64,000 nt of DNA from Rickettsiales bacterium UBA2645 (GCA_002359655.1 DENL01000005.1:13192-77191); one strand, 5' to 3'; counted from the stretch's first letter, positions 1-64,000 are shown. The notes: generated from the letters alone by a model not told the origin. Program-made: numbers and translations.

Positions 1-1017
1 GCTTTAACACCTTTCTCTACAACTTTTAAAGCCGTAACAATCGCACTTTTTTTAAGCATAATTTTTGTTTTAGCACGGCTTGCTTATCAAAAGAAATTTC
101 ACTCTAAAAATCACATTGAAGCTTTTTCAAAACTTGTCTTGTCAATCACTGCTGGTATTGGAATTTTAATTACTATTGTCACCACATTTTCAATTTTATT
201 TGAAGCGCTGAAGTTTTTTAAACTCATTAATCCTTTCGACTTTCTATTTGGTACTGTCTGGAATCCGCAAATGGCAGTCACTGCCGAGCAATCAGTCGGC
301 GCAAGCTCTTTTGGCATTGTACCAGTTTTTCTTGGCACGCTATTAATCACTTTGATTGCCATGCTGGTTGCAGTGCCTGTTGGCATTATGGCGGCGATTT
401 ATCTTTGTCTTTACGCCAAAGCAAAAGTTCGCGACTATTTAAAGCCAATTTTAGAAATTTTAGCCGGCGTTCCCACAGTTGTTTACGGCTATTTTGCTGT
501 AATCACCGTTGCACCTTTTTTCAAAAACTTATTTGCCCAATTTGGTTTGAACATCGCTTCTGAAAGCGCTTTAGCTGCTGGTTTTGTGATGGGTGTCATG
601 ATTATTCCTTTCGTTTTATCTTTAACAGATGATGCACTTAACTCGGTGCCGCAATCCTTAAAAGACGGCGCCTTAGCCATGGGCAGCACTAAATCTGAAA
701 TGATTAAAAAAGTAGTTTTACCTTCAGCAATGCCTTCAATTATTGGCGCTGTAATTTTAGCGGTGTCGCGCGCAATTGGTGAAACCATGATTGTTGTGAT
801 GGCTGCAGGTTTGGTTGCTAAGCTCACTTTCAATCCACTTGATTCAGTCACAACCGCTACTGCCCAAATCGTCACACTTTTAGTTGGCGATCAAGAATTC
901 AACAGCCCAAAAACCTTAGCCGCTTTTGCTCTAGCTTTAACACTTTTCATTTTCACCTTTATTTTCAACGTCATCGCTTTGATCGTGATTAAAAATTACA
1001 AGAAAAAATACGGGTAA
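1..1017 (+). CDS. pstC: Phosphate ABC transporter permease PstC (5' end runs off the window)
   Basis: ORF 139..1017 stays open in the same frame back to nt 1. It is a multi-TM protein with an ABC permease loop (SRAIGETMIV). pstA follows after an inserted gene. Confidence 0.85.
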   Translation, partial: ALTPFSTTFKAVTIALFLSIIFVLARLAYQKKFHSKNHIEAFSKLVLSITAGIGILITIVTTFSILFEALKFFKLINPFDFLFGTVWNPQMAVTAEQSVGASSFGIVPVFLGTLLITLIAMLVAVPVGIMAAIYLCLYAKAKVRDYLKPILEILAGVPTVVYGYFAVITVAPFFKNLFAQFGLNIASESALAAGFVMGVMIIPFVLSLTDDALNSVPQSLKDGALAMGSTKSEMIKKVVLPSAMPSIIGAVILAVSRAIGETMIVVMAAGLVAKLTFNPLDSVTTATAQIVTLLVGDQEFNSPKTLAAFALALTLFIFTFIFNVIALIVIKNYKKKYG

Positions 1018-1024
1018 ATCACCA

Positions 1025-2698
1025 ATGACCGAGCAAGAGTTAAGAAAATATCTCACTAAAAAATTTCCAAAAGAAGATGAGAGCTGCGAATGGAAAGCTT
1101 GGCAAACACTAAAAAATTCAATTGCCAATAGATGTGGAGATGATGCAATTTCCTATGTTTCCGCAATCTCTAACATGAAGGGCGGGCATCTCGTAATTGG
1201 AGTTGAAGATAAAACTTTAGAAATTCTAGGAATTAGAGATTTTGCTGGATATAGCGCAGAAAAAGCAAAGCATGATATACTTGATAAGACTAGTCATCTA
1301 AGCTCAGAAAAATTTGAAATTGAATCAGTAACAACATCTGACAGCAAAAAAACAATTTGGATTGTTAATATACCTCGCCACCAACCAAGACTTCCTGTTT
1401 ATGCCCACAAAAAAGCTTGGCAAAGAATTGGTGAAAGCTTGGTTGAAATGAAACTAGAAAGGCTAAATTCAATTTTAAATGAATATAAAGAAGGCAACGA
1501 CTGGAGTGCAAGAATAATTCCAGAAGCAACATCAGAGGATATTGATCCGCAAGCAATATTAAAAGCCAGAGAGCAATTCGTAATTCGTAACCCTAGATAT
1601 AAAAAAGATATAGAAACTTGGAACGATACAAAATTTTTAGACAAAGCCAAATTAACTGTAAGAGGATCAATAACCAATGCTGCTATGATTTTGCTTGGCA
1701 AAGCTGAGTCAGCACATTTCTTAGATTCTGCAGTAAAAATACTCTGGGGACTCAGGACAATTGACAATAGAGAAAAAGCGGGAGAGGTTTTTTCAATTCC
1801 TCTTATTCTAGCAGTTGACGAAGTTCTGGTAAGAATACGCAACTTGAAATATGTTCACCTCGGAACCGGAACACTTTTTCCTGATGAATTTTTGCGTTAC
1901 GAACCATTTTCAATTCGAGAGTTAATAAATAACGCAATTGCCCATCAAGACTACGAAGAGAAAGGCCGAATCAATGTTATAGAATATGAAGATGATCATT
2001 TAATTTTCTCGAATTGCGGCTCTTTCTTGCCAGATTCAGTTGAAGAAGTGGCTTTAAGCGATGTTCCTTTAGAAAAATATCGCAACCGCTTTTTGGTAGA
2101 AGCGATGAAAAATTTAAACATGATAGAAACCCACGGCGGCGGAATAAGAAAAGTTTTTAATCATCAAATTGAAAGGTTATTTCCTTTGCCAGAATATGAT
2201 CTTTCAGGAAATAGGGTTAAAGTTAAACTTACTGGAAAAATTATTGATGAAAATTTTGCAAAAATTTTGGGAAGTAGGAAATCTTTGGAATTGTCGAAGA
2301 TAATAATTCTTGATCGCGTACAAAAAAAATTACCAATAAATGATCTAGACGCGAAGAATCTAAAAAAAGAAGGTTTGATCGAGGGAAGAAAAGGACAGTA
2401 TTTTTTGTCCATTAATATTGCAGAAGCCCTGGAAAAAAAGGCTCAATACATTAAAAATAAGGCATTTGACAAAGACCACTACAAAACAATGATTCTTAAT
2501 TTTTTAGATAGGTATCGAGAAGCCTCTAGAAAAGAAATAGACGATTTAATAGCTGATAAATTATCCGACGTTTTGTCAGAGCAACAAAAAAAGAAAAAGA
2601 TCGATAATATTTTATATGAAATGGCTAGCAAAGACAAAGCTATTAAGAATTATGGTAGTAGCAGATTCCCTAAGTGGAAAAAATTAGGAGTAAATTAG
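1025..2698 (+). CDS. AlbA_2/Schlafen-type divergent AAA plus HATPase_c_4-like ATP-binding protein (COG2865-like putative DNA-binding regulator)
   Basis: 557-aa ORF starting 7 nt after the pstC stop. The N-terminal 'ESCEWK...MKGGHLVIGVEDKT' fits the AlbA_2 pattern. The central 'RELINNAIAHQDYEEKGRINV' fits the HATPase_c_4-like module. Assigned from motif memory only. Confidence 0.6.
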   Translation: MTEQELRKYLTKKFPKEDESCEWKAWQTLKNSIANRCGDDAISYVSAISNMKGGHLVIGVEDKTLEILGIRDFAGYSAEKAKHDILDKTSHLSSEKFEIESVTTSDSKKTIWIVNIPRHQPRLPVYAHKKAWQRIGESLVEMKLERLNSILNEYKEGNDWSARIIPEATSEDIDPQAILKAREQFVIRNPRYKKDIETWNDTKFLDKAKLTVRGSITNAAMILLGKAESAHFLDSAVKILWGLRTIDNREKAGEVFSIPLILAVDEVLVRIRNLKYVHLGTGTLFPDEFLRYEPFSIRELINNAIAHQDYEEKGRINVIEYEDDHLIFSNCGSFLPDSVEEVALSDVPLEKYRNRFLVEAMKNLNMIETHGGGIRKVFNHQIERLFPLPEYDLSGNRVKVKLTGKIIDENFAKILGSRKSLELSKIIILDRVQKKLPINDLDAKNLKKEGLIEGRKGQYFLSINIAEALEKKAQYIKNKAFDKDHYKTMILNFLDRYREASRKEIDDLIADKLSDVLSEQQKKKKIDNILYEMASKDKAIKNYGSSRFPKWKKLGVN

Positions 2699-2724
2699 GA
2701 GTAAATTAGGAGTAAATTAGGAGT
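2681..2724. repeat. Perfect tandem repeat, 11 bp x 4 (aaattaggagt)
   Basis: Four identical units read directly. The stop codon of the 557-aa ORF (TAG 2696-2698) lies in unit 2. Each unit carries an AGGAG Shine-Dalgarno-like core. Confidence 0.95.
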
Positions 2725-2848
2725 AAAAATACCCTCAAGCCAATAAAATCAAGGGCTAATTTTTTTAAAAAAGTGAAAAATTATTAATAAAATTAGTAAT
2801 AAAATTAATTAGTTTTATCCAAATCAGTCGTAAAAATTACAAAATAAA

Positions 2849-4081
2849 ATGGCAAAATTAGAAATTAAAAATCTGAAAAAACGACAAGCTAAAGAGACTC
2901 GCTTTCAATTTTTTGGCATGTTGGCAATTGGTTTTTCTCTGGCTTTTTTAGTGGCTTTATTTGGCATGATTTTGATCAAAAGTAGCGGAGCTTTTTCACA
3001 GACTAAAATTGCTCTTGAAATTGATTTAACTGCGCAAGCAGTCACAGAAAATTCTCAAAATGATGAAATCGGCTACCGCCGCTTGATCAAAAAATCTTTG
3101 CGAGAAAAATTTCCTGATGCGACTAAGGTGATTGACATTAACTTTTTGTACCAAATGCTAAGCAAAGTTGCTTCTTTAGAGCTGGAAGAGCAGGTTAAAA
3201 AAAATCCAGATTTGCTTGGCAAAAAAAATATTTTTTGGCTTTCTGCCTCGTCAAAAATTGATGTTTATTTCAAACATAAATCATCTGGCAGTTTGACTGA
3301 AAAACAAAAAATTTGGGCAGATAAATTAATTACAAACAAAGAAATCAAAACTTTTTTTAACGGCAGTTTTCTTAAATTTGCTGATTCACGCGAGCCAGAA
3401 ATTGCCGGCATTGGCGCTGGTTTGATTGGATCGTTTTTAGTAATGGTAATTTTTCTGGGATTAGCTTTTCCAATTGGCGTGATGTGCGCTTTTTATTTGG
3501 AAGAATTTGCTGCTAAAAATCGTGTCACCGACATCATCGAGATCAGTATTAACAACCTTGCTGCAATTCCTTCAATAATTTACGGCTTGCTTGGTTTGAC
3601 GGTTTATTTGCAGTTTTTTTATTTGCCGCGCTCTTCGGCTTTGGTTGGCGGAATGACATTATTTATTTTAGTTTTGCCGGTGATTATTATTGCCACGCGC
3701 AACACAATACGCTCAATTCCAAACTCAATTCGTGATGCAGCAATGGCGCTTGGTGCTTCGAAAGTTGAAATTGTCTGGCATCATTTGTTGCCGCTTTCAG
3801 TTCCCGGAATCATGACGGGAACAATTTTGGCAATTTCACGCGCCCTTGGCGAAACCGCGCCACTCTTGATGATTGGCATGATCGCTTTCATTGCCGATAT
3901 TCCACAAAATTTCACCGATCCAACAACTGTATTGCCAGTGCAAATTTATTTGTGGTCAGATTCTCCTGAAATTGGTTTTGCCGAAAAAACTGCTGCGGCA
4001 ATTTTGGTTCTTCTTGGTTTTCTGATTTTATTTAACTTAGTTGCGATTATTTTGCGTAAAAGATTTGAAAGGAAATGGTAG
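2849..4081 (+). CDS. pstA: Phosphate ABC transporter permease PstA (long form)
   Basis: 410 aa with an N-terminal TM, a large loop, then the permease core carrying 'SRALGETAPLLMIG'. This is the typical PstA C-terminal half. Confidence 0.85.
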   Translation: MAKLEIKNLKKRQAKETRFQFFGMLAIGFSLAFLVALFGMILIKSSGAFSQTKIALEIDLTAQAVTENSQNDEIGYRRLIKKSLREKFPDATKVIDINFLYQMLSKVASLELEEQVKKNPDLLGKKNIFWLSASSKIDVYFKHKSSGSLTEKQKIWADKLITNKEIKTFFNGSFLKFADSREPEIAGIGAGLIGSFLVMVIFLGLAFPIGVMCAFYLEEFAAKNRVTDIIEISINNLAAIPSIIYGLLGLTVYLQFFYLPRSSALVGGMTLFILVLPVIIIATRNTIRSIPNSIRDAAMALGASKVEIVWHHLLPLSVPGIMTGTILAISRALGETAPLLMIGMIAFIADIPQNFTDPTTVLPVQIYLWSDSPEIGFAEKTAAAILVLLGFLILFNLVAIILRKRFERKW

Positions 4082-4184
4082 TCATTTCACCCTGCGACAG
4101 ACTCTTGGTTTTTTAGAAAATTTAGGCATTCTTAAAAACAGCTTTCTAACCTTGTAAATATCAGCTCTACAGCAATCAAAATCA

Positions 4185-4208
4185 AATTTTCCGCTCGAGC
4201 GGAAAATT
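4185..4208. repeat. 24-bp perfect palindrome aattttccgctcgagcggaaaatt, 20 bp upstream of folP
   Basis: Read directly. No adjacent U-tract, so its function (operator or weak terminator) is unresolved. Confidence 0.9.
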
Positions 4209-4227
4209 CAAAATTTCTTATTAAAAA

Positions 4228-5022
4228 ATGGTAAAGATTGTCGGAATTTTAAATGTCACGCCCGACTCATTTTCTGACGGCGGAAAATTTAACTCTCTCG
4301 ACAACGCTCTCATTCAATTAAAAAAAATGATTGATGAAGGTGCTGATGTAATTGACATTGGTGCTGAATCCACAAGACCAAACGCTGTCAAAATAACTGC
4401 AGAAGAAGAATGGCAAAGATTGGAAAAAATTCTTCCCGAAATAATTAAAGTGGTAAAAAACTCTGCGCCTAAAATCAAAACCAGCATCGATTCCTATCAT
4501 TTTGAAACTTTAAAAAAAGCTCACGAAATTGGCGTTGATGTTATTAACGATGTTACTGGCTTGTCTGATGCAAGAATTATTGATTTTATTGCCGCTAAAA
4601 ACATCGAAACAATTTTGATGCACAACCTGCAAATCCCTGCTGTTCAAGGTGCGGTAATTAATCGTAACATTAATCTGATTAGAGAAATAATTTCTTGGGC
4701 GCAGCAAAAAATTTTCTACCTCGAGCAAAAGAAAGTTAAAAAATCACAACTAATTTTTGATCCCGGAATTGGTTTTGCTAAAGACGCTTTGCAATCAATT
4801 CGTATTTTAAAAAACATTGAAGATTTCAGAATTTTAGGACTCCCGATTTATGTTGGTCACTCGAAAAAAAGTTTTTTAGAAGCGATTGATTTTTCTGATT
4901 ACGGCGAAAATTTAAACCGCGCTGAAAAAACACTAATTATTTCAAAATATCTGAAAGAAAAAAATGTCGATTATCTGCGAGTGCACGAGGTAAAAGCCAC
5001 CATCGACTTCTGCTTATTTTAA
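4228..5022 (+). CDS. folP: Dihydropteroate synthase
   Basis: 264 aa. 'VGILNVTPDSFSDGG', 'DIGAESTRP' and 'DPGIGFAK' are canonical DHPS motifs. Confidence 0.9.
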   Translation: MVKIVGILNVTPDSFSDGGKFNSLDNALIQLKKMIDEGADVIDIGAESTRPNAVKITAEEEWQRLEKILPEIIKVVKNSAPKIKTSIDSYHFETLKKAHEIGVDVINDVTGLSDARIIDFIAAKNIETILMHNLQIPAVQGAVINRNINLIREIISWAQQKIFYLEQKKVKKSQLIFDPGIGFAKDALQSIRILKNIEDFRILGLPIYVGHSKKSFLEAIDFSDYGENLNRAEKTLIISKYLKEKNVDYLRVHEVKATIDFCLF

Positions 5023-5036
5023 ATTTAAGTCAAAAC

Positions 5037-5067
5037 CTTGTAATCGCCAAAGCTCTTCTTAAGTTGG
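5037..5067 (+). promoter_or_regulatory. Candidate RpoH (sigma-32)-type promoter of dnaK
   Basis: CTTG(5037-5040)-N17-CTTAAGTTGG resembles the alphaproteobacterial sigma-32 consensus CTTG-N17-CYTATNTNNG with one mismatch. It lies ~70 nt upstream of the dnaK ATG. Confidence 0.35.
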
Positions 5068-5136
5068 TCTTACAAATTAAAAAGCACCACTAAGCAATAA
5101 ACTCAACAATCAAAACCAACCAAATAATTACAATTT

Positions 5137-7068
5137 ATGTCTAATAAAGTAATCGGCATTGACCTTGGAACCACCAACTCTTGCGTGGCAATCATGGAAG
5201 GTAAAAATGTTAAAGTTATTGAAAATTCTGAAGGTGTCAGAACCACTCCTTCAATCATCGGATTTTTAGCGAATGGCGAAAGAACAGTCGGAGCATCTGC
5301 AAAACGCCAAGCTGTAACCAATCCCCAAAATACAATTTTTGGTATCAAGAGATTAATCGGTCGCAGAAATGACGATCCAACAACTGCCAAAGACAAAGAG
5401 CTAGTTCCCTACAAAATCGTGCCTTCAGCAAATGGCGACGCTTGGGTTGAAGTTAAAGGTGAAAAATATTCTCCCAGCCAAATTTCTGCTTTCACTTTAA
5501 TGAAGATGAAAGAAACCGCCGAAAGCTATTTAGGCGAAAAAGTTGACAAAGCTGTAATCACTGTGCCTGCTTATTTCAACGACTCACAACGCCAAGCCAC
5601 CAAAGATGCTGGCAAAATTGCCGGCCTTGACGTGCTTCGTATTATTAACGAACCAACTGCCGCAGCTCTGGCTTACGGCTTTGACAAAAAAGGCGGACAG
5701 ACAATTGCGGTGTACGATTTGGGTGGCGGTACTTTTGACGTTTCAATTTTAGAAATTGGCGACGGCGTTTTCGAAGTAAAATCAACCAATGGCGACACTT
5801 TCTTAGGTGGCGAAGATTTCGACATGCGTATTCTGAAATTCTTAACAGAAGAATTTAAAAAAGAGCAGGGCGTCGATTTGTCAAAAGATCCTTTGGCTTT
5901 ACAGCGTTTGAAAGAAGCTTCTGAAAAGGCTAAAATCGAGCTTTCAAGCTTGATGGAAACCGAAATCAATTTGCCTTACATCACTGCTGACGCTTCGGGC
6001 CCTAAGCATTTAAATGTCAAACTTTCGCGCGCTAAACTCGAACAATTAGTTGACGATTTAATAGAGCGCACCGTCAAACCTTGTGAAAACGCTTTGCAAG
6101 ATGCTGGTTTAAAAGCTTCTGACATTCACGAAGTTATTTTGGTTGGCGGAATGAGCCGCATGCCAAAAGTGATTGAAACTGTGAAAAAACTTTTTGGCAA
6201 AGAACCAAATAAATCAGTAAATCCTGACGAAGTTGTGGCGATTGGTGCGGCGATTCAAGGTGCAGTTCTGCAAGGTGACGTGAAAGACGTTCTTCTCTTA
6301 GACGTAACTCCGCTTTCACTTGGAATTGAAACTGCTGGCGGCGTATTTACTCGCTTGATTGATCGTAACACTACAATTCCAACTAATAAGAGCCAAGTTT
6401 TCTCAACTGCTGCCGACAACCAAACCGCGGTTACAATTAAAGTCTTCCAAGGTGAGCGCGACATTGCAGTTCACAATAAAATCCTTGGTGAATTTAATTT
6501 AGAAGGAATTGCTCCAGCGCCTCGCGGAATGCCGCAAATCGAAGTTATTTTCGACATTGATGCCAACGGTGTGGTGAAAGTTTCGGCCAAAGATAAAGCA
6601 ACTGGCAAAGAGCAACAAATCAGAATTCAATCCTCCGGTGGCTTGTCTGAAGCTGAAATTCAAAAAATGATGAAAGACGCTGAAGCCAATGCTGAAGCTG
6701 ACAAAGCTAAGAAAGAATTTATTGAGGCTAAAAATCACGCTGATGCTGCGGTTTACGAAACTGAAAAATCTTTGAAAGAACACGGCGACAAAGTTGATGC
6801 TGCAACTAAATCAGCAATTGAGACAGAAGTACAAAAAGTGAAAGATCTTACAGCCAAATCTGACGCGACTGCCGCTGAGTTGAAATCTGCAACTGAAAGC
6901 TTGATGCAAAATTCAATGAAGCTTGGTGAAGCAATTTACAAAGCAAGTCAAGCTGGCGCTGGTGACGCTCAATCTCACGATCAAGCCAAATCAGCAAATG
7001 CAGAATCTGGCGAAAAAGTTGTTGATGCGGAATATGAGGAAGTAAAAAAAGATGAGAAAAAAAGTTAA
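5137..7068 (+). CDS. dnaK: Molecular chaperone DnaK (Hsp70)
   Basis: 643 aa. '[13 protein letters not shown]', '[10 protein letters not shown]' and '[13 protein letters not shown]' are unmistakable Hsp70 motifs. Confidence 0.98.
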
Positions 7069-7078
7069 TCATTCTGCA

Positions 7079-7112
7079 AATCAGATCCCGTCAATATTTA
7101 CGGGATCTGATT
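7079..7112. terminator. Hairpin between the convergent genes dnaK and the hybrid kinase
   Basis: aatcagatcccg / loop tcaatattta / cgggatctgatt gives a 12-bp stem. T-rich flanks are short on both strands. Confidence 0.55.
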
Positions 7113-7116
7113 CTTT

Positions 7117-9081
7117 CTAAGAACACATCGATTTGTCTTTAGTTTTACAAAACACAATTGCTTCCACTAACCTTTTGTAATCGTCGCCTTTAATAAAATA
7201 ATCATCAAAACCAGCGTTTAAGATTTCGTGAATTTTTTCTTTTTCACTTTCACCAGTAAAAGCAATTATTGGTGTTAGCGCTAAATTATTATTAGTTTGA
7301 AATTCACGCAGCTTTTTTGCCACTAAAACTCCGCTTAATTCTGGCATGTTAATATCAAGCAAAATCAAATCATAAACATGCTCTTTAGCCATGTTTAGAG
7401 CTTCTTCTCCGTTTCTTACTTCATCAGTTTTAACGTCAAATTTTTCTAAATATTTTACCGTTAAAATAATATTTACATTCTCGTCATCGGCTAAGAGAAT
7501 TTTTTTATCTTTAAGATTTTTTCTGATTTCTTTTTCTGTAAGCAAGTTTTTTTCTAACTTGATTAGAGACCATTTTGAAACTTCTCTAAGAAAGAAACTC
7601 GCCGGAGCATATTTTGCCACATAGCTACTGAATCCAGCTTTTTTCAATCTTCCAAAAATAGGTTCTAAGCTTTTGAAGGAATAAGCAATGATTGGGGTTG
7701 TGCGATCAAACTCACGGATTTTTTGTACTAAAGAAACTGCATCAACTTCCGACATTTCAACTTCGGCTATTACTAAATCATAAGTATTGGAGCCAATCAT
7801 TTCTAGGGCATCGTCACCATTACCGACTAGATCACAAGTTGTTGATTGCAGATTTTTTTCTAACAATTTTTTAATATTTTCTGCACTCGATTTATGGTCA
7901 TCGATTAGCAATATTTTGTTAGTTCCCGGCTGTTTTGCTTTTCTAGTTTCTTTAGGAAAGGCTAAAATAAATTCACTAAATTCACCCTCGATTGAATTAC
8001 AAGAAATTGCACCGCCAAAGCTACTCATAGTTTTGCGGCAAAATGCCAAGCCAAGTCCGGTGCCGCCTTCTTTGCCGGAAGTAGAGAAAACTTCAAACAA
8101 ACTATGTAATTTGCTTTCTGGAATACCCGGCCCGTCATCACGAACATAAATGCGATTGAAACGATCGTCACTGATTTCAGCCCTGATGGTGATGGTTAAA
8201 TTAGGATGAGATCTTAAGTAATAAAAAGTGTTCTTAAATAAATTGAAGAAAACATAGCTTAGCAAAGTCTCATTACACTTCACTTTGAAATCGTTCTCTT
8301 CATTGATTTCAATAAAGATTTTTTCTTTTTCGTTTGCTGCAAAAGTATATTCTTTCATTACTGTTTTAATGATTTCTGAAATCAGACAATCTTTAAAAGC
8401 TGTAGTATCGATTGGTTTTTGCTTGATGCTGTCCAAAATTATATCAATCAAAATATTACCACGCTTGGCTGAGGAAGCAGCTATATCAAGCGACTCAACA
8501 ATTTCTTGAAACTCTCTTTTTTTAAGTGGCGTGATTTTTTCGCTGTCATCATCGCAACAAAATTTCTCAAGCAATTTGGCTTGATTGAGTTTTTCTTTTA
8601 CTAACTCAGTTGATTGACGCACGGTATTTAAAGGGTTGCGCATTTCATGAGCGATTGATCCGCTAAGTCCCAAATAATTTTGTCTGGCTTCAAATTCATC
8701 TAACGCCTTTCTAAGCAAGGCTGAAACCTGCACCACATCCCAAGGTTTGGTCAGATAAGCAAAAACGTTACTTTTATTAATGGCGGAAATGTTGTCTTCA
8801 AGATTGGCGTAAGCAGTGGTTATAATTCTAATGATGTTTTGGTTTTTTTCTCTGACAGCTGTTAAAAGATCAACCCCATTGATTTTGGGCATTTTTTGAT
8901 CAGAAACTACAACAGCGATATTGAAATGTTTTTCATCAATAATCTGCAAAACTTCACTTGGATTTGTGGTAGCAATAATATTGAAATGCTGACCAAAAAG
9001 TTTTTCGAAATATTTGACCGACTTTTCTTCGTCGTCCACGAAAATAATAGAATATTTTGAATTGTTATTTTTATCTGTCAT
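7117..9081 (-). CDS. Hybrid sensor histidine kinase, REC-HisKA-HATPase-pseudoREC-REC
   Basis: 654 aa. N-terminal receiver 'IIFVDDEE...VVVSDQKMPKINGVDLL...KPWD'. H-box 'SIAHEMRNPLN'. HATPase 'VRDDGPGIP...GGTGLGLAFCR'. A second receiver-like domain has Glu at the acceptor position ('LVIAEVEMSEVD'). The third receiver is canonical ('LILLDINMPELSG'). No TM segments seen. Confidence 0.85.
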   Translation of the reverse strand: MTDKNNNSKYSIIFVDDEEKSVKYFEKLFGQHFNIIATTNPSEVLQIIDEKHFNIAVVVSDQKMPKINGVDLLTAVREKNQNIIRIITTAYANLEDNISAINKSNVFAYLTKPWDVVQVSALLRKALDEFEARQNYLGLSGSIAHEMRNPLNTVRQSTELVKEKLNQAKLLEKFCCDDDSEKITPLKKREFQEIVESLDIAASSAKRGNILIDIILDSIKQKPIDTTAFKDCLISEIIKTVMKEYTFAANEKEKIFIEINEENDFKVKCNETLLSYVFFNLFKNTFYYLRSHPNLTITIRAEISDDRFNRIYVRDDGPGIPESKLHSLFEVFSTSGKEGGTGLGLAFCRKTMSSFGGAISCNSIEGEFSEFILAFPKETRKAKQPGTNKILLIDDHKSSAENIKKLLEKNLQSTTCDLVGNGDDALEMIGSNTYDLVIAEVEMSEVDAVSLVQKIREFDRTTPIIAYSFKSLEPIFGRLKKAGFSSYVAKYAPASFFLREVSKWSLIKLEKNLLTEKEIRKNLKDKKILLADDENVNIILTVKYLEKFDVKTDEVRNGEEALNMAKEHVYDLILLDINMPELSGVLVAKKLREFQTNNNLALTPIIAFTGESEKEKIHEILNAGFDDYFIKGDDYKRLVEAIVFCKTKDKSMCS

Positions 9082-9140
9082 TGGCGTGTATCTTCTTGGT
9101 TTAGAGCTTTTTTAAAGATTTACTTGTGGACATCAAAATT

Positions 9141-9340
9141 TCCAAAAGCGCTATACTTGCTTGAGTAAAAATAAAACATACCCCAATTGGGTATAGCAAC
9201 ATCTTTAAAATAAAATAGCTTTTGTAGTAATCAGAAATTCAACTTAGACTTAAGAAAAAAAATCAGGCAACCAAAAAATACTGATTTAAATTCAAATAAA
9301 AAAATTGGCTTAAGTTTGGTTTCTAATACTTCACATAATC
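9141..9340. repeat. Direct repeat copy A (~200 bp), paired with 10509..10705
   Basis: By-eye alignment. The core 'acataccccaattgggtatagcaacatctttaaaataaaatagcttttgtagtaatcagaaatt' and the distal 'caaaaaatactgatttaaattca..ttggcttaagtttggtttctaata' recur almost identically in copy B. A central ~30 bp has diverged. Confidence 0.9.
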
Positions 9341-9421
9341 TAATAATTTTATTAGCATTTATACTTAAAAATAATCTTGCATAATTAGACTATATTCTAA
9401 TATTAATTCATTTTTATTAGA

Positions 9422-9898
9422 TTGTATTACAACATAATGACCAAAAAATTAAAACAAATTCAACTTACAAACCTAGACAAACGCTTTAATCAAATGCGTT
9501 TTGAGCCAAAGCCAAAATCTGGTTGGATCAAAACAATCAGAGAAGCTCTGTCCATGCCCTTGGCTTTTCCAGCAAAAAAATTAAAAATTTCACAGCCCAG
9601 CGTTGCAAGACTAGAAAAAAACGAAATTGACGAAAGCATCACCCTAAAATCTTTAAGACAATTAGCAGCAGTAATGAATTGCGAATTACATTACGCCATT
9701 ATTCCACACCAAAAATCTTTAAAAAAAATTGTCGAGAAACGCTCTGAACAAAAAGCAAGATCAATAGTTAATGATGTAAATAACACCATGTCTCTTGAAG
9801 ATCAAAAAATTAAAGATCCCAAAAGATCAGTTAAATTTTTAGCTAAAGAATTTGCCGAAGATCTAAAAAAAAGTTTGTGGCACGATGATGAAAATTAA
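9422..9898 (+). CDS. XRE-type HTH protein (resembles 'mobile mystery protein A'), putative antitoxin/regulator of the adjacent Fic gene
   Basis: 158 aa; the start may instead be Met6 at 9437. 'GWIKTIREALSM...LKISQPSVARLEKNE...LKSLRQLAAVMNCELHYAIIP' is an HTH_3-like pattern. It overlaps the Fic gene by 14 nt. Confidence 0.6.
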   Translation: MYYNIMTKKLKQIQLTNLDKRFNQMRFEPKPKSGWIKTIREALSMPLAFPAKKLKISQPSVARLEKNEIDESITLKSLRQLAAVMNCELHYAIIPHQKSLKKIVEKRSEQKARSIVNDVNNTMSLEDQKIKDPKRSVKFLAKEFAEDLKKSLWHDDEN

Positions 9899-19589: not shown

Positions 19590-19744
19590 TTAGTAAATCG
19601 CGATTTAAGCGAGTTATGTTTTTAAATTTTGTAATTTTGGAAGTTTTTCAGGCGAGCTATCATCTTAACAATCAGCCTTCCCGCAAAGGGAGCGGCAAAA
19701 TAATTTCGCTGTAATTAATTCACAAGCAGAGAGTTTAAAAAGCA

Positions 19745-21589
19745 TTAGACTTTACCTTTCATAGCTTCTTGCAAAGCGCCAGTTTTATCGTTTAGTATTT
19801 GTGCTTCGATCATAACATCTTTGCCAATTGGCGCAGCAGCTCCAGAACCGCTTTTGCCGTGCTCTACCACAACCGAAATTGAGTATTTCGGGTCTTGAAC
19901 TGGTGCAAATCCAACAAAAATTGCGTGATTCTGATTTGTGTTAATAGCGTTTTCTGATTTCGACATTTCTTTTTCTCTTTTCGAAATCACTTGTGAAGTT
20001 CCGGTTTTGCCGGCCATTTCAAATCCCGGAACTTCAATTCTTTTGCCATAAGCGGTACCGCCAGCTTCGTTCATCACGCGACGCATTCCTTCTTGAATCA
20101 TATGTATATTCGATGCTGAAACTAATGGCTGACTTCTTAATTCTTCATATTGCTCATCGATATTGTGATTACGTACCAAATAAGGCTTAATTGGAACGCC
20201 ACCATTGGCAATTCTTGCAGTTACTAATGCCATTTGTAATGGAGTTGCTAAAACAAAACCTTGCCCGATAGCCGTATTTAAAGTGTCTCCGCCAACCCAA
20301 GGGGTTTTAAAAACTTTGCGTTTCCATTCATCAGAAGGAACACTACCGGCTTTGGCGCCATATAAACTGATGTCGAATTTTTCACCATAGCCAAATTTGC
20401 GGGCCATTTCAGTAAATTTTTCAGCACCAATTTGTGTTCCAATGGTGAAAAAATAAACGTTACAAGAATTTTTAATGGCATCACTTAAATCCATCGAGCC
20501 GTGTCCGCCTTCTTTCCAACAGTGAAAAGCTCTTTTGCCTGATTGATAATGTCCGTTGCAAAAAACTTTTGTGTGAGGATTCACGCCATTTTCAAGACCA
20601 GCCAAAGCTACCATCAATTTAAAGGTCGATCCAGGAGGATAAAGTGCGGCAATTGGTTTATTGTTAAGAGGTTTTTTTGGATCGGTATTAAGCTCCTGCC
20701 AATATTGCGTCGAGACCCCTTCAACAAAATTATTTGGATTAAAGCTTGGACTAGAAGCATAAGCAATTATTTCACCAGTTTTAACATCCATAACCACAAC
20801 TGACGCTACATCATCTTTGATTCTTTCGGTAACAAATTTTTGTAAACGCAGATCAATTGTTAAATGCAACTTAGACCCTTCAGTAACTGGCTTTACAGAT
20901 AATGTACGGATCGGAATCTCATGAACATTAACTTCAACATATTTAACTCCATATTTACCGCGCAATGCTTCATCAAAAGTGCGTTCAATGCCTGATTTTC
21001 CAATACGAAAATCAGGATGCATAAAAAGATTTTGTTCATTTTCATCAATTTCTTTTTCTGAAGGCAAAGAAACGTAACCTAGAAAATGAGCGGTTTCAGC
21101 CGGATATGGATAATTTCTGATGATGCCACTTTCAATTGAGATTCCGGGTAATTTATGATAGTTGGTTTCGATTCTAGCAACATCATCCCAAGATAAATTA
21201 TCCATTAAAGAAATAATGGTTTTGCGGCGAGCATTTTTTATTTTAGCCAAAAAAAGATTTTTGTTAGCTTCAGTAAGATCAAGAATTAACGAGATTTTTT
21301 CGATTAAATCGCCAGTATTTTTTTTATTTTCGAAATAAAATAATAAGCGGTAATTGCCTTCATTTTTAGTAAGCGGATTATCAAAGCGATCCATTACAAT
21401 ACCGCGTGGAGCTGGATTGATTACTGGCTTGATACGATTACTATCTGATTGGATTTCATATTCTTTATTTTTTATCAGCTGCAAATATCCAAGACGAGTA
21501 ACCAAAGCAGTTGCAAGAACAGATTGTGCAGCACCAACAAATAAGGCACGACGATTAAAAATTTTATTTTTACGGATATCTCGAAGCAT
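19745..21589 (-). CDS. mrdA: Penicillin-binding protein 2 (elongation transpeptidase)
   Basis: 614 aa. N-terminal TM, PBP dimerisation region, 'STFK' active-site motif ('PPGSTFKLM'), 'KTGT'. Sits directly downstream of mreD. Confidence 0.9.
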   Translation of the reverse strand: MLRDIRKNKIFNRRALFVGAAQSVLATALVTRLGYLQLIKNKEYEIQSDSNRIKPVINPAPRGIVMDRFDNPLTKNEGNYRLLFYFENKKNTGDLIEKISLILDLTEANKNLFLAKIKNARRKTIISLMDNLSWDDVARIETNYHKLPGISIESGIIRNYPYPAETAHFLGYVSLPSEKEIDENEQNLFMHPDFRIGKSGIERTFDEALRGKYGVKYVEVNVHEIPIRTLSVKPVTEGSKLHLTIDLRLQKFVTERIKDDVASVVVMDVKTGEIIAYASSPSFNPNNFVEGVSTQYWQELNTDPKKPLNNKPIAALYPPGSTFKLMVALAGLENGVNPHTKVFCNGHYQSGKRAFHCWKEGGHGSMDLSDAIKNSCNVYFFTIGTQIGAEKFTEMARKFGYGEKFDISLYGAKAGSVPSDEWKRKVFKTPWVGGDTLNTAIGQGFVLATPLQMALVTARIANGGVPIKPYLVRNHNIDEQYEELRSQPLVSASNIHMIQEGMRRVMNEAGGTAYGKRIEVPGFEMAGKTGTSQVISKREKEMSKSENAINTNQNHAIFVGFAPVQDPKYSISVVVEHGKSGSGAAAPIGKDVMIEAQILNDKTGALQEAMKGKV

Positions 21590-21599
21590 TATCTATCGA

Positions 21600-22097
21600 T
21601 TAATTTTCTAGTAGTTTCAGACTTAGATAGTCAAAAAACTTATGCATCACAACATAAAGAGATGAGGACAAAATAAACTGCGCTACGATTCTAGTGACAT
21701 TATAGAAGTCATCGCTAAAGATCGAAAGAATCAACCATTTCATAAGCAAAAAGCAGAAGCAAAAGACTATAAATTGTTGCCAAATATGACGAAAATTTTC
21801 TCTGATCATCAACTTACTATTGAGCAATAAAAACAATCTGGTCAGCACAATATAACAAATTGAAGTAGCGCCAAGAGGATTGCCATTCAATGCATCACTC
21901 CAAATTCCTAGAAGAAAAATAAACCAAACACCAAAAACATTTTTAAAAACAACAAAATAAAAAACTGCCATCAAATCAAATAACGGAATAATGTCTGAAA
22001 GACCAGCAATTCTGATATTAGACATGTTGAAAATCACAAATAATATTGCAATTAAGTGCAAAATGACAACTCGAGATATTGATTTTTGCGCAAGCAT
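21600..22097 (-). CDS. mreD: Rod shape-determining protein MreD
   Basis: 165 aa, 5-TM small membrane protein with 'GIWSDALNGNPLG'. Located upstream of mrdA. Confidence 0.7.
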   Translation of the reverse strand: MLAQKSISRVVILHLIAILFVIFNMSNIRIAGLSDIIPLFDLMAVFYFVVFKNVFGVWFIFLLGIWSDALNGNPLGATSICYIVLTRLFLLLNSKLMIRENFRHIWQQFIVFCFCFLLMKWLILSIFSDDFYNVTRIVAQFILSSSLYVVMHKFFDYLSLKLLEN

Positions 22098-22286
22098 TTT
22101 GTTTGAAAAATTTTAAAAAAAGCGGGCGGGAAAGAAGGCGAGGAAATTATTTCGCAGTCAGTTTTTGTCCAGAAAAACGTTGAAAATCTGGCGAGTTTTA
22201 TTTTAGAAGTGAGTTCGTAGGATCATCGAATCCAAAGGAATCAAAGATAAAAAAGATTAGATCTAATTCGTATAAACTAAAATAAT

Positions 22287-23306
22287 CTAAGCAAATAATT
22301 TAGCGAAATTTCTTTTTTTACGCTTCTTCCAAAAGCCGCGGTGATAAGCATCAGAAGCCAAAAGAGGAATTACGGAAGTTGCTTCAGCATAAACCATTTG
22401 TTCAAAGGTAGTATCAACTTTTCCCCATGAACAAGCTTCTTTCAAGGTTGAAGAGGAGCAAGCTCCATCACGAGAATCAGCAACTGTGATTTGAACAGCA
22501 TATTTATGCATTTCGGCTTCAACACCTAAAATTTCAGCGCAAACTACTGTGTCTTGCACAAAGTTTTTTGGAACACCGCCGCCAACCATCAACAAGCCAG
22601 TTGTGCCAGCTTTAATTTTAATATCGGTCAATTCTTTGAAGTCAGCGATTGAATCAATCGTCATGTGTTTTTTTGGATTTTTAACTTGATGTAAAACAAG
22701 TCCAAAACCAGCAGAAGAGTCAGTGAAAGCTGGACAGAAAATTGGCACATTGTAATCGTAAGCAAGCTCGATTAAAGACTCTTTTTTCTTAGCATGCTTT
22801 TTTAAATATTTGCCCATTTCCCAAATAAATTCTCGAGAAGAATAAGGACGAGCTTCCAAAGAATTAGCAATTTTAAAGATTGTGTGATCACAATTTTGCA
22901 AATCTTTTTCGTCGATGTAAGTATCATAAATCCTGTCGATATAATTTTTACGTAGGAATTTGTCGTCAACAAATGGCGTGCCTTGATAATGTTTAAAACC
23001 AAGAGCTTCAAAAAAATCCATGTCAACAATTGAAGCACCAGTTGCAACAATAGCATCGATCATGCCGAATTTAATCATATCAGCATATACTTTCATGCAA
23101 CCACCAGCAGAAGTTGATCCAGCTAAAGTAAGAATGTTTGAGCAAGATTTGTCTTTCAACATCATGTTGAAAATCTCAGTCGCTCTTGCCAAATCGCGCG
23201 AAGTAAAAGACATGTGATCCATTTGATCAATTATTGGACGCGCATCAAATGAAGTGATATCGATATGTTTAACTGGACGCTTTAAGAGCTCTTTTTTAGT
23301 GACCAT
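22287..23306 (-). CDS. Deoxyhypusine synthase-like protein (probable homospermidine-type aminobutyl transferase)
   Basis: 339 aa. 'LAGSTSAGGCM', 'IDAIVATGASIVDMDFFEALG' and 'GGGVPKNF' fit the DHS family pattern. Confidence 0.75.
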   Translation of the reverse strand: MVTKKELLKRPVKHIDITSFDARPIIDQMDHMSFTSRDLARATEIFNMMLKDKSCSNILTLAGSTSAGGCMKVYADMIKFGMIDAIVATGASIVDMDFFEALGFKHYQGTPFVDDKFLRKNYIDRIYDTYIDEKDLQNCDHTIFKIANSLEARPYSSREFIWEMGKYLKKHAKKKESLIELAYDYNVPIFCPAFTDSSAGFGLVLHQVKNPKKHMTIDSIADFKELTDIKIKAGTTGLLMVGGGVPKNFVQDTVVCAEILGVEAEMHKYAVQITVADSRDGACSSSTLKEACSWGKVDTTFEQMVYAEATSVIPLLASDAYHRGFWKKRKKRNFAKLFA

Positions 23307-23330
23307 TTTTAGATTAATTGATTTTAGAGA

Positions 23331-24665
23331 TTAGACTTTTGCAGCGAAATTTAGCGAATCTTCTTGCTCATGAATTTCTTGATACATTGAAACCAAAGGC
23401 TCGTCAATAACTTCAATTTGTAGGTTTTTGTTAAAACCGTTGAAATCAGTTCTGATGCTGCGTGAGTAGGCGCCAAGCTGACCAATTTCGATGTAATCAC
23501 CTTCGGCAATATTTTCTGGCAAATAAAATGGACCTTTCATCGAGTCAAGTGAATCACAAGTTGGACCATAAAAACCAAATGCAACATTATTTGAGGTTAG
23601 CTCGGTTTTGCCTTTGATTCGAATAGCTTTTGTCGGATAAATAAAACCTGGGAAACCAGCATCAAACAAACCGCCATAAGTTCCATCGTTTAAATAAAGC
23701 ATATTTTTTTTACGACCTTCGACACGAACCAGAAGTGAGCCAGATTCCGCAACCAAAGCGCGTCCCGGTTCACACCAAATTCTGCAGTCTTTGAATCCGA
23801 GCTGATTAATTGAGTCGAAAATTTCGTCAAAATAAGAATGTAAATCTGGCGGAGTCATTCCTGGATAAGATGATGGAAAGCCACCACCAACATCAATCAC
23901 ATCAACCTTTACTTTTGCTTGTTCAAGAACTTCTTTGGTGATTGCGAGAGCATTGCGATATTCAATTGGATCCATGCATTGCGAACCAACATGGAAGCAG
24001 ATACCAAAACGATCTGCAGCAGCTCTAACTTTTCTAATTAATCCGACAGATTCACTTGGAAGAATACCAAATTTACCAGACAAATCGATTGCAGCGTGCG
24101 AGTTCGGAATTGCCAAACGCACATGCAAACCAAGGTCTTTGGCGTTGTTTGTAACTTCGAGAATTTTTTTGAGCTCGTCAGATGAATCAAGCGAGAAGTC
24201 ACGAATTCCGTGATTAAAGTAGGCATCAAAAATTGCTTCACGTGATTTGATTGGATGCATAAAATACATTTTTACTGCATCACCGAAAAGTTCGTTGATT
24301 AACTTAACTTCAGCCATTGAAGCAACGTCGAAATGCTTGATTCCTGAATCAAAAAGATGTTTTAAGACAGCAACATCTGGATTGCTTTTTACCGAATACA
24401 GTACATCGCTTGGAAATTTTGCGGAAGAAAATTTTTTCAAGAAAAAGCTCGCCGCGCGCTTAATTGAATTTGGACGAATAAAATAAACTGGAACTGAAGG
24501 TTTTAATTCACCAACTTCTTTTTCAACTGTGCTAAGATTATTTTTAACGGGAGTTTGAAAAAACTGCTTCGATCCCTTGTTGGTTTTTTCAGCGTTTTTT
24601 TCAGCATTAAATAAATAGTGAATTTTTGAGTTCACCGCTCCGTCATAACCTTGCTCTTGTTCCAT
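23331..24665 (-). CDS. Orn/Lys/Arg decarboxylase, alanine-racemase-fold (ODC-like, type III PLP)
   Basis: 444 aa. 'VLYSVKSNP' (PLP Lys), 'DVGGGFPS', 'EPGRALV' and 'GPTCDSLD'. It has a ~50-aa N-terminal extension. Confidence 0.8.
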   Translation of the reverse strand: MEQEQGYDGAVNSKIHYLFNAEKNAEKTNKGSKQFFQTPVKNNLSTVEKEVGELKPSVPVYFIRPNSIKRAASFFLKKFSSAKFPSDVLYSVKSNPDVAVLKHLFDSGIKHFDVASMAEVKLINELFGDAVKMYFMHPIKSREAIFDAYFNHGIRDFSLDSSDELKKILEVTNNAKDLGLHVRLAIPNSHAAIDLSGKFGILPSESVGLIRKVRAAADRFGICFHVGSQCMDPIEYRNALAITKEVLEQAKVKVDVIDVGGGFPSSYPGMTPPDLHSYFDEIFDSINQLGFKDCRIWCEPGRALVAESGSLLVRVEGRKKNMLYLNDGTYGGLFDAGFPGFIYPTKAIRIKGKTELTSNNVAFGFYGPTCDSLDSMKGPFYLPENIAEGDYIEIGQLGAYSRSIRTDFNGFNKNLQIEVIDEPLVSMYQEIHEQEDSLNFAAKV

Positions 24666-24968
24666 TTCTTTTTGAGATGGTTAAAATTAAGTAAAAGAAT
24701 AAAAATCCTTAATTTTTGTTTGAAATTTGATGAGCTACGGAAGCTTGATTTCTCTGGTTCCGAGACATGTTTTTCAAACGCAATTTTTAAAAAAGAGCGC
24801 GCAAAGTAAGAACAATTTTTTATTTGTAAATAAGAAATCTTTTAAAATTTTTAGCATCCTTTTTGGCCTGAATTTTCAAAGGCTCTTTCGAGATAAAAAA
24901 GATTTTTTTAAAAGTTATTTTGACAGAAAAATTTGTGCTTAAAAAAAGCAATAATTTTTTTGTCCTTT

Positions 24969-25061
24969 ATCCCTTCGGGATACGGAAACGCGACACGGGT
25001 CGCGCCCCGCATTGCGGGGAACCCCATCCCTTATGTCAAAGGGAAATACGGGATTTTTTTT
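24969..25061. other. GC-rich cluster of four short hairpins ending in T8 on the + strand (candidate small RNA or REP-like element)
   Basis: Hairpins: atccc-ttcg-gggat (24969-81), cgcgac-acgg-gtcgcg (24989-25004), ccccgc-att-gcgggg (25005-19), tccctt-atgtca-aaggga (25027-44). Then ..acgggat + TTTTTTTT (25054-61). Confidence 0.4.
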
Positions 25062-25085
25062 AAGAGCGATCATTTTAATTCAGAA

Positions 25086-25994
25086 TTAAGAATTCAAAAA
25101 GCAAAGCAATGCTTGCCTGACAGAGACTCCGGCTTCAACTTGCTCGAGAATTAAACTGAATTTTTCATCGTCAGCAAGAGTGGAAGAAATTTCAACATCA
25201 CGATTTATTGGTCCGGGATGCAGCACCAAAACATCTGGTTTAGCGACTTTTAATTTTTCGTGAGTAAGTCCGAAAAGTTTAAAATATTCTGACAAGCTTG
25301 GAATATAACAGCCAAGCATTCTTTCTTGTTGAATGCGTAGCATCATTACAACATCAGCATTTTTGATGCCTTCTTGTAAATCTTCAAAAACTTCAACACC
25401 AAAATTTTCTTTCAGCCAGTTTTTGTAATCGTGAGTAATTAAAGTTGGCGGTGTAATTACACGAATTTCGCAACCAAATTTTTTCAATAACTTAATGTTT
25501 GAACGCGCCACTCTTGAGTGAAGAACATCACCACAAATTGCTATTTTTAAATTTTCTAAACTTTTTTTATGTTGCAAAATCGTAAAACTATCGAGCAAAG
25601 CTTGGCTTGGATGTTCATTAGTTCCGTCTCCAGCGTTAATGAGTGATGCTGAAATATATTTTTTCAGTAGATGAACGATGCCACTAGAATTATGACGAAT
25701 CGCTACAAAATCTGGATTCATCGCGTTGATTGTTTTTGCGGTATCAATAATTGATTCGCCTTTTTTTAGTGAAGATAAAGAGATGTCGATATTAACAACT
25801 TTTGCGCCCATACGCTTTGCGGCGATTTCAAATGAAGTTCTGGTACGAGTGGAATTTTCAAAAAAGAAATTGATCAGAATTTTTCCGTTTAAAGAAAAAT
25901 TCTCTTCATTGTTTTTGAAAAACTTTTTTGCGGAATCATGAATTTTCTGAATGTCTTCTATTCTGAGCTGGTCTATGCTGATTAGATCCTTCAT
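25086..25994 (-). CDS. pyrB: Aspartate carbamoyltransferase catalytic subunit
   Basis: 302 aa. 'ENSTRTRTSFE', 'RHNSSG', 'HPSQALLD' and 'LHPGPINRDVEI'. Confidence 0.95.
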   Translation of the reverse strand: MKDLISIDQLRIEDIQKIHDSAKKFFKNNEENFSLNGKILINFFFENSTRTRTSFEIAAKRMGAKVVNIDISLSSLKKGESIIDTAKTINAMNPDFVAIRHNSSGIVHLLKKYISASLINAGDGTNEHPSQALLDSFTILQHKKSLENLKIAICGDVLHSRVARSNIKLLKKFGCEIRVITPPTLITHDYKNWLKENFGVEVFEDLQEGIKNADVVMMLRIQQERMLGCYIPSLSEYFKLFGLTHEKLKVAKPDVLVLHPGPINRDVEISSTLADDEKFSLILEQVEAGVSVRQALLCFLNS

Positions 25995-26002
25995 TATTCG
26001 CG

Positions 26003-26941
26003 CTATTTTGATTTAATTAGATGTTTAAAAACTTCTTCTAAATCTGGCTGTTTAGTTGAAATATCTTTGATTTGAATTTTAGTATCGAAGATGATGTGAA
26101 GGATTTTTTCCACTTCAATTTTTTCTGGATCGTAGGTGATAGAGATCTTGTCGTGAGGTAGAATCCTAGACTCAAGATTTGGAAATAAAGATTTAATATC
26201 AATGTTAGAAGCTTCGGGTGAAGTGATGATTAATTCTTTGCTGGAAAGTAGTTTCATCAGGTTTTCTTTGCGATCACGAGCAATTACTTGGCCATGATTT
26301 ATAACGGCAATTTCGTCGCATAATTCTTCAGCCTCTTCAAGATAATGAGTGGTAAGTAGAATTGTTGTTCCTTCTTGATTTAGCTTTTTGACATAATTCC
26401 ACAGCTGATTTCTGAGCTCAACATCAACACCAGCAGTTGGTTCGTCCAAAACCAAAATTTCTGGCTGATGAACTAATGCTTTTGCAACCAATAAACGACG
26501 GCGCATTCCTCCAGAGAGACTTCGCGGAGTTGCTGTTGCTTTGTCTTTCAAACCCAAAGCACTGATAATTTCGTCAGTACGACGATCAGCTTTTCTAATG
26601 CCGAAATAGCCAGCGTAAATTTCTAAAGTTTCACGCACATTGAAAAAGGGATCGATGATCAATTCTTGTGGCACGATACCAATTTTAAATTTTGCCGCTT
26701 GCGCGTCCAAATCAAGATCAATGCCAGCAATTTTTACACTGCCAGAAGTTTTATTAACCAAGCCCGCAAGAATATTGATGATAGTTGATTTTCCAGCGCC
26801 ATTTGGACCCAAAAGGCCAAAGAATGATCCTTTTTTGATTTCTAAATTGACAGATTTTAAGGCGATTTTTTCGGGCGATTTTTTTGATTTTTTGTAAGTC
26901 TTGCCTAAGTCTTTTATTTCAATCGCAAGATTAGAAGACAT
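26003..26941 (-). CDS. ABC transporter ATP-binding protein (ABC-2/DrrA-like)
   Basis: 312 aa. Walker A 'GPNGAGKST', signature 'LSGGMRRRL', Walker B 'LVLDEPT'. No permease gene is adjacent. Confidence 0.9.
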   Translation of the reverse strand: MSSNLAIEIKDLGKTYKKSKKSPEKIALKSVNLEIKKGSFFGLLGPNGAGKSTIINILAGLVNKTSGSVKIAGIDLDLDAQAAKFKIGIVPQELIIDPFFNVRETLEIYAGYFGIRKADRRTDEIISALGLKDKATATPRSLSGGMRRRLLVAKALVHQPEILVLDEPTAGVDVELRNQLWNYVKKLNQEGTTILLTTHYLEEAEELCDEIAVINHGQVIARDRKENLMKLLSSKELIITSPEASNIDIKSLFPNLESRILPHDKISITYDPEKIEVEKILHIIFDTKIQIKDISTKQPDLEEVFKHLIKSK

Positions 26942-26944
26942 ATG

Positions 26945-27268
26945 TTAGCTAATCAGATTTTTTGATTTAAATAATTCTTGTAACTCTCCTGAACTAAACA
27001 TTTCTTTCACGATATCACAACCACCGATAAATTCACCTTTGACATAAAGTTGTGGAATTGTTGGCCAGTCAGAAAAATCTTTGATTCCTTGACGAACTTC
27101 TGCATCACGCAGCACATCAACATCTAAAAATTCTACACCAACAGTTTTTAAAACATGTGACACAGCGGCAGAAAATCCGCATTGCGGAAAATCTTTTGTA
27201 CCTTTCATGAAAAGCACGACGTCATTTTGAGAAACTGTTTCTTGAATTTTTTCTAAAATATTTGACAT
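26945..27268 (-). CDS. grxD: Monothiol glutaredoxin (Grx4 family)
   Basis: 107 aa with the 'PQCGFS' active site and 'WPTIPQLYVKGEFIGGCDI'. Confidence 0.92.
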   Translation of the reverse strand: MSNILEKIQETVSQNDVVLFMKGTKDFPQCGFSAAVSHVLKTVGVEFLDVDVLRDAEVRQGIKDFSDWPTIPQLYVKGEFIGGCDIVKEMFSSGELQELFKSKNLIS

Positions 27269-27286
27269 AATTTTTGATGAGGAATT

Positions 27287-27523
27287 TTAATTTAACTTGT
27301 CCGAAGTCTTGAGCTGCATGGCGTGAAGCACATCACCCAGAATTTCTTTCAGGGCATTATTTACTATCTTATGCTGCTCAACTCTTGTTTTGCCAGCAAA
27401 AATTTTATCAGCAATTTCAACCGAGTAATGATTATCGTCATCAACCAAAGCCACGACTTTGATTTGCGCCTCAGGAAAATTTTCACGCAGAAGTTTTTCT
27501 AAATTTTTTTGAGCAATTGGCAT
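27287..27523 (-). CDS. BolA/IbaG family protein
   Basis: 78 aa. 'HYSVEI..KIFAGKTRVEQHKIVNNAL'. Adjacent to grxD, the usual BolA-Grx pairing. Confidence 0.7.
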   Translation of the reverse strand: MPIAQKNLEKLLRENFPEAQIKVVALVDDDNHYSVEIADKIFAGKTRVEQHKIVNNALKEILGDVLHAMQLKTSDKLN

Positions 27524-27533
27524 AAATTAAATA

Positions 27534-27560
27534 CAAAAAAAGCGGATCCGAAGATCCGCC
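27534..27560 (-). terminator. Intrinsic terminator after pnp (third of three hairpins)
   Basis: - strand reads ggcggatc-ttcg-gatccgc + TTTTTTT. It is preceded by the hairpin atcgaaaaatcggga-gcgg-tcccgatttttcgat. Confidence 0.8.
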
Positions 27561-27651
27561 TTAATAAAATTAAAATTTATCGAAAAATCGGGACCGCTCC
27601 CGATTTTTCGATGCAATCTAAAATTAAAATCAAAACGAAGTTTTGATTTTA

Positions 27652-29964
27652 CTAACTAAAAAACCCACGACGCTTTTTAACTGGCTCGCCGCCGCGATCA
27701 TCGCGGTCACGACGATCATCGCCGCGTCTGTCGTCGCGTCTTCTATCAGAGCCGCGATCATCACGATCTCTGCCACCACGATCAGAACTTCTTCTATCGC
27801 TACTTCCACGTCTGTCATCGCGATCTTCTCTTTCATCAACTTGTGGTCTGATTGAAAGAGTAGCTGAAATATCTTCGCCAGTTTTTTGATCAACACAACG
27901 ATAGCTTAGTTTTGGACGACCTTTTTTATCAAACCCGATCACTTTAACTTTAACGATATCACCTTCATTGATTACATCTTCGACGAAATCAACGCGATAC
28001 TCGGCAAGCTCAGAAATATGAACAAAGCCATCGCGATTATTTGAAATGCTAACAAACGCGCCAGCATCGATAACTTTAACGACTGGGCCTTCGTAAATGT
28101 CGCCGATTTCTGGCTCGAAAGTAATTTCGTTAACCATGGCTACAGCTTTCTTGATGGCGTCATTATTGTTAGAGCTGATTTTGACTGTGCCGTCATCTTC
28201 AACATCCATCACCACACCCGCAACGGCGCAGATTTCTTTGATGACCTTACCACGAGACCCTATTACGTCACGAATCTTTTTTGGTGAAATATTCATAATT
28301 TCAACTTTTGGTACATTGGCGTTAAGCTCAGTTCTGGGAGTTCCCATAACTGCAACCATTTTGTCCAAAATATGCATTCTGCCTCCATGAGCTTGCTCTA
28401 AAGCTTTTTGCATGATTTCAGCGCTGATGCCGTTGATTTTAATATCCATTTGAAGAGCAGTGATGCCATTTTTTGTACCAGCAACTTTAAAATCCATGTC
28501 ACCTAAATGATCTTCATCGCCCATGATATCAGACAAGACAACATAATCGTTGCCTTCTTTAATCAATCCCATCGCAATACCAGAAACTGGTTCTTTGATT
28601 GGAACACCAGCGTCCATTAAAGATAGGGAAGTTCCACAAACTGTAGCCATTGAAGATGAACCATTTGATTCAGTGATTTCAGAAACTACGCGAGTAACAT
28701 AAGAAAAATTCTCGTTGATTGCAGGAAAAACTGGAGCCAAAGCGCGGTGCGCTAATTTTCCATGACCGATCTCTCTTCTTCCAGGAGATTTTAATTGACC
28801 AGTCTCGCCAACTGAGTATGGAGGGAAATTGTAATGCAGCATGAATGCTTCTTTGCTCATACCATCAAGACCTTCAACCATTTGTTCGTCTTTTGACGAA
28901 CCAAGAGTGGTGACAACTAAAGCTTGAGTTTCGCCACGAGTAAAAAGTGCTGAACCATGAACTTGCGGTAAAATACCAACCTCAATTTCGATTTGGCGAA
29001 CTTGATCAAGTTTACGGCCATCGATTCTAGCATGACTTTTCAATATATCGTTGCGAACGATGTCTTTTTCTAAATATTTGAAAATTGAAGAGATTTTATT
29101 TTTAGAAACTCCAGCTTCTTCATTGATAAATTTAGCTTCAACTTCGCTTTGGATTTGCGCAAGATCAGAAGCGCGTTCTTGTTTAGCAGATTTTTTGAAA
29201 GCTGCGATCAATCTGTCGCCAATAAAAGCGGCGATGTCTTTTTTCAAAGCAGAGTTGTCTTCTTGTTTAACTTCGAGTTTTTTCTTTCCAGCTTCAGCTG
29301 CGAAATCATTGATCAAATCAATGATTGGCTGAAATTGTTGATGACCAAAATTAACTGCCTCAAGCATTTGAGTTTCGGTTAATTCTTTAGCTTCTGATTC
29401 AACCATCAGAACTGAGGATTTGGTACCAGCAACAACCAGATCAAGGGTGCTATTTTTTAACTCTTCACTGCTTGGGTTTAAAACTAATTGCCCATCAATC
29501 AAACCAACTCTTGCACCAGCAACTGGCTCAGCAAAAGGAGCTTCAGAAATCGCTAAAGCAGCAGAAGCGCCAATTAATGCGATGATATCTGGTGTGTGTG
29601 AAATATCGTAAGAAAGTACGGTACAAACGACGTTAACTTCATTATAAAAGTTTTCAGGGAATAGTGGGCGGATTGGACGATCAATCAATCTTGAAGTTAG
29701 AGTAGCAGCTTCTGAAGGCTTAGCTTCTCTTTTAAAGAAACCACCAGGAATTTTTCCAGCGGCATAAGTTTTTTCTATGTAATTTACAGTAAGCGGGAAG
29801 AATCCTGCGTTTTCAGCGGCTTTTGCAGCAACAGTAACAGCACAAAGAATTGTAGTATTTCCAAATCTAGCAACAACTGAACTGGCTTGACGAGCAATTT
29901 TGCCAGTTTCTAAAGAAAGGATTTTTCCGTTCCAGTTAATTTCTTTTTTTACAACATTAAACAT
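27652..29964 (-). CDS. pnp: Polyribonucleotide nucleotidyltransferase (PNPase) with an Arg/Asp-rich C-terminal tail
   Basis: 770 aa with two RNase PH domains, KH and S1 ('GDIYEGPVVKVIDAGAFVSI'). The last ~65 aa are 'DEREDRDDRRGSSDRRSSDRGGRDRDDRGSDRRRDDRRGDDRRDRDDRGG..'. Confidence 0.97.
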   Translation of the reverse strand: MFNVVKKEINWNGKILSLETGKIARQASSVVARFGNTTILCAVTVAAKAAENAGFFPLTVNYIEKTYAAGKIPGGFFKREAKPSEAATLTSRLIDRPIRPLFPENFYNEVNVVCTVLSYDISHTPDIIALIGASAALAISEAPFAEPVAGARVGLIDGQLVLNPSSEELKNSTLDLVVAGTKSSVLMVESEAKELTETQMLEAVNFGHQQFQPIIDLINDFAAEAGKKKLEVKQEDNSALKKDIAAFIGDRLIAAFKKSAKQERASDLAQIQSEVEAKFINEEAGVSKNKISSIFKYLEKDIVRNDILKSHARIDGRKLDQVRQIEIEVGILPQVHGSALFTRGETQALVVTTLGSSKDEQMVEGLDGMSKEAFMLHYNFPPYSVGETGQLKSPGRREIGHGKLAHRALAPVFPAINENFSYVTRVVSEITESNGSSSMATVCGTSLSLMDAGVPIKEPVSGIAMGLIKEGNDYVVLSDIMGDEDHLGDMDFKVAGTKNGITALQMDIKINGISAEIMQKALEQAHGGRMHILDKMVAVMGTPRTELNANVPKVEIMNISPKKIRDVIGSRGKVIKEICAVAGVVMDVEDDGTVKISSNNNDAIKKAVAMVNEITFEPEIGDIYEGPVVKVIDAGAFVSISNNRDGFVHISELAEYRVDFVEDVINEGDIVKVKVIGFDKKGRPKLSYRCVDQKTGEDISATLSIRPQVDEREDRDDRRGSSDRRSSDRGGRDRDDRGSDRRRDDRRGDDRRDRDDRGGEPVKKRRGFFS

Positions 29965-30161
29965 AGTTTCAGCTTTTTATTATTAATTTATAGCAAGCAA
30001 GACAGATAAATCTTGCTTGATATATAGAATTACCCTCAAAAACAGGGCAAGGCTTTCGCCATGTACAGCTTTTATACTTATCTACTTTAAGAAGTTGATA
30101 AGCAAAAGGATTTGAAATTGTGGTGAGTCTAAAAGCTACAAATACCAAGTAGCGTTTAAGA

Positions 30162-30431
30162 TTATTTTCTGATTTCTAATTTTTTGATCAAAGCTTCGTA
30201 ACGGGCCTCTGACCTTGATTTTAAGTAATCAAGTAAACTTCTTCTTTTGCCAACTAAAATCAACAAACCTCTTTTTGAGGAAAAATCATTTTTATGAATT
30301 TTAAGATGTTCGCTTAAATTGTTCATTTGTTTGGTGATAACAGCGCACTGAACTTCAACCGAGCCAGTATCGTTTTTGTCTTGAGCAAATGCTTTTACTA
30401 CTTCTTTTTTTAATTTTGTAAGAACTGACAT
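30162..30431 (-). CDS. rpsO: 30S ribosomal protein S15
   Basis: 89 aa. 'DTGSVEVQCA', 'HLKIHKNDFSSKRGLL'. Confidence 0.97.
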   Translation of the reverse strand: MSVLTKLKKEVVKAFAQDKNDTGSVEVQCAVITKQMNNLSEHLKIHKNDFSSKRGLLILVGKRRSLLDYLKSRSEARYEALIKKLEIRK

Positions 30432-30448
30432 TGATTCAGAATAATAGA

Positions 30449-31378
30449 TTAGAAAACATTAACGGGTTTAAGCAGGTTTTTTTCAAAGCTGGCCAGACCA
30501 ATTAATTCAACATTATTGACAACAAGAACGATGTTGGCAGCGAAAGGTTCAAGAAATTTATGACTAAGAGACTTACAATCCAGAGGCAAAGGATTGATTG
30601 TTATAATCTGACCATTTTTAAATTTAGAGGCATCTAGATCATCCAATTTAACTTCGGGCATAAAATCCAAGACATCGTGCAAACAAAGCATCGAGCCGTC
30701 AAGAAAACGGGCGTTATAAGTAGTGACCAGTTTTAACAGGTCAAGCGAAATTCTTTTTTCGTACATAAAATTACCAACCATTAAACGGGTTAGCACAGAA
30801 ACATATCCGCACGCAGAAAGTCTTTTGCAAATATCGCGCGATAAAGAACGAATATATGTACCCTTAGAACACTCTGATTCAAACTCTGCAAATTCAGCAG
30901 AATTTGAAATTAATTTGAGCGAAAAAATTTCAACTTGACGTTCTTTAATTTTAAAATCGATTTCTTTTCTGGCTAGTTCATAAGCTCTCTTGCCATCAAT
31001 TTTAATTGCAGAAAAGCGTGAGGGAGTTTGTTTTATTTTGCCCAAAAAATTTGGCAAAACTGAAATTATATTTTCTGTTTTTGGCCTAAACAAACTTGAT
31101 TCTGTAACCTTTCCTTCGACATCATCAGTATCACGAAATTCTCCCCAAGTGATGCGAAAAAAATATTTTTTGCGAGCGTCGCTAATGTATTGGCAAGTTT
31201 TCGTAGCTTTGTTAAGTGCAATTGGCAGAACGCCAGAAGCAAATGGATCAAGAGTTCCGGCATGACCAACTTTTTTTGCACCCGTAACTCTTTTAATAAT
31301 CGCTACAACTTTAGCTGAAGAATAGCCAATTGGCTTATCAATGTTAAGCCAGATATTTTTTTGGGAGAGATTTTGCAT
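30449..31378 (-). CDS. truB: tRNA pseudouridine(55) synthase
   Basis: 309 aa. 'KVGHAGTLDPFASGVLPI'. Sits in the classic truB-rpsO-pnp order. Confidence 0.93.
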   Translation of the reverse strand: MQNLSQKNIWLNIDKPIGYSSAKVVAIIKRVTGAKKVGHAGTLDPFASGVLPIALNKATKTCQYISDARKKYFFRITWGEFRDTDDVEGKVTESSLFRPKTENIISVLPNFLGKIKQTPSRFSAIKIDGKRAYELARKEIDFKIKERQVEIFSLKLISNSAEFAEFESECSKGTYIRSLSRDICKRLSACGYVSVLTRLMVGNFMYEKRISLDLLKLVTTYNARFLDGSMLCLHDVLDFMPEVKLDDLDASKFKNGQIITINPLPLDCKSLSHKFLEPFAANIVLVVNNVELIGLASFEKNLLKPVNVF

Positions 31379-31402
31379 CTGGATTAATGACTTATTGTCA
31401 TT

Positions 31403-32290
31403 TTATACGGTGTTTGCGCCCGAAATAATGTCGATCAATTCTTTAGTAATATTAGCCTGTCTGGTTCTGTTATAAACCAGCGTTAAATTTTTTATCATTT
31501 TACCAGCATTGTTGCTTGCTGCTTCCATCGCAGCCATTCTGGCACCTTGCTCTGAAGCACTATTTTCTAAAAGCTGGTTATAAATTTGAATTGAAAGATT
31601 TTTTGGTAAAAGATCTTGCAGAATTTCTTCTTGATCTGGCTCGTATTGAATTGGTAAATCTACAAAATTTGCTTGGCTCTGAATTTTGATTTGAGCAGGA
31701 ATAACTTGTTTACAAACTTGTTCTTGCGCAATTGCTGATTTGAATTTGCTATAAATTACTTCACAAATATCGAACTGATTTTGATCGAATAAATCAGTAA
31801 TTTTTTGAGTTACATCTTGAGCGGATTTATGCTCAATGGCTCCTTTGAAAATACCAAACGAAGAATCAATGATTTTTTTGCCATAAGCAGTCTTCAATTG
31901 CTCGTAAGATTTTTTTCCAACACAAATTATTTTTACTTCTTTGCCTTCAGCAATAAGCGAGTTAACACGACTTTTAGTGAATTTTACAGTAGCGCCGTTG
32001 AGTCCACCGCAAAGCCCACGATCAGAAGACATTACTACAATTAAGTAAGAAGAGTTTTTGCCTTTTCCGGTAAGTAAAGGAAATTTCTCGTCTAGATTAC
32101 CGCGCACCGCAATATTTGAAGCTAAGTTACAAACCATTTCACTAATTTTATCAGCAAAAGGGCGAGAAGCTTCAACCAACTGCTTAGCTTTTTTTAAGCG
32201 CGAGGCCGCAACCATTTTCATGGCTTTGGTCATTTTTTGGGTAGATTTGACAGATTTAATTCTAGTTTTGAGCGTTTTTAAATTAGCCAT
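31403..32290 (-). CDS. atpG: F0F1 ATP synthase subunit gamma
   Basis: 295 aa. 'LKTLKTRIKSVKSTQKMTKAMKMVAASRL' at the N-terminus and 'RQANITKELIDIISGA' at the C-terminus. Confidence 0.95.
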   Translation of the reverse strand: MANLKTLKTRIKSVKSTQKMTKAMKMVAASRLKKAKQLVEASRPFADKISEMVCNLASNIAVRGNLDEKFPLLTGKGKNSSYLIVVMSSDRGLCGGLNGATVKFTKSRVNSLIAEGKEVKIICVGKKSYEQLKTAYGKKIIDSSFGIFKGAIEHKSAQDVTQKITDLFDQNQFDICEVIYSKFKSAIAQEQVCKQVIPAQIKIQSQANFVDLPIQYEPDQEEILQDLLPKNLSIQIYNQLLENSASEQGARMAAMEAASNNAGKMIKNLTLVYNRTRQANITKELIDIISGANTV

Positions 32291-32299
32291 ATTTGTGAA

Positions 32300-33895
32300 T
32301 TATTTCGTGTCGTGAGCCAAACGATTATCCAATCCAACATGGTCAAAATGGGTGCTTGGAGCATGGTTTAGAAAAATTTCTAAAAATTCTTCAATTACCT
32401 TTTTCAAAGCGGCTTCATTGCTATCAGTAATTTTTTGTTCTTGTTTGATTGAAGATAAAATTTCTGGATGAGATGAGTGAAGTTTGCGTAAAAATTCTTT
32501 TTCAAACTTAACAACTTCTTTAGCTGGAACTTTGTCCAAATAACCTTTAACACCAACATAAATTGAAGCGACTTGCTCTTCAAAGCCCATTGGCGAATAT
32601 TGGTTTTGTTTTAAAAGTTCAGTTAGTTTACGGCCTTTATCCAGAAGCTTTTGCGTTGCAGCATCAAGATCAGAACCAAATTGTGCGAAAGCTTCAAGCT
32701 CACGGAATTGTGCCAGATCAAGCTTGATAGTACCAGCAACTTGTTTCATGGCTTTAGTTTGAGCAGCAGAACCAACGCGAGAAACTGACAATCCAACGTT
32801 AACCGCAGGTTTGATACCTTTATAGAAAAGTTCGGTTTCCAAGAAAATTTGTCCGTCAGTGATTGAAATCACGTTGGTTGGAATGTAGGCAGAAACGTCG
32901 CCAGCTTGAGTTTCAATAATTGGCAATGCAGTCAATGAACCTCCACCACAAGCGTCAGACATTTTAGCGGCGCGTTCAAGTAAACGGGAGTGAACATAAA
33001 AAACATCTCCAGGATAAGCTTCGCGTCCTGGTGGACGACGAAGTAGAAGCGACATCTCGCGATAAGCTACAGCGTGCTTGCTTAAATCATCATAAGCAAC
33101 AAGAGCGTGCATTGCATTATCGCGGAAATATTCGCCAACTGTACAACCAGTGTAAGGTGCAAAGAATTGCAGAGCGGCACTTTCAGAAGCAGTAGCAGAA
33201 ACAACAACTGAGTATTTCATTGCGCCAGCATCTTCTAAAGTTTTAACGATTTGAGCAACCGTTGAACGCTTTTGACCAATCGCTACATAAATGCAGAATA
33301 GTTTTTTCTTCTCGTCATTTTCCTCATGTGCCTTGGCTTGATTTATAAAAGCATCAAGAACAATTGCAGTTTTGCCAGTTTGACGATCACCAATAATAAG
33401 TTCGCGTTGACCACGACCAATTGGGATTAAGCTGTCAATTGCTTTAATACCAGTTTGCATTGGCTCAGAAACTGATTGACGTGCGATAATTCCTGGAGCT
33501 TTGATTTCAACACGACGAAACTCAACATTTGTCAATGGACCTTTGCCGTCAATTGGATTACCGAGCGCATCAATAACGCGACCCAGCAAACCTTTACCAA
33601 CTGGAACCTCAACAATTTTGCCAGTTCTTTTTACAGAAGAGCCTTCTTTAATTGTTTGTGCTTCACCAAAAACTACGATACCGACATTGTCAGATTCAAG
33701 GTTTAAGGCCATACCTTTAACGCCAGATTCAAACTCGACTAACTCACCAGCTTGAACATTATCTAAGCCATAAACTTTAGCGATACCGTCGCCAATTTTA
33801 ATAACTTCGCCAACTTCTTTTAATTCAGCCGAACTTTTAAAATTCTCGATTTTCTTTTGTAAAATGTTGGAGAATTCTTCTACTCTAAATTCCAT
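32300..33895 (-). CDS. atpA: F0F1 ATP synthase subunit alpha
   Basis: 531 aa. Walker A 'GDRQTGKT', plus '[19 protein letters not shown]'. About 20 aa are C-terminal to the usual end. Confidence 0.97.
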
Positions 33896-33915
33896 ATTTG
33901 TAATTTTTATTGTTA

Positions 33916-34461
33916 TTAGAAAGCGGCGCTTAGTTGTTTTTCTAGGTTAGATAGTTGATTTTTCAAACTAACATCGATGATGCTGGATCCGATTTTTACT
34001 TGAAATCCACCTAAAATTTTAGCATTAAAAGTTTCTTTGATTTCGATCACCTTGCCAGAATGTTTTTTCTCAATCAAAGATTTGATTTGATCAAACTGCG
34101 CTTTAGTAGGCTTTGTCGCAAAGATGACTTCAACTTCTAAAATGTTTTTTTGCTTTTTAACTAAATGAAAAAACTCACAGTGAATTTCTGGAAACATACT
34201 TAATCTTCTATTACGGGCCATAGCCATAAAGAAGTCAGAGGTGATTTTTGTTAATGCTAATTTTTGCGTGATATCTTCCATTACTTTTTCTAATTCGCTT
34301 TTAGAAATCACAGGGTTCTGTAACTCATGGGCAAAGCTTGAGTTAAAGTTTTTTTTAAACTCATCAAGCTCAGTAGAAACTTTATCTAAAGCGTTGCTTT
34401 TTCTAGTCGCATCAAACAGAGCTTTAGCGTAATTTTTAGCAACAACAGAGGCTCTTGGCAT
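33916..34461 (-). CDS. atpH: F0F1 ATP synthase subunit delta (OSCP)
   Basis: 181 aa. '[11 protein letters not shown]', and it lies upstream of atpA. Confidence 0.88.
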
Positions 34462-34596
34462 TTTTAGATTTTGATTAAAATTTTTACGAAGAAATTTTCG
34501 AAGTGAAATAACAAGGCATCGAATTGATCAGAGGCGCGGCAAAGTATGTTCAAAAAAATAAAATGCAACTTAGGAAATTTTCTAAAAAAACCTAAG

Positions 34597-35628
34597 CTAG
34601 ATATTTATCGGGTCGATATTTTCGAAATGATCGTGAATCTGGTTTGTTGTGGAAAACTTGTCACCACTTTTCTCACAAGCAATGTGAAATAGGGCATCTC
34701 CTTTATTAGCCAGAGGCAATTTTGATATACCAATTATAATTCCACTTTCATGAGCTTCGACCAAAATTTTGTGATCGCCAAATGGATTAGAAATTTCGCC
34801 AAGTATTTCACCTTTTTTAACTATCTTACCCAGTTCTTGATAAGCGATGTGAATGCCGCTGTGAGGAGCTCTTACCCAAGAGCTTGATTTAGCTATAAAA
34901 GTCTTTTTATTGATATTTTTTTGGGCGATTTTTTTAATCATACCGATTTCTTGCATAACGTTTAAAATTCCGTTAATTCCAACTTTAATGCTCTCCTCAT
35001 CAAAACGCAGAGCCTCTCCAGCTTCAAACAAAATCATTGGGATATTTATTTGCGAAACCGAGGCTCGCAGAGAACCATCACGCAAATTTGATCCGATTAT
35101 AACTGGCGCTGAAAAAGCTTTGGCTAATTCAAAAGTTTTTTTGTCAGAAATGTCGGCGCGGATTTGCGGATAGTTACAGCGATGAAATGCTCCTGTATGT
35201 AAATCAATGCCGAAATCAGATTTCAAAACTATTTCTTGCATGAATTTATAAGCCAGCTGCGATGTTAAAGAGCCATTTTTAAATCCAGGAAAGCAACGAT
35301 TTAAATCACGACGATCGGGTAAATAGCGCGAACGATCGTTAAAACCAAAAATATTTACGACCGGAATTACAATCAAAGTGCCGCAAATATTTTTTAGCGC
35401 ATTATGCGAAAGCAAGCGGCGAACAATTTCAATGCCATTGATTTCGTCTCCATGAATTGTTGAAGAAACAAAAAGTGTTGGACCATCTTTCTTGCCGCGA
35501 ATCACCTCGATTGGCATTTTTACGTCAGTGAAATCATAAATACTGCCCATATCGATATTAATACGAGAACGCTCTCCACGATTAATTTCAATACCGTCGA
35601 TTATAAAATTAGCAGATTTTTTGATCAT
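34597..35628 (-). CDS. Succinylglutamate desuccinylase/aspartoacylase (AstE/AspA, M14-like) family protein
   Basis: 'GPTLFVSSTIHGDEINGIEIV' zinc-binding pattern. I prefer the Met at 35628 (MIKKSANF..), which overlaps the upstream stop as TAATG, over the ORF-track start at 35673. Confidence 0.7.
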   Translation of the reverse strand: MIKKSANFIIDGIEINRGERSRINIDMGSIYDFTDVKMPIEVIRGKKDGPTLFVSSTIHGDEINGIEIVRRLLSHNALKNICGTLIVIPVVNIFGFNDRSRYLPDRRDLNRCFPGFKNGSLTSQLAYKFMQEIVLKSDFGIDLHTGAFHRCNYPQIRADISDKKTFELAKAFSAPVIIGSNLRDGSLRASVSQINIPMILFEAGEALRFDEESIKVGINGILNVMQEIGMIKKIAQKNINKKTFIAKSSSWVRAPHSGIHIAYQELGKIVKKGEILGEISNPFGDHKILVEAHESGIIIGISKLPLANKGDALFHIACEKSGDKFSTTNQIHDHFENIDPINI

Positions 35629-36563
35629 TATTTTTTGCGATTCAAAAAAGCATAAGACAAAATTTTGTAACAAAGTTTTGCCGAAAGAAAGTCACAGGAA
35701 TGCAAAGCTTTTACCGGTGCTAACTCAACCACATCAGCTCCAACAATATCAGAAATTTTACTAGCTTCGCGAATAATATCTAAAGCATCCTCCCACATCA
35801 CACCTCCGGGCTCTGGTGTTCCCGTAGCTTGCATCAAACTCGAGTCAAATCCATCTAAATCAAAAGTTAAAAAAACTGGACGACCTTTGAGCGGAGCAAC
35901 AATTTCTTTAGCATTCCACTTTCTACGATCTTTACCAAAATGCATGTGAATACGATGACGATTGGCTTCTAGATAAGGAATTTCGCTAGCTGAAATATTA
36001 CGAATGCCGCAAGAAATTAAAGTTGAAATCGGATTATCCATCACACGGCGAAGTGCTGCGGCGTGCGAATAATGCTCGCCATCAAAACCATCGCGCAAAT
36101 CAGCGTGAGCATCAAAATGCAAAATTGCTAGGTCAGGATATTTTTTGACAAAAGGACGAATTGAACCAGCTGTGATTGAATGTTCACCGCCCAAAATCAG
36201 TGGGAATTTTTCAGCATCTAAAATTTTTTCGGTGATTTTTTCTAATTGCTTTAAAGATTTTACCACAGAAGTGCGATCAATTTTTGGCTCTTTCATTGTG
36301 ATCACACCATATTTTCTGAAAGGTTCGCACCAAAATTCTTCGTCGAAAAGTTCAACTTGTTGCGAGGCGCTGATAATTGCTTTTGGCCCGTTTTTCGTAC
36401 CGCCACCATAACTTACAGATTTTTCTAAACCAAAAGGCACGACAACTACTTTTGATTGGTCTGGCGTTTTTAAATATTTTTCTTCAACACCCAAAAAACC
36501 GTTTTTTTGCGAAAGAAATTCGAATTGATCGAGAAGAGATTTTTGAGTTTTTTTCGTAGACAT
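35628..36563 (-). CDS. speB: Agmatinase/ureohydrolase family protein
   Basis: 311 aa. 'GGEHSIT', 'HFDAHADLRD' and 'LTFDLDGFD' are arginase-fold Mn-binding motifs. Confidence 0.85.
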   Translation of the reverse strand: MSTKKTQKSLLDQFEFLSQKNGFLGVEEKYLKTPDQSKVVVVPFGLEKSVSYGGGTKNGPKAIISASQQVELFDEEFWCEPFRKYGVITMKEPKIDRTSVVKSLKQLEKITEKILDAEKFPLILGGEHSITAGSIRPFVKKYPDLAILHFDAHADLRDGFDGEHYSHAAALRRVMDNPISTLISCGIRNISASEIPYLEANRHRIHMHFGKDRRKWNAKEIVAPLKGRPVFLTFDLDGFDSSLMQATGTPEPGGVMWEDALDIIREASKISDIVGADVVELAPVKALHSCDFLSAKLCYKILSYAFLNRKK

Positions 36564-36567
36564 AAGA

Positions 36568-37617
36568 TTATTCTAAGATGTTTATGTGAGCCATTTTTCT
36601 ACCAGCAACAGATTTTTCTTTGCCGTAAAGATGAATTTTAGAGCGCGGATTTTGATAAAATTTTTCTACATCATTTACTTCATCTCCGATCAGATTTTTC
36701 ATATAACCTCTTGAGTGAAATTCTGTAGAGCCAAGAGGCAAGCCAGTAATAGCACGAATTAATTGTTCAAATTGTGAAGTGATTGCAGCGTCCATCGAGA
36801 AATGTCCAGAATTGTGTGGCCTTGGTGCCAGCTCATTGACGAGTAATTCGTCACCAATCACAAACATTTCAACCGCTAAAACTCCGATTAAATTTATTTC
36901 TTGAGCAATTTTTTTTGCCAGATCTTGCGCCTTTATTTGCAAGGCTTGCAAGATTTTTGCTGGATAATGACTTTCATCTAAAATGCCAAGTTTGTGAATG
37001 TTTGTCAGCGGCTCATAAACAGCGATTTCATTATTTTTTGAGCGCGCCACCATCACCGAAATTTCAGAATCAAACGGACAAAATTTTTCTAAAATTAATT
37101 TGTTATTTTTAGCTTGCGACCAAGCAAGTTCAGCATCTTGTTTATTTTTCAAAACAAACTGACCTTTGCCATCATAGCCCATTGTAGCAGTTTTTAAAAT
37201 TGCTTTACCAAATTTTTCTAAATTTTGTTGTAACTCTTCAAGGCTTGAAATCTCTGCATATTCAGTAGTTTTTACAGCAATCGAGTTTAAGAAATTTTTT
37301 TCTAAAATTCTGTGCTGAGTAATTTTCAAAACTTCTGCACTTGGACAAACTTCAACATATTTGCTTAAAAAATTCACGGTCTGAAAGGGAATGTTTTCAA
37401 ATTCAAAAGTAGCGACATCAACTAGCTTGGCAAATTCTTGCAGCGCTTTCTCATCTTCATAATCAGCAACAATTGTTTTATTGGTGACAAAACTTGCAGG
37501 CGAATTTTCTTGGTCAGACAAAATAACAGTGCGAAAGCCCATTTTATGAGCATAAAAGCAAGTCATGCGGCCAAGTTGCCCACCGCCAATAATGCCGATT
37601 GTTGTGATTTTTTTCAC
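36568..37617 (-). CDS. purK: N5-carboxyaminoimidazole ribonucleotide synthase
   Basis: 349 aa. 'IGIIGGGQLGRM', an ATP-grasp core, 'ELAPRPHNSGH'. Confidence 0.92.
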   Translation of the reverse strand: MKKITTIGIIGGGQLGRMTCFYAHKMGFRTVILSDQENSPASFVTNKTIVADYEDEKALQEFAKLVDVATFEFENIPFQTVNFLSKYVEVCPSAEVLKITQHRILEKNFLNSIAVKTTEYAEISSLEELQQNLEKFGKAILKTATMGYDGKGQFVLKNKQDAELAWSQAKNNKLILEKFCPFDSEISVMVARSKNNEIAVYEPLTNIHKLGILDESHYPAKILQALQIKAQDLAKKIAQEINLIGVLAVEMFVIGDELLVNELAPRPHNSGHFSMDAAITSQFEQLIRAITGLPLGSTEFHSRGYMKNLIGDEVNDVEKFYQNPRSKIHLYGKEKSVAGRKMAHINILE

Positions 37618-37693
37618 TGAAAATTTTGCCTTGGATTGATTTAAAAAAGGAAGCGCGGCAAAGTATTTTTAATGAAAATTTTTTCAAGAAATT

Positions 37694-37873
37694 ATGTCGC
37701 AAAAAATATCTGATGAACTTCTGCAAATTCTGCTTTGCCCTTCGTGCAAAAGTGAGTTGGTTTTTGATGAAAAAAATAATGAGCTGATTTGTTACAAATC
37801 AAAACTAGCTTACAAAATCAATGAAGGAATCCCAATAATGTTAATTGACGAAGCAAGAAAAATAGAGGAATAA
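37694..37873 (+). CDS. Trm112/YcaR (UPF0434) family small zinc-ribbon-like protein
   Basis: 59-aa ORF below the ORF-track cutoff: MSQKISDELLQILLCPSCKSELVFDEKNNELICYKSKLAYKINEGIPIMLIDEARKIEE. Its stop overlaps the rlmE ATG (TAATG). Confidence 0.75.
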   Translation: MSQKISDELLQILLCPSCKSELVFDEKNNELICYKSKLAYKINEGIPIMLIDEARKIEE

Positions 37874-38568
37874 TGCCACAAAAATCGCAAAGACTGAAGA
37901 AGGCCAAAAGACTAAAAAAATCGTCACAAAAATGGTTGCTTCGCCAAATTAACGATCCATTTGTTGAGCGCGCTAAACTTGAAGGATGGCGTTCGCGCGC
38001 TGCTTTTAAAATTATTGAAGTCGACGAAAAATTTAAAATTTTCAAAAAAGGAAAAATTGTTGTCGATCTTGGTGCAGCCCCTGGTGGTTGGTCGCAATAT
38101 GCTGTAACAAAAGTTGGCGAAGGAAATGTAATTGCAATTGATTTACTTCCGATTGATTCACTTCCGGGAGTAAATTTTTTTGTTGGCGATTTTATGGAGC
38201 CAGAAGCGCCAGAAAAAATAATTTCGCTGCTTAAAACAATTCCGTATAACAAAAGTGGTCGCTGTGATGCAGTCTTGTCTGATATGGCTGCAAATACTAC
38301 AGGAGACCACACAACAGATCATATGCGTATCATCGCACTTTTAGAAGAGGCCTTGATTTTAGCCGAAAAAATCTTGAAAGAAAAAGGTGCTTTTGTTGGC
38401 AAAATTTTTCAAGGCGGCAGCTCAGATGAGATATTGAAAAAATTAAGAAAAAACTTTTCCACCGTAAAATATTTCAAGCCTAATTCATCACGCAAAGATT
38501 CTTCAGAAACTTATGTAGTAGCACTTGGTTTTAAAAAAACTGAGGCTTTAGACAATATTGCCGCCTGA
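37873..38568 (+). CDS. rlmE: 23S rRNA (uridine2552-2'-O)-methyltransferase RlmE/FtsJ
   Basis: 231 aa. 'WRSRAAFKIIEVDEKF', 'VVDLGAAPGGWSQY', 'VLSDMAANTTG'. Confidence 0.93.
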   Translation: MPQKSQRLKKAKRLKKSSQKWLLRQINDPFVERAKLEGWRSRAAFKIIEVDEKFKIFKKGKIVVDLGAAPGGWSQYAVTKVGEGNVIAIDLLPIDSLPGVNFFVGDFMEPEAPEKIISLLKTIPYNKSGRCDAVLSDMAANTTGDHTTDHMRIIALLEEALILAEKILKEKGAFVGKIFQGGSSDEILKKLRKNFSTVKYFKPNSSRKDSSETYVVALGFKKTEALDNIAA

Positions 38569-39486
38569 AATTATTGCTAAAAATTTTTGATTTTTTGCTT
38601 GCAAATTTTTTTTCAAATATTGCTCGATACCAGCGATTGTAAGTGCTGAAGTTGGTTCAATTTTCTGCTGTAAAATTTCTGATAATTTTTTTTGCCAAAA
38701 AATTATTTCTTCTTCAGAAATTTCAAAAACTCCCGCCATTTGTTTTATATGATTAAAGCAAATTTCTGAAGTTGATAAAGTTCGAGCGCCATCAGCAATA
38801 GTGTTTGGCGTATCATCAAAACCGACTATTTTTCCTTGTCGCAGCGATTCTGCGGTATCATTGCCATTTAAAGGTTCGCAAGCGAAAACTTTGGCTTGCG
38901 GCGATAATTTTTGCGCCGCTAAAAAACAGCCTGAAACCAACCCGCCGCCACCACAAGGAGCAAAAATCGCAGCAACTTCGCCAATTTCTTCTAACGCTTC
39001 CAAAGCAGAAGTGCCTTGACCACAAATCACATCTGCATCAGCCGAAGGATGCACAAAAAAGTAACCTTCTTTTTGTTTTTCTAGCGCTTGCTGATTAACT
39101 TGAGATCTTTTTTCAAGCAAAACAACTTCTGCACCCAAATCTTTTGCAGCCTTGATTTTCAAGGGCGAAGCTTTGGTAATCATGTAAATCAAAGCTTTGA
39201 TGCCGAATTTTTTACAAACATAGGCGATTGCTTGGGCGTGATTTCCTGAACTTTGTACGACAATTTTTTGCGGGAAATTTCCGTGATCTTCTTGATATTT
39301 TAAAACCGCATTAAAAGCACCGCGAGCCTTGAAAGAATTAGTCTTTTGCTGATTTTCCATTTTCAAAAAAATCTGTGCGCCAAGCTTTTGATTTAATTTT
39401 TCGTTAGAAATTAGCGGAGTTTTTTCGATATAGTTTTTGATTCGATGATGAGCTTTTAAAATATGCTCAAAATTTAATTCATTCAT
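38548..39486 (-). CDS. PLP-dependent threonine/serine dehydratase family (fold type II)
   Basis: 312 aa. 'NSFKARGA' (PLP Lys), '[10 protein letters not shown]', 'GGGGLVSG'. Its 3' end overlaps the rlmE 3' end by 21 bp (convergent genes). Confidence 0.8.
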
Positions 39487-39899
39487 TTAGCAAATAATTG
39501 AGAGATGTCTTTGAAAGCTTTAAACTCAAGGGCATTATTGCTTGGATCAAGAAAAAACATTGTGGCTTGCTCACCAGTTTTGCCACGAAATCTGATATAA
39601 GGCTCGATCACAAATTTGATATTTTTGGCCTTTAGGCGATCAGCAAAATCATGCCATTGCTGCCACTCAAGCACCACACCAAAATGCGGTACAGGAACGC
39701 CATGACCATCGACAGGATTTATAATTGTCTGATTTTTTTGCGGGTGTAAATGCGTGACAAATTGATGTCCAAAGAAATTCCAATCAATCCAATTTTCATT
39801 TGAACGACCTTCTGCAAATCCCAAAAACTCACCGTAAAATTGGCGTGCTTTCTCTAAGTCATTTACGGGCATTGCTAGGTGAAAGGGCTGTAGCGACAT
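39483..39899 (-). CDS. VOC/glyoxalase-bleomycin resistance family protein
   Basis: 138 aa. '[22 protein letters not shown]' is a VOC N-terminal pattern. ATGA overlap with the downstream gene. Confidence 0.65.
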
Positions 39900-39901
39900 A
39901 T

Positions 39902-40366
39902 TTATTTAATTTCAAAAATTGCATCAACTTCAACGCAAACTCCAAAAGGTAAAGAACCTGAGCCAACTGCAGCACGAGCATGTTTTCCAGCATCGCCCAA
40001 AACTTCAACCATCAAATCTGAAGCGCCATTAGCAACTGCTGGATGATCTTTAAAATTAGCTTCACCATTAACGAAAATTCCAAGTTTAACGCAACGTACA
40101 ACACGTTCTAAATCTCCATCACAAGCAACTTTCAACTGCGCTAAAACATTTATAGCGCAAAGACACGCTGCTTTTTTAGCATCTTCTGCCGAAATTTCTG
40201 AACCAACTTTGCCAATAAATTGTAACTTGCCAGCATCAAGTGGTAACTGGCCTGAAACAAAAACCTGATTTCCCGATTTTACAAAACCAACATAGTTAGC
40301 AACTGGTGCCGCCGGAGTCGGCAGAACAATTCCTAAAGACAATAATTTTGCTTCGATATTTGACAT
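39902..40366 (-). CDS. RidA/YjgF/RutC family protein
   Basis: 154 aa. 'VFVSGQLP', '[23 protein letters not shown]'. Confidence 0.8.
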
Positions 40367-40394
40367 GTTTCTCCTTGATTAGTTTTTTAAAAAA

Positions 40395-41390
40395 TTATCT
40401 TCCAACGATGCCGAGTTTTTTAAACAGATTCTGATCACGTTCAATATCTGGGTTTGAAGTGGTAAGTAATTTCTCGCCGTAAAAAATTGAATTTGCCCCT
40501 GCTAAAAAACACAAGGCTTGAGTTTGCTCATTCATGTTTTCTCGCCCAGCCGACAAGCGCACCGCTGATTTTGGCATCATGATTCTAGCAATTGCAATAG
40601 TGCGGATAAATTCAAATTGATCCAGTTCGGCAACATTTTCAAGCGGAGTACCGGCAACTTTAACCAGCATATTGATTGGTACTGATTCTGGATGCTTTGG
40701 CAAATTTGCCAAGATAATCAACATTTTAGCTCGATCTTCACGTGTTTCACCCATGCCAACAATACCACCAGAGCAAACATTCAAGCCTGCTTCGCGAACA
40801 TTTTTCAGCGTGTTTAAGCGATCTTCAAAATTTCTGGTAGTAATAATTTCAGAATAAAATTCTTCTGATGAATCGATATTGTGATTGTAATAATCAAGTC
40901 CCGCTTCTTTGAGTTTCTTGCTTTGCGAGTTGGTTAACATTCCCAAAGTCATGCAAGTTTCAAGGCCGGTTTTTTTGACTTCATCAACAATATTACAGAT
41001 TTTTTCAACATCACGATCATGCAAATTGCGCCAAGCAGCACCCATACAAAATCTTGATGCACCAGCTTTTTTAGCTGCTTTGGCAGCGTCTAGAATTTTA
41101 TCGACTTTCATTAAGGATTCTTTTTCCAAGCCCGTATTATAATGCGCTGATTGCGGACAATATTTACAATTTTCTGGGCAAGAACCTGTTTTGATACTAA
41201 GCAAAGTGCTGATTTGCACTGTATTTGGATCATGAAATTGACGATGAATTTCGGCAGCTTTAAAGATTAAGTCATTAAAAGGTAGTGCAAAAAGCTGTAG
41301 AATTTCTTCTATCGAAAAATCATGACGCGCGCCGAAATCATAAGATGAGCTAAGCAGCTCGTTTGAATTATTTTTTTGAATTTCTTTCAT
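40395..41390 (-). CDS. bioB: Biotin synthase
   Basis: 331 aa. Radical-SAM '[11 protein letters not shown]', 'YNHNIDSS', '[10 protein letters not shown]'. Confidence 0.95.
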
Positions 41391-42406
41391 TATTTATCCC
41401 AGATGATGAGGCATTTAAACAGTTCTCCCATTTGATTCGAATCAATTAAACGATCAATAGCAGAGTTTATTTCAGATTTTTGCATTGGATTTTTTTCGAT
41501 TAAAATTCTGCGACGTTCTTCAACTCCAAGGCTGATTAAAAATTCTTTTTGCGAAATTAATGACGAATTTAATCCCGATTTTTCAACAATTTTTTGTAAA
41601 GATAAGAAGTCAACTAAAGCAGTAATATCAGCTTCTGCAGGATTTTGTAAAACATCAACTTTTTGATGATTTTTAATTGCTTGCAAAGTGTTGAGAAATT
41701 TATTTTCGCTGTAGCCATAATCAATATTTATAGCAATTCCACCTTGTGTTTTCAAAGCTTGGCAGAGTTGTGTTATAAATTCGCGTGCTGCCTTATTATA
41801 TTCAAAAACCGCACCAATTGGGGCTAAAACTTTGATTTCTTCTGCAACAAATTCGTGAATTTTTTTGTCAAAGTCGGCAAGAATAAATTTTTTATCTTTA
41901 ACCATTCTCTCGCACCAACCGATTTCTGTAAGCACAAATTGATCAATTGGGTAGCAGTCAAAAAGCTCGTTGCTTAGAAAAAAAATTTCTTTGTCATGAT
42001 TTTGCGCAAGAAACTCAGAAAAATTTTCATGCCAATTTAGGTGAAATTGGCGCAGACTTTCTTGCTGAATTTTTTGTAAAACCGGATTTATTTCAATAAT
42101 ATTGAAAGTTGTGCGCTCAAGAAAATCAAAAGCTTGAGCAATATTTTTTTCAGCAAGTTTTCTAATAGAATTTAAAATATCGCAAAACAAAGTGCCTTTG
42201 CCAGCACCCATTTCAACGAAGGCAATTTTTGATTTTTTGGCAGTGGAAATTTGCACAAAATAAGCGGCCAAAATTTCACCAAAAACCTGAGAAATTTCGG
42301 GCGCCGTAATAAAATCTGAATTTTTACCTATTGGGTTTTTCGTGCGATAATAGCCGCTTGCGGGATCAAAAAGAGCTTGATTGATGAAGTCAGAAATTTT
42401 CTGCAT
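41390..42406 (-). CDS. MidA/NDUFAF7-family SAM-dependent methyltransferase (DUF185)
   Basis: 338 aa. '[14 protein letters not shown]', '[11 protein letters not shown]', 'IAINIDYGY'. Confidence 0.7.
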
Positions 42407-42412
42407 CTTGCT

Positions 42413-43045
42413 TTAAGGTCGCCAATTAAGAAAGTTTTTCAGCAATGTTAGTCCAACTTCAGCGCTTTTTTCAGGGTGAAATTGTACACCAAAAATATTG
42501 TCTTTAGCAATAATGGCAGAGATTTGCGATCCGTATTCAGCGTGGGCTAATTCGTTATTTTGATTTTGGCAACGGAAAAAATAAGAGTTAGCAAAATAAA
42601 CGTGATCTCCTGTTTTAATATTTTGCAAAACAGGATGTTTGACTTCTTTAATTATAAGCTCATTCCAACCCATATGCGGAACTTTTAGATTTTCGCTAGC
42701 GATGATTTTTTCAACTTTGCCGCTGATAAAACTCAATCCCTTATGCTCGCCATCTTCATAGCCAATTGAGGCTAAAACTTGCATACCCACACAAATGCCA
42801 AGGAAAGGTTTTTTTTCGGTGATGACTTGTTTTCTAACTTCTTCAGCTAATCCGCTAACTGATTTTAGGCCATTAATGCAATCGGCAAAAGCGCCAACAC
42901 CAGGTAAAATTAAAGAGTTAGCCGATTTGATTTCAGCCGGATTATTAGAAATTGTGATTTCGTGATTTTTGTTTTTTACCAAAAGTAGTGCGTTGAAAAC
43001 TGACTCGACATTGCCGGAGCCATAATCGATTATGACGGTTTTCAT
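42413..43045 (-). CDS. hisH: Imidazole glycerol phosphate synthase, glutamine amidotransferase subunit
   Basis: 210 aa. 'IIDYGSGNVESV', 'LPGVGAF', 'GICVGMQ', 'PHMGWN', 'QFHPEKS'. Confidence 0.9.
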   Translation of the reverse strand: MKTVIIDYGSGNVESVFNALLLVKNKNHEITISNNPAEIKSANSLILPGVGAFADCINGLKSVSGLAEEVRKQVITEKKPFLGICVGMQVLASIGYEDGEHKGLSFISGKVEKIIASENLKVPHMGWNELIIKEVKHPVLQNIKTGDHVYFANSYFFRCQNQNNELAHAEYGSQISAIIAKDNIFGVQFHPEKSAEVGLTLLKNFLNWRP

Positions 43046-43054
43046 TTTTCTATT

Positions 43055-43465
43055 TTAGGATTTTATTTTGAGATCAACCAAATCAAGCAGGTTTTCAGAC
43101 TTGAGATTTTCAACAAAACGCATTTTAGCATTGGCTGCGTCAGAACCAAAAACCAGACCGACAAATTCATAACCTCTTTTTTTCATGGCATCGACAAGCC
43201 AATAATTGGCGTTAAGCGCGATTATAAAAAAGAAAGCCATTTCTAAAAAGAAATTATCAAATCCAGATAAAAAATTTAATTTTTTAGTAAAAACAAAAAC
43301 AAAATTGACCAGAAGTAATACTAAAAATTCTTTACGCATTTTGTGATAAAGAAACCAAAAGGCACTAAACAGAAACGCCCAGATCGAAAAGCCTTCTTTT
43401 AACAAGACGACTTCTGCGATTTTTCCTTCCTGATTTTTTTTGATTAGAGCGTTGTATAGTTTCAT
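43055..43465 (-). CDS. DUF2628-like small membrane protein
   Basis: 136 aa. 'LLKEGFSIWAFLFSAFWFLYHKM'. This family commonly sits beside hisH in alphaproteobacterial his clusters. Confidence 0.6.
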   Translation of the reverse strand: MKLYNALIKKNQEGKIAEVVLLKEGFSIWAFLFSAFWFLYHKMRKEFLVLLLVNFVFVFTKKLNFLSGFDNFFLEMAFFFIIALNANYWLVDAMKKRGYEFVGLVFGSDAANAKMRFVENLKSENLLDLVDLKIKS

Positions 43466-43534
43466 TGAGAGAAATTTAATTATCTTTCTCTCGTAACCCT
43501 TGGGGCTTGAAGGCCCAAGGATGACGAAGATTAA

Positions 43535-43894
43535 TTAAGCTTTTAAAGCCAATTTAGCTTTTTCAACAATCTTAGCAAAAGTTTCTGGTTCTTTAATTGC
43601 TAAGTCAGAAAGCACTTTACGATCAAGATCAATATTAGCTAATTTCAAACCATTGATAAATCTTGAATAAACCAGCCCGTGCGGGCGAACTGCAGCGTTA
43701 ATACGCTGAATCCACAAACCGCGGAAGTCTCTTTTTTTAACACGACGATCGCGATAGGCGTAACGCAACGCTTTTTCAACTTTTTCAATAGCAACGCGAA
43801 AACAGTTTTTGGCGCGACCACGGTAACCTTTGGCAAGTTTTAAAATCTTTTTGTGTCTAGCTTTTTTAGTGACACCTCTTTTTACACGACTCAT
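43535..43894 (-). CDS. rplT: 50S ribosomal protein L20
   Basis: 119 aa. '[27 protein letters not shown]'. Confidence 0.97.
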
Positions 43895-43949
43895 TTTTTC
43901 TCCGGAAAATTTTTAATATTATTCTAGCGCTCAAACAAGAGCAAAAAGA

Positions 43950-44153
43950 CTAGCGATTGTACGGCATCTTGTGTTTCAAGATGCTGGCCGAATGGCCTTC
44001 AGACAAAACTGCACCTTTGCGCAAATTTCTAATACGAGTCTGACTTTTTTTGCCCAAGTTGTGTCTTTTGCCAGCTTGCTTGTGAACAACTTTTCCAGTT
44101 CCGGTAACTTTGAATCGCTTCTTAGCCCCGCTATTTGTTTTCATTTTCGGCAT
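43950..44153 (-). CDS. rpmI: 50S ribosomal protein L35
   Basis: I use the internal Met '[22 protein letters not shown]..' (67 aa). The 90-aa ORF-track version adds an implausible N-terminal extension. Confidence 0.9.
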
Positions 44154-44392
44154 ATCATTTTTATAATTAAGGTTAATGAAGCAGAAACACAGGTAGAAAG
44201 CCTTGACCCGTGAATCATTCACAACTTCAAAGAAATTGTGAACACAAACTCAAATTTAATGAGCTGCGTAAAAAAGCGAGGATTTTAAGCAAGTGCTAGG
44301 CGGCCAAGCGGAGCGCACCGCAGCGTACTGAAGTACGTGAGGAGCGAGTCCACGCTGGACAACGACGCTATCGCTTAAAAGCCGAAGCTTTT

Positions 44393-44469
44393 TGGTGGGA
44401 TCAGTAGGACTCGAACCTACGACCAAGACGTTATGAGCATCCTGCTCTAACCAACTGAGCTATGATCCC
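44393..44469 (-). tRNA. tRNA with CAT anticodon (elongator tRNA-Met or lysidine-type tRNA-Ile2), CCA encoded
   Basis: Hand-folded cloverleaf. Acceptor GGGATCA/TGATCCC, D stem GCTC/GAGC, anticodon loop CTCATAA, T arm GTAGG-TTCGAGT-CCTAC, then ACCA. The anticodon stem lacks the three G-C pairs of initiator tRNAs. Confidence 0.9.
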
Positions 44470-44607
44470 AGAAATAAATAAAAATTCATAATCGCTTTTC
44501 TCGCTTACGCTTGAAGACGATTACTCAACTGAGCGGATCTTCGCTTTCGCTTGTCCGCTCGTTTTTGCTAAAAATGTGCGTTTAGCACATTTTCTAAACA
44601 CAAAAAC

Positions 44608-44623
44608 CTGAGCTATGATCCCA
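44608..44623. repeat. 16-bp exact duplicate of the tRNA 5' end (ctgagctatgatccca = 44455-44470)
   Basis: Read directly. It lies 138 bp from the intact tRNA 5' end. Confidence 0.85.
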
Positions 44624-44786
44624 CAGGTAAAAATTTTCTAACGAAAATTTTTAAACTAAATTGAATTAAAAAAGCGAAAGCGGTTCCGCTTTTTTTAATA
44701 AATTTTATTTTTGTTTTTGGATTTATTTTGATCTTCAAACGAAAGGGTGGCGCAAGTTAGACGTGAGTTGACTTTTTGCAACAAAT

Positions 44787-45350
44787 TTATGCTTTTGCTT
44801 TAGCAACTCCGACCAACGCTGGTCGGATCAAGCGCTCAGAGATTGAATATCCAGCTTGAATTACTTGAACAACTGTCCCTTCTTCAGCGTCACTTTCAAT
44901 TTGGGCAATGGCTTCATGGAAATTGTGATCAAATTTTTGGTTAAGCGGATAAATTCTTTTGACCTGATTTTTTTCTAGAACTTTTAGCAATTCTTTTTCA
45001 GTCATCACAATTGCATCAGCGTAGTTTTTGATTGCTGGATTTTTTTCAATTTCTTCTTTTGGTGAGTTTTCGCTGGCTAAGAAAAAGTTTTCCACCACCA
45101 AAACCAAATCAGCAACAAAATTAGAAATGGCAAATTTTGCTGACTTTTCTAATTCTTCACGAGATCTTCTGCGCACGTTGTCTAGCTCAGCTAAAGCTCG
45201 TAATAATTTATCGTTAGTCTCAGAAATTATTTTTTCTAATTCAGCAATTTTTTCAGCTGAGTTTTCGACATTATTCTCTTTAACATCAGCGACTTTTTGT
45301 TCTTGTTGCTCTTGATTGTCGACTGGATTTGAGCCTTGATTTTCTTGCAT
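44787..45350 (-). CDS. grpE: Nucleotide exchange factor GrpE
   Basis: 187 aa. 'LLRALAELDNVRRR', 'HEAIAQIES', 'GYSISERLIRPALVGV'. Confidence 0.93.
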   Translation of the reverse strand: MQENQGSNPVDNQEQQEQKVADVKENNVENSAEKIAELEKIISETNDKLLRALAELDNVRRRSREELEKSAKFAISNFVADLVLVVENFFLASENSPKEEIEKNPAIKNYADAIVMTEKELLKVLEKNQVKRIYPLNQKFDHNFHEAIAQIESDAEEGTVVQVIQAGYSISERLIRPALVGVAKAKA

Positions 45351-45397
45351 TTTAGTACTCCGAAATTTTGTTGAGAATTAAAGTTGAAGAACAAAAA

Positions 45398-45424
45398 ACA
45401 TAAGGGAGCCAAGGCCAATTTCAA
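45398..45424 (-). promoter_or_regulatory. Candidate sigma-32-type promoter of grpE
   Basis: - strand reads TTGAAA-ttggccttggct-CCCTTATGT. Compare the E. coli-type CTTGAAA..CCCCATNT and the alphaproteobacterial CYTATNT. Confidence 0.35.
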
Positions 45425-45509
45425 TAGCGAAAATGACATTGCTTTATTTGTCTTCTAAATCTTAAATCACGCCTCAACTTGTCCCTTAAATTTTCATACA
45501 AACAAACCA

Positions 45510-46136
45510 ATGTCAGAAAAAATGATCCTTGAACAAGCCAATTATCTTGTTCCAACGGTAATCGAACAAACCAACAAAGGTGAAAGAGCGTTTGATATCT
45601 ACTCCCGCCTTTTGAAAGAAAGAATCATCTTTTTATCTGGACCAGTTAATGATCAAGTTTCTTCTTTAGTGGTTGCGCAACTACTTTTTTTAGAATCAGA
45701 AGATCCAAAAAAAGATATTTATTTCTACATTAACTCTCCCGGAGGCATTGTCACATCTGGCTTAGCAATGTATGACACTATGCAATATATTAGCCCCGAC
45801 GTTGCTACAATTTGTATCGGTCAAGCAGCTTCAATGGGCTCTTTGCTTCTTACCGCTGGCGCTGCTGGTAAAAGATTTTGTTTGCCAAATTCACGCATCA
45901 TGATCCATCAACCAAGCGGCGGCTATCAAGGACAGGCAACTGATATTGAAATCCACGCTCAAGAAATTTTATCTTTGAAAAAAAGATTAAACGAAATTTA
46001 TGTTAAACACACTGGCCAAAAGTTATCTGCCATTGAGAAATCAATGGAGCGGGATAATTTTATGACCGCTGAAAAAGCCAAAGAGTTTGGCTTGATTGAC
46101 CAAGTAATCGACAAAAGACCTGAAACTAAAATCTGA
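45510..46136 (+). CDS. clpP: ATP-dependent Clp protease proteolytic subunit
   Basis: 208 aa. '[11 protein letters not shown]' (active Ser), 'MIHQPSGG'. Confidence 0.97.
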
Positions 46137-46153
46137 ATCAAAAATAATCGATC

Positions 46154-47473
46154 ATGACTAAAAACGACTCGCAAGATCTATGCTGCTCATTTTGCGGTAA
46201 ACACCAAAACGAAGTAAAAAAACTAGTTGCTGGCCCTACTGTTTTTGTATGTAATGAATGTATCACTCTTTGCGGTGATATTTTGCGCGAAGATGGTAGA
46301 AAATCTGCCCTAGGAAAAAGTGGCGGCCTGAAACCAAAGCCAAAAGACATCATTAAAATTCTCGACGACTATGTCGTTGGTCAAGAATATGCTAAAAAAG
46401 TTTTAGCAGTTGGGGTTTATAATCATTACAAACGCATCGATTCTATTCTTACTTCCGACGGCACTGAACTTAACAAATCAAATATTTTAATGATTGGGCC
46501 AACTGGCTGTGGCAAAACTTTATTGGCACAAACAATGGCGCGCATTTTAAATGTCCCCTTCACCATGGCTGATGCGACTTCTCTGACTGAAGCTGGCTAT
46601 GTTGGAGATGATGTAGAAAACATTATTTCGCGCCTTTTACAAGCTGCAGGTTACGATATCGAAAAAACTCAACGCGGCATTGTTTACATCGACGAAATCG
46701 ACAAGATCGCTCGTAAATCTGAAGAAGGCGCCAGAAGTCGTGATATTTCAGGTGAAGGCGTTCAACAAGGTTTACTTAAAATTATTGAAGGCACTGTTGC
46801 TTCAGTGCCAACTCAACCTGGTAGAAAAACCTCACAGCAGGAATATGTGCAAGTTGATACTCGCAATATTTTATTTATTTGCGCTGGCGCATTTTCTGGT
46901 TTGGAAAAAATTATCGCAGCACGCGGAAAAGGCTCAAGCATTGGTTTTGGCGCTGATGTGAGAGTAAAAGATGACAATTCTCGCAAAGATATTTTCAACC
47001 AAGTTGAGCCAGATGATTTGATTAAATTTGGTTTGATTCCTGAAATTGTAGGCAGACTTCCAATTATCTCTCCGCTCGAAGGACTAACCGAAGAAGATTT
47101 GACCAGAATTTTATCTGAGCCAAAAAATTCAATAACCAAGCAATATCAAAAACTTTTTGCACTCGATAATGTTGAGTTAATTTTCGAACCAGAAGCTTTG
47201 AAAGAAATCGCCAAAAAAGCCATTGAGCGCAAAACCGGCGCCAGAGGACTTCGCGCCATTACTGAAAACATTTTGCTCGACACAATGTTTGAAGTTCCGT
47301 CGCAAAAAAATGTTAAATCAGTCAGAGTTTCGGGAGAAGTTTTAACTAAAAACCAAAAAGTTGAAATTACCTATCTAACCGAAAAAGAAGCTTTGGAAAA
47401 AGAAGAGAGAAAAACTATTTCAGTTGTTCCGCCTTCTGATCCTACAATTCCTCAAAAAGAAAAAAGGGCTTAA
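46154..47473 (+). CDS. clpX: ATP-dependent Clp protease ATP-binding subunit ClpX
   Basis: 439 aa. Zinc finger '[25 protein letters not shown]', Walker A 'GPTGCGKT', '[10 protein letters not shown]'. Confidence 0.97.
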
Positions 47474-47484
47474 AGAAGCAGCTG

Positions 47485-47733
47485 TTAGCCAATTTTTATC
47501 TCTAAAGCGTGCAGCCCTTTTTTAAACTCCTCTTCGAGCAACTTATTGATTCTTCGATGTGCACCAACTGCGTTTAAATTTTTTAACTCTTCAGATTCAA
47601 TTGTAATCGCAAAGTGAGTTTCATTTGTTCCATTATCTCCACTATGCCCAGCATGAAGATAAGAATTATTTTTCACCTGTAAAAAACTTGGCCTAAGATT
47701 TTCTTGCAGAGTTTTTTCGATCCTTTGCTTCAT
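47485..47733 (-). CDS. BolA family protein (second copy in the window)
   Basis: 82 aa. 'NSYLHAGHSG...THFAITIESEELKNLNAVGAHRRINKLL'. Confidence 0.7.
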   Translation of the reverse strand: MKQRIEKTLQENLRPSFLQVKNNSYLHAGHSGDNGTNETHFAITIESEELKNLNAVGAHRRINKLLEEEFKKGLHALEIKIG

Positions 47734-47746
47734 GTTAAAAAACCTG

Positions 47747-47761
47747 TTAATAAATTGTTAA
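47747..47761 (+). promoter_or_regulatory. CtrA-box-like TTAA-N7-TTAA
   Basis: TTAAtaaattgTTAA read directly. Two further TTAA pairs have N8 spacing (47735-47750 and 47929-47944). Confidence 0.35.
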
Positions 47762-47772
47762 AAAACCAAGAC

Positions 47773-47781
47773 TTATCCACT
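47773..47781 (+). promoter_or_regulatory. DnaA box TTATCCACT (8/9 match to TTATCCACA)
   Basis: Read directly. Weaker relatives are 'tttttcaca' (~47813) and 'taattcaca' (~47960). Confidence 0.5.
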
Positions 47782-47995
47782 GATAATTTTTTTTGAAAAA
47801 ACTTATTAAAATTTTTCACATTTTCTTAACAGGTTTTTTCTCTGTTAAAAAGTTTTTCTTTAAAAAAAATTTCTGTTAATAACTTTTATAAATTCTCTAT
47901 TTTCAAGGTTAAAAAGGTTTTTAAAATGTTAATAAAAATGTTAAAAACATTTAATTAAATAATTCACAGCACCAATAAAAATAATAAATATTTAA

Positions 47996-49030
47996 ATGAA
48001 TAAGTTACTTAATACACTTCTTAAAAAAGAGAAAAACTCTACTCCACCAATTTGGGTAATGCGGCAAGCAGGTAGATATTTACCAGAATATCGCGAAATT
48101 AGAGTAAATGTAAAAAATTTTTTAGAACTTTGTTACACTCCAAAACTAGCTTCAGAGGTTACACTTCAGCCAATTCGTCGATTTGGTTTTGATGCAGCAA
48201 TTATTTTTTCTGATATTTTAGTAATACCAGATGCTCTGGGTGTAAAAGTTGAATTTGTTAAAAATGAAGGTCCAAAGTTACAAAAAATTTCTTCAGCTGC
48301 TGATTTAAAAAATCTAAAAACTTCCAATATTAAGTCGCATTTAAACCCAGTTTTCGAAGCGCTAGATCTAACAAAATCTAAACTTAATAAAGAGACAGCT
48401 TTGATTGGTTTTTCTGGCGCTCCATGGACGCTAGCTTGTTACATGATTGAAGGAGCTGGATCAAAGAATTTTGAAAGTGTGCGTATTGCTGCAGTTCGTG
48501 ATGAAGAATTTTTTTCTCAGTTAATTGAAATTTTAACACAAAGTGTAATTGAGTATTTATCACTACAAATCAAAGCCGGCGCTGATATTGTGAAAATATT
48601 TGATTCTTGGGCCGGAGTTTTGCCACCAGATCAGTTAAGAAAATGGGTGATTCAACCAACCAAAAAAATTATTTCTGAACTTAAAAAACTTCATCCACAA
48701 ACGCCAATAATTGCCTTTCCACGCGGTATCGGCATGAATTACTTAGAATTTGCCAGAAATGTTGATTGTGAAGGTTTGGCAATTGATCAAACTGTAGAAA
48801 AAAAATGGGCAAAAGAAAATCTAGGCAAAAATTCTAACAAAATTTTGCAAGGAAATTTAGACAATATTCTGCTTGCGTTTGGATCGAAAAAAGAAATCGA
48901 AAAAGAAGTTTTAGAAATTTTAGAAACCTCCAAAGATCAACCATTTATTTTCAACTTAGGTCACGGAATTTTGCCGCAAACTCCAATTGAAAATGTGGAG
49001 CTATTACTGAATTTAGTAAGAAAAAACTAA
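47996..49030 (+). CDS. hemE: Uroporphyrinogen decarboxylase
   Basis: 344 aa. 'PPIWVMRQAGRYLPEYR', 'DAAIIFSDILV', 'FNLGHGI'. Confidence 0.95.
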   Translation: MNKLLNTLLKKEKNSTPPIWVMRQAGRYLPEYREIRVNVKNFLELCYTPKLASEVTLQPIRRFGFDAAIIFSDILVIPDALGVKVEFVKNEGPKLQKISSAADLKNLKTSNIKSHLNPVFEALDLTKSKLNKETALIGFSGAPWTLACYMIEGAGSKNFESVRIAAVRDEEFFSQLIEILTQSVIEYLSLQIKAGADIVKIFDSWAGVLPPDQLRKWVIQPTKKIISELKKLHPQTPIIAFPRGIGMNYLEFARNVDCEGLAIDQTVEKKWAKENLGKNSNKILQGNLDNILLAFGSKKEIEKEVLEILETSKDQPFIFNLGHGILPQTPIENVELLLNLVRKN

Positions 49031-49776
49031 AGATTTTCTTCTGTCATTTTCACAGCCTCAACTGTGCCGATATGAAAGTATTTTCCTTTTAACTCAACGC
49101 CTTCAACTCGATTTAAAAATTTATTTTCACCAACGGCTTCTTTATAAAAATAAGACATCGACAGGCAGTTTTTATTTTGTGAAAAAACTCCGCTTTGTTG
49201 TGCTTTTAATAAAATTTTTGGATTGATGATTTGTAAACCAACAAAAACGTGGGTGTTTTTTTGCTTTGAATCTTTAGATAATTTTTTGCCATCAAAAATA
49301 AAATCTCCTCCAGTTAAATTTCCGTCATATCCTAAATATTCCGCAGTTTTTTTTAGACCCAAAAGAATGTCGTGATCCTTTGCATTCCAAGAATTGCAGA
49401 TCAGTTCAATATCAGAAATAGCAGAATTTTCTTGCCACAAAACATCGCCATTAAATGTTAAAAGAGGTTGATTGAAATCAATTTTATCTTTGGCAAATAA
49501 AAGTCCGCCAGCGGTTTCGATTTTTTCAATTTCGCGGGAAAAAATAATTTTTGGATTATTTAATTTTAAAATGTGCTGCTCGATTTGATCGGCTAAATAA
49601 AAGCCATTAACGATGATGGTTTTAATGTCAGAAATTTTGCTTAGCTTTTCAAAAGTATAATCGATTATTGGTTTATTTTTGATTTTAATTAAAGGCTTAG
49701 GAGTTGAGTCAGTTAAAGGTCTCATACGCTCTCCACGACCAGCGGCAAAAAGAAAACTCTGAGTAATTTTTGTCAT
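49027..49776 (-). CDS. Sugar-1-phosphate nucleotidyltransferase family protein (MurU/RmlA-like)
   Basis: 249 aa. 'AAGRGERMRPLTDSTPKPL' is the N-terminal NTP-transferase signature. Confidence 0.7.
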   Translation of the reverse strand: MTKITQSFLFAAGRGERMRPLTDSTPKPLIKIKNKPIIDYTFEKLSKISDIKTIIVNGFYLADQIEQHILKLNNPKIIFSREIEKIETAGGLLFAKDKIDFNQPLLTFNGDVLWQENSAISDIELICNSWNAKDHDILLGLKKTAEYLGYDGNLTGGDFIFDGKKLSKDSKQKNTHVFVGLQIINPKILLKAQQSGVFSQNKNCLSMSYFYKEAVGENKFLNRVEGVELKGKYFHIGTVEAVKMTEENL

Positions 49777-49797
49777 TACTTTGGTTAAAATTAAGGA

Positions 49798-50673
49798 TTA
49801 AATAACATCAAGCCCAATATCAACAGCGCGAACAGAGTGAGTCAAAGAGCCAATTGAAATGAAATCAATATCAAGTAAGCGAAATTTTTTGATTTTGTTT
49901 AAATTAATGCCGCCAGAAATTTCGATTAAAATTTTTTTAGATTTATAAGCGCGAATTTTTGCGGTGCATTTTTTGATTTCTACAACGCTCATATTATCAA
50001 GCATAATGATGTCAGGCTTCACTGGTATTGCTTCTACAACTTGCATGAAATTATCGCACTCAACTTCAATTTTTACTTTCTTATTTTGTTTCGCAGCCAT
50101 GATTGCTTGTTTAACTCCGCCAGCTGCCGCGATGTGATTATCTTTAATCAAAATCATATCCGACAAATTAAAACGATGATTTTTTCCACCACCAATCACA
50201 ACAGCTTGTTTTTGTAGTATGCGCAGTGTTGGTAAAGTTTTGCGTGTGTCTAAAATTTTGATTTTTTTGTTGTCTAAAGTTTTGACGAACTGATTTGTTG
50301 CGCTAGAAATTCCGCTTAAATGTTGCAGCAAATTAAGTATTACTCTTTCAGCAGCAAAAATTAATTTAGCATCACCAAAGCCTTCTGCTATTGCTTCTCC
50401 AGCTTTTATTATATCGCCATCTTTAGCGTTAACTTGCAGACCTAGAAAAATATTTTTGAATTTTTCTAGTTTGGTTAGCGAGTCAAAACAGTGATTAATT
50501 GCGGCAACTCCGCATAAAATGATTTCTTCGCGAGCAGTAATTTTAAAAGAAACTCTGGTGTTGTCTGCAATGGTTAGATCTGAAGTTAAATCTTGCTCGG
50601 ACGCGTCTTCTTCGAGTGCTGCTTGGCAAATTTTTTTTAACTCGTCATCAAATTTTAAAGTTTGGCGTGACAT
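49798..50673 (-). CDS. nadC: Nicotinate-nucleotide diphosphorylase (carboxylating), quinolinate phosphoribosyltransferase
   Basis: 291 aa. 'DTRKTLPTLR', 'GGGKNHRFNLSDMILIKDNH', 'IMLDNM', 'ISGGIN'. Confidence 0.92.
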   Translation of the reverse strand: MSRQTLKFDDELKKICQAALEEDASEQDLTSDLTIADNTRVSFKITAREEIILCGVAAINHCFDSLTKLEKFKNIFLGLQVNAKDGDIIKAGEAIAEGFGDAKLIFAAERVILNLLQHLSGISSATNQFVKTLDNKKIKILDTRKTLPTLRILQKQAVVIGGGKNHRFNLSDMILIKDNHIAAAGGVKQAIMAAKQNKKVKIEVECDNFMQVVEAIPVKPDIIMLDNMSVVEIKKCTAKIRAYKSKKILIEISGGINLNKIKKFRLLDIDFISIGSLTHSVRAVDIGLDVI

Positions 50674-51428
50674 TTTTTGGGATCAAATTTTCCTTCTTTA
50701 AGTTTGCGCAATCTTTCTTTGATGAAATGGCGCATAAAGCTTAACTCTTCAGAACTGACTTGTCTGGTTCCACTTTCGCTTTCATCAATAATTTTTTGAA
50801 TGACAAAAAAAGCCATGCAGCCGTCACCCATTTCTTCGTGAATAAAGGCCGGCATTTGTTTGGTCCAAAGTGGAGCGGTTTTAGCGTTATTTTCGCTTAA
50901 TTTGTAAGCTAATTCTAAAGCGCGATTGATGTCGCCCAAATTATTTTTGGCAATGTAAATCGCTTGAAACAGCCACCACCAATTTTTGTCAATATCTTTA
51001 GAAGAGTGCTCATCAAGATAGTTAATTACATATTTTGTATCTTGATGAGTCTGAGTTTGCGAATAAATATAAGCCGCAAGAGCGGGGGCAAAATTTGACT
51101 GATCGTTAAGTTGATCAAGTGTTGTCAGCCACTGATAAATGCGAGAATAATCATATTTTTTTAAAGCAACAAAGCCGGCAAAAACATCGCCAGAATTTTG
51201 CAGACGGGCAGCCATAACGCGAAATAGAAATTCGTTGTCGCCAAGTGATGCGGCCGAAATCAAATATTTGCTTGGAGCTTCTGGAACAATATCGAAAGCT
51301 GGTTTTATACTTTCAGTTTTGTGCCAGAAAAAAAGCTGCAGCACAAAAAATAAAATAAAAAACCAGAAGAAAATTTTGTGAGAGTAGAGGTGATAAAAGA
51401 AACGAAAATCTTGAAATGAGAGAGACAT
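50655..51428 (-). CDS. Hypothetical membrane-anchored protein (one N-terminal TM, helical repeat-like body)
   Basis: 257 aa with no recognised motif. It overlaps nadC by 19 nt and follows the ABC-2-like permease after a 5-nt gap. Confidence 0.5.
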   Translation of the reverse strand: MSLSFQDFRFFYHLYSHKIFFWFFILFFVLQLFFWHKTESIKPAFDIVPEAPSKYLISAASLGDNEFLFRVMAARLQNSGDVFAGFVALKKYDYSRIYQWLTTLDQLNDQSNFAPALAAYIYSQTQTHQDTKYVINYLDEHSSKDIDKNWWWLFQAIYIAKNNLGDINRALELAYKLSENNAKTAPLWTKQMPAFIHEEMGDGCMAFFVIQKIIDESESGTRQVSSEELSFMRHFIKERLRKLKEGKFDPKKCHAKL

Positions 51429-51433
51429 TTTGT

Positions 51434-52207
51434 TTAAAACTGTTTCTTCTTAAAATCATGAAAAGCCATGAAAATCATCAGCGGAATGTAGATCAAAGAT
51501 TGCAGTAAAATTATTTTTAAATTGCTGAAATCAGAAACGCCGTAACTAAGCCAAGAGCTTTGACCAAATAAATCAAGACGTGGGAAAATTGCTGAGAGAA
51601 TTTTCAAGATCAATCCGAAAGATCTTGCTGAAAACTCGAAAGTGTTGGAAGTGACTTTTTCTGGCAAATTGATTGCCATCACAAACATTCCCATCAATCG
51701 CGAAATTATGTAAAAACCAAAAGTTGCCATGATTGAGGAAAAAGAATTTTTCAAAATCAGCGAAGCAAGAATTGCGAAAGAAATCACGATCATCATCTCA
51801 GAAAGAAGGCTTAAAGACCAAATCAGCAGACCAAATTTGTCAGCTTTGGTAACGATTAAAATTGCCAATATCAGAGGCAGGATAATCACAAAGGCGGCAA
51901 TAAAAAATCCGGCTAAGTAACTGAAAATAAACTGTTGGCGCGAGATTGATTTTGATAAAATGAATTCGACTTCTTTATTTTCAAAAGCGCGATTGATGTT
52001 GAGGCAGACAAATAAAATCATTCCCAAAACCAAAACGCCGCGACTTAGTCCACCAATATATGCGGCAGTTGTTTGTCTTTCCTCAACCAAAGAAGTTGAG
52101 CCAAGAAAAATCGACAGTGAAAAGGCAATTACAAGCGAAATAAAGAGCCCGAGATAAAGCCTGTCTCTAGTACCGCTTAGCAGAATATATTTTAAGATAG
52201 ATTTCAT
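51434..52207 (-). CDS. ABC-2-type permease-like membrane protein (no partner ATPase adjacent)
   Basis: 257 aa, 6 TM. 'ENKEVEFILSKSISRQQFIFSYLAG' resembles the ABC-2/NosY-type 'E..T.E.LLSKPISR' segment. Confidence 0.55.
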   Translation of the reverse strand: MKSILKYILLSGTRDRLYLGLFISLVIAFSLSIFLGSTSLVEERQTTAAYIGGLSRGVLVLGMILFVCLNINRAFENKEVEFILSKSISRQQFIFSYLAGFFIAAFVIILPLILAILIVTKADKFGLLIWSLSLLSEMMIVISFAILASLILKNSFSSIMATFGFYIISRLMGMFVMAINLPEKVTSNTFEFSARSFGLILKILSAIFPRLDLFGQSSWLSYGVSDFSNLKIILLQSLIYIPLMIFMAFHDFKKKQF

Positions 52208-52209
52208 CT

Positions 52210-53808
52210 TTAGTAGGAAAAGACTTTTTCAAGTTTGCTCATTTTTTCTGGCTTGTCCTCAGGAGCATTTTTGTTGTAAAAGCTGCGGTCTTGTTTGTTA
52301 AGATTATTTCCGCTGCTGACGATTGTCGCCTTAATAAAAATGACCGTCTCAATCTTTCTGGTGTAGTTACTAAAAGCGCCAAAAATATATTTGAAGAAAG
52401 GAATTCTCATCAAGAATGGAATGCCAGTTCCATTGTTGTTAATACTTTCTGATATTAAGCCACCGATAACTAAAATATTTCCACTTTGTATTTTGGCGAT
52501 GGTGGAAAGTTCTCTGGTGTTGATAATTGGAATTGTATTGCCCAAAGACTTACCAGTTGAAGGATTGACCGAAGGGTCGATGGCAACTTCACCAGTGTCG
52601 ATTGATAGTTTTGGTTTAACTTCCAAAGTAATCTCGTTAGTGGCTAGATTTATTGAAGGAGTGATTTCTAGCTTGGCACCGACATCCAATTCGTTTTTAG
52701 TGGCGGTAACTGTTGAAACCGTGTTTGTTGCAGTACCAGTAGAAGTTGATGAAGAGGCACTAACTGTAAAGTATATTTTTTTCTGCGTGAAATCCAAAGT
52801 GGCCTTTTGGTTATTAATGGCGTTAACTCTTGGACTGGAAATTGATTTGGCTTTGCCAAATTGTTCCAGAGCGCTGATGGTTGCTCCCAAATCTCCACCA
52901 AGTCCCAATAGTTTAACTTTAGGAACTATTGCTGAAATTGAAGCTGTTGATCCAGAAGGACTACTAAAAGAAGTATTAGTTGATGCAGACTTTGCGTCAT
53001 TGACCCAGCTCCAATTAATTCCCGTATCAAACTCTTTGCTCAACGTAACTTCGATAATTTTGGCTTCGATCAAAACTTGTGCTGAGGAATTTCTGTAAAC
53101 ATCATCAAGATATTGAGAGACTTGTTCATGCTGAGATCTAGTAGCGTAAACTGAAATTATGCCAGCTGATTTATTGCTAGTATATCTGGAAGATGAGACA
53201 GAACTAGAGACGTTTTCAGAAGAAGAGTCTGAGCTAGAGCTAGAGTTTGAAGGGCTTGAATTCGAAGAGCCGTCAGAAAGAATTGCCGAAATATTGCTCT
53301 CAACATCTGACCAAAGCTGACTGCCAGATAAAAAATCAACAAAGTAATTTTTGCTGTAAGGTAGGTCGCGCTCGAAATGCAAAACTCCGTTTTGATAAGA
53401 GTAGCGAAGATTTCCCAAAGTTGCGATGCGATCAATAACTTCCTTCAAAGGACGATTTTTGGCATTGATTACAACGCCACCAGAAATTCCGCTGTCAAGA
53501 TCTACGTCAATTTTGGCAACACGTCCAAGTTCAATTAAAACATCCTTCAAAGGAATTTGATCAGTAACTGAAAAAGAGATTATTTTGTCACCGCCAATTT
53601 GTGGCGGTGGTGGATTCAAAATAAGCTTTGAAAAGCTTGGAATAGAATTTTCAGATGGCTTTTTTTCCAAAGCCAAGTTCTTATTTTTTGTAGAATCTAT
53701 TTTACTTGGCGAACAAGAAAGCAAGACTAACAGCAGCGCAGGAAGTAAAATTTTTCTAAAAAAATTCATTGGGCGGAAAGCTTGATTTCGCAGGGTTGGC
53801 AAGGTCAA
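52210..53808 (-). CDS. Secretin-family outer-membrane lipoprotein (MshL/PilQ/GspD-like)
   Basis: C-terminal secretin core 'ISSPRVNAINNQKATL...IPIINTRELSTIAKIQSGNILVIGGLI...GIPFLMRIPFFKYIFG'. Lipobox 'LLVLLSC|S' (probable true start Met14 at 53769). Ser-rich linker 'SDGSSNSSPSNSSSSSDSSSENVSSSVSSS'. Confidence 0.8.
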   Translation of the reverse strand: MTLPTLRNQAFRPMNFFRKILLPALLLVLLSCSPSKIDSTKNKNLALEKKPSENSIPSFSKLILNPPPPQIGGDKIISFSVTDQIPLKDVLIELGRVAKIDVDLDSGISGGVVINAKNRPLKEVIDRIATLGNLRYSYQNGVLHFERDLPYSKNYFVDFLSGSQLWSDVESNISAILSDGSSNSSPSNSSSSSDSSSENVSSSVSSSRYTSNKSAGIISVYATRSQHEQVSQYLDDVYRNSSAQVLIEAKIIEVTLSKEFDTGINWSWVNDAKSASTNTSFSSPSGSTASISAIVPKVKLLGLGGDLGATISALEQFGKAKSISSPRVNAINNQKATLDFTQKKIYFTVSASSSTSTGTATNTVSTVTATKNELDVGAKLEITPSINLATNEITLEVKPKLSIDTGEVAIDPSVNPSTGKSLGNTIPIINTRELSTIAKIQSGNILVIGGLISESINNNGTGIPFLMRIPFFKYIFGAFSNYTRKIETVIFIKATIVSSGNNLNKQDRSFYNKNAPEDKPEKMSKLEKVFSY

Positions 53809-53941
53809 ATCTTATGTGACTCTGAAAGAATTTTTTGATGTTATTTGCGAAGTTTTTTTTGGCAATTGATTTTGTTGAATTAATTTTTAGCCTTTACCCA
53901 GCTGTTTCGAATCCCCTTTCAACCTATCTAAAAAAATAAAA

Positions 53942-55237
53942 ATGCTCAAAGAACAAGACAAGATTTTTACCAATCTTTATGGCTACGAGTCAGCTGGTTT
54001 AGAGGCTGCAAAAAAAAGAGGCGATTGGTTAGAAACCAAAAAATTTCTCAATCAAGGTTGTGAATGGTTGATTCAACAAGTAAAAGATTCTGGGCTGCGC
54101 GGTCGTGGTGGAGCTGGTTTTCCGACTGGTACGAAATGGTCTTTCGTGCCAAAAAAATCTGATCCAAAAGAAGGCAAACCACATTACTTGGTGATTAACG
54201 CTGACGAATCCGAACCGGGAACTTGCAAAGATCGCGACATTTTGCGCAACGATCCACACAAGCTTTTAGAGGGCTGTTTAATTGCCTCTCGCGCTATTAA
54301 CGCCAATACTTGTTACATTTACATTCGTGGTGAATATTACAACGAAGCAGTAGCCTTGCAGCGAGCAATTGATGAAGCCTATGCTGCAAAATTAATCGGA
54401 AAAAATGCCTGCAATTCAGGTTGGGATTTAGACATTTACATTCATCGCGGAGCTGGTGCCTACATATGCGGCGAAGAAACTGCTTTGCTTGAAAGTTTAG
54501 AAGGCAATAAAGGCCAACCGCGTTTGAAGCCACCATTTCCAGCACTTGTAGGGCTTTACGGCTGTCCGACCGTGATTAATAATGTTGAATCAATCGCCGT
54601 TGTGCCAGAAATTTTGCGCCGTGGACCAGCTTGGTTTGCCGCTTTGGGAAGAGAAAGAAATACCGGAACAAAAGTTTTTTGTATTTCCGGCCACGTTAAT
54701 AAACCCTGCAATGTTGAAGAAGAAATGGGCATTCCGCTGCGCGAATTAATTGAAAAACATGCTGGTGGAGTGCGTGGTGGTTGGGATAATCTTTTGGCAA
54801 TAATTCCTGGTGGATCTTCAGTTCCAATGTTGAACAAAGAAGTTTGCGACACAGTTTTAATGGATTTTGATTCACTAAAAAATGCCGGATCAGGTCTCGG
54901 TACTGCAGGCGTCATCGTAATGGATAAATCAACTGATGTGATTGCTGCAATTGCCCGTTTGTCACATTTTTACAAACACGAATCCTGCGGACAATGCACG
55001 CCATGCCGTGAAGGCACGGGTTGGTTGATGCGCATCATGGATCGTATGATTGAAGGTAAAGCCGAAGTAAAAGAAATCGATCAACTTTACAATTTAACCA
55101 AGCAAATTGAAGGTCACACAATCTGCGCCTTGGGTGACGCTGCCGCTTGGCCAGTTCAAGGTTTAATTAAAAATTTCCGTCCTGAGATGGAAAAGCGAAT
55201 CAAAAATTATCGATCAAATAACAGAAATAACAGCTGA
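53942..55237 (+). CDS. nuoF: NADH-quinone oxidoreductase subunit F
   Basis: 431 aa. '[13 protein letters not shown]', '[15 protein letters not shown]', '[12 protein letters not shown]'. Confidence 0.97.
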
Positions 55238-55337
55238 TTATTTTGTCTGCTGGGCGCGTGAGCAAAGAATTTAAACACATGCTTTAAAGTAAAATTTTCG
55301 TTTGATTAGATTCTTAATTTAAAGCCAAAAGCTCATA

Positions 55338-56471
55338 ATGCTAAATTCATCAAGCGAGTTTTTGTTTCCAGCTGATGTCCCTTATACCCCAGCTCCTCAG
55401 CAGCCTTTGAGAAGGAGATACAATATTACGGAAAGATTTAAACTAGCATTTCAGGCATCATTACTATCGTTTATCTCTTTCGTCATGCTAAGAAGTGTCA
55501 TTGTTAATGGCTTATCATCTTATTCGAATTTCTTAGTAGCCCCATTTGGATCAGTTCTTGCGGCAACTTCCATATTTGCTTGGGATATTGCGCTATATGG
55601 TCAAAGCAATGTTTTAGATCTGGCAAAAAGAGCTTTTGACGCAGTTATTACAAAAATTAATCTCATTAGAAATGGCTCGAAGCCAGATAAGCAAGTCAAC
55701 TCAGTGTTACCAAAGATCAGTAATACTGACTCTGAGTCTGATTTGGCAGTACTTAAAAAACTTTTGAGTGAATCAGAAATATTACCATCGCAAACAATGT
55801 TGAGCATATCCTCATGTGCTCCAGCATTTATTGATGCAATAGAATCAGATTTCTCACCATATCGCACCGCCGCAGAAGAATTTGTCTCTAAAGCTCCAAA
55901 ACAGGTTTCGACCGATGAATTGATTGTTTTAACAAATTACTATTTTTCTTCTTCCAAAAACTTATCAGCTTATGAAGCATTGGTTGAAAAGTTATTGGTA
56001 AATAAAGATGAGGCAAAATCTTTCATAAATAACAGAAATGATTTTGTTAAAAATTGGTTTCAAATGGATTACGGGTCTCGATTTGGCGGAAAAATTTCAG
56101 ATCCTAAAGTCTCTCAGCTATTGTTTTTGTTGCCAGTTTTAAATGAAATCGAAAGAGAGCAAAAATCAGATTCACAAAAATTTCAGCATGTTGAAATAGA
56201 GCTAATCAAAAGCAAATTTAATAAACATTTGGTCGAAATTTATCAGAATGTTGGCACGCATGATGAGACTAGGCTGGCACTTCTTTATGTGGCCAAGTTT
56301 TTGACTACTAAAAGTTGTGATTTTATTGGAGGTAAAAGTTGCCAACAAAATCAAGCAGAGCTGTCTTCAGTTGATAGGCATGATGAAGAAACAAGCATTC
56401 CTAATCCAAATACAGAACCAAAATCAGGCATGAATCTTAGATCTAGGTATCGCGGTTTAGAAAATGTTTAG
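55338..56471 (+). CDS. Hypothetical protein, no family recognised (two N-terminal hydrophobic helices)
   Basis: 377-aa ORF between nuoF and ispDF with no motif I can place. Confidence 0.5.
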   Translation: MLNSSSEFLFPADVPYTPAPQQPLRRRYNITERFKLAFQASLLSFISFVMLRSVIVNGLSSYSNFLVAPFGSVLAATSIFAWDIALYGQSNVLDLAKRAFDAVITKINLIRNGSKPDKQVNSVLPKISNTDSESDLAVLKKLLSESEILPSQTMLSISSCAPAFIDAIESDFSPYRTAAEEFVSKAPKQVSTDELIVLTNYYFSSSKNLSAYEALVEKLLVNKDEAKSFINNRNDFVKNWFQMDYGSRFGGKISDPKVSQLLFLLPVLNEIEREQKSDSQKFQHVEIELIKSKFNKHLVEIYQNVGTHDETRLALLYVAKFLTTKSCDFIGGKSCQQNQAELSSVDRHDEETSIPNPNTEPKSGMNLRSRYRGLENV

Positions 56472-56490
56472 ACAAGAAAATGTTTAGACA
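56459..56490. repeat. Perfect tandem duplication, 16 bp x 2 (agaaaatgtttagaca), spanning the stop codon of the 377-aa ORF
   Basis: Read directly. The stop TAG 56469-71 lies in unit 1. Confidence 0.95.
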
Positions 56491-56603
56491 AAATTTGTTA
56501 TTAGAGATTTCTTAGCTAAAAATTAATTTCAGAAATAGTTGCGTTAATTAACCTGCAATTGATGCTAAGCGCGAAAAAATTTCAAAAATTCATAGTTAAT
56601 TAA

Positions 56604-57800
56604 ATGACTAAAATAGTTGCGCTAATAACTGCCTGTGGTCGCGGGAATCGTTTCAATAGTATTGATGGAATTCCTAAACAATATCTTTCGCTTGCCGGAG
56701 TTCCGCTTCTGCGTCACTCAATTTTGGCTTTTTTAAATCATGCAAAAATTGACGATGTAATTTGTGTAATTCATCCAGAAGACATGGCGCTCTACGAAGA
56801 AGCGGTGGCTGGACTTGATTTGCTCAATCCAGTTTTTGGCGGCGAAACTCGTCAAGCTTCAATTCGCATAGGTTTGGAAGCTTTGCGTGAATATAATCCA
56901 GACAAAGTTTTGATTCACGATGGTGTACGCCCTTTTGTCTCTAAGCGTATCATCAATGGTATTTTAGAAAAATTAGAAACTCACCCAGCAGTAATTCCGG
57001 CAGTTGCAGTTGAAGACACGCTAAAAAAATATTCTGACGGAAAAATTGAATGGACGCTGGAGCGTGAAAATCTGTGGCGCGCACAAACTCCGCAAGGTTT
57101 TATTTTTGAAGATATTTTAAATTCTCACATCGCTTTTAAAGATTTGCATTTCACCGACGATTCAGCTTTAAACGAATATGCGGGCATTCCCGTCGCTATT
57201 GTCCCTGGATCACAAAATAATTTTAAAATTACTACGCAGGAAGATTTTGAACGCGCCAAACGCACAATTTCAATGCTGATTAAAAGTGTCAAAGAAGAAA
57301 ATCGCTGCGGCACTGGTTTTGATATTCACGCATTTCGTGAGCGCGAAAAAGATGAAAATAATTTGATTCGTCTTTGCGGCGTTGATGTAGAATTTGACAA
57401 AAAAATTGCGGCGCATTCTGATGGCGATGTCGGCATTCACGCTTTGATCGACGCGCTTTTGGGCGCTATTGGTGCTGGAGATATTGGTGAACATTTTCCG
57501 CCAACAGAAACAAAATGGAAAAATATCGATTCGCGCGAAATGCTGAAAACCGTAAAGCATTTACTGGTAAAAAAAGGCGCTACAATTTTAAACATCGACA
57601 TCACTGTAATTTGCGAAGAGCCAAAAATTTCTAAACTTAAAAGCACCATGCAAGCAGAGTTGGCAAAAGTTTTAGGAATTGCTAAAAGCCGCGTTAATGT
57701 GAAAGCAACAACCACCGAGAAGTTGGGATTTTTGGGTCGGAAAGAAGGAATTGCGGCGCAAGCGGTAACCTCAATTTGGATGGCGATTACTGAAGAGTAA
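56604..57800 (+). CDS. ispDF: Bifunctional IspD/IspF (MEP cytidylyltransferase / MEcPP synthase)
   Basis: 398 aa. N-terminal 'ACGRGNRF..PKQY' and 'LIHDGVRPF'. C-terminal 'GTGFDIHAF', 'HSDGDVGIHALIDALLGA'. Confidence 0.93.
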   Translation: MTKIVALITACGRGNRFNSIDGIPKQYLSLAGVPLLRHSILAFLNHAKIDDVICVIHPEDMALYEEAVAGLDLLNPVFGGETRQASIRIGLEALREYNPDKVLIHDGVRPFVSKRIINGILEKLETHPAVIPAVAVEDTLKKYSDGKIEWTLERENLWRAQTPQGFIFEDILNSHIAFKDLHFTDDSALNEYAGIPVAIVPGSQNNFKITTQEDFERAKRTISMLIKSVKEENRCGTGFDIHAFREREKDENNLIRLCGVDVEFDKKIAAHSDGDVGIHALIDALLGAIGAGDIGEHFPPTETKWKNIDSREMLKTVKHLLVKKGATILNIDITVICEEPKISKLKSTMQAELAKVLGIAKSRVNVKATTTEKLGFLGRKEGIAAQAVTSIWMAITEE

Positions 57801-57827
57801 CAAAAATCGTAGTGCCTAACTAATACA

Positions 57828-58664
57828 TCAGCTTTGCTTTTTCTGCGCGATTTCTAAAGATTTTTCCTGCAAAAAATTCATCCGCTCTTCAATTTCAATT
57901 TTAATTTTTTCGATCTGTTCTCTGCTGGTGTCTTTAGGAATGTAGAATGGTTTTTCGTCCAAGTAATAGCAGATGGTTGAGAAGGGTAGCGGGATTTTAA
58001 ATTGATCCCAAGTGTTGATGGTTTTGAATTTTGATGCCGAGCAAGATGATGCTAAAATTCCAACTTGGGCTATGCGCGCGATGTTTAAAATTTCACCATT
58101 AATTTTTTGATTCGGACCGCGTGGGCCGTCTGGCGTAACAATCAGACAGTAACTTTTTTTCAGACCTTCGAAAATTCTTTTGAAACTTCCAATGTCAATT
58201 CCACGCGAAGCTTTACGGCCACCACGCGAAGATCCAAGAATTGAAATTAAGCCAAATTTTTCCATAATTCTGCCTACAAAACGGCCATCGCCATGGCGCG
58301 AAGCCAGAGTCATAAAACTGTAATCAGGATAAAGTTTTTTTGATTTTTTGCTAGCAAAAGGTGCCAGCAAAAGACGATTATGCCAAAAAATAATTATTAG
58401 CGGAGTCTTATTCTTGGAAGCATTGAGCAAAGAATCTTCGTTAATGAAAATTTTTTTACTGCTGTAAAAAACCAAACGCATGTAAGATAAAAAAACTAAA
58501 CAAAGCAGCTCTTGAAACAGCCAAGAGTAAGTTATTTTGCGCAACAAAGCTTTGATTCTGGTTTTAATATCGTACCACTCAGTGTTGGTTTGATAACCAA
58601 AAATTTTCCATTTTTTTGACATTGTCAAAGCAATAACTAAATTTTTTGCCCAGTTGCTGCCCAA
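57828..58664 (-). CDS. DUF374/lysophospholipid acyltransferase-like family protein
   Basis: '[13 protein letters not shown]', '[18 protein letters not shown]', 'TPDGPRGP'. The start is more likely Met16 at 58619, which removes the overlap with tal. Confidence 0.6.
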
Positions 58665-59290
58665 TCTTTGACGAAGGTTTCAAGGCCAGAAGTTGTAAGT
58701 GGGTGAGAGATTAATTGTTTTAAAACTTTAGCTGGAATTGTGGCAACATCAGCGCCTATTCTGGCAGCGGCGGTGATGTGAATTGGATTGCGAATTGAGG
58801 CCACCAAAACTTCGGTTTTGAATTCTGGGTAGTTAGAATAAATGTCGCAGATTTCTTCAATCAACGCCATGCCATCTTGGCCAATATCGTCAAGTCTGCC
58901 CACAAATGGCGAAACAAAAGTAGCACCCGCTTTAGCCGCCAAAATCGCTTGTGCAGCTGAAAAACAAAGTGTGACATTGGTTTGAATTCCTTTGTCAGAA
59001 AAATATTTACAAGCTTTAAGTCCGTCTAAAGTCATCGGCAATTTGATGCAGACATTTTTGGCGATTCTGCTTAAAATCTCGCCTTCGCGAACCATGTTTT
59101 CGTAGTCAGTTGCTGCAACTTCTGCGCTCACCGGACCGGTAATAATTTTGCAAATTTCGGCAATTACTTCTTTGAAATCTCGACCTGATTTTGCGATCAA
59201 GCTTGGATTGGTAGTAACGCCGTTAAGCAATCCGTAGGCAGCGATTTCTTTGATTTCAGCAATTTCGGCAGAGTCGATAAAAAATTTCAT
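58637..59290 (-). CDS. tal: Transaldolase/fructose-6-phosphate aldolase, short (type 3B) form
   Basis: I use the internal start '[23 protein letters not shown]' (217 aa). 'NVCIKLP', 'NVTLCFS', '[11 protein letters not shown]'. Confidence 0.88.
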
Positions 59291-59373
59291 AAAGTTTTTC
59301 GTTTGAATTTTGTAAGGCAGGGCTGTGATATGAGGTGAGAAATTAACTCTCCCAAATCTCTTTATCAACAATC

Positions 59374-64000: not shown

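Follow-up and report, generated by a model that had tools for sequence, protein, structure and literature searches.

A candidate hemE-linked replication origin with DnaA-type boxes in two orientations in an uncultured freshwater alphaproteobacterium

Direct adjacency to hemE is an accepted indicator of chromosome origins in the alphaproteobacteria (PMC1914354, PMC6393856). Origins of this type, i.e., Cori of Caulobacter crescentus and the predicted origins of Rickettsia, Wolbachia, Ehrlichia and Anaplasma, are AT-rich intergenic sequences situated directly upstream of hemE. They carry several DnaA boxes together with TTAA-N7-TTAA(C) CtrA-type sites that overlap these boxes, and the hemE promoter or promoters necessarily lie within them. 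In Caulobacter the boxes are of two classes, G and W (PMC6393856). The intergenic spacer described here is found between a bolA-family gene and hemE in a 64-kb stretch of DNA, which is referred to as the window, and it displays all of these properties: it is AT-rich and directly upstream of hemE, it has several DnaA boxes that fall into two classes, it has a CtrA-type site overlapping boxes, and it must contain the hemE promoter. The spacer is 262 bp long (47734-47995) and has 17% G+C (83% A+T), compared with about 36% in the window; the first-pass annotation had rightly termed it extremely AT-rich.

There are also differences from the described hemE-linked origins. On the left are bolA and then clpX and clpP, in place of DUF299/COG1806 (Caulobacter, Rickettsia) or COG1253 (Wolbachia, Anaplasmataceae); however, the boundary gene on the side opposite hemE varies among alphaproteobacterial lineages (PMC1914354). 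One CtrA-type site with the N7 spacing is present, compared with four to six in the described origins, and there are about 12 boxes as opposed to the two to five counted in Rickettsiales. The dominant box is TTWTTAACA, and not TGATCCACA accompanied by W boxes or TTATNCACA. Unlike Cori-type origins, the spacer is devoid of the IHF consensus (WATCAN5WTR, strict and loose forms, both strands) and of GANTC/CcrM sites; GATC/SeqA sites are likewise absent from it.

The window sequence is contained within a 108-kb contig from JGI metagenome sample 3300014050. The spacer is identical in four further contigs from the same population, and the species is also represented by the MAG GCA_009924125.1. When the extensions of 9 kb to the left and 10 kb to the right (L085, L088) are added, the sequence examined amounts to 83 kb. 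An RNA explanation for the spacer was rejected, as Rfam at gathering thresholds detects no RNA family there and one tRNA only in the whole window. A promoter and terminator scan of the spacer gave weak promoter-like matches only (9/12 positions), several of which arise because TTAACA or TTCACA resembles TTGACA. Promoter-like hexamers overlap several of the boxes.

Layout and identity of the spacer repeat

The octamer GTTAAWAA had been noted eight times in the spacer, always in the same orientation. All eight copies are indeed on the plus strand (starts at 47734, 47746, 47757, 47844, 47875, 47908, 47928 and 47940), with none on the minus strand, and they represent 8 of the 18 plus-strand copies in the 64 kb. 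Shuffling the spacer 20,000 times with its dinucleotide composition preserved gave a mean of 0.28 copies and a maximum of 4. Therefore the repeat is not a by-product of AT-richness. The full unit is longer than was thought, with seven of the eight copies having the 9-mer TGTTAAWAA. On rechecking, every motif coordinate previously given for the spacer was correct. These include the 9-mer at 47773-47781, where TTATCCAC is a single copy in the 64 kb on both strands, and TTAA-N7-TTAA at 47747-47761, which on the minus strand is the fuller TTAA-N7-TTAAC.

GTTAAWAA had been regarded as undescribed among origin elements, but that reading was made on the wrong strand. The complement, TTWTTAACA, matches the E. 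coli DnaA-box consensus TTWTNCACA at 8 of 9 positions. The sole mismatch is a C to A change at position 6, which is fixed in the consensus, and where TTWTTAACA varies (W3 and T/C5) the consensus is degenerate as well. A random 9-mer of spacer composition is within one mismatch of the consensus on either strand with a probability of 0.0044. The consensus derives from Schaper and Messer and is quoted in PMC5043019; E. coli DnaA binds with reduced affinity to any sequence that deviates from TTATNCACA (PMC5043019). There is precedent for the variant: upstream of dnaA in Mycoplasma hominis, M. mobile and M. arthritidis, TTATTAACA has been annotated as a DnaA box (PMC2751442), and in T5-like phages it is annotated as a non-consensus DnaA box. 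Origin-finding programs tolerate 2-4 mismatches in DnaA boxes (PMC8287927).

The spacer has a total of about 12 DnaA-type boxes, seven conserved boxes in reverse orientation (R) and five in forward orientation (F); coordinates and sequences are in Table 1. The order is R1-R2-R3 (gaps of 3 and 2 bp), F1, Fx-F2-F3, R4, R5, R7-R8 (gap of 3 bp) and F4, and R1 overlaps the bolA start codon. About nine boxes (F1, F2, F4, R1-R5, R7, R8) have at most one mismatch to TTWTNCACA, and F3 and Fx have two. The repeats had also been described as phased. This holds at a period of 10.8 bp, at which the seven or eight reverse boxes share one helical face (resultant 0.91, p ~0.006 after a scan over periods 9.5-12), but not at 10.5 bp, where the resultant is 0.36 and not significant.

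Table 1. Positions of the boxes and other features of the bolA-hemE spacer and of its flanking genes, numbered from the first nucleotide of the window
Feature	Position	Strand	Description
bolA-family gene	47485-47733	-	left boundary; Pfam PF01722, E = 1e-22
Candidate oriC (bolA-hemE spacer)	47734-47995	.	262 bp, 17% G+C; box cluster, cumulative G-C minimum at 48048, box-column conservation
R1 box	47733-47741	-	top strand TGTTAAAAA, minus strand TTTTTAACA; 1 mismatch to TTWTNCACA; conserved 0.83
R2 box	47745-47753	-	minus strand TTATTAACA; conserved 0.90
CtrA-type TTAA-N7-TTAAC	47746-47761	-	made of R3 and R2 cores
R3 box	47756-47764	-	minus strand TTTTTAACA; conserved 0.92
F1 box	47773-47781	+	TTATCCACT, near-perfect DnaA box
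AAAAAC and Fx box	47797-47811	+	TTATTAAAA, degenerate forward box; conserved 0.91
F2 box	47812-47820	+	TTTTTCACA, perfect TTWTNCACA match
F3 box	47823-47831	+	TTCTTAACA; F2-F3 distance 11 bp
R4 box	47843-47851	-	minus strand TTTTTAACA; solitary; conserved 0.89
R5 box	47874-47882	-	minus strand TTATTAACA; solitary; conserved 0.94
R6	47907-47915	-	top strand GGTTAAAAA, minus strand TTTTTAACC; column identity 0.32
R7 box	47927-47935	-	minus strand TTATTAACA; conserved 0.98
R8 box	47939-47947	-	minus strand TTTTTAACA; 12 bp from R7
F4 box	47960-47968	+	TAATTCACA
Candidate unwinding element	47969-48003	.	GC-rich GCACC, then AATAAAAATAATAAATATTTAAATGAATAA
hemE (uroporphyrinogen decarboxylase)	47996-49030	+	right boundary; PF01208 URO-D

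A HemE protein scan, with one genome kept per species, provided about 25 related genomes. These are freshwater and groundwater MAGs of 26-43% G+C whose hemE is 62-80% identical and which were deposited under the labels Rickettsiales, Pelagibacterales or just Alphaproteobacteria. Nearly all of them display the same motifs at matching offsets from the hemE ATG; as an example, the reverse boxes are at -262, -250, -239, -152, -121, -68 and -56 in the window and at -261, -250, -239, -152, -121, -68 and -56 in L003. In an alignment of 19 spacers, R1-R5, R7 and R8 are conserved with column identities of 0.83-0.98, and the distance between R2 and R3 is 11 bp in 19 of 19 genomes. Box columns as a whole are 0.88 identical compared with 0.64 for the remaining spacer (p = 4e-21, an optimistic value as the relatives are not phylogenetically independent), in spite of the 26-43% range in G+C. 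R6, at 47908, is a copy of GTTAAWAA that occurs in this genome only, the relatives having either none or a different sequence at this position, and it is probably not functional.

At a number of homologous positions the relatives have a canonical box in place of the variant. In L019 R7 and R8 read TGTGAATAA-N3-TGTGAATAA, thus on the complementary strand two canonical TTATTCACA boxes with orientation and spacing unchanged, and R8 in L011 shows the same replacement. At the site homologous to F1, L008 has a perfect TTATCCACA and L004 has TTATTAACA. That of F3 is a perfect TTATCCACA in L002, L003 and L005, and that of F4 is TTATCCACA in L006 and AAATCCACA in L007, L008 and L013. F2 alternates between TTTTCCACA, TTATTAACA and similar forms. 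A conserved AAAAACTTATTAA block, at first unexplained, aligns with TTATCAACA, the sequence found at the site homologous to Fx, in L021, L023 and L037, a sister subclade that has 7-11 perfect copies of TTATTAACA in both orientations. In general, forward boxes of the lower-GC relatives are TTATTAACA, TTCTTAACA, TTTTTAACA or TAATTAACA, as opposed to the perfect TTATCCACA at F1, F3 or F4 in the genomes named above. The swaps at R7, R8, F1, F3 and F4 show that the variant and the canonical box are evolutionarily equivalent. Based on the one-base match, these swaps and the published precedent for TTATTAACA, TGTTAAWAA is, as judged by sequence comparison, the other strand of a known DnaA-box variant, and DnaA would be expected to bind the TTAACA-type boxes.

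Box clustering, strand composition and a model for initiation

The first-pass annotation had placed the origin beside hemE and proposed DnaA-box density and cumulative GC skew as checks; both were carried out over the 83 kb. The placement is supported by a unique box cluster, by a switch in skew and by conservation in relatives. The strict motif TTWTYMACA is present eight times in one 300-bp interval at the spacer and at most twice in any other, on a background of 0.24 per kb, and the spacer is the only cluster in the 83 kb. Tandem pairs, defined as boxes in the same orientation with gaps of 2-3 bp, number 58 in the 400 nt upstream of hemE in 25 relatives. None were found in 193 kb of the relatives' flanks or elsewhere in the 83 kb.

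Cumulative G-C skew has its minimum over the 83 kb at 48048. As raw skew is confounded with gene orientation, a gene-level test of GC3 skew was adopted. To the left of the spacer, GC3 skew is -0.093 in minus-strand genes versus -0.209 in plus-strand genes (p = 0.03). To the right the relation is reversed, with -0.272 for minus-strand and -0.040 for plus-strand genes (p = 0.012). The best origin-type breakpoint among 70 gene boundaries is at 47663, between clpX and hemE, with a permutation p of 0.012 over all breakpoints and a shallow profile. The 17 relatives with full flanks average a skew of -0.029 to the left and +0.029 to the right (Wilcoxon p = 0.001, likewise optimistic for related genomes), and in 8 of these 17 the local skew minimum is no more than 600 bp from the spacer. 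Gene orientation is less informative. Between 15.5 and 45.4 kb all but one ORF are on the minus strand, in agreement with the strand bias reported before, but the use of this bias as evidence for an origin is weak because plus-strand genes predominate at 0-15 kb and both orientations occur in the right flank.

A box cluster, an AT-rich region, a skew switch (within 83 kb) and direct adjacency to hemE are thus found together, and from these sequence features it is very probable that this uncultured freshwater alphaproteobacterium initiates replication of its chromosome in the bolA-hemE spacer. The assignment is strong but not proven since only 83 kb of the chromosome was covered, and a deeper skew minimum might lie beyond the 83 kb. 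The reading as a whole, a DnaA-dependent, hemE-linked oriC with about 12 boxes in two orientation classes, is given a probability of roughly 80%. Plasmid-type iterons were rejected, as the repeat is 9 bp and not 17-22 bp and it is flanked by bolA and hemE; no rep initiator gene was found in the 83 kb. The search rule for DnaA-trios, three or more (NAN) repeats at most 16 bp from a box (PMC8287927), is uninformative in this spacer because its DNA is 83% A+T.

The tract at 47969-48003 is the best candidate for an unwinding element and the most likely place for it. The segment 47974-48003, which directly follows F4 and the conserved GC-rich pentamer, is less stable than any other 30-mer of the spacer and ranks second least stable in the 64 kb.

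On oriC of E. coli, ATP-DnaA oligomerizes cooperatively on closely spaced boxes of the same orientation that are arranged in opposed groups. A similar series of events may be envisaged here. DnaA monomers would occupy the better boxes first, and ATP-DnaA would then cooperatively fill the close same-orientation arrays. The reverse boxes form a triplet (R1-R3) and a pair (R7-R8), with gaps of 2-3 bp inside these arrays, and two single boxes (R4, R5). The oppositely oriented oligomers could distort the 83% A+T DNA, with opening at a box-free A/T tract, most likely the one beside F4, followed by loading of the helicase at the opened tract. If the organism has CtrA, it might compete with DnaA at R2-R3, as it does in Caulobacter.

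Alternative readings and the constraint on position 6

The two box classes differ at position 6. Reverse boxes have A in 119 of 123 cases, including those from relatives of 40-43% G+C, whereas forward boxes have 38 A versus 35 C, the latter in genomes richer in GC. One protein with one preference does not obviously fit these differing constraints. Should the spacer be an origin in which only the forward, canonical-looking boxes bind DnaA, TGTTAAWAA would mainly be a set of operators for a second protein that silences or times initiation, most plausibly CtrA, or else another regulator of the OmpR/PhoB type whose binding sites are 11-bp direct repeats. The CtrA half-site TTAAC is inside every reverse box, R2-R3 forms a perfect TTAA-N7-TTAAC whose 11-bp spacing is invariant in the 19 aligned genomes, and CtrA sites span the origins of Caulobacter and Rickettsia, where they overlap DnaA boxes (PMC1914354, PMC6393856). 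The persistence of A6, and hence of TTAA, in reverse boxes at 40-43% G+C, where forward boxes have moved toward C6, is suggestive of a constraint acting on TTAAC in particular. The CtrA-type site proposed in the first-pass annotation does exist and is conserved; it is the sole TTAA-N7-TTAAC in the 83 kb, and in the relatives such sites occur at 2.7 per kb within the spacer versus 0.03 per kb outside. However, the N7 spacing, which CtrA requires, is found in only one of the three tandem pairs. Two TTAA half-sites 7 bp apart describe R2-R3 alone and not the repeat overall, since R1-R2 and R7-R8 are at N8 (12 bp) in most genomes and R4 and R5 are solitary, without a TTWW partner at N7. Conservation also extends beyond TTAAC to all nine positions (TT at 1-2, T4, ACA at 7-9). 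In L019, R7 and R8 (TGTGAATAA) are without TTAA, as are R2 and R3, which are TGTTGATAA with a spacing of 12 bp. Tandem pairs are absent outside the origin in 276 kb, thus there is no sign of a regulon. Neither dnaA nor ctrA was found in Pfam searches of 30 window ORFs, in the 9-kb left and 10-kb right extensions, or by tblastn of 866 kb with E. coli DnaA and Caulobacter CtrA as queries; ctrA is present in Rickettsiales and is missing from Pelagibacter (PMC2877005). Operators of a second protein are on balance an unlikely main function of the reverse boxes. Somewhat less doubtful, although still tentative, is that a reverse TTWTTAACA box is a DnaA box and a CtrA-type half-site at once, or that domain IV of DnaA in this clade has its optimum shifted to TTAAC. 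Either would explain the 119 of 123 A6 in reverse boxes next to 38 A and 35 C in forward boxes. With a dual code, the initiator and a response-regulator repressor would compete for identical bases across the origin; with a shifted optimum, canonical C6 boxes would remain as a second affinity class.

Clusters of DnaA boxes outside of oriC are known in E. coli and B. subtilis, and this precedent, together with a view limited to 83 kb and the overlap of several boxes by promoter-like hexamers, leads to the consideration that the spacer may be a non-origin cluster. It could serve in titration or recycling in the manner of datA/DARS, or be a DnaA-controlled divergent bolA/hemE promoter, with oriC located elsewhere, e.g., near dnaA. 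This is improbable given the compositional strand switch, which maps exactly to the spacer in this genome and does so on average in the 17 relatives, an origin-like density of 12 boxes per 262 bp at 17% G+C, the retention of the architecture across a long divergence (hemE 62-80% identity) and the rule that alphaproteobacterial origins are hemE-linked (PMC1914354, PMC6393856). Still more remote is a reading in which the repeats are operators of an unrelated bolA/hemE transcription factor, such as an iron or heme regulator, and have no role in replication. Both genes are tied to iron or heme metabolism, both of their promoters necessarily lie inside the spacer, and a Fur-like hexamer, GATAAT, follows F1. 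Yet 7-12 monomer sites in both orientations over the whole spacer are not operator-like, the motif is one base from a DnaA box and swaps with canonical boxes, it does not recur upstream of other genes, and the skew switch would be left unexplained.

Significance and comparison with other origins

The spacer is very probably an ordinary hemE-linked oriC, and the motif claimed as novel is explained. What remains is modestly interesting, namely a clade-wide class of boxes with a TTAAC core, possibly shared with CtrA. The assignment would place the origin for a widespread uncultured freshwater clade in which about 25 species-level lake and groundwater genomes have the same architecture, and could help to orient MAG assemblies, to estimate growth rates from coverage (peak-to-trough ratio) and to analyze strand bias. 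The clade also offers a natural experiment in DnaA-box evolution, where the path from TTATCCACA to TTATTAACA is traceable across 26-43% G+C, and where one orientation class stays fixed while the other drifts. For motif searches in general, both strands should be checked before a repeat is called new.

Outside of the hemE-linked origins, the layout can be compared with that of E. coli oriC. The DnaA-oligomerization region of that origin (PMC5716108) also consists of 9-bp boxes in opposed groups, with gaps of 2-3 bp between boxes of the same orientation. E. coli oriC has an AT-rich unwinding tract beside a terminal box, as the candidate tract of the spacer is beside F4. On the other hand, the spacer is without GATC/SeqA sites, an IHF site and 13-mer repeats, its orientation classes are interleaved (R-F-R-F) and not separated into two halves, and there is no gidA-mioC context.

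In box sequence the spacer resembles the TTATTAACA boxes of M. hominis, M. mobile, M. arthritidis and T5-like phages, a 9-mer identical to R2, R5 and R7 on the minus strand that has been interpreted as a 7/9 DnaA box in very AT-rich genomes. There, one or two annotated copies are found beside dnaA, as opposed to the seven conserved predicted copies, arranged in arrays and adjacent to hemE, in the spacer. A clade-wide shift of the 9-mer within an ordinary oriC is likewise seen in the Epsilonproteobacteria (core TTCAC) and the cyanobacteria (TTTTCCACA). The spacer boxes and those of Epsilonproteobacteria have in common a T fixed at position 5. Position 6, regarded as constant in the epsilonproteobacterial and cyanobacterial variants, is the one altered here (core TTAAC), and unlike in those variants, canonical C6 boxes coexist with the altered class in the same spacer.

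DnaA-type boxes upstream of hemE in the sister subclade

Three related genomes (L021, L023 and L037) form a sister subclade, with hemE at about 63% identity. Upstream of hemE, each region displays 7–11 perfect copies of a single 9-mer, TTATTAACA, found in both orientations. The box homologous to Fx, a degenerate forward-oriented DnaA-type box of the bolA-hemE spacer, is intact in this subclade as TTATCAACA, and the homologue of the adjacent F2 is degenerate there. The intact Fx homologue and the degenerate F2 homologue represent a turnover of boxes between adjacent positions.

Other genes of the window and its flanks

A hybrid histidine kinase encoded in the window has a domain architecture that differs from that of CckA; it is therefore uninformative on a CtrA pathway.

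The protein with Schlafen AlbA_2 and HATPase_c_4 Pfam domains is a putative DNA-binding ATPase, and proteins of this kind are frequent in defence islands. Its gene sits as an insertion between ABC-transporter permease genes (139-1017 and 2849-4081). By its layout, the overlapping HTH_3 and Fic/DOC pair looks like a toxin-antitoxin module. At the right end, a type II CRISPR-Cas locus (61397-63889) runs past the window end into L088, the same-species sequence to the right. The neighbours of this locus are a DNA ligase of the ATP-dependent type and a HipA/HTH pair.

A Pfam search gave no match for two adjacent 257-aa open reading frames (50655-52207), one of which has a translation that appears multi-pass hydrophobic, nor for a 377-aa open reading frame (55338-56471).

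Coordinates of features (window positions unless a sequence is named; L085, same-species sequence left of the window)
Feature	Location	Remarks
AlbA_2 / HATPase_c_4 protein	1025-2698	557 aa
Hybrid histidine kinase	7117-9081	654 aa; three receiver-domain stretches; HisKA match only weak
HTH_3 + Fic/DOC	9422-10403	158 aa and 172 aa
Secretin gene	52210-53808	directly downstream of the two 257-aa frames
CRISPR array	61397-62556	~17 repeats, period 66 bp
cas2	62626-62958	minus
cas1	62972-63889	minus
Cas9	L088, immediately beyond window end	1118 aa
Zeta-toxin gene	L085 2933-3502	~6 kb left of window start
TTATTAACA copies	L021 1990-2334	both orientations
TTATTAACA copies	L023 3660-4005	both orientations
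TTATTAACA copies	L037 2260-2604	both orientations

Comparison with the Wolbachia origin

The Wolbachia ori consensus (PMC1914354, Additional file 6) contains TGTGAATAA and TGTGAATTA, which share one reverse orientation and are adjoined by TTATRCACA and TTATCCACA. This mixed-orientation layout is similar to that of the bolA-hemE spacer, except that position 6 of the Wolbachia boxes is C.
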